DNA from: an uncultured Chloroflexia bacterium
Lineage (GTDB): Bacteria > Chloroflexota > Anaerolineae > CG2-30-64-16
NCBI GenBank assembly: GCA_963810095.1
Contig: CAWEMM010000006.1
Span: 800,001 to 864,000, forward strand
Direction: 5' to 3'
Length of the DNA stretch: 64,000 nucleotides
In this document: one piece after another, positions 1 through 64,000 of the stretch
How positions within the stretch are numbered: the first letter of the stretch is position 1
Layout: each line of letters opens with the position of its first letter
Notes under the pieces: model-generated
What the model was told of the DNA's origin: nothing
What the model saw: the letters and a program-made list of their open reading frames with translations, nothing else
The model's database searches: none
Program-made: the position numbers and the translations under genes

Positions 1-1271
1 GGCCGGGTCTTGCCGCCTGCCAGCTGTTCGAGCAGCTCGCACGCCCGCGCCAGCGCCTTCACGGTGAGCTCCGGGTCGACGCGCTTGCCGAACCGGCTCG
101 CCGCCTCGCTCCGCAAGCCGAGCATCTGGCTCGTACGCCGGATGCTCAGGAAGTTGAAGTTGGCCGACTCGAGCAGGATGCTGCTCGTGGTGGCGGTGAC
201 CTCGGTCTCCGCGCCGCCCATCACGCCGGCCACGGCGATTGAACCGGCGGTGTCGGTGATCATCAGCATCTCGGGGTCGAGGGCACGATCCACGCCGTCC
301 AGCGTCTTCATCCGCTCGCCGGGGCGCGCACGGCGCATGATAATGCTGGGCTTAGCGTCGCCAGACGCACTACCGCCCGCGCGCTGCCGCAGCAGATCGT
401 AGTCGAATGCGTGCAGCGGCTGGCCCAGCTCAAGCATGACGTAGTTCGTGATGTCCACGACGTTATTGATCGGCCGCATGCCCGCCCGCTGCAGGCGCTG
501 CTGCATCCACAGCGGCGACGGCCCGATCGTCACGTTTTCGATCAACGCCGCGGAGTAGCGCAGGCAGAGGTCCGGCGCATCGATCACGATGCCAACAAAG
601 TCCGCGTCGGGCGTGATGGCGACCGGTTGGCGCTCGAGGATCGTCATCACCTCGCGCCGGAGCGGCCGTCCCGTCAGCGCGGCGACTTCGCGGGCGGCGC
701 CATAGATGCACTGCAGGTGGCCGAATGCGCCCTTCACGTCGTAGTCGAGCACCACGTCGCCCATGTAGTCGACGAGCGGCATGCCGACCGGGGCATCGTC
801 GGGCAGCACGAGATTGCCCTCGTGGCTGTCGCTCAGGTCGAGTTCCTTCTCAGAACAAACCATGCCCTCAGAAACAACCCCGCGAATCTTGCTCGGCTTC
901 AGCTTGACGATCCGCCGCTCGTCGCTGTGCCCGTCGATGAGCCGCGCGCCGGACATCGCATAGGCCACCTTCGGGCCCTTGCCGCCCGAAAGGTCCTGCC
1001 CGATATAGGGCAGCATGTTGGGCGCGCCCGTGACCACGGTCATGGGCTCTTTGGCGCCGAAGTCCACCCGCACCAGGGTGAGCCGCTCGGCGTCCGGGTG
1101 CCGCACGACGTCCAGGATCTGCCCGACATAGATCTTGTCGCGGTCCCACAGCTCGCCAATACGCGTGATCGACTCGACCTCCAGGCCCGCCAGCGTCATG
1201 CGTTCGGCCAGTTGCTCGACGGGCAGGTCGACGTCGACGAAATCCCTAAGCCAGGAAAGAGGCACTTTCAT
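1..1271 (-). CDS. pheT: Phenylalanine--tRNA ligase beta subunit (5' part, runs off the window edge)
   Basis: Manual minus-strand translation from ATG at 1271: MKVPLSWLRDFVDVDLPVEQLAERMTLAGLEVESI..., later GMVCSEKEL and MRPINNVVDITNYVMLELGQPLHAFDY. Directly downstream of pheS. Confidence 0.97.
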   Translation of the reverse strand, partial: MKVPLSWLRDFVDVDLPVEQLAERMTLAGLEVESITRIGELWDRDKIYVGQILDVVRHPDAERLTLVRVDFGAKEPMTVVTGAPNMLPYIGQDLSGGKGPKVAYAMSGARLIDGHSDERRIVKLKPSKIRGVVSEGMVCSEKELDLSDSHEGNLVLPDDAPVGMPLVDYMGDVVLDYDVKGAFGHLQCIYGAAREVAALTGRPLRREVMTILERQPVAITPDADFVGIVIDAPDLCLRYSAALIENVTIGPSPLWMQQRLQRAGMRPINNVVDITNYVMLELGQPLHAFDYDLLRQRAGGSASGDAKPSIIMRRARPGERMKTLDGVDRALDPEMLMITDTAGSIAVAGVMGGAETEVTATTSSILLESANFNFLSIRRTSQMLGLRSEAASRFGKRVDPELTVKALARACELLEQLAGGKTR

Positions 1272-1344
1272 CTCATCAACTCCATATCTCGCCTTCGTGG
1301 TTCGGCCCTGGCTGCAGCCTGCGACCAGAACCACGAAGAAACCC

Positions 1345-2397
1345 TTAGCTGAACTGCCCGAGGAAACGCAGGTCGTTCGAGTAGAAATACCGGATATCGG
1401 TGATGCGATGGCGCAGCATCGCCGGCCGCTCCACGCCCATGCCGAACGCGAACCCGGTGAAGACGTCGGGGTCGTAGCCGCCGTTCTTGAGCACGACCGG
1501 GTGCACCATGCCCGCGCCGGCGATCTCCAGCCAGCCCGTGTACTTGCACACGCCGCACCCCTTGCCCCCGCACAGCACGCAGTTCATGTCGGCCTCGATG
1601 CTGGGCTCGGTGAAGGGGAAGTAGCTTCCCCGCACTCGTAGCTGCCCCGCGCCGTACATCTTCAGCGCAAACTGCTTCAGCGTCCCGATCAGGTCGGTCA
1701 TGCGGATGCCCTTGCCCACCGCCAGCCCTTCGATCTGGTAGAACTGGTGCTCCGAGCGCGCGGTGATTTGCTCATACCGGTAGCACTTGCCGGGCAGGAT
1801 CACGCGGATGGGCTGCGGGCAGCGCTCGCGCATCGCCCGGATCTGCCCGGGGCTCGTGTGCGTCCGCATGACCAGCTTGCGCTGCGCCGGGTCGAGATCG
1901 TCCGTCTGGCTGACCCAGAACGTGTCCCACATGTCTCGGGCGGGATGGTAGGGCGGCATGTTGAGCAGGCCGAAGTTGTGCTCGTCTGTCTCCACGTCCG
2001 GCCCGTCATAGACCTCGAACCCCATCTCGGCGAACACGGCCCGGTACTCGCGCAGGTTCTGCGTGGTGATGTGCAGGTGCCCTATGCTTGGGGGCCTGCC
2101 CGGCAGCGTGATGTCGACCGTGCCGCCTACCAGCTCCGCCTGCAGCGCCTCCTGCTTCAAAGCCTCCTGGCGCTCTGCAAACGCCGTTTCGAGGCTCGTC
2201 TTCACCTCGTTCGCGGCCTGCCCGTACGCGGGCCGTTCTTCCCGCGCCAGCTTGCCGATCACGTCCATTGCCGCGGAAAGCGCCCCGCCCTTGCGGCTCA
2301 GGTAGCGAACGCGCCACCCTTCGAGCGCGTCCGCATCCTCCGCGGCCGCCAGCCCGTCCAGTGCCTCTTTTCGCAGATTCTCCAGATTCTCGTGCAT
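1345..2397 (-). CDS. pheS: Phenylalanine--tRNA ligase alpha subunit
   Basis: Motifs HPARDMWDTF, RTHTSPGQ, YFPFTEPS, GFAFGMGVER. Start at ATG 2397 (MHENLE) after a GGGGAGGGG RBS. Confidence 0.98.
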   Translation of the reverse strand: MHENLENLRKEALDGLAAAEDADALEGWRVRYLSRKGGALSAAMDVIGKLAREERPAYGQAANEVKTSLETAFAERQEALKQEALQAELVGGTVDITLPGRPPSIGHLHITTQNLREYRAVFAEMGFEVYDGPDVETDEHNFGLLNMPPYHPARDMWDTFWVSQTDDLDPAQRKLVMRTHTSPGQIRAMRERCPQPIRVILPGKCYRYEQITARSEHQFYQIEGLAVGKGIRMTDLIGTLKQFALKMYGAGQLRVRGSYFPFTEPSIEADMNCVLCGGKGCGVCKYTGWLEIAGAGMVHPVVLKNGGYDPDVFTGFAFGMGVERPAMLRHRITDIRYFYSNDLRFLGQFS

Positions 2398-2465
2398 ACT
2401 CGCCCCTCCCCCACACGCCGGCCGCAGCCTTCGTGCCATCGTGTCCTTGTGGTGACTCCCGTTAA

Positions 2466-2826
2466 CGCAAAACGCGCCCTTCGTCTCAGGGACGAAGTGC
2501 GCGCCGGTCGACGTGCTAACTCCGCGGTGCCACCCTGGTTCGCCCTCTCCTTTCCTGCGGAAAGGACGCTCTTCGCTCCGGCGGCCCGGCTTGGACGCTC
2601 TCCGTGTCCATACGGGCTTACCGGCGGCCGGATAACGGTCGGCAGCCGGAACCGACTACTTTGCGCCGGGCAGGGGCGGGATAACCCGCCCTGTGATAGC
2701 CTGCGCTTTCACCGGTTCGCTCGGGAGGGAACTTCGTCGGGGTTGGGGCCGGCCGGGCTTACAGCCCCTCACGGGACCCGGCCTCTCTGGGGTCATCCCC
2801 CCGGCTACTTTCCTCCGTCATCGCTT
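2466..2826 (-). promoter_or_regulatory. T-box riboswitch (Phe specifier) upstream of pheST
   Basis: On the minus strand: stem I with AGTA and AGAGAG/GCTG motifs and specifier GAAG-TTC (UUC = Phe, 2729-2731); stem II/IIA CCGTTATC; T-box AACCAGGGTGGCACCGCGG (2522-2540); terminator GCGCACTTCGTC...GACGAAGGGCGCGTTTT (about 2468-2503). Confidence 0.93.
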
Positions 2827-2857
2827 TCGGATGAACCTGTCATTCGATTGTGCCGGA

Positions 2858-2886
2858 ATTATGCTACAGGGGTGGAGCATTGTCAA
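2858..2886 (-). promoter_or_regulatory. Sigma70-type promoter for the T-box/pheST leader
   Basis: TTGACA-17 nt-CATAAT on the minus strand, just upstream of T-box stem I. Confidence 0.75.
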
Positions 2887-2953
2887 GGACTCCGCCGTAC
2901 TTGCCCGTGGGCGCCCCAGCGGCCCGTACTGCGCACGCGAGCCCGCCCTGCGA

Positions 2954-3798
2954 TTACTCCAAGTACACCTTGACCCCCTGAAGGGTGTAGAGCGGTACCC
3001 AGGGAAACAGAACGGGTACGCTCTGCGCATACTGTTGGTACTCCTCCAGATGCCCGTAGCGCTCGCCCTGCGTCCGTTCCAGGCGCTTGGTCGAGCCCAT
3101 CATGATCAGGATGATGCAAATCAGTCCGACGAGTGCGACGACGGCGCGCAGCACGCTGGTCAGGAACGGCAAGCCCAGCAGAAAGCTCCCACTCCAAACG
3201 AGGATCTCGCCGAGGTAGTTTGGACACCGCACCCAGGCATAGAGTCCTGACGCCACGAACCGTTTGGCGTCGCGCTGCTTGGCAGCCGACTTCTGCCGGT
3301 CGGCCAGCGTCTCGACAACGAGTCCGGCGCCCATGATCAGGAGCCCGGCCCCTCGCACGACCTCAGGGAGGCCGCGCGCGGGGAGGGCGCGGCGGCGGCA
3401 AACAATGCCGGCGAGAACATGGCCACGTAGAGCAGCGCGACCGCGATCCAGATCGGAATCCGTTTCAACCGCGAGACCCGGCGGTCGTACGCCTGGTTGC
3501 CCTCCAGTTGATTCCGATAGGCAGGCCGTGCCTCGCGTTGGAGAATGTAGAGTCCGAGCCGCAGCCCCCATACCGCCAGGAGCAGCAGTTGCAGTGCGCT
3601 CAAGACGTCGAGATTCGCCCGCAGAGCGACCGCCGTCACCGCCGCCATTGCGACGATGGAGAAGGTGTAGCCGATGCTGACGAAATAGACGACTCGAACG
3701 AAACCTAGTGCCGAAGCCGCCAGGGAGACGAGCAGCAGTGTCGACATCAGGCCGGGCAGGGTGTGCAGTTGCAGCGAAAGCCAACCGCCGAGGTTCAT
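2954..3798 (-). CDS. DUF1295 family membrane protein (steroid 5-alpha-reductase-like), frameshifted near 3370
   Basis: N-half has LLAVWGLRLGLY; C-half has ETLADRQK and SGLYAWVRCPNYLGEILVW. The halves are in two overlapping ORFs. Confidence 0.8.
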
Positions 3799-3923
3799 AA
3801 GCAACTTCCATCCTCTGAGTGCGTTGATGATGCGCCGGATAGCCGCCGGGTCCTTCTCCATGCTGTGGGCTGCGGTCGAACGCCTGGAGCGCACGCCAAG
3901 TATCGAGATGGATCCCGGATAGT

Positions 3924-3952
3924 TTGACAGGGACTTGCCAGCACCGTACTAT
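3924..3952 (+). promoter_or_regulatory. Sigma70-type promoter for the KimA-like gene
   Basis: TTGACA-17 nt-TACTAT. Confidence 0.65.
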
Positions 3953-4059
3953 ATGTGTCAGTTCTCTGCTGTGACCCACGTTGCGGGTAAGAACCGGAGC
4001 TTGAGTCAGGGAGTGTTTTAGTCCGAACCAATGTCACAACGCTGTAACACTGAGTCCCA

Positions 4060-6002
4060 ATGAAGCACAACTTCACGGAAGAACCGACAGGCGCCGTCCG
4101 CCACCTGGAAGGCGAGAAGCCTCGCCGCTCTTGGGTTTCGCTGCTCATCGGCGACCCGCTGGCGACGGCCGAAGCGCCCCATCAAGCGATTCGCAAGATC
4201 GTCGGGTTGGCCGTGTTCGCCTCCGACGCGCTCTCGTCGACGGCCTACGCCACTCAGGAAATGCTGGCGGTGTTGGCCGCCGTGGGCATAGTGGCATTTC
4301 CGATCGCAATCCCCATGTCTTTCGCGATCGTCGCGCTGCTGGCTATCGTCGTGGCGTCGTACGAGCAGACGATACACGCCTACCCGAACGGCGGAGGGGC
4401 TTACATCGTTGCGCGCGACAATCTGGGCGAGACTCCCGCAGCGATTGCCGGCTCTGCGCTTATGATCGACTATATCCTGACCGTAGCCGTCTCCATCTCG
4501 TCGGGTGTGGCCCAGATTGTTTCTGCGTTTCCTGGCTTACTCGACTACCGTGTCGAACTCGCAGTTGTCCTCACCCTGCTAATCATGCTGATCAACCTGC
4601 GAGGGGTGCGTGAATCGGGCTCAATCTTTGCCATCCCGACGTACTTCTTCGTGGCCATGATGTTCATTACGGTCATCCTGGGCTTGTACCAGTACCTGAC
4701 CGGAAACCTCGGCGTTGTCACCAATCCGCCTCCGATCGAAGCGCTTGGGGGACCCTCGGCGTTGACGCTCTTCCTCATCTTGCGCGCGTTTCATCAGGGA
4801 CGACCGCACTGACCGGCGTCGAGGCAATCGCGAACGGGGTTCCGGCATTCAAGGAGCCCCGCAGCCGTAACGCTGGAATCACCTTGCTCTGGATGGCTGG
4901 GATCCTTGGCGTCTTGCTCGTGATAATCACATTCCTCGCCGTCCAGGTGGGTGCCGTTCCGTCAGAAGCAGAGACCGTGATCTCGCAGATCGCCCGTACT
5001 GTCGATGGCGAGCGAGGGCTGATCTACCTTTTGACCATTGCGGCAACCACCGTCATCCTGATCATGGCTGCCAACACCTCATACAACGGTTTCCCCAGGC
5101 TCGGCGCATTGTTAGCAATTGATGGATTCTTGCCACGTCAGCTTTCGTTCCAGGGCAGCCGGCTGGTCTACTCTCGCGGCATCGTCGTCCTGGCGCTGCT
5201 GGCTTGCGGCTTCATCGTCGTGTTCGATGCTAGTGTGACGCAACTCATACCGTTGTACGCAATTGGCGTGTTCCTGTCATTCAGCCTATCGCAAGCAGGC
5301 ATGGCGCGGCGATGGAGGAAATCCGGCGACCTGAAGCCCGGAGAAACGTACACTCAGCGAGGAACCATCCTGCGACATGAATCAGGTTGGCAAGGCAAGA
5401 TGGTACTCAACGCCATTGGTGCGCTCATCACCGGGATGGTCATGGTTATCTTTGCCGTTACGAAGTTCAGCCAAGGCGCCTGGATTGTCCTGATCCTGAT
5501 GCCTCTGCTCGTCCTACTCTTCTTCCGAATCCACCGGCACTACCAGCACTTGGCCGCGAGTCTTACGCTTGAAGGCTTCGATCCGCCGCCGCCGCCACAA
5601 CGACACCGGATCATCATCCCCATCAGCGGCGTTCACCAAGGCACTATGGCGGCCCTACAATACGCGCAGTTGCTTTCGAGCGACATCACCGCTGTGCATG
5701 TCTCGATCGATCCCATCGTCGCGGAGCGGGTCGAGCAGCGTTGGGAAACCTGGGGCGAAGGCGTGCGTTTGATCGTGCTCGAATCGCCCTACCGGCTCAT
5801 GCATGAGCCGCTTTTGCGCTACATCCGGCAGCTCGCGCTGTCTCGCCAACCGAACGAGATCATCACCGTCGTCGTGCCCCAGTTTGTGCCAAAGAGCTGG
5901 TTTGACAACCTGCTCCACACCCAGACCGCGACATTTCTCCGCCTCGCGCTCCTCTTCATACCGGGCGTGATCGTGACGGACGTGCCCTACCAGGTGGACT
6001 GA
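4060..6002 (+). CDS. kimA: APC-superfamily transporter, KimA/YdaO-like K+/H+ symporter, frameshifted near 4800
   Basis: Motifs FASDALSSTAYA, AYPNGGGAYIVA, TGVEAIANGVPAFKEP, AANTSYNGFPRL, LIPLYAIGVF, plus a C-terminal cytosolic domain with SPYR and LLHTQ. Confidence 0.82.
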
Positions 6003-6059
6003 ATCGCGACGGCGCACGCGAATAGACGAAGCGCAAGACGTCGGCTGTCACGTGCTCAT

Positions 6060-6092
6060 TCGGGGGCGGCGGGGGCAAGAGCGCCCCCGCCA
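6060..6092. repeat. REP-like GC-rich palindrome, copy 1
   Basis: TCGGGGGCGGCGGGGGCAAGAGCGCCCCCGCCA is identical to 7905-7937; related copies lie at about 21000-21055 and 21230-21282. Confidence 0.8.
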
Positions 6093-6151
6093 CGCACTTA
6101 CCAGGCATCAACCGATGCTTCCCGTGTGTTCAAACTTAGCCGTACAAACGC

Positions 6152-7522
6152 TCAATCTTGCGCTAGCACAGGCGCGGCCTGCCCGTAATCGGGTAGCCGC
6201 GTCTCTGCGTTGCGGATTGCCGAGATGAAGTAGCCGGTCACGCCGACCATCGAGGCGAGGAAGCCGCATACGGCGATCAGCAATCCCATTCCCGCGCCGG
6301 GCCCCGTTCCAAAGATTCCCCCAAACGCCTGCGCCAGCCGGCCGCCCGACTGCATGGCCGGTTCGAGCAAGTAGTCTGCCATCGTTCCGGCGATCAACGG
6401 ACTGATGGGATTGCTGAACCATGCGATCAGCCGGCGGGCCGAGAACACGCGGCCCTGTACGTCGGGCGCCACCTTCGACTGCCATATCGCCTGGTTCGAC
6501 CCGTTGATGAGCGCGATCCAGAGGGCCGTGTAGGCCATACCGACGATCCAGGCGGGCAACATTTGCCCGGCGCCGACCACGACCAGCCCCAGCGAAGACA
6601 GCGCCCAGCCCGCCAACACCCCGTGCACGCGCCGCTTGAAGCCACCCCATGCGCTCATGATGATGCCGCCCACCACCGCCGCGATCGCCCCTGCCGACTC
6701 GACGGTCGCCAGCGAGAGTGCGTTGTTGGCCGTACGCGCCAGGATCATGGGCGTCACGAGCGTGTTGGCGATGCCGGAGAACAGGTTGCCGAAGAAGAAG
6801 ACCAGTTGCAGGCCCAGAAGGCTTGGCCGAGCGAAGATGTAGCGGAAGCCGTAAGCCGCCTCTTTCCAGAAGCCCCCCTCCGCCTCCGCGCCCGCGGCCG
6901 TCCTTGGCGGCTGCGGAATGAACACGACCGCCAGTGCCAGCAGGGCGAGGAGGAAAGTCGCGACGTCGATGGTCAGGATGCCGGTGAACGTGATGAGGGG
7001 CAGCAGCACGCCGGCCAGGATCGGTGCAAGCACGCCCGGCCCGGCCTCGAGCAGCGACATCATACCGTTAGCGCGCCCCAGTTGCTCCTTGGGAACCATC
7101 GTCGTGATGGCGGCCGAGTAGGCGGGCCATTGAAACGTATTCCCAATCCCCTGGAAGGCAGCCGCCACGTAAAAGTGCCAGACCTCCAGCCGCCCCAGCG
7201 CGGACAGAATCAGCAGGCCCACCGTGGGCAGGATGGCGACCGCATCGCTGACCATCATCATCATCTTCCGGTTGTACCGGTCGACCATGACGCCCGCAAC
7301 GGGCGATAGGATCAGGAACGGCACGATGAAGCAGACCTGCACCAGCGCCAGCGCGGTGGCGCTGCCGGTCTTCTGAAACACATAGATGGACTGGGCGAAC
7401 GCGGTCATGTTGGTGGCGAGCACCGAGACCAGTTGTCCTGCCCAGACAATGGTGAAGGCGGCCATGCCTCTCGGACGGCCCCCACCTCCCGCGGCCGGTT
7501 CAGGCGCTCCATTAGGCGTCAT
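6152..7522 (-). CDS. MFS transporter (DHA3/macrolide-efflux-like)
   Basis: About 12 hydrophobic segments, motif A GVMVDRYNRK, and DVQGRVFS. Confidence 0.9.
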   Translation of the reverse strand: MTPNGAPEPAAGGGGRPRGMAAFTIVWAGQLVSVLATNMTAFAQSIYVFQKTGSATALALVQVCFIVPFLILSPVAGVMVDRYNRKMMMMVSDAVAILPTVGLLILSALGRLEVWHFYVAAAFQGIGNTFQWPAYSAAITTMVPKEQLGRANGMMSLLEAGPGVLAPILAGVLLPLITFTGILTIDVATFLLALLALAVVFIPQPPRTAAGAEAEGGFWKEAAYGFRYIFARPSLLGLQLVFFFGNLFSGIANTLVTPMILARTANNALSLATVESAGAIAAVVGGIIMSAWGGFKRRVHGVLAGWALSSLGLVVVGAGQMLPAWIVGMAYTALWIALINGSNQAIWQSKVAPDVQGRVFSARRLIAWFSNPISPLIAGTMADYLLEPAMQSGGRLAQAFGGIFGTGPGAGMGLLIAVCGFLASMVGVTGYFISAIRNAETRLPDYGQAAPVLAQD

Positions 7523-7876
7523 CGTTACTCCACTTCCCGGACCCAGCGGTCGTGTCCCTTCAACTGAACAATATTAATCCAATGTTTCGTTTTATTGCTG
7601 TCTATGACAGGAAAAGGGAAGTTCGCCGCTGTGAGGGTGTATTATACCATAGGGGAGTAGTGGGAAAAGTGTGCAGTAGCGCGCCAGCGGGAGTCCGCGA
7701 CGTACACGGCCGCAAGGTGCCCGACATGCGACTGGATTCCTGCAGGCAGAGGGAAGTTGCCGGCTGGCCGTGATCGCTCCTTACACCAGGGGGGTACACA
7801 CACATGGTTCCTGCTGCCCTGCCGCATCCCCCGTACAGTGACTTAGCCGGGCAAGCATGTGCCCACAGCGTTGCCT

Positions 7877-7941
7877 TTGGGATTCCAAGGGGCGCCGCCC
7901 CTGGTCGGGGGCGGCGGGGGCAAGAGCGCCCCCGCCAACAG
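7877..7941. repeat. REP-like GC-rich double palindrome, copy 2
   Basis: TTGGGATTCCAAGGGGCGCCGCCCCTGG followed by GGCGGGGGCAAGAGCGCCCCCGCC. Confidence 0.8.
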
Positions 7942-7980
7942 CCATGATGCATCAGCGGATCATTCCCCTGGGGTTGCGCT

Positions 7981-9510
7981 TTAGTGCCTGAAGTGCCGCT
8001 CTCCCGTAAACACCATCGCCATCCCCCACTGGTCCGCGGCTGCGATCACCTCGTCGTCGCGCACCGAGCCCCCGGGTTGGATGACCGCGGTCACACCCGC
8101 GGCTGCCGCAGCCTCCATGCCGTCGGCAAAGGGGAAAAACGCATCTGAGGCCAGCACGGAAGCGCGCGCCCGTTCGCCGGCCCGCCGCACCGCCAGGTGC
8201 ACCGAATCGACCCGGTTCATCTGCCCCGCACCGACGCCCACGGTCGCCGTCCCCTGGGCCAGCACGATCGCATTCGACTTCGTATGCTTCGCGGCAATCC
8301 ATGCAAACCCAAGCGAAATCCGCTCCGCGTCAGTCGGGCCGCGCCGCGTCACCACCTGCCACGTCGACTCGTCGACGCCGTGCTCATCCGGCGTCTGCGC
8401 CAGCAGCCCGCCGCTCACCGAGCGCAGGGAAAGTCCTGGTTCCGACCGCTGCGTCCCCGCGCGGGCCTGCAGCACCCGGCAGTTCTTCTTATGTTCACTC
8501 AGCCACGCCAGCGCCTCCACGCTGTAGTCCGGTGCCACCAGCACCTCGACAAACAGCGTTCCCACCGCCTGCACGAGCTCCAGGTCGACCGGCCGGTTGC
8601 AAGCGATGATGCCGCCGAATGCAGACACGGGGTCACATTCGTACGCCAACCGGTACGCCTCGAGGGGCGTGCCCGCCATGGCAAGGCCGCTGGGGTTGGT
8701 GTGTTTGACGATCGCGACCGCCGGCCCGGTAAACTCCTGGGGCATGGCCCAGGCTGCCTCGAGGTCCACGATGTTGTTGTAGCTCAGCTCCTTGCCCTGC
8801 AGCTGCTCGAAAGCCGGCGGGGCGCCCGCCCAGCAATACAGTGCGGCGTCCTGGTGCGGGTTTTCGCCGTAGCGCAGCGCCTGCACCCGCCTGGCTGCCA
8901 GCACGAGCGTCTCGGGCAGCGCGGAAGTTCCCGGCTGAGCCAAGCCACGAGCCAGCCAGCCGCCGATGGTGGCATCATAAGCGGCCGTTTGTACGAAGGC
9001 CTTTGCCGCCAGCCGGCGTCGCTCCTCCTGTGGCACCTGTCCGGCAGCCAGCGCATCCAGCACCGACGAGTAGTCAGCCGGATCGCACACGACCAGCACC
9101 GCTTCATAGTTCTTGGCCGCCGCTCGGAGCAGCGTCACCCCGCCGATGTCGATCTCTTCGACCGCCTCGCTCTCCGTCACGCCGGCCCGGCTGACCGTCT
9201 CGGCAAATGGGTAGAGGTTGCAGACGACCAGGTCGACCGGCGTGATGCCGTGAACCGCCAGCTCCTCCAGGTGCTCGGGCGTGCGCCGAGAAAGGATTCC
9301 GGCATGGATTGCCGGATGGAGGGTCTTGACGCGGCCGTCGAGCATCTCGGGGAAGCCCGTCACCGCCTCGACCGGCGTCGCCGCCAGCCCCGCGGCTGCC
9401 AGCGCCCGCGCCGTCCCTCCGGAAGCCACCAACTCGCAGCCCATCCCGGCCAGGCCCACTGCAAGCTCAACCAGGCCCGTCTTGTCATATACGCTCAGAA
9501 TCGCGCGCAC
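7981..9510 (-). CDS. purH: Bifunctional AICAR transformylase/IMP cyclohydrolase
   Basis: Motifs SVYDKTG, GRVKTLHP, IDIGGVTLLRAAAKN, LRYGENPHQ, ASDAFFPF, FTGERHFRH. GTG start at 9510 after GGAGGT. Confidence 0.97.
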   Translation of the reverse strand: MRAILSVYDKTGLVELAVGLAGMGCELVASGGTARALAAAGLAATPVEAVTGFPEMLDGRVKTLHPAIHAGILSRRTPEHLEELAVHGITPVDLVVCNLYPFAETVSRAGVTESEAVEEIDIGGVTLLRAAAKNYEAVLVVCDPADYSSVLDALAAGQVPQEERRRLAAKAFVQTAAYDATIGGWLARGLAQPGTSALPETLVLAARRVQALRYGENPHQDAALYCWAGAPPAFEQLQGKELSYNNIVDLEAAWAMPQEFTGPAVAIVKHTNPSGLAMAGTPLEAYRLAYECDPVSAFGGIIACNRPVDLELVQAVGTLFVEVLVAPDYSVEALAWLSEHKKNCRVLQARAGTQRSEPGLSLRSVSGGLLAQTPDEHGVDESTWQVVTRRGPTDAERISLGFAWIAAKHTKSNAIVLAQGTATVGVGAGQMNRVDSVHLAVRRAGERARASVLASDAFFPFADGMEAAAAAGVTAVIQPGGSVRDDEVIAAADQWGMAMVFTGERHFRH

Positions 9511-9589
9511 GCTACCTCCAACAAGGAAACCAGGTTTCTGCGCCGGCACCGCGGCCGGTTTCAGAACCTGGCTTCTGCCACCGTCGCGT

Positions 9590-11551
9590 CTACTTTGCCG
9601 CCAGCCACATGAACTGGTACGGCGCCAGCACGAGTTCCTCTCGCAGCGCCACATCCTGCCCCGTCACCAGGTCGCCGAATTCATAACTCAGGCCGTTTGC
9701 GCGCACCGTGTTAGCGGCAACGGGCTGCTCGCGCTCGCTGAAGTTGCACAATGCCAGCAGCCGGCCTTGGCCGCTCTGACGGACGTAGGCAAACACGTGA
9801 CCGTTCCCGGGGTCGACGACCTGCATCGCGCCGTCTGCCAGCGCCGGCGTGTCCTTGCGCACCGCGGTCAATCGCTGAAGCGCCGCGTAGATGCGGTTCT
9901 CGATCGTGCCGGGCTCACAGCGTCGTTCGACCCGGTCCCAGTCGGTGAACGGGCGGTGCACCCACCGGCTGTCCGCAGCCTTCGCCGGGTCGAGGCGGTA
10001 GCGGTAGTCGTTCTCGGTGCCCACCTCGTCGCCCAGGTAGATGAGGGGGATACCGCCGATCGAGAGGATCACGCTGTGGATCAGCAGGATGCGCCCGATA
10101 GCAAGCTCGACCTGCCCAGGCTGCTGCTGCTCAGGCTGCCGAAGCAGCCCCCCCTCCTCGCGCAGCGCCTTCTCCAACCCCGAAAGGGACGCGCACGTGC
10201 CCGAAATCCGGGCATCGCCGGTGCGCGGGTTCTCCTGGAACGTCAGCCCTCGGGCAAAGCTGCCGGGGAACTTGCCCGTGTAGAACGCGTTGAGAAAGCG
10301 CCGGTGATCGTAACCGTTGATCCCCAGGCGCCACGCCGCCGCGTCGTCGAAGGTCCAGCCAATGTCGTCGTGCACGCGGACGTAGTTGACCCACGCACAC
10401 CCCGGCGGGATGTGAAACCGCTCGGCCAGCGACTCCTTCAGCAGGCGCACCTCCCGCGTCGCCAGCGACTCCCACAGCAGCGCCATGAGCAGCGGGTTGT
10501 ACGACAGCTGGCATTCGTCGGGCGAAATATAGCGGGCGACTTCGTCCGGGTGGACGATGGCCTCTGACTTGAAGAGCAGCGCTGGGGCCGCGATGCGTGC
10601 CAGCGCGTTGTACGCCTGGATGATCATGTGCGCTTCGGGCAGGTTCTCGCAGTTCGTCCCCATCTGCTTCCAGATGAAAGCGACGGCATCGAGGCGCAGC
10701 ACTTCCACGCCGGCGTTCGCCAGCGACAGCATCTCTTCCAACATCGCCCGAAACACCGCCGGGTTGCCGTAGTTCAGGTCCCACTGGAAGCTGTAGAAGG
10801 TCGTCCATACCCACTTGCCCATGTCGGGCCGGTAGGTGAAGCTGCCGGGCCGGGCATCGGGGAAGATCTCGCGCAGCGTCCGCTCGTACGCGTCGGGCAC
10901 GGTGCGATCGGGGAAAATGTAGTAATAGTCCTCGTACTCCGGGTCGCCTGCCTGTGCGCGGCGCGCCCACTCGTGCTCGTCCGACGTGTGGTTGAACACG
11001 AAGTCCACGGTCAGGCTGATCCCCTGGCCGCGCAGCTCACAGGCGAGGTCGGACAGCTCGGCCATCGACCCCAGCCTGGGATTGACCTCCCGGTAGGAGC
11101 TGACCGCATAACCGCCGTCGTTTTCGCCTTCCGGCGCTTTGAAGAGGGGCATCAGGTGCAGGTACGTCAGGCCCAGTTCCTCGAAATAGGGGAGCCGGGC
11201 ACGCAGGCCGGCCAGGTTGCCGGCAAACAGGTCCACATAACACACACCGCCCAGCATCTTCTGCGACTGGAACCAGGCCGGGTCGGCCTCACGGCGGGCG
11301 TCGAGCACCTTCAAATCCGCCGGCCGGGACAGCGCCAGGCGGCAGGCCGTCTCCAGAATCTGCTCCAGGTGGTAGAAGAAATCGTACCGGCCGCCGTAGA
11401 GATGGTGAAGCAGCCCGAAAAGGCGCTCGAAGTGGATGACGAGACGAGCTTCGACGGCCTGCCATTCGGCGGCGGGAGCATCAGAGAAGGTCGCGCGCAG
11501 CCGCGGCAACACGCGCGTCAGACTGAGATGGGCTTCTTTGCGTAGGTCCAT
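9590..11551 (-). CDS. Amylosucrase / sucrose hydrolase (GH13_4)
   Basis: Motifs [17 protein letters not shown] (nucleophile), FKSEAIVHP (acid/base), [21 protein letters not shown]. Confidence 0.9.
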
Positions 11552-11599
11552 GGCTATCGCCGTCCTTGCTAAGGGATCGGGTGTCTGGGCAGCCGGGAA

Positions 11600-11645
11600 G
11601 GAAAAAGGGAAAGCCCGGCGCCGGGTGCCGGCCTTTCCCTTTCCA
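11600..11645 (-). terminator. Hairpin / intrinsic terminator between the ABC permease and amylosucrase
   Basis: Minus strand GGAAAAGGGAAAGGCCGGCACC...GGCGCCGGGCTTTCCCTTTTTCC. Confidence 0.6.
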
Positions 11646-11680
11646 TACCACTCAACGTCTGCGAACAGCCGGCCGGTCGT

Positions 11681-12817
11681 TTACCCCTTCACCGACCCGG
11701 CCATCATGCCGCGCACGAAGAAACGCTGCAAGCTGAAGAACACGATCAGCGGCAGGATCATCGAGACCAGCGCGCCGGCCGTCATCAGGTGCCAATCGTT
11801 GCCGCGGGAACCCACCAGGTTCGCCAGGAACATCGTCATCACCTGGTTGCCCGGCGTTGCGCCGAGGAAGATCAGGGCCACCAGGTAGTCGTTCCAGGTC
11901 CAGAGGAACTGGAAGATGGCAAACGACGCGAGCGCCGGCACCGACAGCGGCAGGATCAGTTTCTGGAAGATGGTGAAATGTGAGGCGCCGTCGATGAACG
12001 CCGACTCGAGGATGTCGCGCGGGATCGTGCTGATGTAGTTGAACAGCAAGTACACGGCGAGGGGCAGGCCGAAGCCCGTATGCGCCAACCATACCCCCAG
12101 GAAGGTGCCGTTTAGCCCGATTTTGGCGTAGTCCTTCAGGATGGGCACAAAGGCGATCTGCAGCGGCACGACGAGCAGCGCGACGACCATGATGAACAGC
12201 GGGCGGCGTCCGGGGAACTTCATCCAGGCGAAGCCGTACGCAGCAAATGCCGCAATCAGGATCGGGATAACCGTGGATGGAATGGCGACAATCAAGCTGT
12301 TGATGAAGGGGTCGAGCATGTTAGCGCCGGGCACGGTTTGTACGGTGCCGTTCGGCTGCCGGATGTCGACCGACTTGCCGCCGATCACCTGTTTGTAATT
12401 GTCGATCGTGAAGTTGGGGTTCGTCATCCAGCCCAGTTTCTGGACCTCGATGGTGCCGGTGCGCCGGTTGCCGATCCAGATGAGCCGGGTGTTGCCGACC
12501 TGGATGCCCTGGCGGAACTGCTCGAAGGTGCCCTGCCCGCCCTCGATCTGCATCACACCGTTGCGATCGACGCCTTCAGGCACGGGGACAGTTCCCGTCG
12601 TCTGCCATTCCCGATGGGGCAGAATCATCCACCAACCGGTGGTCTGGATGTCAAAGCGCGTGCGAAACGACGAAGTCACGAGACCCACGACCGGGACCAG
12701 CCACGCAATCACGATCAGGACCAGGATGCCGTTGACGAGGATATCCGAGAGCACGTGACGCTGTTTCTTCGGCTTGACTTTCGTTGCAGCAGTCGTAGCA
12801 GTGGTGGTTGCGGCCAT
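11681..12817 (-). CDS. aglG: Alpha-glucoside ABC transporter permease (AglG-like)
   Basis: EAA loop ILESAFIDGAS, plus FQFLWTWND and LQRFFVRGMMAGSVKG. Confidence 0.85.
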   Translation of the reverse strand: MAATTTATTAATKVKPKKQRHVLSDILVNGILVLIVIAWLVPVVGLVTSSFRTRFDIQTTGWWMILPHREWQTTGTVPVPEGVDRNGVMQIEGGQGTFEQFRQGIQVGNTRLIWIGNRRTGTIEVQKLGWMTNPNFTIDNYKQVIGGKSVDIRQPNGTVQTVPGANMLDPFINSLIVAIPSTVIPILIAAFAAYGFAWMKFPGRRPLFIMVVALLVVPLQIAFVPILKDYAKIGLNGTFLGVWLAHTGFGLPLAVYLLFNYISTIPRDILESAFIDGASHFTIFQKLILPLSVPALASFAIFQFLWTWNDYLVALIFLGATPGNQVMTMFLANLVGSRGNDWHLMTAGALVSMILPLIVFFSLQRFFVRGMMAGSVKG

Positions 12818-13968
12818 TAGAACGCCTCCTGGCTGCGGAACTGCCGCAGGTTATAAACCATGACCGGGATGACGGCGATCAACAGGATGATCGCGATGGC
12901 CGACCCATAGCCGGGATTATTGTTCGTGAAGTACTCCCGGTAGAACTGGGTGGCGATCACCTGCGTGTTGAACTGGCCGCCTGTCATGACCCAGACCACG
13001 TCAAAAATCTTCAGGGTGAAGATGATGACCGTGGTGGCGACGGTGATGATGGTGCCCATGATGTACGGGATCGTGATCTTAAAGAACGCCCCGATCTCGG
13101 TCGCGCCGTCTACCCGGGCAGCTTCGAGCAAGTCTGACGGGACGCCCTTGATGGCTGCCGAGAAGAGGGTCATTGCATAGCCGGCCTGCAGCCAAATCAT
13201 GATCACAATGAGAAACAGGTTGTTCCAGGGCTGGAGCTGAGCGGAGGCCGTCCAGGCCACCGGCGGGTTGCCGGTCAGGCTGGTATAGACGTTGTTGAGC
13301 ATGCCGATGTTGGGGTTCACGGCGTAGATCATGTTCCATGCAATCGCGCCGCCGACCATCGAGATCGCCATTGGCATGAAGACCATGGCTTTGGCGAACT
13401 TCTCGAACCGGCTGCGGTCGGCAAGCACCGCGACGAGCAGGCCCAGGACGACCGAACCGGTCGCACCGAAGATGATCCACATGATGTTGTTGCGAAATGC
13501 CACCAACATGGGATTGTTGGCCGTGGGCGCGAAGATAGCGAGGTAGTTCTTCAACCCAACGAACACCTGACCGTCTACAGCGAAGAGGCTCGCATAGAAA
13601 GTGCGTACGGTCGGCAGTGTTAAGTACCAGATCAAGATTGCGATGGCAGGTCCGACAAACACGAAGGGCTGTAAACGGCCGCGCCACGTGTCTCCCAGGC
13701 GTTCCACGAACCAGTTGGAGACCAGGTACAGGAGCGCCACGCCGCCCACGCCCCAGATAATCGCCACAATCGCAACCACCCACTTGGATGCATCAGAATC
13801 CTTCAGGAATATGAACCCGAGGTAGAGGATGATGAACGTCGCGATTGGGACAAACAGCGACAGCAGGATGCCTCCGATGACGGTCCCCACTCGTGCCAGT
13901 CCACTAGGCGGCTCATGGGGTTCCAGCAACGGGCCCGCTGATTTGGTCGATTCTGGCATTCCTTCCAT
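12817..13968 (-). CDS. aglF: Alpha-glucoside ABC transporter permease (AglF-like)
   Basis: Motifs FVFVGPAI, FMPMAISMVG, LLEAARVDGA. Start MEGMPES at 13968. Confidence 0.85.
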   Translation of the reverse strand: MEGMPESTKSAGPLLEPHEPPSGLARVGTVIGGILLSLFVPIATFIILYLGFIFLKDSDASKWVVAIVAIIWGVGGVALLYLVSNWFVERLGDTWRGRLQPFVFVGPAIAILIWYLTLPTVRTFYASLFAVDGQVFVGLKNYLAIFAPTANNPMLVAFRNNIMWIIFGATGSVVLGLLVAVLADRSRFEKFAKAMVFMPMAISMVGGAIAWNMIYAVNPNIGMLNNVYTSLTGNPPVAWTASAQLQPWNNLFLIVIMIWLQAGYAMTLFSAAIKGVPSDLLEAARVDGATEIGAFFKITIPYIMGTIITVATTVIIFTLKIFDVVWVMTGGQFNTQVIATQFYREYFTNNNPGYGSAIAIILLIAVIPVMVYNLRQFRSQEAF

Positions 13969-14233
13969 GGGTATGTCCCTCCCTGTTGCACCGCATGGGT
14001 GCCTTCGGAGATCCTCAGGGCGCTGAGGGCTGTGGGGTGACACGAGCAGAGCGCATTACAGGGCTCTCCGGCAGCACACGGTGAATGCCTTTGCGGCAGT
14101 GCCTGCGCGATGACTCGTCTGCCAGAAGGTGGCCCTCGCTACACACTCCAACGCGTGCGTCAGGCGAGAGCCACCCCTTGCCGGGGGAATTAAGCGCATC
14201 CCCCCGGCGTTCCTTGACCTAGGCGTCTCGCGA

Positions 14234-15739
14234 CTACTTAGGCCACGCGGCGTCGATCTGCTTCAGGACGGTGTCCAGGTCGGCAGCACCGGAGAAGTAG
14301 TCGGTGAAGCCCTTCCACTCGGCGCCCGAGCCGACCGCGCCGGGCATCAAGTCAGATGCGTCGAAGCGGACGGTCGTAGCCTCAGAGGCCAACCCTGCGA
14401 TCGTGCGCTCGAGCGGGATACCGTACATCTCGGGCGTCACGTCGTTCTGCGGGCCGAGCGCGCCGCCGGCCGCCAGCCAGCCTTCCACGCTCGCCGCGGT
14501 CGACATCCACTGCATGACCGCGCAGACCTCAGGCCGGTCCTGGGTCGCCGAGACCAGGTCGCCGGCGATCAGGAACGGCTTGCCGTACGCCGGGTCCACG
14601 GGCGGGAGGTAGAACACGTCGTAGTCCACGCCCGGCTGTGCTTCCTTCGGGAAGAAGGAAGTGATGAAGTTGCCCTGGCGGTGCAGCCAGCACTTCGGCG
14701 GGTTCTGGAACATCGGCGCCGGCGCGTCGCTGAACTGGGTCGTGACGATGGCGGCCTTACCGCCGTAGACCATCTTGTCGTTGTTCCAAATGGGCGCGAA
14801 GGTCTCGATCGCCTTCTTCACCTCGGGCGAGTCGAACTTCAGCTCGCCCTTGACCCACTTGTCATAGTTCTCGGGCGACGTCGTGCGCAGCATCATGTCC
14901 TCGGTCCAGTCGGTCGCGGGCCAGCCGGTGGCTGCGCCCGACCCGATGCCGATGCACCACGGCGTGTCGCCGTCGGCTACGATCTGGTCCTGGAGCTTCA
15001 GCAGTTCGTCCCAAGTCGTCGGTACCTTGTAGCCGGCCGCGTCAAAGGCCTTCTTCGGGTACCACACCAGGCTCTTGCCGTTGAACCGCCACCACAGGCC
15101 CGACATCTGGCTGCTGCCATCCGAGTAGGGCATGTTCGCCATGTCGAGCCAGGACTGCTTGTAGTTTTCCTTCAGCCAGGACTCGGGCACGAACTTCGTG
15201 ACCGGCATTACCTTGCCCTGCTTGAAATAGGTGCCGGCCAAGCCGGGCTGGGGCCAGTCGAGGATGTCCGGCGCGGTGCCGGCCTGCATCTGGGTGCCGA
15301 TTTCGGCCTCGAACTGCTTCGAGCCGACGTACTGGATCGTGATGCCGGTGGCTTCTTCGAACGCCTTGCGGTCCTGCTGGAACTTCACCTCGTCGTCAGA
15401 GGTAAAGGGACCGGTCATGCTGACCTTGGTGCCCTTCATCTTGCCGTTGTAGGCATCGGCGAGACAGGTGAGGCCCTTGGACGCGGCGCCTTCAGCGCTC
15501 GCACCGACCCCCGCGGCTGCAGGCGCAGCGGGTGCAGTTGTCGCGGCCGGTGCTTCAGTTGCAGCCGGCGCTGCAGGAGCTTCAGTTGCAGCCGGTGCTG
15601 CAGGAGCTTCAGTCGCAGCCGGCGCAGTCGTCGCAGCGGGTTGCTGCGCGGGTGCTTGCGTCGGCGCGCTGGTCGGGCCGCACGCGGCCAACACCATGGC
15701 CACGAGGACGAACAGGGTGAGAACGGTCCACTTCTTCAT
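14234..15739 (-). CDS. aglE: Alpha-glucoside ABC substrate-binding lipoprotein (AglE-like)
   Basis: Lipobox LAAC, Ala/Pro linker repeats (APAATEAPA), KSLVWY, GWPATDW, RFDASDLMPGAVG. Confidence 0.85.
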   Translation of the reverse strand: MKKWTVLTLFVLVAMVLAACGPTSAPTQAPAQQPAATTAPAATEAPAAPAATEAPAAPAATEAPAATTAPAAPAAAGVGASAEGAASKGLTCLADAYNGKMKGTKVSMTGPFTSDDEVKFQQDRKAFEEATGITIQYVGSKQFEAEIGTQMQAGTAPDILDWPQPGLAGTYFKQGKVMPVTKFVPESWLKENYKQSWLDMANMPYSDGSSQMSGLWWRFNGKSLVWYPKKAFDAAGYKVPTTWDELLKLQDQIVADGDTPWCIGIGSGAATGWPATDWTEDMMLRTTSPENYDKWVKGELKFDSPEVKKAIETFAPIWNNDKMVYGGKAAIVTTQFSDAPAPMFQNPPKCWLHRQGNFITSFFPKEAQPGVDYDVFYLPPVDPAYGKPFLIAGDLVSATQDRPEVCAVMQWMSTAASVEGWLAAGGALGPQNDVTPEMYGIPLERTIAGLASEATTVRFDASDLMPGAVGSGAEWKGFTDYFSGAADLDTVLKQIDAAWPK

Positions 15740-15846
15740 GTTCTTCTCCTTCTTACATAGTGGGCAAACGAACTGTACTTGTGGTTGACATCATGAACGC
15801 TATATTCGTGGATTTGTTCCTCCTTCTTTAAGCTTGAAACGTCCAA

Positions 15847-16843
15847 TCACGCCGTCTGTCGCTTGACGAGGGTCAGCGGCAGCCACACATCCTGGGCGGG
15901 CCGCGATGGGTCGGCCAGGCGTGACAGCAAGAGATCGACTGCCACCCGGCCCGACTCTTCGAGCGGCTGCCGGATGGTAGTCAGGCCAATATAGTCGGCG
16001 ACGTCGATATCGTCGAAGCCCATGACGGCAAGCTGCTCGGGCACCTGGATGTTGCGCTTGCGGGCGGCCTTGAGCACGCCCATTGCCTGCGTATCGCTGG
16101 CCGCGAAGATGCCGTCCGGAGGCTCCGCCAGGCTGAGCAGTGCGTGCGCCGAGCGCTCGGCATTTTCCAGGCTGTGGGGGGCACGGGCGATGTACTGCGG
16201 GGGGAGATCGACCCCTAGTTCGGCCAACCGCGCGCGGAATCCCTCGAGCCGGGTGTCGCTGGTTGGCAGGGCATAGTCGGGCACATCGGCATCGCCGACG
16301 AAGGCACAACGCCTGCACCCGAGCGCCAGCAGATGCGCGGCGGCCACGGCGCCCCCGGCCGCGTCGTCGATTCGTACACTGGAAAACCGCGGCCGCGAGA
16401 ACTCGATCAGGACGGTCGGCAGGCTGTGGTCCACCAACCGGTCAGCCGCCTGGTCGTCGAACGGGAGGGCCATCACAATCAGGCCGTCAATCCGGCGCGT
16501 CACTGGCAGGCTGGCCAGCCAGCCGATGCGTCGCGAGGAAGAATCGACGTTGTAAATGGCTAACTCGAAGGGTGAATCGGCCACCGTCGCGGCAACGCCG
16601 CGGAGGCGCGCTACAAACGAAGGGAAGGTGAAGAAGGGGGCGAGTACGCCGATGCGGCCGTGCATCTTGCGGGCCCGGGCGGCCGCTTCGGCCTTTGGCA
16701 CGAAACCAAGCGCATCGATGGCTTGCTGGACCCGGATGCGGGTGCCTTCGTTGACGCGGTCGGGGGTGTTGAGGACAGCGCGAGACAGTGGCAATGCTGA
16801 CGCCCGCCTGCTTTGCGACCTCGTAGACAGTCACCTGCGACAC
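15847..16843 (-). CDS. LacI-family transcriptional regulator, frameshifted near 16780
   Basis: HTH VTVYEVAKQAGVSIATVSR in one frame; sugar-binding domain (VMGFDDI, LTTIRQP) in another. Confidence 0.88.
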
Positions 16844-16886
16844 GCCATCTACCTCGCACTTTGTGTGTCTAAAGGTAAACAACTTC

Positions 16887-16937
16887 CATGAAAGCACTTA
16901 CATGAGACAAAATAGCACCGACAGGCGCCGGTGTCAA
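16887..16937 (-). promoter_or_regulatory. Promoter plus LacI-type operator of the agl operon
   Basis: TTGACA (16932-16937)-17 nt-TATTTT, followed by the palindrome CATGTAAGTGCTTTCATG (16887-16904). Confidence 0.7.
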
Positions 16938-17013
16938 GAGGGCATGTCAGAAACTGGCGAGAAATTTAAGGTTAAGCGGGGGAAGACGGGAGACGGGGCG
17001 CCAAGACGGCGCA

Positions 17014-17448
17014 CTATCCCTTGCTGGCTTGCTGGTCGTCCAGGCGTGCGCGACGGGTGTCGAAGTCCTCAGCAGGGTCCGAAGACGCCAGCTGCTCGGC
17101 CGGCAGCTTCCGCATGGGGATGGCGTTGTCGGCCCCGGGCGTGCGAGCCGCGACGCGGGCGAACTCGACGGTAACGCCCATCGACGCAGCCAACCGCGCG
17201 GCCAGCGCCTCGAGCTGCTCGACCTCGTCTGCATACTCCGCCAGCCGCACCCCGTCGTTGGTCGCGGTGAGAATGGCCGCGTCGTTGACGAATAGGCGGG
17301 TCTCTTCCCGGCCTTCGACCGTCCGGGCCGTTCGGACCAGCTTGACGGTCGGCGCACTCCCCGAGGACTTGGCAAAGGTTCGGGCCAGGATCACGCCGAG
17401 TCCCACCCCGACAACAAGGACGACGAGATAAGCGATTTCAACAAGCAC
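17014..17448 (-). CDS. Hypothetical protein with an N-terminal membrane anchor
   Basis: 144-aa ORF, GGAGG RBS, single N-terminal hydrophobic helix. Confidence 0.6.
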   Translation of the reverse strand: MLVEIAYLVVLVVGVGLGVILARTFAKSSGSAPTVKLVRTARTVEGREETRLFVNDAAILTATNDGVRLAEYADEVEQLEALAARLAASMGVTVEFARVAARTPGADNAIPMRKLPAEQLASSDPAEDFDTRRARLDDQQASKG

Positions 17449-17592
17449 TGAGGGCCTCCACGCGGTGATCTTTCGCTAGTATACAACCCCCACCGCGTTT
17501 CGTCCTACTCCCGGCCGCCCTGCATGGGAGACCAAAAAGAGGGCGCCTCCTTCCGCCCTGCGACCGAAACTCGCGCCCCGACTTCCGCACAC

Positions 17593-17656
17593 TTGACACC
17601 CCAGCAACCCTCTGATACGATACGCAGGTGAAAAATGAAAGTGATTTTCAATTTCA
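17593..17656 (+). promoter_or_regulatory. Promoter and Fur/Zur-type operator overlapping the zur start
   Basis: TTGACA-17 nt-TACGAT, then the AT-rich imperfect palindrome TGAAAAATGAAAGTGATTTTCAATTTCA (17629-17656). Confidence 0.75.
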
Positions 17657-18134
17657 GTCGAACGATACCGGCGCCGGTCTCGTCGATTTGCTGACGCGGG
17701 CCGGCTACTCGAACACCCGGGCACGCCGCGCCGTCCTCGACGCGCTCCTGGCGGCCGACGGCCCCGTGACCCCGGCCGAGTTGCTTGGGGCCGCACGCAC
17801 CCGTCATGAGGCACTCGGGTTGGTGACGGTGTACCGGACCCTTGAAATCCTGGAAGCCCTCGGGCTCGTCCGCAAGCTGCACCTGGCAGAAGGCTGCCAC
17901 AGCTACGTGCTAAGCACGGTGGGGGGCGCGCCTGGCGATCCCCGGGACGCGGCAGGCGCGCAGGGTCACGGCCATCATGTCATTTGCCAGGCGTGCCACC
18001 GGGCGGTCGAGTTCGCCGGCTGTGACATCGAGGCGGCGATCGCCGCGGTGCAAGCGCAGACCGGCTTTGCCGTGCAGAGCCATTGGTTGGAGATGTTCGG
18101 GCTGTGCCCTTCGTGTCAGGAGAAGCAGGCGTGA
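17628..18134 (+). CDS. zur: Fur-family regulator, probably Zur
   Basis: Motifs TVYRTL, HHVICQAC, FGLCPSC. Heads a Zn/Mn ABC operon. Confidence 0.82.
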   Translation: MKNESDFQFQSNDTGAGLVDLLTRAGYSNTRARRAVLDALLAADGPVTPAELLGAARTRHEALGLVTVYRTLEILEALGLVRKLHLAEGCHSYVLSTVGGAPGDPRDAAGAQGHGHHVICQACHRAVEFAGCDIEAAIAAVQAQTGFAVQSHWLEMFGLCPSCQEKQA

Positions 18135-19081
18135 AAATCCTCGTGTGGTTGGTGCTGGTTGCCTCATTAGTCATGACCGGCGGGTGTGCCGCGCCCGCCG
18201 CATCCACAGGGGCAGCGGCCGGGCGGTCGCCGGCGGCGCCGCTCAAGGTGCTGGCGGTCGAGACCTTCCTCGCGGACATCGCCCAGAACGTTGCCGGCGA
18301 CCGCCTGGCCATTGGCTCGCTCATCCCGGTCGGCGTCGACCCGCACAGCTTCGAGCCTACGCCTGCCGACGTCAGGAACGTCGCGGGCAGCGCGGCGCTC
18401 ATCATCAACGGCGCCGGGTTCGAAGCTTTTCTCAGCCCCCTGATGGCTTCCATCAAAGGCCCGGTGGTGATCGACGCGTCAACCGGCCTGGCCAGCCGCC
18501 AGCCCCAGCCGGGCGAACACCCCGCCGGTGAGGCCGACGCTGCGCATGCGGAGGGCGACCCCCATTTCTGGCTCGACCCGACGAAGGTTGTGGCCTACGT
18601 GCAAAATATCCGCGACGGGCTGACGGCCATCGATCCGGCGGGCAAGGAAGCCTACGCGGCGAACGCGGCGGCTTACATCGCCAAGTTGAACGAGTTGGAC
18701 GGCTGGATCAAGCAGCAGGTCGCGCAAGTACCGGAAGCCCGCCGCCTTCTCGTGACCAATCACGAGAGCTTCGGCTACTTCGCCGACCGGTACGGGTTCC
18801 GAGTTGTCGGGTCTATCGTGCCGAGCGTAAGTTCGGCCGCGTCGCCCTCCGCACAGGACCTCGCCCGGCTCAGCGACGAGGTGAAGGCTACGGGTGCGCC
18901 CGCGGTGTTCCTCGAGACCGGCTCGAACCCACAGCTTGCCGACCAGTTGTCCGGTGAAACAGGCATCAAGGTTGTTACCGGTTTGCTCACCCACTCGACG
19001 ACGACCAAAGATGGGCCCGCACCCGACTACCTGAGCATGATGCGGTACGACGTCAACGCGATTGTCGATGCCCTGCGGTAA
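18131..19081 (+). CDS. znuA: Metal ABC substrate-binding lipoprotein (ZnuA/TroA family)
   Basis: Motifs DPHSFEP, DPHFWLDP, HESFGYFA; lipobox TGGC; GTG start overlaps the zur stop. Confidence 0.88.
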   Translation: MKILVWLVLVASLVMTGGCAAPAASTGAAAGRSPAAPLKVLAVETFLADIAQNVAGDRLAIGSLIPVGVDPHSFEPTPADVRNVAGSAALIINGAGFEAFLSPLMASIKGPVVIDASTGLASRQPQPGEHPAGEADAAHAEGDPHFWLDPTKVVAYVQNIRDGLTAIDPAGKEAYAANAAAYIAKLNELDGWIKQQVAQVPEARRLLVTNHESFGYFADRYGFRVVGSIVPSVSSAASPSAQDLARLSDEVKATGAPAVFLETGSNPQLADQLSGETGIKVVTGLLTHSTTTKDGPAPDYLSMMRYDVNAIVDALR

Positions 19082-19151
19082 GGATGTGGCCGGTGCCGCC
19101 TGGGCGACCGGCAGACAGACGCCGGGCAACGAAAGACAGAAGTAGGCGAGA

Positions 19152-19979
19152 ATGGCTCTATCCAACCTCCTGCGCAGGCCGGAGACGCACAACGCGAACG
19201 CCCCGGTCGTTTCGTTTGACCACGTCAGCGTCCGCTATGACGGCGCGGCGCCGGCACTGGACGACGTCTCCTTCGACCTTTGGACCGGCGAGCGGGTGGC
19301 CGTCGTCGGACCGAACGGCGCGGGCAAAAGCACGCTGCTGAAAGTGGTCGCGGGCATCCTCGCGCCCTCCAACGGGCGGGCCGACGTCTACGGCTACGGT
19401 GCGGGCGGCCACATCTGCATCGGGTACGTGCCCCAGCGTTCGAACGTAGACTGGACATTCCCGGTGAGCGTGGCAGATGTGGTGATGATGGGACGAGTGG
19501 CCAAGATCGGCATCCTGCGCCAGGCCGGCCGGGGCGATTGGCAGCGAGTGCAGGACGCGCTGGCCCAGGTGGGCATGGAGGGTTATGCCAAGCGCCAGAT
19601 CGGGGAGCTTTCGGGCGGACAGCAGCAGCGCGTCTTCATCGCCCGCGCGCTGGCTCAGGAAGCCGAGCTCCTGCTCATGGACGAGCCGCTGACCGGGCTC
19701 GACATTCCTTCGCAGGAGGCCATTTTCGGCATCCTCGATCAACTCAAGCAGCAGCGGATGACGGTGCTCGTCTCGACGCACGACCTGCAGCTCGCGTCCG
19801 AGAAGTTCGACCGGCTCATGCTCCTAAAGCGTGGCCTGCTGGGTTTCGGTCACCCCGCCGAGGTGCTGACGCCCGAAAACCTGCACCGGGCGTACGGCAG
19901 CCACCTGACCGTCTTGTCGGGGCCCGAGGGCGTGCTGGCGCTGTCTGACACCTGCTGCGAGGGCGAGAGCCATGATTGA
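19152..19979 (+). CDS. znuC: Metal ABC transporter ATPase
   Basis: Motifs GPNGAGKST, GYVPQ, LSGGQQQR, LMDEP. Confidence 0.88.
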   Translation: MALSNLLRRPETHNANAPVVSFDHVSVRYDGAAPALDDVSFDLWTGERVAVVGPNGAGKSTLLKVVAGILAPSNGRADVYGYGAGGHICIGYVPQRSNVDWTFPVSVADVVMMGRVAKIGILRQAGRGDWQRVQDALAQVGMEGYAKRQIGELSGGQQQRVFIARALAQEAELLLMDEPLTGLDIPSQEAIFGILDQLKQQRMTVLVSTHDLQLASEKFDRLMLLKRGLLGFGHPAEVLTPENLHRAYGSHLTVLSGPEGVLALSDTCCEGESHD

Positions 19980-20823
19980 GTTCCTCCTGTCGCCCTTGCG
20001 CTACGAGTTCATGGTGCGGGGCCTGTTGGCGGCGGTCACTGTGGGCATCGTCTGCGCGGTGCTAGGCACCTACGTCGTGCTACGCGGGATGACCTTCTTC
20101 GGCGATGCGCTCGCACACGCCATCCTCCCCGGTGTAGCGGTCGCCTACCTGCTGGGCGGGGGCAGCCAGGGCCCGTTGTTCTGGGGCGGCCTGGTGGCCG
20201 GCGTCGGCACGGCCCTGGGCATCGGCGCGCTGAGCAAGTCGGGCCAGGTGCGCGAGGACACGGCCATTGGGGTCATCTTCGCCGGCATGTTTGCGCTGGG
20301 CATCGCGCTGATCTCCACGGTCCGCAACTTCAGCGTCGACCTGACACACCTGATGTTCGGGAACGTGCTCGGCGTGTCGACCTCGAACCTAGTGCTGACC
20401 GTGGTGTTTGGCGCGCTCGTGCTCGGGCTTGTCGTGGCGTTCTACAAGGAGTTCCTGGTGATCTCCTTCGACCCGGTGCTGGCGCAAATCCTGCGCATCA
20501 ACGACCAGACGTTTCGCTATCTCCTGCTGATCATGCTGGCGGTGACGGTGGTCACGGCGCTGCAGACCGTAGGCGTCGGCCTCATGGTCGCGATGCTCGT
20601 CACGCCCGCAGCGACGGCCTCGCTGCTCACCCGGCGCCTGCCCGTCATGATGGCGGTTGCGGCAACCATCGGCGCACTCTCCGCCGTCATCGGACTTTAC
20701 CTCTCATACTACGTCAGCATCGCGTCGGGCGCGGCGATCGTGCTGGTCTGTACAACTTTCTTCCTGCTGGCACTGGTGTTTGCACCGAAGCGGGGGCTGC
20801 TGGCCCGACGCCGCTTGCACTAA
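19972..20823 (+). CDS. znuB: Metal ABC transporter permease
   Basis: Motifs GDALAHAILPG, EDTAIG, SFDP (ABC-3 family). Confidence 0.88.
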   Translation: MIEFLLSPLRYEFMVRGLLAAVTVGIVCAVLGTYVVLRGMTFFGDALAHAILPGVAVAYLLGGGSQGPLFWGGLVAGVGTALGIGALSKSGQVREDTAIGVIFAGMFALGIALISTVRNFSVDLTHLMFGNVLGVSTSNLVLTVVFGALVLGLVVAFYKEFLVISFDPVLAQILRINDQTFRYLLLIMLAVTVVTALQTVGVGLMVAMLVTPAATASLLTRRLPVMMAVAATIGALSAVIGLYLSYYVSIASGAAIVLVCTTFFLLALVFAPKRGLLARRRLH

Positions 20824-20994
20824 ACCAAGCGCCAGGCGAAATTGCTCTGGCCGGTCTCCGACCGAGCCAGGGGGCACGGCCAGAGACCGCCCCCAGCGGA
20901 CATTTTCACGCTGCGACTCGTTTAGCGGCGGAGGCTGTGCGAGCTTCAACCGATCGGAAATGGGAAACTCATGCAAAGGGGTTTTCACTCTTGT

Positions 20995-21285
20995 GGCAGG
21001 GGCCGGGCGGCCCCTGCCAACCCCGCCTCGGGGGCCTTGCCCCCGAGACCCCCAATTGCTACGCTCCTGGCAGGGCGCGAGCCGCGATTCGCCCAAGCCT
21101 CCAGGCGTGAGAGGGCTGACAGTTGCGCGCCGCACTCAATGAGGATCTGGGGAATCCGTAACTGGCGGTAACCTGCCAGTTTCGAGCGACATGCGTTCTC
21201 GGCGGAAGCTCTGCGCCCCCTTATGCGTTTGGGGGTCGAGGGGGCGCAGCCCCCCGGCGGGGGCAAGCTGCCCCCGCCAAACAGT
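20995..21285. repeat. Pair of oppositely oriented REP-like GC palindromes
   Basis: Minus-strand TTGGGGGTCTCGGGGGCAAGGCCCCCG... (about 20995-21056) and plus-strand TTGGGGGTCGAGGGGGCGCAGCCCCCC-GGCGGGGGCAAGCTGCCCCCGCC (about 21229-21280). Confidence 0.65.
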
Positions 21286-21350
21286 CATTAGGCATCAGCT
21301 GATAATCTCCCTGTGGTTGTGCCTGAGGCACGGTCAGAGACCGGCCCCAG

Positions 21351-21581
21351 CTAATTCTCGGATTGATACCTGGGCTCGGTCGAGCCCGGCGCCCCGGCCC
21401 GCCTGATCCGCTTCCCGTTCGTCACGAACCACAGCTTCCGGTCGCCGTCCGTCCGCACCCAGATGGCGGGGTGCTGGTGACCGGCAACTTCGCCGCTGCG
21501 CCAAACCTCTGCCTCCTCGAGAGCCTGCAGGATTTCGACGTGCTCACCCACCGCGTACAGATCGACCAGCCGCTGCGGCAT
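21351..21581 (-). CDS. Small hypothetical protein (76 aa)
   Basis: MPQRLVDLYAVGEHVEI...WFVTNGKRIR; its ATG overlaps the DDAH stop (TGATG coupling). Confidence 0.6.
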   Translation of the reverse strand: MPQRLVDLYAVGEHVEILQALEEAEVWRSGEVAGHQHPAIWVRTDGDRKLWFVTNGKRIRRAGAPGSTEPRYQSEN

Positions 21582-22366
21582 CAGGCCGGCTCCGCGTAGA
21601 CGAGGGAGAGGCAGGTGACGCCCCCGTCGGCCTTGGTGAACTCGGTCACCGGCACGGGGAGCACCTCGAAGCCTTCGGCGCTCAGCAGAGCGATGGTCTT
21701 GTGGTAGCCCGCCGGCGCGACCACACAGTCGCCTAGGGCCAACACGTTGCACGCGTACGCCTCGTCGTCTGGCACGACGAGCACTTTCATGCCTTGGAAC
21801 TCGGGCCGCCCGGCCATCTCCTTCACGGCCAAAAGTGTTCCTCGACCGAGGTAGGTGACGCCGCTGAGCAGATGCAGCAGGCCGGACACCGGGATCTCGT
21901 CGACGGGCAAGGGCGCAAGCGCCGCTCGCAGCTGCGCAATGCCGGCGGCATTCGTCCGGTCTGAGAGGCCGGCGTAGACGTGATGGGGCAGCACAAGCAC
22001 GTCGCCGCCCTCGAGGGTGGCGGGCGCCTGCAGAGCAGTAGTGGTGGGAAAACGCCCGCGGAGGACCGGCTCGACCAGCGTCTCTTCGCCACGGCGGCTC
22101 AATGCGCCTGGCCGGGCGATGATCGCTTGGCCGGCAATGACAAGCGCCGGGTCCTGCATGAAGCAGCTGTCGGGGTACCGTTCGTCGGGCGCGAGCGCTT
22201 CGACCGTGATCCCCGCCTGCCCGAGCGCCCGGCAGTAGGCTGCGTGCTGTTCCTGCGCCAGCTTCACGTCGATGGCCGCGCCCGTGCTGCTGATCGCGGC
22301 GGCGAAGCTCTGCCCGGGCGCGCGGACGAGCGCGTGCAGGCGCTGGGCGCCGGCGGCCCCGCTCAA
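21581..22366 (-). CDS. Dimethylarginine dimethylaminohydrolase / amidinotransferase family
   Basis: Motifs YPDSCFMQD, SRRGE, LEGGDV, LHLLSG, KADGGVTCLS. The start is inferred as a TTG overlapping the upstream stop. Confidence 0.85.
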   Translation of the reverse strand: MSGAAGAQRLHALVRAPGQSFAAAISSTGAAIDVKLAQEQHAAYCRALGQAGITVEALAPDERYPDSCFMQDPALVIAGQAIIARPGALSRRGEETLVEPVLRGRFPTTTALQAPATLEGGDVLVLPHHVYAGLSDRTNAAGIAQLRAALAPLPVDEIPVSGLLHLLSGVTYLGRGTLLAVKEMAGRPEFQGMKVLVVPDDEAYACNVLALGDCVVAPAGYHKTIALLSAEGFEVLPVPVTEFTKADGGVTCLSLVYAEPA

Positions 22367-22997
22367 GGCAGCACCTCGCGCACCTTCGCGGCCACCGCGA
22401 CGGCGAGCTTTGGCAACTCCGAAGCGTCGAAATGGATGCCATCCCCGGCAGATGACACGATGTATTGGCCGGCGTCCAGGAACCCACACCCCGTCTCGTC
22501 CGACACCAGCCGGAAGTAATGGCCGAGGCGCTGCGACTTCGCGTCGGCCCCTTCGAACATGTCCGCGAAGGATGTGCCCACCACGCACGTCGGAGGCGGC
22601 GCAACCAGCAGGACTTCCGGTGGCTGGAGGTCGGGCCCCAGCGCGCTCGCCCGGATCATCTCGACCAGCGTCTGCGCGCCCCGCGCAATGTCCCACGCCG
22701 ACAAGCCCCAGCGATGCTTGAGGTCGTTCGTGCCCAACATGAGCACCACCACATCGACGGGATGGTGGGACTCGAGGATGGCGATCAACGTGCTTTTGCC
22801 GCTTTTGTACTCGCCCTCGATCGGATCCGACCATACGGTCGTGCGCCCGTTAAGACCTTCCGGAATGACGAGGTAATCCGCGCCCGAACTCGCGCGCCAG
22901 GAAGCTGGACCCAACGCTGCTCGTAGGGATAGCGCCCCTCGCTCAAGGGATCGTAACCCCACGTGTTCGAATCGCCGTAGCACAAGACCGTCTTCAT
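22363..22997 (-). CDS. SGNH/GDSL hydrolase (arylesterase-like), frameshifted near 22905
   Basis: Motifs CYGDSNTWG, EGLNGRTT, MLGTND, DGIH. Confidence 0.85.
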
Positions 22998-23072
22998 ACT
23001 GCCTCCTTTGACGAGGTGGAGATGGGGGAATTGTACGCGGGACCGAGCGAATGATCAAACGGGAATTGGGTA

Positions 23073-23126
23073 TTGACAAGAGGTATTACGTCGTGCTATG
23101 CTAACACGGCAGTCGTGATACCTCTT
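23073..23126 (+). promoter_or_regulatory. Promoter with a flanking inverted repeat (candidate GntR operator)
   Basis: TTGACA-18 nt-TATGCT; arms AAGAGGTATTACG (23078-23090) and CGTGATACCTCTT (23114-23126) match at 12 of 13 positions. Confidence 0.65.
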
Positions 23127-23152
23127 CTTCCAGTTTCCGCTCTGGAGCACTC

Positions 23153-23905
23153 ATGTTGGAGAACACGCTGGTCCGCACTGATTCTCTCAAGACCCAGCTC
23201 CAGCGCGTCCTTCGCGAGCGGATACTCTCCGGCCATTACGCCCCCGGTTCGCAGTTCCCTTCGGAGGCCGAGTTGGTGGACGAGTACGGCGTCTCCCGCA
23301 CCACCGTCCGCAGCGCCCTTGCTGCGCTCGAAGCCGAAGGGTTCATCCAGCGCCGGTGGGGGGTGGGCACGTTTGTTTCCCGCCAGCACCACATCTCACA
23401 CCAGATCGAAGAAGCCAACGACTTCAGCGTCCTCATCTCTGCCAGCGGCTACACGCCGGGCGTGCGGGTGCTCCGCGCAATTCCTGCGTTTGCAGGCAGC
23501 CTCGAGTGCGAGCGCCTGGACGTAGACGAGGGCAGCCCGCTCTTGCGCGTCGAGAAGGTGTTCACCGCGGACGGCGATCCGGTCATTTACGCCGTCAACT
23601 TCATTCCGCATCGTATCCTGAGAGATGGGCTGTTCACCGAGGTTCAGCGCCGGCCCGAGCTGACCGAACCCATCTACACGTTCCTCGAAGAAACCTGCGG
23701 CCAACGGGTTGACTACCACATTGCGACCCTCGCGGCCATCCTCGCCCGGGATTCTGAGATTACCATCCCGGACATCGATCCCGTCACACCGCTCTTGACA
23801 ATGAGCTCTATCGGCCACGACCGGGAGGGCCGGCCTGTATTCGAGTCCCGGTCCACCTATCCCGACCCGCGGCTTCAGATGAAGCTGCTGCGCCGGAGGT
23901 CATAG
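23153..23905 (+). CDS. GntR-family regulator (HutC subfamily, UTRA domain)
   Basis: Motifs FPSEAELVDEYGVSRTTVRSAL and GVGTFV, with a C-terminal UTRA-like domain. Confidence 0.9.
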   Translation: MLENTLVRTDSLKTQLQRVLRERILSGHYAPGSQFPSEAELVDEYGVSRTTVRSALAALEAEGFIQRRWGVGTFVSRQHHISHQIEEANDFSVLISASGYTPGVRVLRAIPAFAGSLECERLDVDEGSPLLRVEKVFTADGDPVIYAVNFIPHRILRDGLFTEVQRRPELTEPIYTFLEETCGQRVDYHIATLAAILARDSEITIPDIDPVTPLLTMSSIGHDREGRPVFESRSTYPDPRLQMKLLRRRS

Positions 23906-24010
23906 GTTTTCCGCCACGAATTACACAAATTGAACGAATGGCACGAATTGCTTCCGATTCGTTGAATTCGCCACACTCATGTAATTCGTAGCCGCCTCAT
24001 TGGAGGTTAT

Positions 24011-24868
24011 ATGGCTATCCCGATTATTGATGCTCTCACCCACATCAGCACCGGCCCCGACGACGTGATCGGCTGGGGGCCGTGCTGGACTGCGGAGGAC
24101 ATGCTCCGACTGATGGACACGCCGCGCAAGGTGTGCGGTGCGCCCGCCCGTGTAGATAAGGCGGTCGTCTTCCCGTCGCTCGGCCTCACCGTCCCCACCT
24201 CGACCCTCTCGTTCGAGGACCAGCACGCTTACGTCGTGGACAGCGTGGGGCGCTACCCCGACCGGCTGGTCGGCGGTATCGTCATGCACCCCCGGCTGTG
24301 GAATGACGACGTGGCCGCAACGGTGCGCCGGATGGTCGTCGAGCAGGGCTTCCGGATGCTCTACCTGAACCCCTCGCTCCACAAGTTCTGGCTGCCCATC
24401 AAGACCCCGTCGGAAGGCGCGGGCGCTCGGAAGCTTCTATACCCCATCTTCGAGGCGGCGCGCGAGCTGCACGTCCCCGTAATGATCCACTCGGGCGAGC
24501 AGCCCTATGCGCTCCCGGCGACCATCGACTTCGTAGCCGGTGCGTTCCCCGACGTCAGCATCATCATCGCCCATCTCGGCACGCAGGGCGAGCTCTACAC
24601 GATCGAAGCTCTGCTGGTGGCCGACCGGCACCCCAACGTCTACCTTGAGACCTCCTGGGCCATGCCCCACATGATCATCGAGGCCATCCATGAAGTGGGC
24701 GCGGACCGGCTCATCTTCGGCTCGAACACCCCGCCGCTCGAGATGACGCAGCAGATCATGAACGTGGACGAGGCGATGATGGACGCGCCCCCCATCGGCA
24801 TGGGCGCGAGCGAAGCCGACACGCGGGCGGTGCTGGGCGGAAACCTGGCCCGGCTGTTGGGGATTTAG
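24011..24868 (+). CDS. Amidohydrolase-superfamily protein (Amidohydro_2), degenerate metal motif
   Basis: Motifs IDALTH, PVMIHSG, IIAHLG, YLETS, LIFGSN, GGNLARL. Confidence 0.8.
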   Translation: MAIPIIDALTHISTGPDDVIGWGPCWTAEDMLRLMDTPRKVCGAPARVDKAVVFPSLGLTVPTSTLSFEDQHAYVVDSVGRYPDRLVGGIVMHPRLWNDDVAATVRRMVVEQGFRMLYLNPSLHKFWLPIKTPSEGAGARKLLYPIFEAARELHVPVMIHSGEQPYALPATIDFVAGAFPDVSIIIAHLGTQGELYTIEALLVADRHPNVYLETSWAMPHMIIEAIHEVGADRLIFGSNTPPLEMTQQIMNVDEAMMDAPPIGMGASEADTRAVLGGNLARLLGI

Positions 24869-24877
24869 GAGTATCTC

Positions 24878-25753
24878 ATGGAATACCGAATCATCGATTC
24901 GCACGCACACATCATCCCCCAGCGCGAGCCGGTGTGGGGTTGGGGCCCGAACTTCACCGTCGATCGCCTCCTCGAAATGATGGACCGCGATTACGAAGTG
25001 CTCGGCGAGATCAAGCATGTGGAAAAAGCCGTCGTTATGACGGGCCTGGGGCTGACGTCGGTCGAGCACCGCTCGATGGAAGAAGCGCACAAGTATGCGT
25101 TGGCGTCGGTCAAGGCTAACAAGGACCGGCTGTATCTGAACCCGGTGATCAATCCTCGTGCCTACGTGCCCGACGAGCTTTACCAGATCCGCGACTGGAA
25201 AGACGAGTACAACGTCCGCATGCTCAAGCTCCATCCAAGCATGCACAACTATTACCTGCCCACCTACAGCCCCTTCCCCGCCGATGTCAGCAAGAAGATG
25301 ATCTACCCGGTCTTCGAGCTGGCGGCCGAACTGGGCATTCCCATCATGCTGCACCAGGGCGAGACGCCCTACTCCATGCCGTGCCAGATTGCGCCCGTCG
25401 CCGAGGCGTTCCCGCACGTCAACATCCTGGTGGCGCACTCCGGTGCAAACAACATCCCAGCCATGGCGAATGATGCGATCCTGCTGGCGCGCACGCACGA
25501 CAACATCTTCCTGGGCACGTCGTGGGTGCAGCCGCCCGAGCTGGTGCAGATGTACTACGCTGTCGGTGCCACCAAGATCGTCTGGGAGTCTGACTGCTCG
25601 CCCCAGTCCATGCCACAGAACCTGCGCATGCTGACCAACCTGGCTCTTCCCGCGCCGCTGGGCGTGGGCGCGAGCAGGGATGAAATCTACCGCATCGTCG
25701 GCAGCAACATCGCGGACCTCTGCAGCCTTCCGGCTTCCAACGGGGCCCTATGA
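24878..25753 (+). CDS. Amidohydrolase-superfamily protein (Amidohydro_2)
   Basis: Motifs IDSHAH, LKLHP, IMLHQG, VAHSG, WESD. Paralog of the preceding gene. Confidence 0.82.
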   Translation: MEYRIIDSHAHIIPQREPVWGWGPNFTVDRLLEMMDRDYEVLGEIKHVEKAVVMTGLGLTSVEHRSMEEAHKYALASVKANKDRLYLNPVINPRAYVPDELYQIRDWKDEYNVRMLKLHPSMHNYYLPTYSPFPADVSKKMIYPVFELAAELGIPIMLHQGETPYSMPCQIAPVAEAFPHVNILVAHSGANNIPAMANDAILLARTHDNIFLGTSWVQPPELVQMYYAVGATKIVWESDCSPQSMPQNLRMLTNLALPAPLGVGASRDEIYRIVGSNIADLCSLPASNGAL

Positions 25754-27198
25754 GACCGGAGCCCGACCTCCGCTCCTTCATCGACGACCTGGCCGCGAAC
25801 GCGCCGGCGCACCTGTTCGCGGTCGCCGGCGAAGTCCCGCTGGACTACACGTCGACCGCGCTGACGCTCGCGCTCGAAAAGCAGGGGCGTGCGCCGGCCG
25901 TCGTGCTGAACCGGCTGGTGGGACGGGAAGGGCGGCTGGTCGCGAACCTGTTCGGGTCACGAGAACTGATGGCCCGGGGCATCGATGCGACGCCCGGCAC
26001 GTTTCTGACGGTGCTGGGCGACGCGCTCGACCATCTCATACCGGCCGAAATCGTGCCGGACGGTGCACTTGCCGGCGCGCCAGCAGGCGCCAACGCCCCC
26101 GTCCACGAGGTTGTCTGGCAGGGCGCAGACGTGGACTTGCAGCGCCTGCCCATTCCCCGGCACTTTGAGCAAGACGCCGGCCCGTACATCACTGCCGGCA
26201 TGATCGCAGCGCGAGATCCGGACACGGGGGTGAACAACCTGGCGTATGTCCGTCTGCAGGTCCAGGGGCCCCGGCGGCTCGGCGCCAGCCTGCACTCGCG
26301 GCAGCACACGTGGGACTACCTGCGCCGGGCCGAGAAGCGCGGCCAGGACTTGCCCGTGGCCATCGTTATCGGCGCGCACCCGGCCGTCATGCTGGCCGGG
26401 GCAGCCAAGATGGGCATCGGCGAGGACGAATACGACCTCGCCGGCGCGCTGCTGGGGCAGCCGCTTCAGCTGGTGCGAGGGTGCACGGTGGATGTCATGG
26501 TGCCGGCCTCGGCCGAGATTGTCATCGAAGGCAAGCTGCTGGCCAACACGCACGAGACCGAAGGTCCGTTCGGCGAGTACACCGGCTACGTCACCGGCCG
26601 CTCGACCCACAACGTGATCGAGGTCACCGCGATTACCATGCGCCACGACGCCATCTTTGTAGATGTCATCCCGGGCAACTCGGCCGAGCACCTGATCCTT
26701 GGCCGGGCGGCCAAGGAAGCGTGGGTGCACAAGCGGATGGCCGAGGCCTTGCCCTTCTTCGTCGACTTTCACTACCCGTCGTCGGGCACGCACTTCCACT
26801 GCTTCGTCCGCATCGACAAAAGCGCAGAAGGCCAAGCCCAGCAGGCGGCGCAACTGATCGTCGGCCTCGACCACTATATCAAGTTGGTCATTGTCGTCGA
26901 CCGCGACGTCGATCCGGCGGACGAGGCTGCCGTGATGTGGGCCATGGCCACCCGTATGCAGGCCGATCGCGACGTGACGATCCTGGCGCACTGCATGTGC
27001 AACAAGCTGGACCCGTCGAGCGCGGACGGCGTCGGCGCAAAGCTTTTGATCGACGCCACACGCAAGCCCGGTTTTGAAGCCGAGCCCGTCCACCTGCCCG
27101 ACGACGCCCGCGTTCTTGCGGCGCAGTTGGTTGGGGGCGCACACGAAGACGTGGCCGCAAGCCCCAGCTTGCGCGTTGAGCCATCCTACGGGAAGTAA
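25750..27198 (+). CDS. UbiD-family prFMN-dependent (de)carboxylase
   Basis: Motifs DAGPYITAG, EIVIEG, EGPFGEYTGY, VIVVDRDVD, WAMATR, LDPS. Confidence 0.9.
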   Translation: MRPEPDLRSFIDDLAANAPAHLFAVAGEVPLDYTSTALTLALEKQGRAPAVVLNRLVGREGRLVANLFGSRELMARGIDATPGTFLTVLGDALDHLIPAEIVPDGALAGAPAGANAPVHEVVWQGADVDLQRLPIPRHFEQDAGPYITAGMIAARDPDTGVNNLAYVRLQVQGPRRLGASLHSRQHTWDYLRRAEKRGQDLPVAIVIGAHPAVMLAGAAKMGIGEDEYDLAGALLGQPLQLVRGCTVDVMVPASAEIVIEGKLLANTHETEGPFGEYTGYVTGRSTHNVIEVTAITMRHDAIFVDVIPGNSAEHLILGRAAKEAWVHKRMAEALPFFVDFHYPSSGTHFHCFVRIDKSAEGQAQQAAQLIVGLDHYIKLVIVVDRDVDPADEAAVMWAMATRMQADRDVTILAHCMCNKLDPSSADGVGAKLLIDATRKPGFEAEPVHLPDDARVLAAQLVGGAHEDVAASPSLRVEPSYGK

Positions 27199-27205
27199 CC
27201 GACCT

Positions 27206-28115
27206 ATGCACCGGTTCGACTACCATACTCCCGCCACCCTCAACGAAGCCGTCGCCCTGCTTGACAGTTTCGGCGAGGATGCGCGGATCCTGGCGGGCGG
27301 CACCGACCTCCTGACCGCGCTTAAAGAACGGTGGGAGACGCCGGCCCACGTGGTCGACCTGCGCCGGGTGCCCGGCCTGGACGAGATCACCTATCGATAG
27401 CGGGCGCGGGCTCACCATCGGTGCGCGGGTGACCGTGCGGGCCGTCGAGACGTCGCCGCTGGTCCGCCAACACTATCCCGCCTTGGCCTACGCCGCCTCC
27501 ACCCTCGCCTCCATCCAAATCCGCAACCTGGCGACGGTTGCCGGCAACATCTGCCGGGCATCGCCCTCGGCAGACACGCCTCCCGTCCTCCTGGCGCTCG
27601 CCGCGTCGGCGACCCTGTGCGGACCCAATGGGTCGCGCACGGTGACTTTGGATGACTTCTTCACCGGTCCGGGGCGCACAGTCCTCAGGCGCAACGAAGT
27701 GCTGACCACGATCCAACTCCCCCCGGCGCCGGCCCAGCCGAGCGCACGGCTGGGCGCGGCGTATATCAAGCACAGCCCGCGCCGGGCGATGGACCTCGCG
27801 ATGGTGGGGGTCGCAGCGGCCCTGACTGTCGAAAGCGGTTGGATGACTGGCGTGCGCGTCGCGCTTGGCGCGGTGGCCCCGACGCCTCGCCGCTCGCACG
27901 GGGCCGAAGCGGTCCTTCTCGGACGTCAGATCGATCCGGACCTGCTCGAGAAGGCGGGCGCAGCAGCGGCGGAGGAATGCACCCCGATCAGCGACGTGCG
28001 CGGCACGGCCGCCCACCGGCGTGAGATGGTTGCCGTGCTGACCCGCCGGGCGCTGGAGCAGGCCATCGCAGCCGCTCAGGGCCGCGAGGCCGGAGCAAGG
28101 GAGGTTCGCCAGTGA
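27206..28115 (+). CDS. Xanthine dehydrogenase-family FAD subunit (CoxM-like), frameshifted near 27398
   Basis: Motifs MHRFDYHTP, LAGGTDL, QIRNLATVAGN, SPSADT, PISDVRG. Confidence 0.85.
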
Positions 28116-28654
28116 AGCAACCCCTCCGCATGACCGTCAACGGCCGGCCGGTCGAACTGCTCGTCGAACCTTATCGCACGCTGCTGGACGTTCTGCGCGA
28201 CGATCTGGAACTGACCGGCGCCAAGAAAGGGTGCGACCGCGGCGACTGCGGCGCGTGCACGGTCCTGGTCGACGGCAAGCCCGTCACTTCGTGCATGATG
28301 CTCGCGGTCCAGGCCGACGGCTGCCGGATTACGACGATCGAGGGATTGCAGACGGATGGCCGGCTGCATCCGCTTCAGCAGGCGTTCGTGGACCACGGCG
28401 CGGTGCAGTGCGGCTTCTGCACCCCCGGCATGGTCCTCGCCGCCGTGGCGGTCCTGGAGGAAAACCCGTGCCCTACCGAGGCACAGGTGCGCGATGGGAT
28501 CGCGGGCAACCTCTGCCGCTGCACCGGGTACGCGAAGATCGTGGATGCCGTCCTCGCGGCGGCCAATGCCCCTGGGCAGCCTGAGCGGAGCGGAGCCCGA
28601 ACGGACGAAGCGGAGTCGAAGGACGCGGCCGGGGTGCAGGAGGCACGCCGATGA
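28112..28654 (+). CDS. Xanthine dehydrogenase-family 2Fe-2S subunit (CoxS-like)
   Basis: Motifs GCDRGDCGACT, QCGFCTPG, GNLCRCTGY. Confidence 0.92.
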   Translation: MKQPLRMTVNGRPVELLVEPYRTLLDVLRDDLELTGAKKGCDRGDCGACTVLVDGKPVTSCMMLAVQADGCRITTIEGLQTDGRLHPLQQAFVDHGAVQCGFCTPGMVLAAVAVLEENPCPTEAQVRDGIAGNLCRCTGYAKIVDAVLAAANAPGQPERSGARTDEAESKDAAGVQEARR

Positions 28655-30949
28655 GCGCAGAGCCACTCGTCGTCGGCAAGCGTCTGCCGCGTGTCGATGC
28701 GCTTGACAAAGTGACCGGCGCGGCGAAATATACCGGCGACCACCACGTCCGCGGCATGCTGCACGCGGCCATGCTGCGCAGCCCGCACGCCCATGCCCGC
28801 ATCATCAGCATTGATACGTCGGGAGCCGAACACCTGCCGGGCGTCAAGTGCATCCTCACGTGCCTCAACGTGCCGCGGGTGCGCCACGCCGGCCAGCCCG
28901 AACCGCGCGCCGGCTCGCTCGTCAAGGATCAGTACATCCTCGACCGTACCGTGCGCTTCCACGGCGACGGCGTGGCCGCAGTGGCCGCCACGTCACCCGA
29001 GGCTGCCGAAGAAGCGCTGGCGCTCATCCAGGTTGAATATGAGCCGCTGCCCTCGGTATTCGATGCGTACGAAGCCATGCAAGACGGCGCGCCCCGGATT
29101 CACGACACCGACCGCAACCTGGTCATCCCGCCCGTCGTCATCGAGTGGGGCGAGATAGAGGAGGGGTTCGCGCAGGCCGATTATGTTTTTGAAGGCGTCT
29201 ACGGCACGTCCCGGCACGTGCCTGCGTTCATGGAGCCGTACATCTGCACCGTGATCCCCGATGCGGCCGGCCGCCTGACCGTCTACGCCTCGACCCAGGC
29301 GCCGTTCATGGTCCGCGGCACGCTGTCCGAGGTGCTTGGCATCCCCATGAGCAAGATTCGGGTGATCACCGAGCACATGGGCGGCGGTTTCGGGGCCAAG
29401 CAGGACCTGTACCAACACGAATACCTGGCCGCGCTGCTGGCTCTGCGGACAGGAGAACCGGTGCGCTTCGAGTTCTCCCGTGCCGAGACCTTCATCTCCG
29501 GCCGCTCCCGGCATCCCGTGACCGTGGAACTGAAGCAAGGCGTTACGAAGGACGGCATCCTGACCGCCCGCCAGGCCCGCTACATCGCAAACTCCGGCGC
29601 ATACGGCTCGCACGGACCCGGCATCACCTGGGTCGGCGCCGCGGCCCTCGGGTCGCTGCACCGCTGCGAGAACGTACACATCGAGGGGCTGTGCGTGTAC
29701 ACGAACGCACCCATTGCCGGCGCTTTCCGCGGCTACGGCGCGCCCCAGGCGTACTTCGCCCTCGAGACCCAGATGGACGAGATTGCCGAAGCGCTTGGCA
29801 TCGACCCGCTCGAGCTGCGCAAACGCAACGCCATCCGCCCCGGCGACATCGGACCCGCCGGCACAGCTTTCACGAACAACCAGCTGCCCCTGTGCCTCGA
29901 CCGTGGAGCCGACGAAGATCGGGTGGGAGAATCGCACGCGTCCGGCGCCCGGTGCGTCGGGGAAGTGCGTGCGCGGCATCGGGGTGGCCTGCCAGCTCCA
30001 CTCCGCGACCGCCTACCCGGAGACGCGCGAAATCGCCAATGCCGCGGTGGCAATCAACGAAGATGGCACCGTCCAACTGCGCATCGGCTCGGCCGACCTG
30101 GGCACGGGCGCCAAGACCGTCCTGGCGCAGATTTGTGCCGAAACCCTGGGCGTTTGCTACGAAGACATCTCCGTGCTGGCCGGCGACACCGACCTCGTCC
30201 CATACGACCTGGGCGCATACGCGTCGCGCACGACCTACATCGCGGGCGGCGCGGTGCAGCAGGCGTCTCGGGAAGCCAGGATGCGGCTGCTCGAGCTGGC
30301 CGCCGAGCGGCTGGGCGTGCCCGTCGAGGACCTGTCCGTACAGCAGGGCTTTATCCGGATCGCCGGCCGGCCCGAGGGGGCGATTGCGATCGCCCAGATC
30401 GTCGGCCCGGAACAAGGCGCGCCCGCACAAACCATCACCGGCCAGGCGCGCAACCAGCCGCTCAACGCGTACTCGTTTGCGGCACAGTTTGCCGAGGTCG
30501 AGGTAGACACCGAAACGGGCCAGGTGCGGGTGCTTCGCATGGTGGCGGTTCACGACATCGGCAAGGCGATCAACCCGGCCGCGGCCGAGGGCCAGGTGGA
30601 GGGCGGTCTGCACCAGGGCATCGGCTACGCGCTGCTGGAGGACATGGTCATCGACCCGCGGACGGGGCGCACGCTCAACCCCAACTTCGTCGACTACAAG
30701 CTGCTGACCTCGCTCGATATGCCCGAGCTGGAGGTCGACTTCGTCGAGTCTGGCCTTGGCGACGGGCCGTACGGCGCGAAGGGCGTGGCGGAAGACAGCC
30801 TCTGTCCGACAGCCCCGGCCATCACCAATGCCATTTTCAATGCCACCGGCGTCCGCATCAAGCAGCTGCCGGTCAACCCAGAGCAATTGCTCGCGGGCTT
30901 GAGAGAGACCTCAACACAAAGTCACAAAGACACGGGGTATTCGGCATAA
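28651..30949 (+). CDS. Xanthine dehydrogenase-family molybdopterin subunit, frameshifted near 29910
   Basis: Motifs KVTGAAKY, GGGFGAK, AFRGYG, GAYASRTT, GQVEGG, GAKGVAE. It lacks the CO dehydrogenase AYxCSFR loop. Confidence 0.88.
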
Positions 30950-30987
30950 CCGGCAAGCCCTTTGTGCCTTGGTGCCTTTGTGGTGAA
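30912..30987. repeat. Periodic inverted-repeat element (CACAAAGA-type units)
   Basis: CACAAAGTCACAAAGACACGG...CTTTGTGCCTTGGTGCCTTTGTGGTGAA. Related copies at about 1290-1342, 37421-37458, 37854-37927, 40823-40897 and 62320-62346. Confidence 0.7.
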
Positions 30988-31022
30988 CTCTCTCCCGCAT
31001 TCACACATCTCAGGAGGAGCAC

Positions 31023-32090
31023 ATGTCTAGGAAGTTTCTGTTCACCGTCCTCATGGCCATCGTCGTGCTGACCATGATCGCCGGCTGCGCGGCGCCCGCC
31101 GCGCAACCCGCCCCCGCAGCCGCAACCCAAGCCCCAGCCGCTGCGGCTGAACCGACCAAGGCCCCCGCCCCCGCGGCGGCCGCATTCAAGATGGGCCTGC
31201 TGAGCCCCGGCAGCGTCAACGACCAGGGCTGGAACACGATGGCCTTCAATGCGCTGAAGCGGGTCGAGAAGGACCTGGGCGCCGAGGTCTCCTATGTCGA
31301 GCTAAAGCAGGACCCGGCTTCGTATGAGAAGGCCTTCCGTGACTTCGCCGCGCAGGGCTACCAACTGATCCTCGGCCACGGCAACGAGTTCGAGGACGCG
31401 GCGAAGGCGACCGCGAAGGACTATCCCAACGTGCAGTTCTTCATCTCGTCCAGCCGCCTTAAGGAGCCGACGGTTACCGGCCTGAACACCAACTCGGACG
31501 AGCCGCTCTACCTGATGGGCGTCATGGCCGCGAAGATGTGCAAGGCCGCCGGGTTCGTGGGCGGCATGGAAATCCCGCCCATCTCCGAAGCCATGATCGG
31601 CTTCGTGAATGGCGCGAAGAGCGTCGACCCCAACTTCAAGGTCTACACCACCTTCATCGGCAACTTCCAGGATGCTGCGGCAGCCAAGGAAGCGGCGCTT
31701 AGCATGATCGCCCAGGGCGCAGACTGCCTCGTTCCCGATGCGGATGCCGCAGGCCAGGGTGTGTTCCAGGCTGTCGTCGAGAAGAAGGACCAGGGCGCTA
31801 AGACCTTCGGCGTCTTCATGCCGGCCACCGAGGCCGCGCCCGGCCAGGTGCTCGCCAACTACGTGTCCGACTACGGCCAGGGTGTCGTCAACCTGGCAAA
31901 GCAGGTCAAGGAAGGCACGTTTAAGGGCGGCGAAAACCACACGTTCGGCGTTGCGATGCCCGACGTTATGAAGTTCGAGTACGACGCGACTTCGACGACC
32001 CCGATCCCGCAAGAGGTGAAGGATGCGGTCGAGGCGGCCAAGCAGGCGATCATCGCCGGCAAGGTCAACACGCTCGCCCCCATCAAGTAA
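31023..32090 (+). CDS. BMP-family ABC substrate-binding lipoprotein (nucleoside/purine type)
   Basis: Lipobox IAGC; motifs NDQGWN, GHGNEF, GFVGGMEIP. Confidence 0.88.
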   Translation: MSRKFLFTVLMAIVVLTMIAGCAAPAAQPAPAAATQAPAAAAEPTKAPAPAAAAFKMGLLSPGSVNDQGWNTMAFNALKRVEKDLGAEVSYVELKQDPASYEKAFRDFAAQGYQLILGHGNEFEDAAKATAKDYPNVQFFISSSRLKEPTVTGLNTNSDEPLYLMGVMAAKMCKAAGFVGGMEIPPISEAMIGFVNGAKSVDPNFKVYTTFIGNFQDAAAAKEAALSMIAQGADCLVPDADAAGQGVFQAVVEKKDQGAKTFGVFMPATEAAPGQVLANYVSDYGQGVVNLAKQVKEGTFKGGENHTFGVAMPDVMKFEYDATSTTPIPQEVKDAVEAAKQAIIAGKVNTLAPIK

Positions 32091-32179
32091 TCACTCGAAG
32101 TGGGCAGTGGCAGGTTGCAGGGCGCCTGTAACCTGCCACTGTGAACGTGGAACGATGACGAGGAGGCATCGAGCACACT

Positions 32180-33268
32180 ATGACTGAATCTGCCACCCCC
32201 GCCCCACGCCAGGCCGTCGCATCACCCCGATGGCTCAGGCAGGCGCGCCGGATCGCCGGTGCGGTGCTCACGCCACTGGCCGCGATCCTGGTAGCCCTTC
32301 TGGTCAGCGCGCTCATCCTCCTCTTGACGGGGTACGACCCCGCCGCCGCATTCTCGGCCATGTGGAAAGGCGCATTCGCCGACATGCGCACGATCAGCGA
32401 GGTGCTGATCAAGGCGACGCCGCTGATCATTATCGCCGCCGGCCTCTCGGTCGCGTTCCGGGCCTCGATCTGGAACATCGGCGCCGAGGGCCAGTTCTAT
32501 GCGGGGGCAGTCGCGGCCACAGCCGCAGGCATCTATCTGCCGGGCCTGCCCATCGCCATCCATATCCCACTCGTGCTTCTCGCTGCGATCGTTGGCGGCG
32601 CGCTGTGGGGGATGCTCGCGGGCTGGCTAAAGGTCCGCTTCAACGCTTCCGAGATCGTCACCACGATCATGCTTAACTATATTGCGATTATCGGCACCGG
32701 CTGGCTTGTGACGGGACCGATGATCGAAGGCGCCGGCAAATATCCGCAGACGGCGAAGATCTTCGACTCTGCCATGCTGCCCCGCTTCCTCCCGCCGACC
32801 CGCCTGCACATTGGCTTCCTAATCGCCCTCATCGTCTGCCTCGTGTTGTACGTGCTGCTATTCAGGACCAGCACCGGCTATGCGATCAGGGCTGTGGGTA
32901 TCAATTCGAATGCCGCACGGTATGCGGGAATCAATGTAAGCAAGAATATCCTGCTTGCCATGGCGATCAGCGGCGGTGCGGCCGGCCTGGCGGGTGGCGT
33001 AGAGATTGCGGGCGTCGCATTTCGCCTGTACCAGGAGATCTCGCCCGGCTTCGGGTTTGACGCCATCGCAGTGGCCTTGCTCGCCAACAACAACCCGCTC
33101 GGCGTCATCTTCTCGGGCATCCTCTTTGGGGCGCTCCGCTCCGGGTCCGAGATGATGCAGATCACCGCGGACATCCCCTCCGTGCTGGTCTTTGCCATCC
33201 AGGGGATGGTCATCCTCGCAGTCGTCGCATTCGGCGTCTACCGTGAGCGCTCGGGGCAGGAAGGCTGA
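32180..33268 (+). CDS. Nucleoside-type ABC permease
   Basis: Motifs WNIGAEGQ, EIVTTIMLNY, GFDAIAVALL. Confidence 0.88.
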   Translation: MTESATPAPRQAVASPRWLRQARRIAGAVLTPLAAILVALLVSALILLLTGYDPAAAFSAMWKGAFADMRTISEVLIKATPLIIIAAGLSVAFRASIWNIGAEGQFYAGAVAATAAGIYLPGLPIAIHIPLVLLAAIVGGALWGMLAGWLKVRFNASEIVTTIMLNYIAIIGTGWLVTGPMIEGAGKYPQTAKIFDSAMLPRFLPPTRLHIGFLIALIVCLVLYVLLFRTSTGYAIRAVGINSNAARYAGINVSKNILLAMAISGGAAGLAGGVEIAGVAFRLYQEISPGFGFDAIAVALLANNNPLGVIFSGILFGALRSGSEMMQITADIPSVLVFAIQGMVILAVVAFGVYRERSGQEG

Positions 33269-33279
33269 AGGAGGCACGT

Positions 33280-34212
33280 ATGGAAATTGCTGCCGTGATC
33301 GCGCTGGTAACGACTGTTTTTGCAGCGACCTGGCGCCTGGCGACGCCGCTCATCTACGCCTCCGTCGGCGAGCTTTTCGCCGAGCGGTCGGGCGTCCTCA
33401 ACATCGGGCTCGAAGGCATCATGTTATTCGGGGCTTTCGCCGGCTACGCAGGCGGCACCGTTACCGGCAGTCCCGCGGTCGGGCTGCTCGCCGCGATCGT
33501 CACCGGCTCGCTGCTGGGCCTCCTCTTTGCCTTCTTCACCGTCACGGTCAAGGCGAACCAGATCGTCGTCGGCGCGGCGCTCAACATGATCGGTCTGGGC
33601 CTCACCGGCTTCCTTTACCGCACCTGGTTCGACGTCAGTGCGAAGGGCGTCAAGACATTTGCGCCCTTGGAGATCCCGGTCCTCAGCCAGATCCCGGTCT
33701 TGGGAGACATGGTCTTCAAACACAGCATCCTGGTCTACGGCACGCTGCTCGTCGTTCCGTTGGCCGCATTCGTGCTCTACCGGACCGGCTTCGGGCTGGC
33801 GGTTCGCTCGGTGGGCGAGCATCCGAAGGCCGCGGACACGGTGGGAATCAACGTCGCCCGCATCCGCTACGCCTGCGTGGTGCTGGGCGCGGCGCTCGCG
33901 GGGGTGGGCGGCGCGTTTCTCACGCTCTCGCACACCAACCTGTTCGTCGAAGGGATGGTGGCGGGACGCGGCTTCATCGCCCTGGCGGTCGTTGTGTTCG
34001 GGCGCTGGAAGCCATGGGGCGTGTTTGGGGCCTCGCTGCTCTTCGGCGTTTTCTACGGCCTCCAGCTGCACCTGCAAGCGATGACCAACTCGTTCATCCC
34101 GTACCAGTTCTGGCAGGCCCTGCCGTATGTCGCGACGCTGATCATATTGGTTGCACTCCGGGGCCGGACGGGCTCGCCGCGCGCGCTCGGCGTCCCGTAC
34201 AATGCGAGGTAA
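33280..34212 (+). CDS. Nucleoside-type ABC permease
   Basis: Motifs ERSGVLNIGLEG, VGEHPKAADTVG, GRGFIALA. Confidence 0.88.
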   Translation: MEIAAVIALVTTVFAATWRLATPLIYASVGELFAERSGVLNIGLEGIMLFGAFAGYAGGTVTGSPAVGLLAAIVTGSLLGLLFAFFTVTVKANQIVVGAALNMIGLGLTGFLYRTWFDVSAKGVKTFAPLEIPVLSQIPVLGDMVFKHSILVYGTLLVVPLAAFVLYRTGFGLAVRSVGEHPKAADTVGINVARIRYACVVLGAALAGVGGAFLTLSHTNLFVEGMVAGRGFIALAVVVFGRWKPWGVFGASLLFGVFYGLQLHLQAMTNSFIPYQFWQALPYVATLIILVALRGRTGSPRALGVPYNAR

Positions 34213-34215
34213 GCG

Positions 34216-35772
34216 ATGAGCGAACAGCTGAGCCTAGAGACGGCCGCCAACAAGGGCCCGGCCGAACCGCTCCTGAAGATCGACAACATCGTCAAGTCCT
34301 TCGGCCGGGTGACCGCCAACAAGGGCGTGAGCTTCGACGTGCGCCCCGGCGAGATCCACTGTCTCCTGGGCGAAAATGGCGCGGGCAAGACCGTCTTGAT
34401 GAGCATCCTGTACGGGATGTACCAGGCCGACTCGGGGACGATCAGCTACAAAGGGCAGCCCCTTGCCATCCACTCGCCGCGCGATGCCATCGAGCACCGA
34501 ATCGGCATGGTGCACCAGCACTTCATGCTCGTGCCTACGCTCACCGTCGCGGAAAACATCGTCCTGGGGCAGCACAAGCCCTGGTCGGTGCTCAGCGACA
34601 TGGACCAGGTGGCGAAACGGATCCGCGAGCTGGGCCGTGACCTGGGCTTCGAGGTCGATCCGGGCGCACTCGTCGAGACGCTCTCGGTGGGTGAGCAGCA
34701 GCGGGTCGAAATCCTCAAGACCATGTACCATGGGGCCGACCTCCTGATCCTCGACGAACCCACTGCCGTGCTCACGCCCCAGGAGACCGTTCAGCTCTTG
34801 CACCTGCTGCGCGGGCTGGCGGATCGGGGACTCACCGTCATCTTCATCACCCACAAGCTGGAGGAGGTGATGCAGGTCAGCGACCGGGTGACGGTCCTGC
34901 GCGACGGCCGCGTCATCGAAACGGTGAACACCGCAGAGACGAATCCGCGCGCGCTTGCCAGGATGATGGTGGGTCGGGACGTATTGATGACGCTCCCACG
35001 CACCGCGTATAACCCTGGCGAACCCGTTCTTGAGGTAGAGGGCGTGTCGGTGATGAACGAACGGGGGCAGGAGGTGGTCCACGGGCTGTCGTTCTGCGTC
35101 CGAGAGCGGGAAATCGTCGGGGTGGCAGGCGTGTCGGGAAACGGCCAGACCGAACTGGCGTTGGCCCTCGCCGGGCTGCTGCCCACCTGCTGCGGTCGTA
35201 TGCGGCTCGGGGGGAAGGAACTCGAGAAGCTCTCGCCACACGAGTTGGGTCACCTGGGCATGGCGCATCTTCCGGAAGACCGCATCAAGATGGGTATCCT
35301 GCTTCCCTTCTCCATCGCTGAGAACATGATCCTGCACGAGTACAACCATCCGCCCTACAGCCGCAAAGGCTTCCTGGCCTTCGGCGCGATCTCGAGACAC
35401 GCCCGGGCGCTGGTGGACAAGTTCGACGTCCGCACGGCAGGAGTTGACACGGAAATCCAGAACCTTTCGGGCGGCAACCAGCAGAAGGTCGTCGTCGCGC
35501 GTGAACTGCAGCGCGACCCCCGCTTCATGCTCGTGTGCCAGCCGACCCGCGGCATCGACATCGGCGCGACCGAGTTCGTGCTCCAACAGATCCTCGCCCA
35601 GCGGGATCGCGGCTCGGCCATCCTGCTCATCTCGACAGAACTCGAAGAACTGTTCGCCGTCAGCGACCGCATCGTCGTGATGTACGAGGGCCAGATCGTG
35701 GGCGAGACGCCCGCCGACCGCAGCCACGTGGAGGATGTGGGCCTCATGATGGCGGGCAAGCAGGCGAGGTAA
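34216..35772 (+). CDS. Nucleoside/CUT2-type ABC ATPase (two ABC domains)
   Basis: Motifs GENGAGKT, LDEPTAVL, LSGGNQQK, QPTRGID. Confidence 0.9.
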   Translation: MSEQLSLETAANKGPAEPLLKIDNIVKSFGRVTANKGVSFDVRPGEIHCLLGENGAGKTVLMSILYGMYQADSGTISYKGQPLAIHSPRDAIEHRIGMVHQHFMLVPTLTVAENIVLGQHKPWSVLSDMDQVAKRIRELGRDLGFEVDPGALVETLSVGEQQRVEILKTMYHGADLLILDEPTAVLTPQETVQLLHLLRGLADRGLTVIFITHKLEEVMQVSDRVTVLRDGRVIETVNTAETNPRALARMMVGRDVLMTLPRTAYNPGEPVLEVEGVSVMNERGQEVVHGLSFCVREREIVGVAGVSGNGQTELALALAGLLPTCCGRMRLGGKELEKLSPHELGHLGMAHLPEDRIKMGILLPFSIAENMILHEYNHPPYSRKGFLAFGAISRHARALVDKFDVRTAGVDTEIQNLSGGNQQKVVVARELQRDPRFMLVCQPTRGIDIGATEFVLQQILAQRDRGSAILLISTELEELFAVSDRIVVMYEGQIVGETPADRSHVEDVGLMMAGKQAR

Positions 35773-35839
35773 GCGACCGGAGCGACCCTGGCTGACCGGA
35801 CCTGGCAGGCGACGCTTGCCAGGTCTTCTGTTTTCGGCC

Positions 35840-35884
35840 TTGACGCTTGCGCAAGTTCGGTCTAGAATAACGAACAAATGAGCG
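35840..35884 (+). promoter_or_regulatory. radA promoter with a degenerate LexA (GAAC-N4-GTTC) box
   Basis: TTGACG-17 nt-TAGAAT, followed by CGAACAAATGAGCG (35871-35884). Confidence 0.55.
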
Positions 35885-35926
35885 AAGGCTGTTGCGTGCT
35901 GCTCACGACCAAGAAAGACCCGGACC

Positions 35927-37354
35927 ATGGCCAAGTCAAAGACCCGATACGTCTGCTCGAACTGCGGCAGCGCCCAGCCGAAATGGATGGGCAAGTGCCC
36001 GGATTGCGGCGAGTGGAACTCGCTCGTCGAGACCGTCATCCAGGAGGCTCCGACCGGCCGCCACACAGGCGCGGCCATTGCCGGCGGTGGCGGGGGGCCC
36101 CAGGCCCTGCCCGACATCCCTGCCGACGGTTACGAGCGCGTGCCGGTGCCCATCGGCGAGCTGAGCCGGGTGCTCGGCGGCGGGATCGTGCCGGGCTCGG
36201 TCGTCCTGATCAGCGGCGATCCCGGCATTGGCAAGTCGACCCTGCTTATCCAGCTCTGCGACGCCCTTGCGCGGCCCGGTCAAGACCATTCCGGTGAAGG
36301 TCCCGTGCTCTACGTCTCGGGCGAAGAGTCGGCCGCCCAGATCAAGCTGCGCGCCGAACGCTTGGGTATCGTCTCGCGCGACATCCAGGTGCTGGCCGAA
36401 ACCCACCTCGAGACGATCTCCAACCACATCCAGCAGCTTCAACCGCGCATGGTCGTCGTCGATTCGGTGCAGAGCATCTACTCGGAGGCCATCCAGTCGG
36501 GCGCGGGCAGCGTGACCCAGGTGCGCGACTGCTCGGCGCACCTGCTGCGCCTCGCCAAGGCCCTGACCTTCCCGCTGTTCCTCGTCGGGCACGTGACGAA
36601 GGAAGGCGCGATCGCGGGCCCCCGTGTGCTCGAGCACATGGTCGACACGGTCCTCTACCTGGAGGGCGAGCGGTTTCACTCGTTCCGCCTGCTGCGTTCG
36701 GTCAAAAACCGCTTCGGCTCAACGAACGAGGTCGGCGTGTTCGAGATGGCCGAGAGCGGGTTGGTCGAGGTCACGAACCCGTCCGAGGCCTTCCTGGCCG
36801 AGCGCATCCCGAACGCGCCGGGCTCCGCCATTGCCGTGACGATGGAGGGCACGCGTCCGATCCTGGTGGAGGTGCAGGCCCTATCCAGCGCGACCACTTT
36901 CGCCCAGCCGCGGCGCACGGCGAACGGCGTCGACTTCAACCGCCTGCTCCTCATCACCGCAGTCCTCACCAAGCGCGCTCGCACGCGCCTGGCCGACCAG
37001 GACGTCTTCGTCAACGTCGTCGGCGGGCTGCAGGTGGACGAGCCCGCGGTCGACCTGGCCGTCGCGGCTGCGGTGGCATCCTCTGCACGCAACCGCCCTG
37101 TGGCAGCGGACCTGGCCTTGGTGGGCGAGGTGGGCCTCAGCGGCGAGCTGCGCAGCGTGGGACAACTGCCCCGGCGGCTGAACGAAGCCGCCAAGCTGGG
37201 GTTCACCCGCGTGCTGGTGCCCGCGACCGCCGCGCGTAAGCTCGAGCATCCGCCTGCCGGCCTGCAGGTGCTCGGTGCGCGCACGCTGCGGGAGGCGCTG
37301 GAGATGGCGCTGCTTGGCAGCGACGAGGTCCCGGCGCGCGACCGCGAGGGCTAG
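35927..37354 (+). CDS. radA: DNA repair protein RadA/Sms
   Basis: Zn finger CSNC..CPDC, GDPGIGKST, KNRFG, Lon-like C-terminal domain. Confidence 0.98.
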   Translation: MAKSKTRYVCSNCGSAQPKWMGKCPDCGEWNSLVETVIQEAPTGRHTGAAIAGGGGGPQALPDIPADGYERVPVPIGELSRVLGGGIVPGSVVLISGDPGIGKSTLLIQLCDALARPGQDHSGEGPVLYVSGEESAAQIKLRAERLGIVSRDIQVLAETHLETISNHIQQLQPRMVVVDSVQSIYSEAIQSGAGSVTQVRDCSAHLLRLAKALTFPLFLVGHVTKEGAIAGPRVLEHMVDTVLYLEGERFHSFRLLRSVKNRFGSTNEVGVFEMAESGLVEVTNPSEAFLAERIPNAPGSAIAVTMEGTRPILVEVQALSSATTFAQPRRTANGVDFNRLLLITAVLTKRARTRLADQDVFVNVVGGLQVDEPAVDLAVAAAVASSARNRPVAADLALVGEVGLSGELRSVGQLPRRLNEAAKLGFTRVLVPATAARKLEHPPAGLQVLGARTLREALEMALLGSDEVPARDREG

Positions 37355-37484
37355 CGCTCGACTAGGGGACTTGCGGCTTCGGCAGATGCGCAGGGCCCGT
37401 CTCCGGACGTGCCTCCTGGGCTTTGTGCACCCTTGGTTCTTCGTGTCTTTGTGGTGAGCCACCAGCTGCGCAAGGAGCACACCC

Positions 37485-37853
37485 ATGAGCGAAATCTACG
37501 GCATCGACCATGTCCAGCTGTCAATTCCGCCGGGCGGGGAGGACCGCGCCCGCGCCTTTTACGGCGGGCTGCTCGGGCTGCGCGAGGTACCCAAGCCCGA
37601 ATCATTGGCAGGACGGGGCGGCGCGTGGTTCGAGTCCGGCTCGCTCAGGCTGCACCTGGGCGCCGAGCCGGACATGACGCCCATGAAGAAGGCCCACCCC
37701 GGGCTCCTGGTACACGGGCTTGCCGGGTTAGTGGCCCGGTTGCAGGCGGCAGGCGTCACGGTCTCCTTCGAGCCGCCCCTCCCCGGCTACGACCGCGCCC
37801 ACATCCTGGACCCGTTCGGCAACCGCATCGAGCTTCTGGAAATCAGCGACTAG
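37485..37853 (+). CDS. VOC/glyoxalase family protein
   Basis: Motifs IDHVQL, FYGGLLGL, KAHP, DPFGNRIEL. Confidence 0.88.
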   Translation: MSEIYGIDHVQLSIPPGGEDRARAFYGGLLGLREVPKPESLAGRGGAWFESGSLRLHLGAEPDMTPMKKAHPGLLVHGLAGLVARLQAAGVTVSFEPPLPGYDRAHILDPFGNRIELLEISD

Positions 37854-37928
37854 CCACGCAGACACAACGACACGAGGGATCACCAAGGCTGTGTAGCACT
37901 TCGTGTCTGCGTGTCCTGGTGGTGAAAG

Positions 37929-39309
37929 TCACTCGCGCGCGACGACCTTTAGCTTCAACCCACCCTTTGGCCGTAAGGTCAGCAGCGCCTGCAATTCGAT
38001 CTCGGGCTGTTCGACCGTTTCGAAAGCGAAGCGCTGCACCATCATGGGCAGGATGATCTGGCCCTCGAACATCGCCAGGTGGCTGCCCACGCAGACGTGG
38101 GGCCCGCCACCGAACGGGAAGAAGGCGTAGGGAGGCACCCGCTTCTTCCAGTCGCCGCTGAACCGTTGGGGGTCGAACTCCATGGGATTCGGGTAAATGC
38201 GGGCGTCGCGGTGGATCGTCCACATCGGGATCAGCAGCACGCTGCCTTTTGGCAGCGTCGTCTCGCCAAGTTGAACATCCTCGACGACCTGGCGCACCAT
38301 CAGCGACCACGCGGGCGGGTAGATGCGCATCGACTCGTTGAGCACCTGCTCCGTGTACGGCAGCGCCTTGATGTCGTCCAGCCCCGGGACCCGGCCGCCC
38401 AAGACCTCGTCGACCTCCGCCTGCAGCTTCCTTTGGACGTCCGGGTTGCAGGCCAGCAGGTACAGCGTCCACATGAGCATCAGCGCGGTCGTCTCGTGGC
38501 CCGCGCCGAACAGCGTCTTCAGCTCGTTGCAGATCTCCCGGTCGCTCAGCTGCGTGCCGGTCTCCTCGTCCTGCGCCGCGATCAGGTCCGACAGGATATC
38601 GGCGTAATCCGTGCCCTCGGCACGCCGCTGCCGGATCAGGGGTAGGATGAACGCCTCGATGACCTCAGTCGCACGGTTAATGCGCCGGTTGTCGCCCGTC
38701 GGCAGCCAGGCGGGCAGCTGCTGAAATGCGGTCGTGCGTGCGGTGAGCACCTCAAAGACCGCGGTCAGCGCTTGGTTCTGATCGGCCGCGTCCTGCTCGA
38801 TGTTGCGCACGCTGAAGATGATATCGGCGATGATCCCCATGGTGGTCCGCATCATCTCGAACATCATCTCGATAGTCAATCCACCGTCCGCGCTTGCGCC
38901 GGCCTGCCAGCGGTCGAGCAGCCGGGTGGTGTGGATGGTCACGACGTCGAGATAGCGCTTCACCACGCTCGCCTGGAACGAGGGGTTGAGCAGCCGGCGG
39001 TGCCGTTTCCACGGATCGCCCTCCATCGTCAAGGTGGAGGCGCCCACCGCGCTCGACCACGTCGCGGTTTGCCGTCCCCACTTGACGAGCTTGCCGCCCT
39101 GCAGGCTGGGGGTCATCAACTCACGGACGAAGCCGGGACTGTTGACCAGGTAAAAGTGAAATGCCGCCATGCGGAAATAGGCCAGATCGCCGTAGGTCCC
39201 GGCGACGTCGGTGAGGAAGCCGAGCGTGTCGCGCTCGAAATCGGATCAGGTTGAGCACGCCGTACGGCCCGCCGTCAGGACCGGGCGGGCGCGAAATGGT
39301 TGTGGGCAT
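37929..39309 (-). CDS. Cytochrome P450, frameshifted near 39240
   Basis: Motifs AGHETT, ESMR, FDPQRF, FGGGPHVCVG. The N-terminus MPTTISRPPGP is in another frame. Confidence 0.92.
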
Positions 39310-39540
39310 GGGGGCACTACCTCCAAGATGCGGCAGACGTAAGGCCGAGGTCACCTCGCGCCTACAGCCGTATGATACCACAACGCCTCCGTCCCGGACG
39401 CGGTCAGGGAGAGACAGACTCGATAGCCGGCAAACGCGATCTGCGCTGCCCCCCGCCTTCCCTCAGTTCGCGCGATTCGCGGGGCCCCGCCCGAGGTGGT
39501 ATACTCTTCTCATCCTCGTATAACCGTTTGGGAGGTTTGC

Positions 39541-40807
39541 ATGACCGTAACCGCCGTCGTCGGCGCTCAATGGGGCGATGAAGGGAAGGGGCGGATCGTC
39601 GACTACCTGGCCCAGAACGCCCACATGGTGATTCGCTTCCAGGGCGGCGACAACGCCGGGCACACGGTTGTCAACGAGCACGGCACATTCCGCCTGCACC
39701 TGGTCCCCTCAGGCATCTTCAACCCTGCGACGGTTTGCATCGTCGGTTCCGGCACGGTCATTCATCCCCCGGCCTTGCTCGACGAGATGAGCGAACTGGT
39801 GGCCGCGGGCATCAGCCTCGATAACCTTTGGATTTCGGATCGCGCCCACGTGATTATGCCTTACCACCGTGTCCTCGACGGGCTCGAGGAGTCGGCACGG
39901 GGCGGCGCGCAGATCGGCACGACCAAGCGGGGCATCGGCCCGGCATACGCGGACAAGGCCGCCCGCAGCGGCATCCGCATGGGCGACCTGTGCCGGCCCG
40001 GCTACCTGGCCGACCGGCTCGCCCTCGCACTCCCGCGCGTCAACCGCACGGTCACGCAGCTCGGCAGCGAGGAATTCGACCTGTACGGGCTGGCACGGCA
40101 GGCGATGGGCTGGGGCAATGCGCTCGACGGGCGCATCGTGGACACTGGGCCCGTCGTGCAGGCCGCCTATCGTGCGGGCGAAGAAATCCTGCTCGAAGGC
40201 CAGCTGGGCGTGATGCGCGACCTCGACTGGGGCACCTACCCCTACGTCACCTCCTCGAATCCGATTGCCGGCGGCGGCTACGCAGGCGCCGGCCTCCCGC
40301 CGCAGGCCATCCAGCGCGTCGTCGGCGTGGTCAAGGCCTACTGCACCGCGGTCGGCGCAGGGCCCCTGCCCACCGAGCTGCACGACGAGGTGGCCGACCA
40401 CCTGCGCAGCGTGGGTGCGGAGTACGGCGCGACGACCGGCCGCCCGCGTCGCTGTGGCTGGCTGGACGGGGTAGCATTGCCCTATGCGGCGTGGCTGAAC
40501 GGCTTCACCGGCCTCGCGATCACCAAGCTCGACGTGCTGGATGGGCTGCCCGAGCTGAAGATCTGCACGGGCTACCGGATCGGCGACGACGTCGTCGACC
40601 GGATCCCCGACACTTACAACATGGCGCGTGCCGACCCGATCTACGAGAGCTGGCCGCGGCTGGCAAGAGTCGACGCGGCACGCCCGCCGCTGGGGCGAAC
40701 TGCCGCAAGCCGCCAAGGCCTACCTCGACCGCATCTCAGAGCTTGCCGGCACGCCCTTGCAGTACGTCTCCGTCGGCCCCGGCAGGGACCAGTTGATCGT
40801 CTTGTAG
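39541..40807 (+). CDS. purA: Adenylosuccinate synthetase, frameshifted near 40655
   Basis: Motifs [39 protein letters not shown]; the C-terminus [13 protein letters not shown] is in the shifted frame. Confidence 0.95.
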
Positions 40808-40909
40808 AGCGAGAAGGTCGCAAACACAAAGGCACCGGAGGACCGAAGCTTCACAAGAGTCCTTGTGCATCTTTGGTTCTTCGGTTCTTTTGTGTTAGGA
40901 GAGGGCAAC

Positions 40910-42315
40910 GTGAGCGACTCTTCCTATTCTTACGACACCTATCTGTCCCCGTTCACCTGGCGGTACGGCTCGACGGAGATGCGGGCGCTGTGGAGCGAGC
41001 TGCACCGGCGCAGGCTGTGGCGCACGATCTGGGTCGCGCTGGCCCAGCGCGGAGCAGGCCGCGGGCCTGACCACCCCCGAGCAGGTCGCCGACCTGGCGG
41101 CGCACGCCGAAGAGATCGACCTGGCCGCGCGCGCTGGAGATCGAGGCCGAGATCCATCACGACCTGATGGCCGAGGTGCGCACCTTTGCCGAGCAGTGTC
41201 CGATTGGCGGCGGGGTCATCCACCTGGGCGCCACCTCGATGGACATCGAGGACAACGCCGAGGCGCTGCGCGTCCGCGACGCGCTCGACATCCTCCTCGG
41301 CAAGCTCAGGGCGCTGCTGGCCGCTTTCGCCGGCCAGATCGAGGAGTGGGCCGGTGTCCCGGCGATGGCCTTCACCCACCTCCAGCCCGCCGAGCCGACG
41401 ACGGTGGGCTACCGGCTGGCGCAGTACGGCCAGGACCTGCTGACCGACTACCTCGACCTGGGCCGCGTGCGTGCGGCCGTGCGGGGCAAGGGCCTCAAGG
41501 GCGCGGTCGGCACGTCCGCGTCGTACCTCCAATTGCTCCAGGGCACCGGGATGACGCCGGCAGAACTCGAGGACCGCGTCATGGACACCCTCGGGTTGCC
41601 CGCATATCCGGTCGCCACCCAGGTCTATCCGCGCAAGCAGGACTACACAGTCCTCGCCGCCCTCGCCGGGCTGGCCCAGTCGCTCTACAAGTTCGCGTTC
41701 GACCTGCGTTTCCTGCAGACGCCTCCCATCGGCGAATGGGCCGAGCCGTTTGGCCGCAGCCAGGTCGGTTCGAGCGCCATGCCCTTCAAGCGCAACCCGA
41801 TCCATGCGGAGAACATGGACAGCCTCGCCCGGCTGCTCGCCGGCCTGCCGCGGGTCGCCTGGGACAACGCCGCGCACAACCTGCTCGAGCGCACGCTGGA
41901 CGATTCGGCCAACCGCCGGACGATCCTCCCCGAAGGGTTCCTGATCGCGGACGAGCTGCTGATGCGGGCCACCCGCATTGTCACGGGCCTGCGCTTCGAC
42001 GGGCAGGCCCGCGAACGGCTGCTGGCCGCGTACGGGCCCTTTGCGGCCACAGAGCGGCTGCTGATGGAGCTGGCGCGGCGCGGCGCCGACCGGCAGGCCA
42101 TGCACGAGCTGATTCGCGAGCACTCGATGGCGGCCTGGGCGGCCGTCCAGGCCGGCGGAGCCAACCCATTGGTCGGGGCCCTGTGCGCCGACCCGCGGCT
42201 GGCGGAGTATGCGGACCGGGAGCAGCTGGCGGCGTGGCTGGACGCAACCGACTACCTGGGGGATGCGCCCACCCGGGCGCTGGAGATGGCCGCGACGCTG
42301 CGTCGCACGGTGTAG
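40910..42315 (+). CDS. purB: Adenylosuccinate lyase, frameshifts near 41045-41130
   Basis: Motifs [40 protein letters not shown]. Confidence 0.93.
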
Positions 42316-42367
42316 GGGCGAGGCAAAGCGGGCTTGCCTCGCCCCTCGAGGTTGCGGGCTTCGGCCC

Positions 42368-42822
42368 TTACTTCAGCGTCTGCAGGTAGGCGACCAGGTC
42401 GTTGATCTGCTCGGGCGTGAGCTCGTCTTTGAAGTTCTGGGGCATGATGCCGGGCGCGAACCCTTCGACCACGTCGACGCTCGGGTTCACAATCGCCTCG
42501 TGGAGCCATTCGGCCTGGCTCTTGGCGGTGCCCTTGTAACCGGCCTCCTTGAAGGCGCCCTCCGCATCCGTCGCAATGCCGTAGAGCGACGGGCCGACAA
42601 GCTTCTGGTCCTTCACGATCGAGTGGCACGTCTTGCAGCCCGGCAGGTTGTCTTTGCCCAGCGTGGCCTGGTTGAACAGCTTTTCGCCGTTCGCGGCATT
42701 GCCGGCCGCGGCGCTTCCTGTCGAACTCGTGCCGTGCCGCCCGCTGGCGCGCCCTGCCCGCCGCACACGGCCAAAACGAGCGCGCCGATCAGGATCAACA
42801 GGACCCATGACTTCCGCAACAT
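42368..42822 (-). CDS. Monoheme cytochrome c lipoprotein, frameshifted near the N-terminus
   Basis: Signal MLRKSWVLLILIGALVLAVC, heme motif CKTCH, VGPSL, axial Met in GIMP. Confidence 0.85.
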
Positions 42823-42981
42823 AAGGGACCTCCGATACAGTGTGAGGGACGAGGCGTTACCGCCCCGTAAGGATTGCCTGGTGCGTGGGGAGACGCGACG
42901 CCGCAATGGCGAAGACGCCAGGCACGAGCACCGCTTCCAGTATAGAGGTGGCTGTAGGGTCTGTATAGTGTCGGAAAATAC

Positions 42982-43014
42982 AAAACGCACGGGGCGCTGC
43001 CCCGTGCGTTGTTT
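42982..43014. terminator. Intrinsic terminator hairpin
   Basis: AACGCACGGGGC-GCT-GCCCCGTGCGTT with T-rich flanks on both strands. Confidence 0.75.
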
Positions 43015-43053
43015 GTGCCAAGTCAGGGCCGGGTGGGGCCCTGCAACACGTGC

Positions 43054-43786
43054 TTAGGCGGTCCTGCGGCGGGAGATCATCACGCCGACGACGACGCCCA
43101 GCGCCACCACGCCGAGGCCCGCATAGAGCGGCCAGGCGGTGCGGGTGGCGGAGGCGGAGCTCATGTCGACGGCGTTGGGCTTGGTGCCACTGATTGTGAG
43201 CACGGGACGGAACGCCGGGTTCGCGGTGTACTCTTGGCTGTAGAAGTTTACCTGGCTCGTAGTCGAGCAATTAGCACTGAAGCTCATTGCCAGGGTGACC
43301 ACGTTGTCGCCATCGGCCTGCAGCTGAACATAGTTCTTCAGACCCGCGTCCGCGCCGCCCCAAGTCAAGGGAGTGCCCGCGGTGGTGCTGCTGGCGATGA
43401 CCTTGCTTTCAATCACCGTCGCGCCAGCCGTAGTAGGGGCATTAGTTGCATTGAGCGTGGCAGGATCGAAATCAGCGACGCCATACAGAGTCAGGGTCGG
43501 ATTATTGGCAAGGCCGTTAAGCGTCGCACCATGGGTGAGTGCGAGCGAAGCAGAATTGACCGTGCCAAAGGTGGATGCGTCGAACTGGAAATAGCCGATC
43601 CACGTGTCGTTGCATGTCCCCGTCGAATCGGCGACTACCACTTGCTGCACCGTCGGGTTATTGCTCCCTCCGCTACCGAGAATGACATAAGTATCATAGT
43701 AAGGGCCGGTGAAAGCCGCGGATGCCACTTCCAACACCGACTGCAAACAGCACAAATACCAGGAACAGGTACGAGAAATGCTTCAT
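43054..43786 (-). CDS. Secreted beta-rich protein with a C-terminal TM anchor (DNRLRE/CBM96-like), frameshifted in the signal region
   Basis: AGGAG RBS, then MKHFSYLFLVFVLFAVG; YFQFDAS, FYSQE..RPVLTI; tail PNAVDMSSASA, a TM helix and SRRRTA. Confidence 0.65.
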
Positions 43787-43815
43787 GGGACGCTCCTTAG
43801 ATCAGGATGACAAGA

Positions 43816-44517
43816 TCAGGGCCAAGTAGTTGGCGCACCGGTTGCGAGGCAGGCGACGTACGGATATCCGATTTTCACCGGGAAATTGGTGCCGCTTCCA
43901 CCAAATTCGTCGACAGTCCAGATATCAAACAACTGAAGCGTAGCGTCCCAGTGCAGGACCTGAGTGGCGCTCAACGCCGTTGCCAGCTGCGTCGCGTTGG
44001 TGATCGTGGACTGGTCCAGCGGGAGCGAGAATTCGTTGAACTTGCACGAGGCCGCCGTAACGAAGGTGAAGTGAGTGCTTCCCTGTGCGGGGACATCGCC
44101 AACAAACGAAACCACTGCCGGGGCCGTCAAGTCGAGGAGCAGCCGATCCGCGCCCCCAACGGCTAGCGGGAACTTGGTCCCCGATCCGCCAAACTCGTCA
44201 ATCGTCCAGATCTGGTAAACCTGGTTCACATTGTCCCACGCCAACGCTTGACGCACGCTGCTGCCGACCAGCTTGGCAAGCCCATCTGCATCAAAGGACA
44301 GGCCCGCAGTGGTGAACTGATTGGCAGAATTGAGAGGCATCGCAATCATGTTGAAGTTCGGTCCGGCCGTCGGCGCATCCGGGTGATACTCCGGCGCGGC
44401 GGCCGATACAGGCGCCCCAGCCAGCGGCGCGTTAGCATTGGGCAACGCCAACACGGCAAGTGCACCCAGCCCGAGGAGCAGGGCCACGGCGAGGACAGTC
44501 GTGAGAACTCGTCTCAT
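43816..44517 (-). CDS. Secreted protein with two internal repeats
   Basis: Signal peptide; repeats N-x-(I/F)-(A/S)-(M/L)PL...WD...IWT(I/V)DEFGGSGT(K/N)FP. Confidence 0.75.
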   Translation of the reverse strand: MRRVLTTVLAVALLLGLGALAVLALPNANAPLAGAPVSAAAPEYHPDAPTAGPNFNMIAMPLNSANQFTTAGLSFDADGLAKLVGSSVRQALAWDNVNQVYQIWTIDEFGGSGTKFPLAVGGADRLLLDLTAPAVVSFVGDVPAQGSTHFTFVTAASCKFNEFSLPLDQSTITNATQLATALSATQVLHWDATLQLFDIWTVDEFGGSGTNFPVKIGYPYVACLATGAPTTWP

Positions 44518-44599
44518 TGGGGATTCCTCCTTGGTTTGCGACGCGCTGTAGGCAACAGCGGCCGTCTAACTTCAATATCCGTCGGTTGAGGCAGTCAGG

Positions 44600-44629
44600 A
44601 TTATACATCCTCGTGCCAATTAGTGTCAA
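44600..44629 (-). promoter_or_regulatory. Consensus sigma70 promoter for the two secreted-protein genes
   Basis: Exact TTGACA-18 nt-TATAAT on the minus strand. Confidence 0.75.
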
Positions 44630-44651
44630 GCGACAACAAGCGGATTGGAAT

Positions 44652-47600
44652 CTACGGGAAACTACGCAAGCGATTTGGCATCAGGGGCAGGCCGACGACG
44701 GTGAGACGGTCCCGCGCCTGCCCCAAACGCCTTAAGGCGCGCCCGGGAACAAGGGTGAAGTCGAATTCCGCCTCCTCCCGCGAGTCGAGCGAGCGTCCGC
44801 CTGCGCCGTTGACCGCTACCACCTTGTAGAAATGGTTCACTGCCGGGTCGCCCACCACGCCCTTGTCGATGTACACACTGCGATCCCCGCCGAAGTCGGA
44901 CGGGTGGACCTCGGACACGAGCGTCATGCTCGCGCCCGCACCCGTCGTGCCGTACGGCGTCTCGCTGCGCCACAATTCGTACCGGTTCGGAAACTCGTAG
45001 CCGTCGGACACGTCACGGATGATCGCCGCCCAATTCACGTTCAGATCGACCGTGTTGGTGATGACGGAGAAGGGCAGCGGCACCTCCGGCTGGTCGGCTT
45101 TGCTGGGCGCCACCAGGACGAGACCCGACTGGGGCGGTACGTCAGCGGTAATCTGGCACACGACGAACGTGTCCGGGTTGCATTGGGTCGTGAACGTGTT
45201 GCCGGTCACGACGTCCATCCACACTTCGTCCTGGAATGAGAGGTAAGGCGCCTTCTCCAGGTTTTGGAACACGATCGTGTGCGTCACCGCATCGCGATTC
45301 AGCGCGATCAGCTGCGGACTTCTGCTCGGCCTCCAGCGTTCGCGCGTAGGCATAGAGCTTGTCGGCGTCCGAGATGACGAGGCCGTGCTGCACGTCGCCA
45401 TACTGCAGCGCCGGGTAACCCTGCCGGGCACTGGTGAGGCTGCGCAGGAAGGGCAACGTGCCGGTGTAGGGCGTGTACGAGCCGGGGGTGTCGTCCCAGG
45501 GGAACGGCGTCCGGTTGTAAGGATCGTCCTGCCACGTCGCGTTGGTGCTGTCCCAGACGCCATCCGCCTGCACCTGCATCTCGTCCCCGTAATAGAGCGT
45601 CGGTGCGCCGGCGTAGGTCAGGTTGAAGAGCCAGTACTCCTTCATGCGCTGCAGCGCCGCCGCATCGTCGTCATTGTTGATCTTCTTCAGGAGGAAACGC
45701 AGGCGGTTTGTGTCGTGCGAGTCGCCCATATTCATCATGGCCTTGAACGCTGCCGGCGGGTAGTCCTCCTGGATCGAGCGCAGGCGGGCGTTGAGCTGGG
45801 AAGGCGTCAACGCGCTGATGGGGCCCGACGCGCTGTTCGCGTTGTCGTCGTTATCCTGGAAACTGGTGCCGCCCGTGCAGCCATCACCCGAGCATCCCGT
45901 GAAGAGCCAGCCGAGCGCGGCCGAGCGCAGGCGGTAGTTCATCGCACTGTCCCACTCGTTGCCAAGCAGCCAGGGCGACGCGTCGCCCCACTCCTCGCCC
46001 AGAACGAGGGGCACCGTGCGAGTCTGCACGCTCGTATCCTTGACCGCAGCACGGAAGCCTTCCCAGTAGGTATTTGGCTGCGCCGGGTCCTCCTGCGTCA
46101 GTCCTGGATCGATGTCGCCGGCCACGTCGAGCCGCCACCCGGAGGCACCTTGCTGCACCCAGTAAGGTCCGATGGATGGCTGCACACCCGTGCCACCGAT
46201 TCCCTTCGCGTACACGAGGTCACGCACGCCCTGGTTCGCGGAATCCAGCTTAGGCAGCGAGCCATAACCGTACCAGGCCGTGTACGTCTGCGTCCATGCC
46301 CCGCCGCGGTCGTCCGTGTCCGTGGGGTCGCAGCGGTCGTCGGCCCCCGAAGCGGGAGAGCCGCCATCCGGGATGAAGAACCACGCCCGGCGCGGCGAGT
46401 TCGGGCTCTCGCAGGCCTGAATGTTGTCGTCCAGGCCGGGACCGGTATTGCTGACCAGTTGGTCCTTGAAGTTGTACCGGCTGTAGCGATCGAAGTACGC
46501 GCTGTCCGACGACGTGTGGTTGAACACGCCATCGAGGATGATGCTGATGCCCTTGGCCGCCGCCGCGGCCTTGAGGTTTTGCCAGGCGGTCGAACCGCCA
46601 AATTCTTGGTCGATGCTGCGGTAGTTCGCCGTGTCGTACTTGTGATTCGACGGCGACGAAAAGATCGGGTTGATGTAGATGGCGCTCACCCCGAGGTTGT
46701 TGAAATAACCGTCGTTGATCTTCTGTGCGATGCCGGCCAGGTCGCCGCCGTAGAGGTTCTCGCCGAACTTGTTCTGACAAGGCCCCGTGCTGCGGGGGTC
46801 GCACAGGGTCGTGTTCCAGGTCATCGTGAACGAACGATAGATGGTGCCGCCGGGCTGATTATAGTAGAAGCGCGACTTGACCGCGTTGTTCACCGATTGG
46901 CCGTCGCGGAACCGGTCGGGGAAGATTTGGTAAACAATGCCCTTCTGCATCCAGTCGGGCGTGGTGAAGTTCTGGTCATAAACCGTGAGTTGATAAGAGT
47001 TGGCCTCGGCGTTGGCCTGGTTATCGTCAGGGGTGCCGTAGCCTCCGCCGTAGAACTTCGGGTCATCGTCCCGATAGAAGACCGTCTTCGTGCCGTCGAT
47101 CAGGCGGAAGGTGTAGTACAGAATCGTGGGGTCGGCCGGCACGGGCAGGTCGTAGGTCCAGAAAGTTACTTCGCCGTGCACCGGGTCGACCAGCTCGGGG
47201 CCGGCAACCATATCGTAGAGCAACTCGGTGTTCGTGCGATCGTCCCAGACCCGCAGCTTGGCGGCGGTAAGGTCGCCCCGGCAGGCGCGTACCCGCAAGG
47301 ACAGCGTCCCCGGCGCATTGCTCACGGCTCCAAGCGGACTGCGGTAGTCGGTGCTGAACGAGTCATGGAGCAGGGCCGACCAGAAGATGTTGTTGTCGGG
47401 CTTGGCGCCCAGGCAGTCGCCCGAGGTCGGTTGGTTGACGGTCAGCTTGATGTTGCCGCTGGACATCGTCGCCCAGTATTTCACGGGCGGCGATTCAGTG
47501 ACGTCAGTGCAGTAGGCCGTGAACTCGTACAGGCCCGAGAGCGGGGAGACCGTGGCGGTGAAACGGTCGCTGTTGCCAACGTCCTCTGACCACGTCATGG

Positions 47601-47946
47601 GCGTGTCGAAGGGGGTGGGCTGCCAGGCGCCGCCAAAGCTCGCAACCTTCGACCAGTACAGGTGGCATTCGATCTCATAGCTGTCGCCTGGGATCACATC
47701 GGTGGTGCCGGCCTTGTAGGCGTCGACCGTCACGGTGAAGGACTGGCCCGAGTTAATGGCGTTGCTCGATCCGCTGGCCGGAATCAGGTTGCCGACCGTG
47801 TTGATGGTTTGCGGGCTGGTAGGTGCCGTTGGGGCCGCGGCGAGTGCTGCGGGCACACAGACCACCGCGGCAACTAGCAGCGATGCCAAAATCGCGTGGC
47901 GGGCGCGACGGAACGCGCTGCGCGGGGTTCGTCGTTGGGTCATCAT
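44652..47946 (-). CDS. Secreted GH13 alpha-amylase/amylopullulanase-like enzyme with a C-terminal Fn3-like domain, frameshifted near 45310
   Basis: Signal peptide; motifs YQIFPDRF, GGDLAGI, NHKYDT, DGVFNH, WRLDVA, GEEW, SHDT, YYGDE; C-terminus YELWRSETPY...NHFYKVVAV...EFDFTLVPG. The true stop may be near 44733. Confidence 0.88.
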
Positions 47947-47969
47947 AGCGCACCTCGATGGGGAATCAG

Positions 47970-47983
47970 GTAAAGCGCTTAAA
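47970..47983. promoter_or_regulatory. Candidate LacI-type operator upstream of the GH13 gene
   Basis: GTAAAGCGCTTAAA with a central AAGCGCTT palindrome. Confidence 0.55.
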
Positions 47984-48240
47984 ACAATCAGGCCGACACG
48001 CCGCAGATGTGCCGGCCTAGCGATGCGGGGACATGGTTGCGCAAGGTCGCGACAGACCGTTCGCGCACGCGGATGCCTTCACCGCGAAGGCCCCGCACTC
48101 GGTCAACAAGCTGCGACGGGGACTGGCAACGCAGCATGCCTCAGTCGGGGTCGAGCCGCCTTGGTCCATCCGGGCTGTCCGCCCCACCTGCAACAGCGGC
48201 GGTCGCATACGCGCCCGCCGGCCGCAGATGGCTGGAACTG

Positions 48241-48369
48241 CTACTTGTTCGTGCCGGCCGGATCAAGCGGATCAGGAATGCTCAACGGTGAACCGGCGCG
48301 TACCTCCAATGCCGACTCGTAGACCACTGCCGGCTCCTCGTATGGCTTGCGTTCCTGCTTCTGCTCCAT
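48241..48369 (-). CDS. Putative RiPP precursor peptide (42 aa; below the ORF-track cutoff)
   Basis: AGGAGG RBS, then MEQKQERKPYEEPAVVYESALEVRAGSPLSIPDPLDPAGTNK*. YxxP leader motif; immediately downstream of the PqqD gene. Confidence 0.8.
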   Translation of the reverse strand: MEQKQERKPYEEPAVVYESALEVRAGSPLSIPDPLDPAGTNK

Positions 48370-48471
48370 GATATCCTCCTAAAGATGTACCGCTACACAA
48401 CTACTGCGGAACTAGAGCGGCGCTGCGGCGATGTGGCATGGGATGGCAAGGGCATCACCGTGCGCCATGCG

Positions 48472-48744
48472 TCAAGAGTCAAAGGTCAGCAAACCCCGCC
48501 CGACCAGGTCTCGGCAGAAAGCCAGGGTGTCTGATTCGGCCTTGACCGAGCTGACCTCGTACTCTGCGGCGATCACGCGGGTTATATCGCCGATAGTGTG
48601 TTGTCCGTCGGCAAGCTCCCAGATGCGGGCGCCCACCCCGTTCAACACAGTCACCTTCTTCTGCTCCGCGTGAACCAGGACAGCCTCGCCGTCGAGCGTT
48701 CGACTCGCGACTCCCGACATGCGGCGTGGAACAACGTCTAGCAC
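48472..48744 (-). CDS. PqqD-family protein / stand-alone RiPP recognition element
   Basis: 90 aa with LDGEAVL...LNGVGARIWELADG...IAAEYEV...FCRDL..RGLL, the typical PqqD pattern. Confidence 0.9.
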   Translation of the reverse strand: MLDVVPRRMSGVASRTLDGEAVLVHAEQKKVTVLNGVGARIWELADGQHTIGDITRVIAAEYEVSSVKAESDTLAFCRDLVGRGLLTFDS

Positions 48745-49611
48745 GGCGCCTCTTGAGCAATGACGTCCCAGAAGGCGTCATCCTTCCGAAAGTGCAGCCG
48801 CCGCACGCCGACTGCGCCGGCAATGTCGCGGCAGCGCTCCATCAGGACCGGCAGCAGATCCGGGTGGTCGTTCACCACCGGCGCGTTCGCGAGCAACTCG
48901 GCCGCGCCGGCTAGGCCCGGCATCGGCTCGAGAAATACCTCCCGATCCTGGATCAGTTTGTAAATCCCGGTGACCAAGCCGCTCTCGGCCTCACCTTCGC
49001 GGTCCATGGTGTCAAAATTCCAGAAGGGTGTGCCGTAGGCGCACCAACCGCGTGCGCTGCGGCGCAATAGGATCAGGTCATCACCGAGAGCCACAGCTCG
49101 CTTTGCGGCCTGCGAGAGTGCCACAACAGTCGACTTACCGCTCCCGCTTTGGCCCACGAATAGGGCAACCCGTCGCCGCGTCATCCCTGGTGCAGGTTGG
49201 GTCAGTGCCGGTCGCACTCTCGCGCATGAGCGCCGCACAGTGAAGCAATAATCCATCGCGCCGCAGAGCAAAGAGGGCCAACGCGATGCGCAGAAAGTAC
49301 TCTGCTTCCCGCGCGGGCTCGGCTGAGCGCATGCGCAACTCAGCCCGCCCCCGCAGTGCGTCAATCATACCATAGAACGTGGTGCCGTCAAGTAGGTAGT
49401 CTTCCCCCTTCTTTGTCAAAGACGCGTGCAAGATACTCTCGGACGTGCCCGGGGCGTTCGCCTCGGGCGCCTCGCCGTGTACGACGACGACAAAGTCGGT
49501 CGTCGCGGCGCGGGCACACGCAAAGCGGGCAAGACGCGGTGCGAGGCGGTCGACCAGCGCGGCCGGGCTTAGCTCCAGCTCGACACGCCAACGTGCCAAT
49601 TCTAAGAGCAT
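48738..49611 (-). CDS. HPr-kinase-related P-loop protein (ScmC-like), frameshifted near 49180
   Basis: Motifs LLLHCAAL, LFVGQSGSGKST, LGDD, YGTPF, LHFRKD..FW. Confidence 0.78.
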
Positions 49612-49644
49612 GATAGCATGCCCCGGGGTCTGCCGCAACCGTAC

Positions 49645-50076
49645 TTAACCGCTATCACCGCGCGCCTTTTGCAGGAGCCGGCCGCCTCGCAGCCAGATCA
49701 GCAGGACCAGCACGGCCAGGCCGCCCAGCAGCACCGCATGCTGCCACTGCAAGCCGCCCGCGCGCACGCTGATCGGGCCGAAGCGGTTGACGAGCCCGTT
49801 TCGCTCCACTTCCTGCAACTCGTAGTAATAAGTCACGCCGCCCTGCGCCGTCTTGTCCAGGAAAGTGTATTCCTTCCCGGTCAACGGATCGGCGGATGGG
49901 GGTATCAACTCGTCGTTGACCTTGGTCTCGAACGGCCCATCAGGCGAGGTGCCGCGGTACAGGTTGAAGCCAGCCGTGTTCATCTCGGTTTCGGTCTTCC
50001 ACGTCACGCGCACCGGCGCGCCGCATCCGGCCAGCAAAAAGGTAAGCAGTGTCAGCAGAAACAGACAATTCCGCAT
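49645..50076 (-). CDS. Lipoprotein with an Fn3/Ig-like module and a C-terminal TM helix
   Basis: Lipobox LAGC; VTWKTETEMNTAGFNLYR...YTFLD...TYYYELQEVE; hydrophobic then basic tail. Confidence 0.75.
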   Translation of the reverse strand: MRNCLFLLTLLTFLLAGCGAPVRVTWKTETEMNTAGFNLYRGTSPDGPFETKVNDELIPPSADPLTGKEYTFLDKTAQGGVTYYYELQEVERNGLVNRFGPISVRAGGLQWQHAVLLGGLAVLVLLIWLRGGRLLQKARGDSG

Positions 50077-50198
50077 GGCGCCTCGAAAGACGGATAATGA
50101 CGCGGCCGGCAAAGCGCTCCGGTAGGCGCTCGCCTGATCCCGCGGAACAATGACAAGCGGCGGCCTGGCCGGCGCGATACGCGTGGCAGCCCTGCCCC

Positions 50199-52052
50199 TC
50201 ATGGACACGCAATCCGTGCGTCTGCGCCGAGTGTCACCTGCGTACGGCACTCCCGGAAGCTGAACGTGAGGGGCCAGCCCGCAGTGCCCGCCTGCTTGCG
50301 CACATACAGCTTGTACGGCTCGGCCGGAACTCCGGCCGGCAGCCGGTAGCGGAGCGTAACCGTGTGCGCGGCGCCCGGCGCCAGGACAAAGTCGCCGCTG
50401 AATACTGTGGCGCCGCCCTCGCCCGGCTCTGTGGAGGGCGAGTTCAGCCCTTCGGCCGCCAACAACTCACTCCCCGCGGGTGCGAAAACGCGCACGTAGT
50501 CCCAGTAACAGCGGGCCGCGAGTTCCGCATAGTTGGGGCCATAGTCGAGGCTTCGTTCACATTTGGAGTCGGCCTTGGCGGGGGCGGTGTGCGTGTAAGT
50601 GATGGTGAGGGTCGCCTCCAGCCCGCCTGACAGCTCCTGCACCCGGTAGTCGAGCGCCTGCTGGACGAACATGTTGGCCTTGTCAAAGCCCACGTTGCTG
50701 TCGACGACGGACAGGAAGTCGCTGGCGGCAGGCACGCGCACGGCGCCGTCCCAGCCTTGACGGGCAAGCAGCGCGGCCAGCGTGGGATCGTCGACGGCCG
50801 CCTGGATGTGGCGGCCGTCGAGCGCGGCGTAAAGCGTGCGCGCCAGCCCGACCGTGTCGAGGTCGCCGCCGGCCTGGACTTTAGCCAGGGCGGCTTTGAC
50901 AAGCTCGCCCATGAAGTCCTTGCGCTTGGTCCACCAATCGCCGGCCGCGCCGGTCTCCAGGGCCGCACCGCCGGCAGGACTTTCCCAGGCGGCCTTCATC
51001 CAGCCCAGCGCGTTCTCGCCCGTCACGGGCTCGGCGATGCCCGGCACCTGCAGGGGGCCGACCGCGCCGACCAGTTGGCGCACGGCTTCGAGATCGAGCG
51101 CGATGGCGCCGTCCGTCTCGATGCCCCGATCTTGCGCGTAGAGGGCGCGTGCGACGTCGGCCGAGCTTGGGAAATCAGGAGACCAGTTCGAGTCGCGCAG
51201 TACCCACAGGTCTGCCGCCATGTACTTGCGCAGCGCAGCCGGGGGCTCGGGGTGCGGCTGTTCCCAGTTATCCACCGCGTAGCTGTCGGTGAGCACCAGG
51301 TCCGTGAGCTTGCCCCGGTCGAGGGTCACATGACCCGCACCGCTGATGAAGCCGCCGGTCGCCCGCAGCTCGTCGCTGTTCTGCGCCAGCAGCAGATAGG
51401 TGCGCGGCCCGCCTGCGCCCAGCAGCTCGGGCGCGGCCTCGACCAGCGCCAGGCCGTCCTGGGCGAGCGGGAGCAGCTTGTCCAGCTTCTCTACCTGGCT
51501 GATAAGCCGCGGCTCGGCAAGGGGCGGCAGCTCGGCCCGGAGTTCCGCCGCGTTCGCCAGCCGCGCCCGGGCCTCGGCTACTGCGGGCTGCGCGGCCTCC
51601 AGCGCCTCGACGGCCTTCGGCAGGGTGTCCAGCCCCCCACCGTCTGCGACCAGTTGGCCGACGGGCGCGAGGGCATCGGAGGCGAGCCGGGCGGCCGCGG
51701 CAAACTCGACCGCCAGCTCGACCAGCTTGGGTGCTGCCACCAGGTCGGGCCCGAAACGGGGGGCCCAGCCGAGCGCGGGCGCGATGCGCAGGAATGGCCG
51801 GCCCGCCGCTTGGGCTTCGACGAGATGCGTCTGCAAGCTGGCCAGGTCAGCCTGCGCCTGGGGTAGGGCCGCCGCGGAGGGGTCGGCAAGAAGGCCCTGC
51901 AGACGATCGAGATCGTCCAGCGCGGCCCGGGCATAGAGCGCCGTGCGTGCGGCGCGCCAACCCAGCCATGCCAGGAGAGCAATGGCCGAGATGATCAGCG
52001 CAAGCGCCAGCCAGCGATTCAAGCGGCTTGGTCGGGAAGCAGTTTCGGGCAT
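50199..52052 (-). CDS. DUF4012 domain membrane-anchored protein
   Basis: Motifs YLLLAQNSDELRATGGFI, RDSNWSPDFP, DGAIALD, N-GFDKAN; N-terminal TM helix. Confidence 0.85.
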   Translation of the reverse strand: MPETASRPSRLNRWLALALIISAIALLAWLGWRAARTALYARAALDDLDRLQGLLADPSAAALPQAQADLASLQTHLVEAQAAGRPFLRIAPALGWAPRFGPDLVAAPKLVELAVEFAAAARLASDALAPVGQLVADGGGLDTLPKAVEALEAAQPAVAEARARLANAAELRAELPPLAEPRLISQVEKLDKLLPLAQDGLALVEAAPELLGAGGPRTYLLLAQNSDELRATGGFISGAGHVTLDRGKLTDLVLTDSYAVDNWEQPHPEPPAALRKYMAADLWVLRDSNWSPDFPSSADVARALYAQDRGIETDGAIALDLEAVRQLVGAVGPLQVPGIAEPVTGENALGWMKAAWESPAGGAALETGAAGDWWTKRKDFMGELVKAALAKVQAGGDLDTVGLARTLYAALDGRHIQAAVDDPTLAALLARQGWDGAVRVPAASDFLSVVDSNVGFDKANMFVQQALDYRVQELSGGLEATLTITYTHTAPAKADSKCERSLDYGPNYAELAARCYWDYVRVFAPAGSELLAAEGLNSPSTEPGEGGATVFSGDFVLAPGAAHTVTLRYRLPAGVPAEPYKLYVRKQAGTAGWPLTFSFRECRTQVTLGADARIACP

Positions 52053-52057
52053 GCGTC

Positions 52058-53630
52058 CTATTGAGATGAGCCAAGTACGGGCGCCAGGACCCCGGACGGC
52101 GGAACCTTCGCGCCGAGCCGTAGGGGCAGGCCTACGTCCGCGGTAGCGTAGACCGGGCGCCGGGCAAGCCAGCCTGGAATCAGCTCTTCGAGGCCGGTGA
52201 CGTCGTCTCCCGATGGTAACAGATCGGGGTGCCTCTCGGCAAGCGAACGCCGGTACCAATCGAAACCGAAGAGACTGACGTTGACTACAGCCACATCGGG
52301 CCGCGCGTTCAGCCCGTACACTCCGTACCACAATGCAAAGGTCTCGCGGTCGGCGGCGGTGAGGACGACAGCGTTCGGCGCGGCGTCTTGGGCGCTGTTC
52401 GCCGTGGCCCGGGCCGCCAGGTCGTCCGCGGGGCTGTGCTGCTGCCACCGCCCCGCGATGGGGCCAACCACCAGCGCGGCGGCTGCGACGACGTGCGAGA
52501 GCGGCTGCCGGGCGGGGCTTGAGCGCTGCCAGGAGGCCGTCGAGTCCGGCGGCCAGCCACAGCGCCATAACGGCGAAGGCGGGAATCAGGTAAACGTCCG
52601 AGTCGGTCGAGTTGTACCCGATCGCGTAGATCGCGAACGCGGCCCAGATCAGCAGCGTGGTCAGCCACCACTGGGGCAGCCGCCGCTCGAGCCGCCACAG
52701 CCCGCCCAGCGCCACGACCAGGCCCCAGGGGAGGAATTGGCCCGCGGTTGTGGAGACCCAGCCGGCCAGCCGCGGGCAGCTCGGCCAGCGGCAGGCCGAA
52801 GACCAGCGGCGCGTAGAGCCTGCCGGTGACGACCCAGAGGAATCGATCCGGGGTCACCGGGTCGCCCCAGTTGATCGGCGGACGGCCCGACGCGGCGAGG
52901 GGCAGGTAGGCGTAGACCAGCAGCCCGGCCAACACCGCGAGCCCCGCCGCGCCCAGGTCGCGGGCCAGTCGCTTCCGCCCGCGGCCTTTCAGCCAGATCC
53001 ACGCGGCGAGCCCGGGCACCACGAGAGCGATCGTGATGTGGTTGCCAAGTCCAAGGCCGAGCGTTAGGCCGGCCAGCGCAAGCCAGTGCGCGGCCGGGCG
53101 GCCGGCGTCGACCGCTTCTCCCCACCGCCATGCCAACCACAACAGACAGACGCAGAGCAGCGCGTTGAGTGCATACACCTCGACGATGGTGGCCTGCCCC
53201 CAGACGAGGGGCGAGGCGGCCCACGCGAGCCCGCCGAGCAGCGCAGCAGCAGCCGCCGCGCCCGGTCGCGACCCTCCGGTCCGCCAGGGTCCGCCGGGCC
53301 AGGTCGACGAGCAGGGCCGACCGCCAGCGCCGCGCAGAGCGCGGACAACCAGGCCCCGGCCCGGGCGGGTTCGCCGCCGGCGAGCGCGACGAATGCTCGC
53401 AGAAGCAGCTCGTAGGTGGGGTAGCCGGTGGGATGCGGGACGCCGCCGGTCAACGCAGCTGCGAGCAGGTCACCGCCGTCGGCCCCGTTGTGCGCCCACG
53501 TCAAGCCGGGCGGCAACGTCGCGGCATACAGCGCGAGCGCAGGGCACCGCCCAGCATCGGAGCGAGGATTGCGGCGGTCCGCGGGCGGGTCACGCGCGGA
53601 CCGCGCCGGGTCGACCAGGGTTGGCTGCAC
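52058..53630 (-). CDS. DUF2723/TMEM260-like GT-C membrane glycosyltransferase, several frameshifts
   Basis: Motifs DGGDL...GVPHPTGYPTY, WGQATIVEVYALNAL, GLGNH, YAYLPL, INWGDP, DVYLIP, D..TFALWY. Confidence 0.78.
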
Positions 53631-53686
53631 GAACTGGCTACCTTATGGGAGGGATGCGCAGCCGCAACCGCTGCAACTGGCCACGC

Positions 53687-54374
53687 TTACCGCAGGCTCC
53701 CTCCAGTGGCAGGCAGCTGCGCCGGGGGCAGCCCAAGCGTAAGCGAGGCCGTCCGGGGCGGGCAGCCCGCCGCCGCTGCGCTCGCGCGGGCGCTGATGGC
53801 CTTCTCCGGACCCGTCGCCACAACGCGTGCGGAGTAGACCGCCTGCAGCCGGGCGCCTGGGTCGAGCGTGGGCGCGGACACGCGCAGAGTCCGGTCCTGC
53901 CACGTGCCGTTGCCGCTCAGGACGGCCACGGGCTCGAGGCCCGAGGCAAGCACATCTTCGAGCACGACGTCCCTGAACTGCTGCCGCGTCGTATTGGTCG
54001 AGCGTCGCGGTGAAGACGACGGTCGCGCCCGGCCACACGGCCTCACGGTCGGCGACCAGCTTCAGCGCCGATGCGGGCGGGCAGGCGGCGGACGTGGGCG
54101 CGGGCGCGGCGGGCGCAGGCGTGCTGCCGGGCACCGCAGGAACCTGGGTCGCCTGCGGACCTGAGGTGGGCGGCGCACCCGTGGGCGGCACGGCCGTATT
54201 GGCCGGCGGCTCGGTAGGCGAAATGGGCAGCGGTGTTGGCGTGCGGGTCGGAATCGTCTGCAACCATTCAGACTGACCGGGCGTCGCCCAGGCGGCCGGT
54301 GCCGCAAGCGCCGCGAGCAGTAGCACCGCACCTATGGCTCCATAGGCGAGAAAGCGCCATGTTCGTTTCATCAT
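53687..54374 (-). CDS. Secreted Pro/Thr-rich protein with a DUF11-like Ig domain ending in LPATG, frameshifted near 54000
   Basis: Signal peptide, PTRTPTP linker, PGATVVFTATL/TN..DVVLEDVL..GL, C-terminus QLPATGGSLR*. Confidence 0.72.
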
Positions 54375-54414
54375 GCCAACCTCCTGCCGGAACGCCGTGC
54401 ACGGCGCCCGGCCC

Positions 54415-55340
54415 TTACTTCTCCGGACGGGCAATCACCACCAGCCGGTGAGTGTTATTGGTCGGCGGCCAACAGGTAATGAGCGTGACCCGTTCGTCGC
54501 CCGTCGGCTGGATGTATTGCGCGTTGATTTCCCGCTGCTGCTGCGAGATGCCGGTGTCCTTCAGACGATAGAAATCGGTGATAACGTACTTATACTGCGT
54601 CCCCGAAGCGTCGATAGAGGAAGACTTCACGGCCGTCCAATGCGTCCGACTTGTCGGTGTAGTTGTCGACCTTCACCCGGCCATCGTTCTTCCAGGCCTG
54701 GCTGATCGGCATGAACACCTTCCCGTAGATGTTGTTGTGGCCCGAGATCACCAGGTTGCTCGCCTTGACCGATGCCCGCGCTGTTGAGGTGGTGGCCGGC
54801 GACGTTCTTGGGAATCACCCATTGCGAGACCGGCCCCGAGTTCGTCTGGACCACCTCCCAACCCATCTCCACCACGGGGGTGTCGATCTTCAGGTCGGGA
54901 ATGCTCAGCCGGACAGGAAGCACGGGCGCCGGCGCCGCCGTCGGCGAGGCCGTGGCCGTCGCCGGGACAGACGTCGGTGTCCGAAGTGGAGCAGCCGTCG
55001 TTGCGCGGCGAGTTGCGGGCGCGGCCGGCGAGGGCGCGGGGCTTGCAGGCAAGGTCGCGCTCCGGGTCGAGGTTGGAGCCGGTTTGGCCGAGGCCAACTC
55101 CGCGGCCGGAGTGCCCGCCATGGGGGCGCCCCCTGCCACCCTAGTGCTTGCGGGAGCAGCCAGTTCCAGCGCCATGCGCGTCGCCCGCGCCGACGCGGCC
55201 GCCGAGCCTTGCTCCAATTCAGACCGCACCTGCGCGGCCTGCACCTCAGTCCAGGCGAAATACCCCGCCACGATCAGTATCAACAGCAGGCCGATCCCCA
55301 TCAGGACCGTGCCGACGTTCCGAGTGCCATTCCGTCCCAT
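54415..55340 (-). CDS. Sortase (frameshifts near 54640 and 54765)
   Basis: N-terminal TM helix; LSIPDLKID, AGHH, SGHNN (His), VTLITCWP (Cys), THR (Arg). Confidence 0.85.
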
Positions 55341-55500
55341 TAGCAGCCTCAACCCGGCGACCTCGCGGCCCGCCGGCAAGTCAAATACGCGAGAGCATTA
55401 TAGCTTAACGCCCGGGTGTTCCACAACGATACGCGCCCGTGGCGGCGCGGGGCAGTCGAACATTTGACGATAACCCGGGGATATTTGGGGATACGTTCTA

Positions 55501-55551
55501 TTGCCGAACGCGAACAGCTGTGCTATTCTGTGGCTTACGAACAGCTGTACT
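55501..55551 (+). promoter_or_regulatory. Promoter with two LexA-type SOS boxes
   Basis: TTGCCG-17 nt-TATTCT; CGAACAGCTGTGCT (55511-55524) lies in the spacer and CGAACAGCTGTACT (55538-55551) downstream. Each matches GAAC-N4-GTTC at 7 of 8 positions. Confidence 0.75.
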
Positions 55552-55623
55552 AGTCATACCGTCAGGAGGGCGCGTCGATCCAGTGGCATGGAGCCGCGGG
55601 GCCGGCGTTTGGGAGCGTGAGCA

Positions 55624-56733
55624 ATGGCCAACAAGTACGAACTGCAGGCGGCACGCATCGAGACGGTGCTCGGCGCACACAAGGTGCCGGCGCGCGTGTG
55701 GCAGGCAAAGGTTACGCCCCGGTTCGTACGTTTCGACATCACGACGGCCGTCGGTACCCGCCTTACCAAGGTCAGCAACCTGGCGGAGGAACTCGCATTT
55801 TCGCTTGGCGTCCGCTCGGCCCGGGTCTACCGCGAGGGCGGCGTGCTCCACGTGGAGGTGCCGCGCGACTCCCCCAGGGCGGTAGACCTGGCCGAAATGT
55901 GCGGGACGCTGCCGGCGATGCCTCCGTACTGCGGCGTCCTGGGCATCGACGAAGGCGGCGCTCCGCTCCTGGTGCGGCTCGATAGCCCCGACGTAGCGCA
56001 CTTGCTTCTTGCCGGCACGACGGGCAGCGGCAAGACGGTTCTCCTGCGCACGCTGCTCGCCTCGCTCGCGATGCACAACCATCCCGGCATGCTGCAGTTG
56101 GCCCTGATCGACCCCAAAGGACGCGGTTTCGGGCCGCTGGGCGCCCTGCCCCACGTGTGGCGGGGCGGGGGCGTCGTCCAGGAACCCTCGGCCGCGGCCG
56201 ATCTCCTTGCCGCGCTCGTCGGCGAGATGGAGCGGCGGGATCGCGTCAATCGGAGCCTGCCGCGGATCATCGTCGCGATAGATGAGCTGGCCGACCTGCT
56301 GCAAAGCGGCGGGAAGAGCGTCGGGGAGTCCCTTCAACGGCTGACGCAGCGCGGGAGGGAGGCGGGCCTACACGTCGTCGCCGCGACGCAGCGGCCCGCA
56401 GCAACCCTGGTCGGCGGGCTGGTGAAGGCAAACTTCCCCGTTCGCCTCGTCGGCAGCGTCGTCAGCGCCGAGGACGCCAAGGTCGCGTCCGGCATCGGCG
56501 GCTCGAACGCCGAGCGGCTGCTGGGCCGCGGCGATTTCCTGCTCGTGGCGAAAGGACAGGTCATCCGCTTCCAGGCAGCCTACGCCGACGCCCGAGAACT
56601 GGCCGGCCTGGTAGCGCAGGTTCGGGCCGGCGGGCGCCGGCGCCGGGCGTGGCAGGCCCAGGCCTCGCGGCTAGCGTCGACTCCCCTACTGCCGGCCGGG
56701 AGCCAGAACGCAACGGGTTCGGGCGGCGGGTAG
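55624..56733 (+). CDS. FtsK/SpoIIIE-family ATPase (motor only; no TM or gamma domain)
   Basis: Motifs HLLLAGTTGSGKT, LIDPK, EMERR, IIVAIDE, RGREAGLHVVAATQRP, AERLLGRGDFL. Confidence 0.9.
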   Translation: MANKYELQAARIETVLGAHKVPARVWQAKVTPRFVRFDITTAVGTRLTKVSNLAEELAFSLGVRSARVYREGGVLHVEVPRDSPRAVDLAEMCGTLPAMPPYCGVLGIDEGGAPLLVRLDSPDVAHLLLAGTTGSGKTVLLRTLLASLAMHNHPGMLQLALIDPKGRGFGPLGALPHVWRGGGVVQEPSAAADLLAALVGEMERRDRVNRSLPRIIVAIDELADLLQSGGKSVGESLQRLTQRGREAGLHVVAATQRPAATLVGGLVKANFPVRLVGSVVSAEDAKVASGIGGSNAERLLGRGDFLLVAKGQVIRFQAAYADARELAGLVAQVRAGGRRRRAWQAQASRLASTPLLPAGSQNATGSGGG

Positions 56734-56836
56734 GCCGGAGGGACCGCCTCGCTCACGCGGGGTTGGAGGTTTTTCCGGCCGGCCGCCGCCGTGCCCCTAG
56801 AAACGGAGAACGTCTTTCCGGTTTGGAGAGTTCGTA

Positions 56837-57232
56837 GTGAAACGATTGGTACCCTTAATCTTGCTCGGTTTCGGCGTCGCCCTTGCGATCGTCATCGGGC
56901 AGCGGATGAGCACCGACGCAATGGCCGTGGTCATTGGCGTTGCGGTGGGCGTGGCCGCCAGTGTGCCCACGAGCCTGCTGCTGATTGCGCTGCTACGACG
57001 GGAACGCCAGTCTGCGCGTCCGGAGATGCCACACGACATGCCCTACGGGGCCTATCCGCCGGCGCTCCCGCAGCAGCCGAATGTCATCGTGCTGGATCCC
57101 AGCCAGCTTGCGGGGATGCGGGGCGCGCAGATGCATACGCCGCTGCCTCCACCAGAGTATGCGCCCGACGGTGGCATGCGCCGCCTGAGGGTCGTCGGGT
57201 CTGACGACGAATGGAACGGCCGGGAGTGGTAG
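56837..57232 (+). CDS. Hypothetical membrane protein (two TM helices, Pro-rich tail)
   Basis: GGAGAG RBS with GTG start; two hydrophobic segments; ends RRLRVVGSDDEWNGREW. Confidence 0.7.
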   Translation: MKRLVPLILLGFGVALAIVIGQRMSTDAMAVVIGVAVGVAASVPTSLLLIALLRRERQSARPEMPHDMPYGAYPPALPQQPNVIVLDPSQLAGMRGAQMHTPLPPPEYAPDGGMRRLRVVGSDDEWNGREW

Positions 57233-57283
57233 CGCATCGGGTGCGCTTCGCCCGCCGGGATCGTGATCACAGGAGGTTCTCGT

Positions 57284-57616
57284 ATGGCCGAAACCATCAA
57301 TGAAGTGCGGGTCTGGATGGCTCCGGACGGGTTCTATCCCCAGGCATTCCGCTGGGCAGGTCGCGATGTCCGGGTGCTCTCGGTCGAGGGTATACGGACG
57401 TGCGGGCCTGAGCGGCGCTTCAGCGTGCGCACGGTGGAGGGGGTTTACGAGCTGACCCAGGACACCCGGGCACACTTGTGGCGCATGCGGCGCAGCCCGA
57501 CCTGGTTCAGCCGGACGCTCGCTCACCTGGCCCAGGAGCCCCGCTATACGCTGCCCCCGTCGAGCCGGCGGGCCGGGCACCGGGGCCGCTCGCGGCTGCC
57601 TCGCACCTCAGTCTGA
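57284..57616 (+). CDS. Small protein, DUF6504-like
   Basis: AGGAGG RBS; PQAFRWAGR..RV.....RRFSVRT..GVYEL......W pattern. Confidence 0.6.
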   Translation: MAETINEVRVWMAPDGFYPQAFRWAGRDVRVLSVEGIRTCGPERRFSVRTVEGVYELTQDTRAHLWRMRRSPTWFSRTLAHLAQEPRYTLPPSSRRAGHRGRSRLPRTSV

Positions 57617-57652
57617 CGCTGTGGCTTGCGAGAGGCGAACCAGGAGGGACGT

Positions 57653-57889
57653 ATGCAGGCAGGGTTGTTGTGGTTCGATAGCGATCCGACGCGTCCGCTG
57701 GCGGCCAAGGCAACGGCCGCCGCTGAACGGTTTACCGAGAAGTTCGGCGTCTTGCCCGACGTGTGCTACGTCAATGCGCGCTCGCTGAAGGAGGAGGAAG
57801 TGGTGATTCCCTTTCACGAGGGCAAGCTGCGACTGACGCCGGCCAGCAACATCCTCGTGAACCATTTCTGGATTGGCTGCGGGAATTGA
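57653..57889 (+). CDS. Small hypothetical protein (78 aa)
   Basis: AGGAGG RBS; MQAGLLWFDSD...KFGVLPDVCYVN...NHFWIG. Confidence 0.7.
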   Translation: MQAGLLWFDSDPTRPLAAKATAAAERFTEKFGVLPDVCYVNARSLKEEEVVIPFHEGKLRLTPASNILVNHFWIGCGN

Positions 57890-57981
57890 GGTGTGCAGAC
57901 GCTAGGGCTTATGCAGATGTGCCGGTTGCTGGGGGACCGTCTCGTAGGTTATCCATGCAACCGGCCGGCTGGCGCAATCTG

Positions 57982-59049
57982 TTAGCCGGTCATAAGCTCG
58001 GCTAGAAGCACGTCCATCGCCTCGCGGTCGCTGAGCTTCCCGGTCTTGACCGCCTCGTCGGCCGCGAGTATATGCCCCAGCGCGTTTTCCAGGCGGGCGA
58101 AACTGTGGCGGTTTGCCTGGCTGACCATTCCCGACATCTTCCACTCGAAAATCCCGAGCGTTCGGGCGATCTCGGATTGCTTTGTCCCGGCCGCCTGCAG
58201 CGCCTTGAGTTGCAGCAGTTGGCGGTAGTGCCGTGCGATCATCGCCAGCAGGCGCAGCGGCGGCTCGCCGTCGATATCGAGGGCATGCGTCATTAGCCGG
58301 CTCGCAACGGCTCCATTCCCCGCGCCCAGGGCATCTACCAGGTCGAACACGCTGGCCACCCGGGTGGCCGGCACGAGCTTCCTCACGTCCTCCCGCGTCA
58401 CCGCCCGACCCCGGGCGTAATCGCCAAGCTTGATCAGCTCCTGGTCCAGCTGCCGCAGCTCGTCGCCCACGAACTCCGCCAGGTCCATCACCGCCGGCCC
58501 TTCCAGATTCACCTTTCGCAGCTGCGCGCGGTTCCGAATCCAGCCCGGCAGATCGTTCCGCTTCAGCTTCTCGCAGGTGATGATCTTCGCGCGCCCGTCA
58601 CGACTGAGGTCCTGCACCTTCCGGAATGCCTGGCCTGCCGCCACATCCTCCTCGACGAGGACAAGCAGCGTAAAGTCGGGAACCTGCTCCAGGTAGTTAA
58701 GAAAGGCCTTCACCTGCCCCTTCGGCAGCTCTGCCGGCGGGCTGTCCGCGTCGTCTGCAGCGCCCACCGCCTCGGCTGCCGCGCCGACCGCAGCTTCCGC
58801 CACCCGCGCTTTGCCTTTGGCCGGCGCGGCGAGGCGTGCGAGCAGGCCGTCGACGATGACCAGGCGCCGGTCGGCCAGGAAAGGCATGGTGCCGCACGCG
58901 TTCTCGAGTTCGCCGGCAGTCGCGATCCGGCCGTCGAGGCGCGTCGTGTTCAGATCGACCAGCTCAGGATCGTCCCCGCACGAGCGCGCCAACTCGTCCA
59001 GCGCTTCTGCGCGGAGGAGTTCGACCGGCCCGTGAATCAGGAAGATCAT
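57982..59049 (-). CDS. holA: DNA polymerase III delta subunit
   Basis: Motifs MIFLIHG, MPFLADRRLVIV, QELIKL..Y, VFDLVDAL, D..VKTG. Confidence 0.92.
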   Translation of the reverse strand: MIFLIHGPVELLRAEALDELARSCGDDPELVDLNTTRLDGRIATAGELENACGTMPFLADRRLVIVDGLLARLAAPAKGKARVAEAAVGAAAEAVGAADDADSPPAELPKGQVKAFLNYLEQVPDFTLLVLVEEDVAAGQAFRKVQDLSRDGRAKIITCEKLKRNDLPGWIRNRAQLRKVNLEGPAVMDLAEFVGDELRQLDQELIKLGDYARGRAVTREDVRKLVPATRVASVFDLVDALGAGNGAVASRLMTHALDIDGEPPLRLLAMIARHYRQLLQLKALQAAGTKQSEIARTLGIFEWKMSGMVSQANRHSFARLENALGHILAADEAVKTGKLSDREAMDVLLAELMTG

Positions 59050-59251
59050 ATAGCCTTGCTCATGTGTGAGCCTGCCCACGTGGGCGTGTGCACGTTCGCG
59101 TGTGCAGTCCCGCGCTTGCCTAAACCGATCTGCATCGGACGCTGATGTGGCTGATTATACTGATCTGCACTGTGCTCAGTGAAGAGATCGTGATGATCAA
59201 TCAGATCAGTTCAATCAGTGTCCAATTTCGGATCAGTTTAGGTGCGGCCTG

Positions 59252-59737
59252 CTACCCGATCAGCACCCGGTGCCGCGTCACCGGGCCGTCTTGCTTGACG
59301 ATGCCCGTAATGCTCAGTCCTTCGACGTGAGGACTGGTGGTCACATTCTCCTGCATCCAACGGCCGGCCGGCACGGCCACGATCAGGGCCAGCGTTGCCG
59401 CCAGCAGGGAGGCCGGGATGCGGTCAGCCCAGGAGCGGTTGCGTCCGCTGACGGCCAGCGTCGCCGCCAGGCCGGAAAGCATGCCGGCGGTCACGAGGTT
59501 GGTCCCGCAGTTTGGATGCACGGCAAGGGCCGATTCGCCTGCCTGCAGCCGCGCCAGCGCCTCCGACGACGCCGCTTCCACAAGGCCGGAGTCTACGTCG
59601 CCAAACAGGATGAAGCCCTGGAGATCGCTCCGGCCCACAAGGGAGATGCCAGGCGCCCGCTGGCTCAGCAGCGTGACGGTTCCATGCTCGATCGCGTGAT
59701 TCTGTCGTAACATCTGCCCAAATGAACGCTTCGCCAT
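59252..59737 (-). CDS. DUF6391-like protein
   Basis: Motifs RQNHAIEH, GRSD..GF, LAVHPNCGTNL. Confidence 0.7.
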   Translation of the reverse strand: MAKRSFGQMLRQNHAIEHGTVTLLSQRAPGISLVGRSDLQGFILFGDVDSGLVEAASSEALARLQAGESALAVHPNCGTNLVTAGMLSGLAATLAVSGRNRSWADRIPASLLAATLALIVAVPAGRWMQENVTTSPHVEGLSITGIVKQDGPVTRHRVLIG

Positions 59738-59763
59738 TACAGTCCTCTCTATCGCGCGCGGCT

Positions 59764-62232
59764 CTAGCGCTGCACTAACTTCGCTACTGTAACGCCTTCG
59801 CCGCCCTCGCTGTTCTCGCCCGAGCGAAACTCGGACACGAGCGGATGGCCGCGCAGTTGCTCGCGCACGGCCTGGCGGAGTGCGCCCGTGCCCTTGCCGT
59901 GGATAATTCGCACGAAGGGCAAGCCGGCCAGGTACGCCTGGTCCAGATAGCGGTCAAGTTCGACGAGCATCTCGTCGACCGTCATGCCCCGCAGGTCCAG
60001 TTCCATCCCCGGGCTCGGCGGCCGCGGCTCCTTGCCAGCCGCGCGCACCTGCACGGCCGGCTGCTCCCCGCGCTGCTGCAGCTCGACGCGGTTCTGGCTG
60101 AGCCGCATGCGGAAGCCCCCGATTTTAACCTCGACGTCGGTGCCGCCCAGGCTCACCACCTCTCCGCTCGCCTGGAGCGACGGCACCCACACCTTGTCGC
60201 CCTGCTGCAGCGGCCCGTCGATCAGGATCGGCTTCGGCGCCTCCACCGGCGGCGGAGCCTTCATTTGATCCTCGCGCCGCGACAGCACATCGCGCGCCTC
60301 GGCCAGCCACTGCTCGTGCACGCTCCGACCGGTCTGCCCGCGCTCGCGGCTGATGCCGGCCAACTGCGTCCGCACTCGCTCAACTTCCTCGCGCACGGCG
60401 TTCAACTCGGCCTCGGCGAGCGCCCGCGTTTCGGTTAAGACCTCCCGCCGCGCCTCTTCCGACTTCGCCAGCCGGTAGTTGAGATCCGCGGCGAGCGCCT
60501 CGTTACGGCGCTGCCCGGCCTTGGCCTCCTGCTCCGCGGTCAGCGCGGCCTCGCGTGCCCGCTTGATCTCGGCCAGCATCGCTTCGGCCTCGAGCGACTG
60601 GGGCGAGACGAGCGCCTCCGCCTGCCCGACGATGGTCTGCGGCAGTCCGAGCCGGCGGGCAATGGCGAACGCGTTGGAACGCCCCGGCAGCCCGATGCTG
60701 AGGTGGTACGTCGGGCTCAGCGTCTCGATGTCGAACTCGACCGAGGCGTTGGCCACGTAGGCCGTGGTGTGCGCAAAAACCTTCAACTCGGAGTAATGCG
60801 TGGTCGCCAGCGTCGTGATGCTCCGGGCCAGGAGCGTCTTCAGGATGGCCTGGGCCAGCGCGGCACCTTCTTCCGGGTCCGTGCCCGCACCCAGCTCGTC
60901 CAGCAGCACCAGCGACCGCTCGTCGGCCTGCCCCAGGATGTCGACGATGTGCGTCATGTGCGACGAGAACGTGGAGAGGCTCTGCTCGATGCTTTGCTCG
61001 TCACCGATATCCGCAAAAATCGCCTCAAAAACGGAAAGCTTTGACCCTTCGTCGGCGGGAATGGACATACCTGACTGGGCCATCAGGGTCAGCAGCCCGG
61101 TCGTCTTAAGCGAAACCGTCTTACCGCCCGTGTTCGGCCCGGTGATCAGGATGATGAAGTACTCGTCCTCGATGTAGATGTCGACCGGGACGACCGTCAG
61201 TGGGTCGAGCAGCGGGTGCCGCGCCTTGATCAGCGCCAGCGTGGCGCCGGGATGGGTCACAACGGGGCCGGTAGTCTCGGCCTCTGCAGCCGCAGCTGCC
61301 GCCTTACGGCGAGAGACGCGCGAGGCGGCCTTCTCAGGCTGCTTGAACGGGATCAGTTCAGGCTCGGTCCCGCGCAAGACGCTGCCATAGCGCGCCTTGG
61401 CGAAGATGAGGTCCAGGTCTGCGAGCGCATCCACGGTGCGAACAATCTGCCCGCCCGCTGCGGCGACAAGCCCGGTAATGGCCGCCAGGATGCGGTGGAT
61501 CTCCTCCTGCTCCGCCAGCTGCGCCTCTCGCCACTGGTTGTTGAGTTCGACGATGGCGAGCGGCTCGATGAAGAGCGTGGCGCCCGAACCCGACTGGTCG
61601 TGGACCAGGCCCGGAATGCGGCCCTTGAACTCCGCACGAAGCGGGATCACATAGCGCCCCTGGCGCTGGGTGATGATGGCTTCCTGCAAGTAGGGCGCAT
61701 TTCCGGTGGAGCCAATGATACGCTGGAGGCGGTCCATCAAGCGGGCGTGGGCCTCCCGCAGCTCACGGCGAACCCGCATGAGCGTGTCGCTGGCCGAGTC
61801 CAGCACCTCCCCGCGCTCGTCAATACAGCGCCCGATCTCGTCAATCAGGTCGGCAGGCACCGCGATCCGCTGCGCGTGGTCGGCAATATTCGGGAACGTC
61901 TCACCCAGCCGGCCCAAGGTGCGTGCGAGCGTCCGCCCGCGCACCAGCGTGGACCGGATGGTTAGCAGGTCTACCGGGAGCAGCGTGCTGCCAATGGCCG
62001 CCTGCTCGACAAACGGCCGCAAGTCGTGGACGCCGCCCAGGTGAACGTCGCTCTTCTCGTCCAGCAGGCGGCGGGCTTCGCGCGTTTCTGCCTGCCACAC
62101 GACCGCCTGGCGGATATCGTCGGTTGGGGCGAGCGCCAGCGCCCGCTCACGTCCGAGCGAAAAAGAAGTGTGCTCCGCGAGCCGTTCGAGGATCTTGTCG
62201 AACTCGAGCACCCGCAATGTCCGTGAATCCAT
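59764..62232 (-). CDS. mutS2: Endonuclease MutS2
   Basis: Motifs LEFDKI, HDQSGSGATLFIEP, ITGPNTGGKT, DEQSIEQSLSTFSSHM, DELGAGTDP; Smr domain IIHGKGTG. Confidence 0.96.
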   Translation of the reverse strand: MDSRTLRVLEFDKILERLAEHTSFSLGRERALALAPTDDIRQAVVWQAETREARRLLDEKSDVHLGGVHDLRPFVEQAAIGSTLLPVDLLTIRSTLVRGRTLARTLGRLGETFPNIADHAQRIAVPADLIDEIGRCIDERGEVLDSASDTLMRVRRELREAHARLMDRLQRIIGSTGNAPYLQEAIITQRQGRYVIPLRAEFKGRIPGLVHDQSGSGATLFIEPLAIVELNNQWREAQLAEQEEIHRILAAITGLVAAAGGQIVRTVDALADLDLIFAKARYGSVLRGTEPELIPFKQPEKAASRVSRRKAAAAAAEAETTGPVVTHPGATLALIKARHPLLDPLTVVPVDIYIEDEYFIILITGPNTGGKTVSLKTTGLLTLMAQSGMSIPADEGSKLSVFEAIFADIGDEQSIEQSLSTFSSHMTHIVDILGQADERSLVLLDELGAGTDPEEGAALAQAILKTLLARSITTLATTHYSELKVFAHTTAYVANASVEFDIETLSPTYHLSIGLPGRSNAFAIARRLGLPQTIVGQAEALVSPQSLEAEAMLAEIKRAREAALTAEQEAKAGQRRNEALAADLNYRLAKSEEARREVLTETRALAEAELNAVREEVERVRTQLAGISRERGQTGRSVHEQWLAEARDVLSRREDQMKAPPPVEAPKPILIDGPLQQGDKVWVPSLQASGEVVSLGGTDVEVKIGGFRMRLSQNRVELQQRGEQPAVQVRAAGKEPRPPSPGMELDLRGMTVDEMLVELDRYLDQAYLAGLPFVRIIHGKGTGALRQAVREQLRGHPLVSEFRSGENSEGGEGVTVAKLVQR

Positions 62233-62437
62233 GCCGGCGAGTATAGCACAGGCGGACGAGCGGGCCAATCTTTTATTCGGTTTGGGTTCATGGTAAACTG
62301 CGAGCCAATAGACCGAAGGTCACCACAAAGTCGGAAAGACGCACGGTGGCGCGAGTCGCCGTGGGCAGCCCTGCAGTGCAGCACGGGCTCCAGTGGGGTG
62401 ATGACCGATACCACATTCGGGCTGGCGAGGAAAGCGG

Positions 62438-64000
62438 ATGAAAGCGGTTGTAATGGCCGGCGGCGAAGGTTCCCGGCTGCGTCCCCTCACGCTAGTGCGC
62501 CCCAAGCCTATGCTGCCGGTGGTCAACCGCCCCGTTCTGGGTCACATCCTCTACTTGCTCAAGCAGCACAACATTACGGACGTCGTGATGACGGTCCAAT
62601 ATCTCGCGGCCCAAATCCAGGACTATTACGGCGACGGCCGCAATTTCGGCATGAATATCGAATATGCGGTCGAAGAATCGCCGCTGGGCACCGCCGGCAG
62701 CGTGCGAAATGCGACCGATCGCCTTTGCCCCGGCGAGCCGCTGCTGGTCATCAGCGGCGATGCGCTGACCGATTTCGACCTTACGACCCTGCTGGCCGAG
62801 CATAAACGCCGGGGCGCGCTCCTCACGATGGCACTCACCCGGGTGCCCAATCCCCTTGAATACGGCGTCATCAACATCCAGGAAGACGGCCGGGTCCTCC
62901 AGTTCCTGGAAAAGCCGAGTTGGGGCTCGGTGACTTCCGACACGGTCAATACCGGGATCTACGCGCTGGAGCCTGAGGTGCTGCAGCGCATCCCGCCTAA
63001 CACCCGGCTTGACTGGAGCCAGGACGTGTTCCCGGGCATGCTCAGCAGCGGCGCACCACTATTTGGACATGTGGCCGAAGGGTACTGGTGCGATATTGGC
63101 GCCATACCCGAATACCAGCGGGCGAATACCGACCTGCTCAACGGCCGCCTGAACCTCGGCGATTTGGGGCAGCGCATCGGCGCCGATATCTGGAGCGGCG
63201 GCAATGTCAGCGTGGAGTCGGACGCGCAATTATTCGGACCCGTCTATTTGGGCGAAGAGGTCAAGATCAAGCGCGGTGTCATCGTGCAGGGCCCCTCGGT
63301 GATCCGCGACTACACGATTCTCGATGACCGGGCCCGCGTGCATCACAGTATCATCTGGCGCAACTGCTACATCGGCGAAGGCGTCACGCTGCACGGAGCC
63401 GTCATCGGCCGTCAGTGCAGCCTGAAGGCGCGCGCGATGGTGTTCGAGGGCGCGGTGGTTGGCGACGGGACCGTCGTGGGCGCGGACGCCATCATTCAGG
63501 CCGGCGTGAAGGTGTGGCCCAACAAAGAGGTCGAGAACGGCGCCACGGTCAACCACAGCGTGATCTGGGGGCTGCAGGGGCGCCGGGTGCTGTTCGGACG
63601 CTACGGTGTGACCGGCGTGGTGAACGTCGACCTGACGCCCGATTTCGTGGCGCGGCTGGGCGCGGCGTTCGGTTCCATGCTGCCGCGCGGCAGCACCGTG
63701 ACCATCAACCGGGACCCCCATCGCAGCCCCCGCATGATCAAGCGCGCCCTCATCTCCGGCCTGCCTTCGGCGGGCAACAACGTGCTCGACCTGAAGAGCC
63801 TCCCGATTCCCGTTGCGCGCTATTACACCCGCGCGGTCAAGGCGGCAGGCGGCGTCCACGTGCGGCTGTCCCCATACGATCCGCGGGTCGTAGATATTCG
63901 CTTCATGGGCCCCGACGGATTGAACCTGACGCGCGAGCGCGAACGTGCGATCGAGCGCCTTTTCTTCCGCGAAGACTACCGGCGCGTCTACCTCGACGAC
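62438..64000 (+). CDS. Mannose-1-phosphate guanylyltransferase / phosphomannomutase fusion (runs off the window edge)
   Basis: Manual translation [48 protein letters not shown], a hexapeptide-repeat region, then a PMM-like domain starting LFGRYGVTG. Confidence 0.9.

Follow-up and report, generated by a model that had tools for sequence, protein, structure and literature searches.

The eight-gene run at positions 55340 to 48241 of the window (the whole stretch of 64,000 nucleotides from an uncultured Chloroflexia bacterium that was analyzed) probably consists of two or three separable envelope gene sets that are juxtaposed and do not form one pathway. The first four genes, from the sortase to the DUF4012 gene, are referred to as module A/B, and the last four, from the lipoprotein to the peptide gene, as module C. 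The families, folds, gene order, and distribution of these genes are established, whereas each chemical step that is proposed below is inferred.

Gene order and reading frames

All eight genes lie tightly spaced on the minus strand in the order sortase, LPATG protein, DUF2723 glycosyltransferase, DUF4012, lipoprotein, kinase-like ATPase, PqqD, and peptide, which bears out the order and shared orientation given in the original prediction. The distances between them range from a 7-nt overlap up to 122 nt. Upstream, the run is bounded by a divergent, putative FtsK-like ATPase gene (55624..56733, plus strand, named from its translation) that keeps its position in L021–L023, L027, L029, L039, and L046 according to tblastn synteny.

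Frameshifts are found in four to five of the eight genes, and the sortase, LPATG protein, DUF2723, and kinase-like genes are each spread over two to four frames. These breaks are most likely assembly indels, because the relative L029 carries all eight genes as intact single-frame versions, because base 49176 is missing in the short-read contig of a near-identical strain (without it the kinase gene has an uninterrupted frame of 299 codons), and because the DUF2723 gene shows two more 1-nt differences from the short-read contig. Compared with related short-read contigs, this gene has indels at 53279, 53320, and 53576, and with the first two deleted its open frame has 443 instead of 386 aa. Alternatively, the seven or more frame breaks inside 7 kb could be taken for decay, with real frameshifts, pseudogenes throughout the run, and nothing functional left in this genome. 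This is very unlikely, as the neighboring amylase and the housekeeping gene purA are split in the same way, G001 is affected too, as a long-read assembly would give, removal of a single base that the short-read contig lacks restores the kinase frame, the catalytic motifs are preserved, and the orthologs in relatives are unbroken.

The probable surface-glycoprotein genes

The sortase (54415..55340, minus strand) takes on an architecture of an N-terminal transmembrane (TM) helix, an Ala/Pro/Thr-rich stalk of ∼100 aa, and a catalytic domain. Its catalytic His, Cys, and Arg motifs are all present and spread over three frame pieces (54627–55379, 54590–54751, and 54415–54630), the C-terminal one of which matches Pfam Sortase (E 2.5e-8); the intact homolog at L029:1432–2337 reaches E 1.2e-17. 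The top NCBIfam match is the class E sortase model (36 bits, cut-off 160), and the PDB sequence matches are three in all (5go6/5go5 and 5utt). No second sortase was found in the genome, which encodes three canonical LPxTG proteins with TM and basic segments elsewhere. As a sortase is near-universal in the class (38 of 41 genomes), its presence does not discriminate between readings.

The adjacent gene (53687..54374, minus strand, one frameshift near 54000) encodes a secreted, Ig-like DUF11 protein with a signal peptide or anchor, a Pro/Thr-rich linker, and a C-terminal LPATGG that is followed by only four residues, a tail devoid of any hydrophobic or basic segment. The homolog at L029:2375–3064 matches Pfam DUF11 with E 4.9e-13. 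Of the 11 in-context DUF11/LPxTG proteins listed, 10 have 3 to 10 aa after LPxTG and the remaining one (G017) has 34 aa.

The DUF2723/TMEM260-like, PMT-like GT-C glycosyltransferase (52058..53630, minus strand) is split over three to four frames, and two of the pieces match Pfam (E 1e-7 and 2e-6). In the intact 513-aa homolog at L029:3198–4739, the TMEM260-like domain (E 4.2e-26) lies above the Pfam cut-off with 92 bits versus 24, and PMT_2 is matched with E 1.2e-9. TMEM260 is described as O-mannosylating Ig-like IPT domains (PMC10214176; 2026 bioRxiv preprint). The likeness to TMEM260/PMT family protein O-mannosyltransferases lies in these two domain matches and in the Ig-like protein with a Pro/Thr-rich linker encoded next door, whereas the enzyme here is bacterial, 513 aa long, and a predicted glycosyltransferase.

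The DUF4012 membrane protein (50199..52052, minus strand, Pfam E 1.1e-32) starts 5 nt past the DUF2723 stop and has a single-copy ortholog in 32 of 41 relatives. Its N-terminal TM helix leads into a helical stalk, and an LCP-like domain in the center is followed by a β-sandwich at the C terminus. Its AlphaFold2 model (pLDDT 83) has a LytR-CpsA-Psr (LCP) fold: it aligns to LCP chains with Z 10 to 11.4 and an rmsd of ∼4.2 Å over 162 to 189 residues, the LCP family fills all of the top 16 rows of the structural comparison, and Foldseek gives E 4.5e-4.

With a class-E-like sortase of housekeeping type, a surface protein with LPxTG, and an enzyme of predicted LCP fold in a matching functional setting, the set resembles SrtA/GspA/LcpA of Actinomyces oris, in which LcpA is described as glycosylating a cell-wall-anchored protein (PMC6381275). 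Against A. oris LcpA (5v8c), the DUF4012 model reaches Z 10.3, and 5utt (molecule name “Sortase”), one of the three PDB matches above, is counted toward this likeness. By sequence, however, the DUF4012 protein falls outside Pfam LytR_cpsA_psr (only DUF4012 is reported), and the genome also has five canonical LCP genes. The run further differs in its TMEM260-like GT-C and in an LPATGG protein that lacks the TM and basic tail.

The lipoprotein, kinase, PqqD, and peptide genes

The “hinge” lipoprotein (49645..50076, minus strand) shows a lipobox, an FN3-like domain, a C-terminal TM helix, and a basic tail when read from its sequence, and no family match was obtained in Pfam or NCBIfam scans. It is followed by an HprK/PEPCK-fold P-loop kinase-like protein of the Pfam ScmC family (PF27840; 48738..49638, minus strand, one frameshift at ∼49176). 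PF27840 annotation is precomputed on most of its homologs, and the NCBIfam scores are 30 bits for ScmC (cut-off 125) and 24 bits for HprK_rel_B. The AlphaFold2 model (pLDDT 95) has PEPCK as its top Foldseek matches (E 5e-8, TM ∼0.5), and an invariant His, the P-loop, and an Asp-Asp pair stand in HprK-type order in the alignment of homologs. Judged from motifs and model, the kinase is probably active. The start of the PqqD-family peptide-binding protein (RRE; 48472..48744, minus strand, Pfam PqqD E 3.4e-17) overlaps the kinase stop by 7 nt, and PqqD lies downstream of the kinase in 44 of 64 loci. Its nearest NCBIfam models are ScmD (42–50 bits, cut-off 100) and the lasso PqqD (41–45 bits, cut-off 80).

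The last gene (48241..48369, minus strand) is preceded by an AGGAGG ribosome-binding site and encodes a precursor-like peptide of 42 aa. Its leader is conserved (KPYxxP … LEVRA), and an invariant Ala precedes [GS]-[ST] and a variable, Cys-free tail rich in Pro, Asp, and Gly; across the 19 aligned species, Y10, P13, E18, and A25 do not vary. The gene is conserved in at least 19 species, and in five same-length comparisons (two more were out of register and disregarded) synonymous changes equal or exceed nonsynonymous ones and third-position changes predominate. This codon pattern indicates a real gene under purifying selection. The peptide has no signal peptide, and an exporter gene is not visible nearby.

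In most genomes of the family, the peptide is followed by two secreted proteins, which tblastn synteny places at 43816–44517 (s233a, minus strand) and 43054–43755 (s233b, minus strand, with a C-terminal TM-RRR tail) in the window; a frameshifted secreted amylase (44652–47946) is inserted here between them and the peptide. An s233b homolog in G024 (L025:14501–15295) carries a CBM96 domain (E 2.6e-13). Recurrent partners of the kinase, PqqD, and peptide trio are an FN3 lipoprotein, which lies directly upstream of the kinase in 23 of 69 loci with an upstream flank of at least 1.2 kb, PorU-like C25 peptidases, which occur in 10 of 16 lipoprotein/peptide-type loci with a downstream flank of at least 8 kb, and a signal-peptidase-like gene. 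The C25 genes of this genome (L136) are located beyond the window, ∼29 kb from module C. No transporter, immunity gene, or lasso/lanthipeptide enzyme was found near the peptide module, whose company of anchored secreted proteins and extracytoplasmic peptidases is of the envelope type rather than the antibiotic type, as had been proposed. As a point against separability, the whole neighborhood is envelope-themed, its sortase-like C25 enzymes included.

In other phyla, the partners are a radical SAM enzyme and NTP_transf_5. No locus combines the peptide family (21 loci) with the radical SAM enzyme (19 loci), a pattern of mutual exclusion, and the KPYxxP leader also occurs on a Cys-containing peptide of the radical-SAM subtype (L124:11966–12148).

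Relation of module C to known systems

One of the closest known systems is SynChlorMet (SCM: ScmC, ScmD, and the radical SAM proteins ScmE/ScmF; NCBIfam TIGR04248–04251, PF27840), which shares an HprK-like ScmC-family protein with a PqqD-family protein directly after it and, with the relatives in other phyla, a radical SAM/SPASM enzyme. The NCBIfam scores nevertheless remain far under the cut-offs (ScmC 30/125, ScmD 50/100, radical SAM of the relatives 100–109/400), and the subtype in the window has no radical SAM enzyme, a Cys-free peptide, and an FN3 lipoprotein and PorU-like C25 peptidases as partners. No description of the function of SCM was found, and our literature search met the term in no paper.

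HPr-kinase homologs are described as phosphorylating lasso precursors, with a nucleotidyltransferase attaching hexose to the phosphate (PMC8498205). Module C resembles the systems of paeninodin (PadeK) and pseudomycoidin (kinase plus nucleotidyltransferase) from the same source in its HPr-kinase homolog, precursor peptide, PqqD-type RRE, and YxxP-type leader, and the radical-SAM subtype adds NTP_transf_5 beside the kinase. Unlike lasso peptides, the peptide has no conserved ring-forming Asp/Glu position, and it lacks the C-terminal Ser at which those tailoring kinases act. In the window there is no visible lasso cyclase, and the genome gave no match to the B2 protease (PF13471).

The Chloroflexota C25 peptidases of the trio have PorU, the C25-family sortase of type IX secretion (NF033707), as their best NCBIfam match (195–266 bits), and they adjoin proteins with C-terminal sorting-like tails. 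Their scores are, however, under the cut-off of 420. To our knowledge, type IX secretion has not been reported in Chloroflexota.

Linkage of the gene sets across genomes

Among 41 relatives, the kinase is present in 26, DUF4012 in 32, and the sortase in 38; at least eight genomes have DUF4012 but no kinase, and G016 and G028 have the kinase but no DUF4012. Linkage could be judged in 17 kinase-positive relatives. The two sets are adjacent in eight (G000–2, G004–7, and G021), separated by 7.7 kb and three inserted genes in G014, and apart with checked flanks in eight (G024, G013, G015, G017, G022, G033, G035, and G036), reaching 295 kb on the same contig in G024. In 51 species-level loci with an upstream flank of at least 7 kb, DUF4012 was detected in nine, DUF2723 in eight, and the sortase in seven, and the sets are unlinked in 42, although outside the family detection relied on tblastn (E 1e-4) with few queries, which divergent sortases or DUF4012 homologs may escape. 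The kinase, PqqD, and peptide genes move independently of the sortase set and stand side by side with it in a few related Chloroflexota only. Treating the run as one system is at odds with this unlinking in 8 of 17 relatives and 42 of 51 loci, an outcome that the original prediction had itself named as contrary to it.

Within this genus, co-transcription of both modules is likely: the lipoprotein stop is 6 nt from the kinase start, no convincing terminator was found between the modules, and terminator-like sites are fewer than in shuffles. Adjacency and probable co-transcription in this genus, G021, L071, and L079 (the last two from additional species) would suit one envelope-assembly pathway: removal of the leader would expose Gly-Ser, and the N terminus of the peptide would then be joined by the sortase to the LPATG protein or another LPxTG protein. 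The invariant Ala followed by [GS]-[ST] would leave a small N-terminal residue, and, since the LPATGG protein has no membrane-retention tail of the usual kind, it may be joined to an unusual acceptor. Such a pathway is nonetheless highly improbable, given the unlinked modules, a near-ubiquitous sortase that is the sole copy in the genome and has canonical substrates elsewhere, a peptide with neither signal peptide nor nearby exporter gene, the Ser that replaces Gly after the Ala in some species, and the use of the same leader by a Cys-containing peptide that is paired with a radical SAM enzyme in phyla for which the fetched 10-kb flanks yielded no sortase. The suggested role of the peptide as sortase acceptor finds no support, because the run consists of separate gene sets that are adjacent in few relatives only.

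A looser link is possible through the lipoprotein. The hinge lipoproteins of family f1 form one orthologous clade (support 99/91). The gene adjoins DUF4012 in f1 and in G031, a genome of a different family without a ScmC ortholog, and stays next to DUF4012 where the trio is relocated (G013, G015, G022, and G024), while in most Chloroflexota its neighbor is the kinase. As one orthologous gene thus adjoins either module, depending on the lineage, the modules may share an older or a functional tie. The run could then belong to a larger surface-protein anchoring island, in which the FN3 lipoprotein is shared by the DUF4012/GT-C and kinase/PqqD/C25 machineries, for example as common substrate or scaffold, without any need for the peptide to act as sortase acceptor. 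All eight genes of the run, two secreted proteins, and C25-FN3-C25 lie together within 20 kb in G005, a genome of the same genus; in G036, kinase-PqqD-radical SAM is directly followed by a PMT_2 GT-C and a C25 peptidase; and anchored secreted proteins (LTD, GEVED, and CBM96) repeatedly adjoin the trio. Against this coupling, which we consider rather unlikely, stand the persistence of each module alone in many genomes, the common adjacency of envelope genes in these genomes, the lack of direct support for shared substrates, and the few, related lineages, because of which the counts overstate independence.

Proposed roles of the modules

The earlier surface-protein and glycosylation reading holds for the character of the first four or five genes and fails for the whole run as one system. 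In the preferred reading of juxtaposed, separable modules, module A/B would be a housekeeping surface-glycoprotein set. The GT-C may O-glycosylate Pro/Thr-rich stalks or the Ig-like domain, the DUF4012 protein with its predicted LCP fold may transfer a lipid-linked glycan, and the single sortase of the genome would process the C-terminal LPATGG and the canonical LPxTG proteins encoded elsewhere.

Module C, with the FN3 lipoprotein, ScmC-type kinase, PqqD, and peptide, would be an arm of a widespread, uncharacterized RRE-dependent peptide-modification cassette. PqqD would bind the KPYxxP leader, and the HprK-like kinase may phosphorylate a hydroxyl, most plausibly that of the invariant Ser/Thr two residues past the invariant Ala. 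The leader would be cut after this Ala, in agreement with the −3/−1 rule of signal-peptidase-type enzymes; the Gly-Ser-exposing cut site that had been predicted is consistent with the conserved A-[GS]-[ST] junction.

Organization of the gene run

The source assembly (6.1 Mb, 16 contigs, 65% GC) carries eight minus-strand genes from 55340 down to 48241, and their order is the one given in the original prediction. The run opens with a sortase (54415-55340, Pfam Sortase), a DUF11 protein that ends in LPATGG (53687-54374, Pfam DUF11), a TMEM260-like/DUF2723 GT-C protein (52058-53630, Pfam TMEM260-like and PMT_2), and a DUF4012 protein (50199-52052, Pfam DUF4012). The fifth gene reads as a lipoprotein with an FN3-like domain and a C-terminal TM helix (49645-50076). 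It is followed by a P-loop kinase-like protein provisionally placed in the ScmC family (48738-49638), a PqqD protein (48472-48744, Pfam PqqD), and a 42-aa peptide (48241-48369), which is encoded after an AGGAGG site and kept in at least 19 species. The spacing within the run ranges from a 7-nt overlap between kinase and PqqD to 122 nt; in this genus 6 nt separate the stop of the lipoprotein gene from the start of the kinase gene, and the upstream limit is set by a divergent FtsK-like gene. A scan for promoters and terminators gave two promoter-like and three terminator-like sites. Shuffled sequence had more terminator-like sites (mean 4.0), and the scan is of no help in defining operons.

The sortase, LPATG protein, DUF2723, and kinase genes are each broken up over several frames. 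In L029, a locus from a relative, all eight genes are intact, single-frame, and clearly matched to their families. A look for RNA over 48000-55500 listed none, and short-read DNA contigs (low-share) served indel checking alone: base 49176 is absent from the contig of a near-identical strain, and without this base the kinase is open over 299 codons. Through two further 1-nt differences, the open stretch of DUF2723 grows from 386 to 443 aa. Because the L029 genes are intact and the short-read contigs restore or lengthen the frames, the breaks are read as probable assembly indels rather than gene decay.

Genes throughout the window, among them purA (39496-41070) and a secreted amylase (44652-47946), also switch frame mid-gene. 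The assembly is apparently rich in 1-nt indels, so that gene calls need frameshift-aware handling. The amylase, which from its sequence we take to be GH13-type, has an FN3-like C-terminal domain and lies between the peptide and s233a, one of two secreted proteins (s233a and s233b) encoded beyond the peptide gene. It is inserted at this position here and in G004, G007, G019, and G021, and is absent in G002, G005, G006, and G024.

Linkage of the two halves in relatives

The original prediction treated the run as a single envelope pathway. Of 41 related genomes searched, the kinase is matched in 26 (19 of 24 in family f1), DUF4012 in 32, and Pfam Sortase in 38, and window proteins were mapped by tblastn onto fetched flanks; with the sortase this common, its phylogenetic profile against the kinase/PqqD/peptide trio is uninformative. 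The two halves are adjacent as in the window in eight of the 26 kinase-positive genomes (G000, G001, G002, and G004-G007 from one genus, and G021). In one more, G014, they lie 7.7 kb apart, and three genes encoding anchored secreted proteins are inserted between them. Another eight, with flanks checked, have them apart (G024, G013, G015, G017, G022, G033, G035, and G036), and in G024 the halves share one contig at a distance of 295 kb. The other kinase-positive genomes comprise two in which DUF4012 was not found with this query (G016 and G028), five with contigs too short for a linkage call (G009, G010, G018, G019, and G026), and two with weak, paralogue-level kinase matches (G023 and G031). 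DUF4012 is also encoded without the kinase in at least eight genomes (G008, G011, G012, G020, G025, G034, G038, and G039).

A second, wider sample comprises 80 loci, collected through a kinase alignment with one genome per species. In 51 of them the upstream flank extends for 7 kb or more; among these, DUF4012 is present in 9, DUF2723 in 8, the sortase in 7, and the LPATG protein in 6, counts in which related genomes are not independent and context outside the family was called by tblastn at E 1e-4 with few query proteins. Eight of the nine DUF4012-bearing loci are Anaerolineales-type and have the window arrangement, complete or interrupted; in the ninth, L115, DUF4012 is found downstream of the kinase on the opposite strand. 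The unlinked halves count against a single system across the run, an outcome that the original prediction had itself named as refuting, and a single pathway with the peptide as sortase acceptor is not supported. The best reading is that a sortase/GT-C/LCP-like glycoprotein set and an ScmC/PqqD peptide cassette lie side by side specifically in this lineage and are joined at the FN3 lipoprotein.

The sortase, GT-C, and DUF4012 set

The sortase is the sole copy in the genome. Pfam Sortase (PF04203, cut-off 26.6) scores 64 bits on the intact homolog (L029:1432-2337) and 34 bits on a window piece, and the window pieces carry all three catalytic motifs (His, a TLxTC-like Cys motif, and Arg). Class E (NF033747) is the best NCBIfam class, yet its 36 bits stay far below the membership cut-off of 160. 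Class E sortases typically use LAxTG; the motif here is LPATG. The DUF11 protein has the LPxTG motif and lacks the hydrophobic segment and basic tail of a canonical sorting signal. Its C-terminal end has a conserved LPP-x-E-LPxTG. In all but one of the 11 listed in-context proteins, only 3 to 10 non-hydrophobic residues come after this motif; the protein from G017 continues for 34 residues. Such ends are seen at window 53687-53730, at L029:3020-3064, and at nine other loci, an unusual signal without a membrane-retention tail. Three canonical substrates with LPxTG, TM segment, and basic residues are encoded elsewhere in the genome. Both the sortase and the DUF11 protein have long Pro/Thr/Ala-rich stalks.

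TMEM260-like/DUF2723 (PF11028, cut-off 24.2) scores 92.3 bits on the intact GT-C homolog, and the window pieces reach 32 and 28 bits. TMEM260 itself reportedly O-mannosylates Ig-like domains. The DUF2723-DUF4012 pair is kept across the class, far beyond the family. DUF4012 (PF13196) is matched at 113.9 bits against a cut-off of 28; it is widespread in monoderm bacteria, and to our knowledge no function has been assigned to it.

The predicted structure of the DUF4012 protein (L029:4820-6631; window 50199-52052; pLDDT 83) resembles LCP enzymes in its central domain, with Z scores of 10 to 11.4 and an rmsd of about 4.2 Å over 162 to 189 residues. The top 16 structural matches are all LCP proteins, LcpA from Actinomyces oris among them, and Foldseek places the model with LCP proteins at E 4.5e-4. 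Arg residues R208, R264, and R357 are invariant. At the sequence level, a Pfam scan at E<=0.05 reports DUF4012 alone, without a LytR_cpsA_psr match, and a PDB sequence search returned nothing at E<=0.1. Five canonical LCP genes are present in the genome. The C-terminal β-sandwich of the model aligns to OST subunit chains with a Z score of about 9.

The A. oris enzyme LcpA attaches glycan to a protein anchored in the cell wall (PMC6381275). By analogy with this activity and with that of TMEM260 on Ig-like domains, the four upstream genes can reasonably be assigned a putative role in surface-glycoprotein assembly. The surface-protein and glycosylation view of this half stands. The proposal that the run serves the envelope rather than an antibiotic pathway is plausible. 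DUF4012 and sortase appear together in the literature only as a bare co-mention.

The kinase, PqqD, and peptide cassette

The kinase is provisionally assigned to ScmC (PF27840, Pfam 38.1) by precomputed matches on most of the 120 homologs listed, a name taken from the atlas; against the NCBIfam ScmC model (TIGR04249) it reaches 30 bits with a cut-off of 125, and HprK-related models are also far below their cut-offs. Its predicted structure (pLDDT 95) has PEPCK as the nearest match (Foldseek E 5e-8, TM about 0.5). H129, the G144-T152 P-loop (GxSGxGKS/T), and D168-D169 are invariant in 37 sequences, and the order of His, P-loop, and Asp-Asp is the HprK/P pattern. The kinase thus combines the motif order and the PEPCK-like fold of an HprK/P-type enzyme, and Pfam Hpr_kinase_C is absent among its matches. 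PqqD (PF05402) is matched at 63 bits against a cut-off of 23.4, with ScmD and lasso-type PqqD proteins as nearest relatives.

The peptide family, aligned from 19 species, has a conserved KPYxxP ... LEVRA leader with invariant Y10, P13, E18, and A25. The residue after A25 is Gly or Ser in every species and the next one Ser or Thr, and the tail is variable, rich in Pro, Asp, and Gly, and free of Cys. Two of the seven codon comparisons of the peptide gene, those with L067 and L068, were left out, as an extra residue puts them out of register. An Asp at position 8 of the core, together with the YxxP leader, would suggest a lasso peptide. This reading was rejected because the genome (88.5% complete) has no match to the lasso B2 protease (PF13471) and the acidic residue that a lasso ring requires (Asp/Glu at core position 7-9) is not a conserved feature of the family.

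Lasso precursors are phosphorylated by HPr-kinase homologs, after which a nucleotidyltransferase adds a hexose (PMC8498205). By analogy, the cassette would carry out an RRE-guided phosphorylation of a peptide hydroxyl, with the invariant Ser/Thr as best candidate. A signal-peptidase-type cut could take place at the invariant Ala, which fits the V/T/I at -3. A literature search for HPr kinase, PqqD, and RiPP returned lasso peptides only, "SynChlorMet" and "PF27840" gave no match, and PqqD with C25, radical SAM, and nucleotidyltransferase gave nothing relevant.

Cassette subtypes and C25 partners

The ScmC/PqqD pair is found in several phyla and takes two mutually exclusive forms, with zero overlap between their loci. 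The radical SAM/SPASM subtype (19 of 80 loci, mostly records titled Acidobacteriota) usually has the order NTP_transf_5, kinase, PqqD, and radical SAM. In L124, the sole locus of this subtype that was read, a Cys-containing peptide with the same KPYxxP leader follows the radical SAM gene. In the Chloroflexota subtype, 23 loci have the lipoprotein immediately before the kinase and 21 encode a member of the peptide family. The genes of this subtype usually follow one another as lipoprotein, kinase, PqqD, peptide, and C25, then in some loci a gene resembling S24/S26 signal peptidases, and then an FN3 membrane protein and another C25. Unlike the SynChlorMet cassette with its radical SAM/SPASM maturases ScmE and ScmF, the window run has no radical SAM gene, and the radical SAM proteins of the other subtype score below the ScmE/F cut-offs.

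Of the 16 lipoprotein/peptide loci whose downstream flank spans 8 kb or more, 10 contain a C25 gene. The C25 proteins score best against models of PorU, the T9SS sortase, albeit below cut-off. In the source genome the C25-FN3-C25 set is located beyond the window at 878.4-883.7 kb of contig C6 (L136:10379-15744); it is encoded on the strand opposite to the trio, at a distance of about 29 kb. In G005, from the same genus, the set (L062:13315-18903) comes directly after the two secreted proteins beyond the peptide. The G005 order would be regained by an inversion with one breakpoint just past s233b (about 43.05 kb); a misassembly is possible too.

The source genome contains further genes of these types: a second cassette of PqqD, radical SAM/SPASM, and C25 (C10:104.5-109.2 kb), an NTP_transf_5 gene with a weak kinase paralog (C9:640-642 kb), and more lipoprotein-like/C25 pairs (C7:77.0-79.7 kb and C10:293-296.5 kb). 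A Pfam-confirmed ECF-type sigma factor gene lies in or beside a kinase/PqqD/C25 cluster of a distant relative at L040:147-869. Translation reading gives others in such relatives, at L084:10817-12139 (with an anti-sigma-like gene) and L099:16477-17115. There are thus hints of envelope-stress control of kinase/PqqD/C25 clusters.

The hinge lipoprotein and possible ties

The lipoprotein between the modules is a single orthologous gene, and it adjoins the kinase in most other Chloroflexota. In a tree of 92 columns with many unresolved forks, all 15 copies from the family fall into one clade (support 99/91), beside DUF4012 alone or DUF4012 with the kinase. It is also found beside DUF4012 in G031, which belongs to another family and has no ScmC orthologue; on the short contigs of G010 and G019, there is no lipoprotein upstream of the kinase. 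In G036, a PMT_2 GT-C and a C25 peptidase come after kinase, PqqD, and radical SAM. These arrangements, together with the 6-nt spacing of lipoprotein and kinase, speak for some link; a looser functional tie between the modules is, on balance, unlikely.

The neighborhood is rich in anchored secreted proteins whose tails share PNAxxL, then about 10 residues in which W-P is frequent, and finally a TM helix and RRR (window 43054-43160; L061, L065, and L089; C10:296131 of the source genome). This tail is a candidate sorting signal that the PorU-like C25 enzymes might recognize. The strict pattern is found in 2 of the 142 TM-plus-basic tails of the genome, which speaks against a large regulon here.

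The pre-TM junction of the lipoprotein (SVRAGG, within 49660-49720) resembles the leader-core junction of the peptide (EVRAGS, within 48290-48310), in very few independent lineages. L076 has a parallel Lys variant in both genes. The likeness could reflect a common protease site or chance.

It is very improbable that the peptide is an acceptor of any transpeptidase. A long shot is that the ScmC-type kinase, PqqD, and peptide form an arm of an undescribed Chloroflexota surface-protein sorting system, centered on PorU-like C25 transpeptidases, an enzyme resembling signal peptidases, and FN3 proteins that end in TM-RRR tails, in which the matured and possibly phosphorylated peptide would be the amine acceptor or adaptor for cleaved surface proteins; the junction likeness is one hint in this direction. 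If such a system existed, the peptide-as-acceptor idea would survive with the C25 enzymes as ligases, and the LPATGG protein and sortase might be recruits to the same island in this genus.

Significance

The attractive link between a sortase and a RiPP-like peptide is removed as unsupported, the specific link being weak, and two leads remain. The predicted LCP-type fold of DUF4012 and its class-wide adjacency to a TMEM260-like GT-C point to a role in protein or wall glycosylation like that of Actinomyces LcpA, and in this family the DUF2723-DUF4012 pair adjoins a sortase and an LPATGG protein. The ScmC/PqqD pair, to which no described function is known to belong, occurs here without radical SAM, in the company of PorU-like C25 peptidases and a conserved peptide free of Cys.

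Follow-up and report, generated by a model that had tools for sequence, protein, structure and literature searches.

Bacillota make linear polyphosphorylated peptides (LPPs; LppA/B/K/S/D/N), as described in PMC13381572. According to that text, LppK polyphosphorylates Ser3 of the core, and the SpI-like LppS, helped by the RRE LppB, cuts the precursor LppA after the residue 15 positions past the leader Tyr. The reading of Tyr-type versus Trp-type leaders through an Asp of the RRE is predicted in the same work. LPP and paeninodin clusters are placed there in capsule loci, the main text contains no mention of C25 peptidases, and the supplements hold two Chloroflexota SpI rows, both outside LPP cluster 1. 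The authors state that neither LPPs nor paeninodins have a known role and that the end product of the LPP pathway was left unidentified. Among the phosphorylated lasso peptides, PsmN is described as adding a hexose to phosphoserine (PMC6993621). In type IX secretion, PorU is described as joining cargo to the amine of Ser or Gly on a sugar (PMC4560394, PMC7468200).

Here we analysed a stretch of 64,000 nucleotides (the window), which is positions 800001-864000 of contig C6 in a 6.13-Mb genome, 88.5% complete. An earlier note made from the letters alone had described in it a RiPP-like module of a precursor peptide, a stand-alone RRE and an HprK-like kinase. With moderate confidence, we propose that these three genes supply peptide maturation to a Chloroflexota surface protein-sorting system that is LPP-like in its biosynthesis and in which the peptide would most likely be the amine acceptor of the cargo. 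Literature searches, with most subscription journals outside their coverage, returned LPP, lasso, T9SS and other CTERM papers and no description of such a Chloroflexota system; passages of bioRxiv 2023.06.07.544157 gave none either.

Results

Organization of the locus

All genes of the module lie on the minus strand, in the order 143-aa membrane protein (49645-50076), P-loop kinase (48738-49611), PqqD protein (48472-48744) and 42-aa open reading frame (48241-48369). The start of the PqqD gene overlaps the end of the kinase gene, and its stop lies 102 nt ahead of the peptide start. The 42-aa reading frame reads as the earlier note had quoted it, and its ribosome-binding site, AGGAGG, lies at 48375-48380, 5 nt ahead of the ATG. 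The module reaches upstream to the 143-aa protein, which has a lipobox-like N-terminus, an FN3-like domain with the motif WxTxxExxxxGF and a C-terminal TM helix and is a candidate receptor for a sorting tag. Downstream it reaches to a secreted 233-aa protein (43755-43054, minus strand), a candidate sorting substrate that lies 4.5 kb behind the peptide and carries a C-terminal P[TN]AV-x-TM-basic tag. Between this protein and the peptide lies a second conserved secreted protein, also of 233 aa (43816-44517, minus strand), which belongs to no known family and follows the peptide in close relatives. The conserved upstream neighbour is a DUF4012 protein whose start is uncertain (50199-52100, minus strand), followed further upstream by TMEM260-like and sortase genes. 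Relatives carry Chloroflexota labels, and the class name Anaerolineae follows in part from locus L135.

As the earlier note had stated, no cyclase, B2 or rSAM gene lies nearby: none was found among the 15 ORFs scanned at 43-55 kb of the window. In a promoter and terminator scan, a single promoter match fell within the kinase gene, and no terminator was found behind the peptide. Contigs from RNA run X14, mostly from relatives, span the peptide and the RRE; such contigs cannot show transcription or its level.

Other genes of the window were also observed. The sortase-family gene (54415-55379; PF04203 in the orthologous locus L042) and the TMEM260-like glycosyltransferase gene (52058-53630) are both split, lie on the minus strand and are conserved in close relatives. 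A secreted alpha-amylase family gene (PF00128; 44652-47946, minus strand), probably a single gene with a break, is inserted behind the peptide. An alpha-amylase-like gene stands in the same place in genome G237 and is absent there in G283 and G212.

The precursor peptide belongs to a family with three core types

Used as a single query, the window peptide matched 47 of 301 genomes of the class at E≤0.05, and a peptide profile matched 65 of 301 at E≤0.01; these searches scored 8 to 21 candidates per genome, and a miss does not equal absence. The earlier note had made conservation of the reading frame beside PqqD homologues a test of its reading, and the order kinase, RRE, peptide is kept in four orthologous loci (L042, L044, L045 and L134), which also have the tagged 233-aa neighbour behind the peptide. 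Because the family occurs in this many genomes and the gene order is kept, the 42-aa reading frame is a genuine gene and not a chance one. Pfam and NCBIfam hold no named family for the peptide or the 143-aa protein. The ESM Atlas returned unnamed clusters only, with a lasso-leader cluster at 0.85 taken as a lead.

The peptide has a predicted 25-aa leader with a YxxP motif (Tyr10, Pro13) and a predicted core of 17 aa. Since the register of the LppA leader puts the cut between Ala25 and Gly26, the core would start with Gly-Ser-Pro, in agreement with the division drawn in the earlier note, and the putative phosphosite would be Ser27, core position 2. The peptide lacks a signal sequence. An MsbA-like exporter was not apparent in the loci, and MsbA formed no recurring cluster among their neighbours.

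From the fetched loci, 72 distinct peptides were parsed, and three matches without a readable motif were dropped. They share a common leader and show three core types. Type A comprises 45 peptides, including that of the window, with a Tyr leader. Fifteen residues past the Tyr stands Ala in 41/45, at a position where the parse demanded Ala, Thr or Ser past the aromatic leader residue. It is followed by Gly (45/45), Ser or Thr (44/45) and Pro (43/45), counts that are partly circular in that the profile was seeded from the window peptide. Beyond Gly-Ser-Pro, the type A cores are highly variable and range from 10 to 31 aa. The sole type A peptide without Ser or Thr at position 2 accompanies a kinase of another type. 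Within 6 kb of type A peptides, an rSAM gene was detected at none of the 45 loci. Type B (n=17) also has a Tyr leader, with Cys at core position 3 and a C-terminal Ser in 17/17 and an rSAM gene in 12 loci. Type C (n=10, one of them mis-parsed) has a Trp leader and an rSAM gene in nine loci; the Trp-leader cores begin with Gln or Asp.

Several relatives differ from these descriptions or extend them. One locus (L066, contig C22 of genome G080) appears to be a type B locus in decay: a peptide without Ser2 lies there by rSAM fragments, next to a kinase near-identical to one of type B. Two-Cys peptides of type B accompany rSAM/SPASM genes of uncharacterised chemistry at eleven loci, one of which, L139, is an Acidobacteria record with a similar two-Cys set and a C25 gene. 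A fourth peptide type, missed by the peptide profile, is encoded at L111:10963-11133 (G283); it has a Tyr leader and three Cys and lies between an rSAM and a kinase gene, followed by a C25 gene.

The RRE and the kinase resemble LPP enzymes

The 90-aa PqqD protein matches PF05402 (E 3e-17). Its best PDB match is LppB (9x8z_B, E 5e-12), and the paeninodin-type PbaB1 (9x90_B) matches at E 0.004. It retains the Asn and Asp (N33 and D70 of LppB) that read Tyr leaders, as expected of a discrete LppB-type RRE. Together with the YxxP leader, this match is consistent with the RRE-dependent precursor postulated in the earlier note. The Tyr-binding Asp is present in 33/33 rows that pair an RRE with a Tyr leader, four of which, first assigned to a wrong upstream motif, proved Tyr-type when inspected. 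It is replaced by Ser or His in 10 of 11 Trp-leader rows, two of these rows being one locus. The Trp-leader RREs are likely one clade, and the covariation of the Asp may be one event.

The kinase is an HprK/PEPCK-like P-loop protein of ~290 aa, assigned by motifs, orthologues, family profile and kinase tree. In the window, its gene is split by a one-base break near 49176 into an N-terminal part from 49611 and a C-terminal part to 48738. Because single contigs from runs X1 and X2 (one study, depth ~3) are one base shorter at 49176, which restores the frame, and because the gene is an unbroken ORF of 268-285 aa in four orthologues, the break is probably an assembly error. The C25 genes of this genome and the rSAM gene of its contig C10 are also split, as in an indel-rich assembly. 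In addition, purA and purB (window 39496-42315) appear frameshifted, pointing to indel errors in the assembly.

An intact kinase orthologue matches ScmC (E 2e-6) and HprK_rel_B (E 5e-5), both under the cut-off, with conserved motifs, and the profile of the kinase family matches PEPCK. In a quick tree of 35 kinases, the clades follow peptide type and the window kinase groups with type A kinases; related genomes share labels, and the tree is a clustering rather than proof of co-evolution. A kinase scan of genome contigs gave at least 11 loci, a thin sampling of the range outside the class.

S26, C25 and nucleotidyltransferase genes in relatives and elsewhere in the genome

In an Anaerolineales locus (L135), one operon encodes an FN3 protein, the kinase, a type A peptide, C25, S26, RRE, a further FN3 protein and a second C25. 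The same operon, without a detected S26, is found at L136. The earlier note had considered a minimal kinase-only system; with two C25 genes in both operons and an S26 gene in one, this understates the content of relatives. In the closest relative (L134), a C25 gene lies ~6 kb downstream of the peptide. S26 and RRE genes sit between two C25 genes in many loci, and the peptide gene is most often directly ahead of a C25 gene. In the S26 proteins of relatives, Ser, His and Asp are invariant, which recalls the LppS triad. Within 6 kb, S26 was detected in 16/45 and a PF14907 nucleotidyltransferase in 8/45 type A loci.

C25 proteins were found in 219 of the 301 genomes of the class. They occur in 63/65 peptide-positive genomes against 156/236 others, in 104/109 kinase-positive genomes against 115/192 others, and in 98/102 S26-positive genomes (E≤1e-20, 102 genomes out of 177 hits) against 121/199 others; the genomes are kin and not independent, so these counts overstate the co-occurrence. 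Whole families have C25 without this set, and many C25 enzymes therefore need no such peptide: in genome family f4, 7/10 genomes have C25 and 0/10 have PqqD or kinase, and in families f16, f20 and f23 all genomes have C25 and one each has PqqD. The C25 proteins match PF01364 at E 1e-70 to 1e-84. All 43 aligned proteins have the Gly-His motif; an ad hoc Cys pattern, which is no proper check of the Cys, matched 2/43.

The genome of the window has a C25 pair at C6:878-884 kb, 30 kb from the module. No S26 gene was detected in this pair, where relatives carry one, in a genome that is 88.5% complete. The only S26 gene detected is on contig C9, beside a kinase of the Trp-leader (type C) clade. Genomes G283 and G212 have an intact module and the same single S26 locus detected. 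PF14907 nucleotidyltransferase genes were found only at C9:640 kb and C6:1612 kb, the latter in a polysaccharide locus, and such genes adjoin Wzc/Wzz and CapD-like genes. The C9 locus (C9:638000-642100, L010) encodes Wzc, the nucleotidyltransferase, S26 and the second kinase, and the C10 locus (C10:104495-109600, L008) a second RRE, an rSAM/SPASM protein, a 71-aa Cys-containing type C peptide with a Trp leader, and C25. Because the C9 kinase falls in the type C clade with support of 100 and G260 has the C9 and C10 pieces in one locus, these constitute a separate type C system. The C6 C25 pair and the PF14907 gene at C6:1612 kb are more likely partners of the window module than the C9 and C10 parts. 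In this arrangement, completion in trans, which the earlier note had raised, is likely, with S26, PF14907 and the C25 pair encoded elsewhere in the genome. The S26 would be that of C9, serving both types, or a cognate one absent from the assembly.

The presence of both a Tyr-type and a Trp-type system in this genome is a parallel to LPP versus paeninodin. The C9 set precedes a very large ORF labelled by eye as alpha-2-macroglobulin-like. A further rSAM/SPASM gene at C6:993098-994531 (L007) is unrelated and is closest to the RiPP maturases TIGR04463 and TIGR04334, under their cut-offs.

A putative sorting tag and an FN3 domain that lacks one strand

At the C-terminus of the secreted proteins next to these peptides, the motif P[TN]AV-x-L-x-x-[FL]-x-A is followed by a TM helix and then by a basic tail. 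Seven tags scanned against NCBIfam matched no specific sorting model and gave one generic LPXTG match barely above the cut-off. Within 6 kb of the 45 type A peptides, tagged cargo was found at 21 (partly circular, the tag profile having been built from these same loci), C25 at 20 and any surface part at 35. Nine of the 45 peptides adjoin cargo with no enzyme detected nearby, many of the contigs being short. In the 6.13-Mb genome, the tag profile found four tags at E<0.001, one of which is that behind the window peptide.

The WxTxxExxxxGF domain is complete in 32 of 49 listed copies, whose classes were checked by eye, and then opens with a V-x-L-x-x-F-x-A strand. This first strand is missing in the other 17 FN3-like domains, including the window protein, and 11 of these are encoded at most 1.4 kb upstream of a kinase. 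AlphaFold models have six long strands in a complete domain and five in the 143-aa protein (pLDDT 91 and 89). A Foldseek search with the latter model returned FN3/Ig rows only, from E 0.003, and nothing at E≤0.001. The models thus assign the 143-aa protein an FN3-like fold, and by sequence and model the tag resembles the strand that this domain lacks. The finding that is new here is this pairing: type A peptide genes adjoin proteins with an uncatalogued P[TN]AV-TM-basic tag, and the FN3 domain encoded upstream is without a tag-like strand.

Residues 19-105 of the 143-aa protein were modelled in complex with a tag from contig C7, the window's own tag fitting the consensus less well. The complex scored 0.40, against 0.02 for the best control. 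Of 157 solved pairs, 116 reached the mark applied, only 18 of them at ≤0.60; of 215 mismatched pairs, 2 reached it, both at ≤0.60. At least 86% of the contacts are shared between runs, the partner pLDDT is at least 49, and no interface is given. The models weakly suggest that the domain may bind the sorting tag.

Two further features of surface proteins were observed. Genome-wide, 35 reading frames carry the pattern [YFW][LIVM]P-x-[LIVM]-x-[RK] at their C-terminus, and ~30 of them look truly secreted; in each C25 pair the first protein has this tail, which is probably another sorting signal. The gene at C6:880592-881779 (L103), which has equivalents elsewhere, is situated between the two C25 genes; its mature product begins exactly with the tag-like strand of a complete FN3 domain and continues with a Thr/Pro linker and a TM helix.

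Discussion

Taken in order, the proposed pathway would start with binding of the Tyr-x-x-Pro leader by the RRE, as homology and the covariation of the Asp suggest. The kinase would then phosphorylate or polyphosphorylate Ser2 of the core, by analogy with LppK and from the conservation of this residue; phosphorylation of Ser by an HprK-like enzyme, as the earlier note had put forward, is the probable primary modification. The cut between Ala25 and Gly26, in the LppA register, would be made by an S26 peptidase whose gene lies elsewhere. More tentatively, the PF14907 nucleotidyltransferase would probably join the phosphate to a sugar, as PsmN does. The product is not a lasso and would be a linear, probably phosphorylated peptide. 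The Gly-phosphoSer peptide would serve the PorU-like C25 peptidases and their tagged cargo, most likely by offering the amine to which cargo is joined and so linking it to a surface glycan. At this last step the association of the genes is observed and the chemistry is conjectural, its chance being about even given the explanation as a whole. Strand complementation may be the way in which the 143-aa protein captures the tag, as sequence and models weakly suggest. Drawn out in full, with a RiPP anchor bound to glycan through its phosphate, acting as C25 acceptor for P[TN]AV-TM cargo, and a tag that completes the missing strand of an FN3 adaptor, the scheme is possible though on balance doubtful.

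Some observations argue against protein sorting. C25 is far commoner than the cassette (219/301), no S26 was detected in the C6 C25 pair, peptide export is unexplained, the Gln or Asp start of the Trp-leader cores is a less natural acceptor, and Bacillota LPP clusters are described without C25 in the main text of PMC13381572. The RRE, kinase and S26 could act in the same way to make a free LPP-like phospho(glyco)peptide, a signal or matrix component that is joined to no protein and whose genes only share surface and polysaccharide loci with the C25 and cargo genes. The capsule loci of LPP and paeninodin clusters, which that text describes without C25, would fit such a product, as would the many C25 genomes without RRE and kinase and the nucleotidyltransferases beside Wzc/Wzz and CapD-like genes. 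We nevertheless consider it unlikely, though deserving real weight: S26 and RRE are wedged between the C25 pair in many loci, peptide genes stand by tagged cargo without an enzyme nearby in 9/45 loci, and the membrane FN3 protein ahead of the kinase appears complementary to the tag. The position of the peptide gene directly ahead of C25, together with cores of 10-31 aa that vary strongly past Gly-Ser-Pro, could instead point to a peptide that is no anchor but regulates or primes C25, be it as a propeptide acting in trans, as an inhibitor or as a substrate, and that is switched by phosphorylation. A cytoplasmic pathway of three enzymes plus a nucleotidyltransferase is elaborate for such a role, and the pairing of peptide with cargo genes better fits a part consumed per cargo, which makes this reading improbable.

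That the module is decaying in this genome, its kinase broken and its cognate S26 lost, has only a slim chance. The frameshift in the window and the C6 C25 pair without S26 speak for decay, but the contigs of two runs restore the kinase frame, purA, purB, the C25 genes and the C10 rSAM gene are split as well, and the modules of G283 and G212 are intact with the same single S26 locus detected; the genome of the window is 88.5% complete. We regard it as very improbable that enzymes encoded elsewhere in the genome complete the peptide into a lasso or an rSAM-cross-linked product. The window core does have Gly1 and Asp8 behind a lasso-type leader, from which the earlier note had derived lasso-ring geometry, and contig C10 does carry an rSAM/SPASM gene with its own RRE and peptide. 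However, this geometry is incidental, as Asp or Glu occurs at core positions 7-9 in 25/45 type A peptides and Thr at -2 in 0/45. The genome has no match to PF13471 (B2), at 88.5% completeness, and its sole PF00733 gene is AsnB-like, scoring 325 bits against AsnB and 86 bits against NF033535, the lasso cyclase model (cut-off 525). The C10 rSAM protein has its own Cys-containing Trp-leader peptide, and rSAM genes accompany 0/45 type A loci. A lasso peptide was rejected on these grounds: no B2, only the AsnB-like gene, Thr-2 never present, and a ring acid that is not conserved.

The sorting system that we favour would give this locus family a concrete and testable role for phosphopeptides in the cell envelope, and points to protein sorting in a phylum where C25 peptidases are common. 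If the peptide is indeed a linker, RiPP and sortase chemistry would be one pathway. If only the LPP-like part holds, LPP-type biosynthesis would be extended to Chloroflexota, with three core types.

Among known systems, SynChlorMet (TIGR04248-04251) and the HprK-related groups A and B (TIGR04352, TIGR04355) likewise have a PqqD-like and an HprK-like protein, with weak ScmD and ScmC matches here. Unlike SynChlorMet, the locus has no ScmE/ScmF pair and type A has no rSAM gene, and all scores are far under the cut-offs: ScmD 42 of 100 bits, ScmC 28 of 125 (for the orthologue) and four rSAM/SPASM genes at most 127 of 400. SynChlorMet, a link drawn in the earlier note, was therefore set aside. With PorU, the proposed system shares C25 peptidases that match NF033707 (under the cut-off), cargo with a C-terminal signal and, in the PorU system, a Gly or Ser amine as acceptor. 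Phosphorylated lassos (paeninodin, pseudomycoidin; PsmK, PsmN) are alike in combining an RRE, an HprK-like kinase and a nucleotidyltransferase, and in their C-terminal Ser, as in the sister two-Cys peptides (17/17). They differ in that B2, cyclase and Thr-2 are lacking here, the leader has Tyr and not Trp, and the predicted phosphosite is near the N-terminus of the core.

LPP pathways share with this locus the stand-alone RRE, a YxxP leader of equal length to the cut, an HprK-like kinase (here with family models under the cut-off and conserved motifs), the lack of a cyclase, and a polysaccharide neighbourhood. The SpI-like S26 and the PF14907 nucleotidyltransferase are also shared, in relatives and elsewhere in this genome; at the locus itself both are absent. 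The LPP leader consensus YxxPxVLxHQxIxFETxxS does not apply as a whole: the YxxPx[VI] part and the spacing up to the cut are as in LPP, but the end reads LE[VT]xA before the cut and G[ST]P after it. By leader consensus and by cluster content, the locus falls outside the LPP group proper. The leader thus ends in L-E-[VT]-R-A here and in F-E-T in LPP, and Ser is at core position 2 here and at position 3 in LPP. Further differences are the dispersed genes, the Chloroflexota host, the lack of a visible MsbA exporter, and the sister types with rSAM. The two C25 peptidases, the C-terminal tag and the FN3 membrane proteins, which go unmentioned in the main text of PMC13381572, likewise set the Chloroflexota loci apart.
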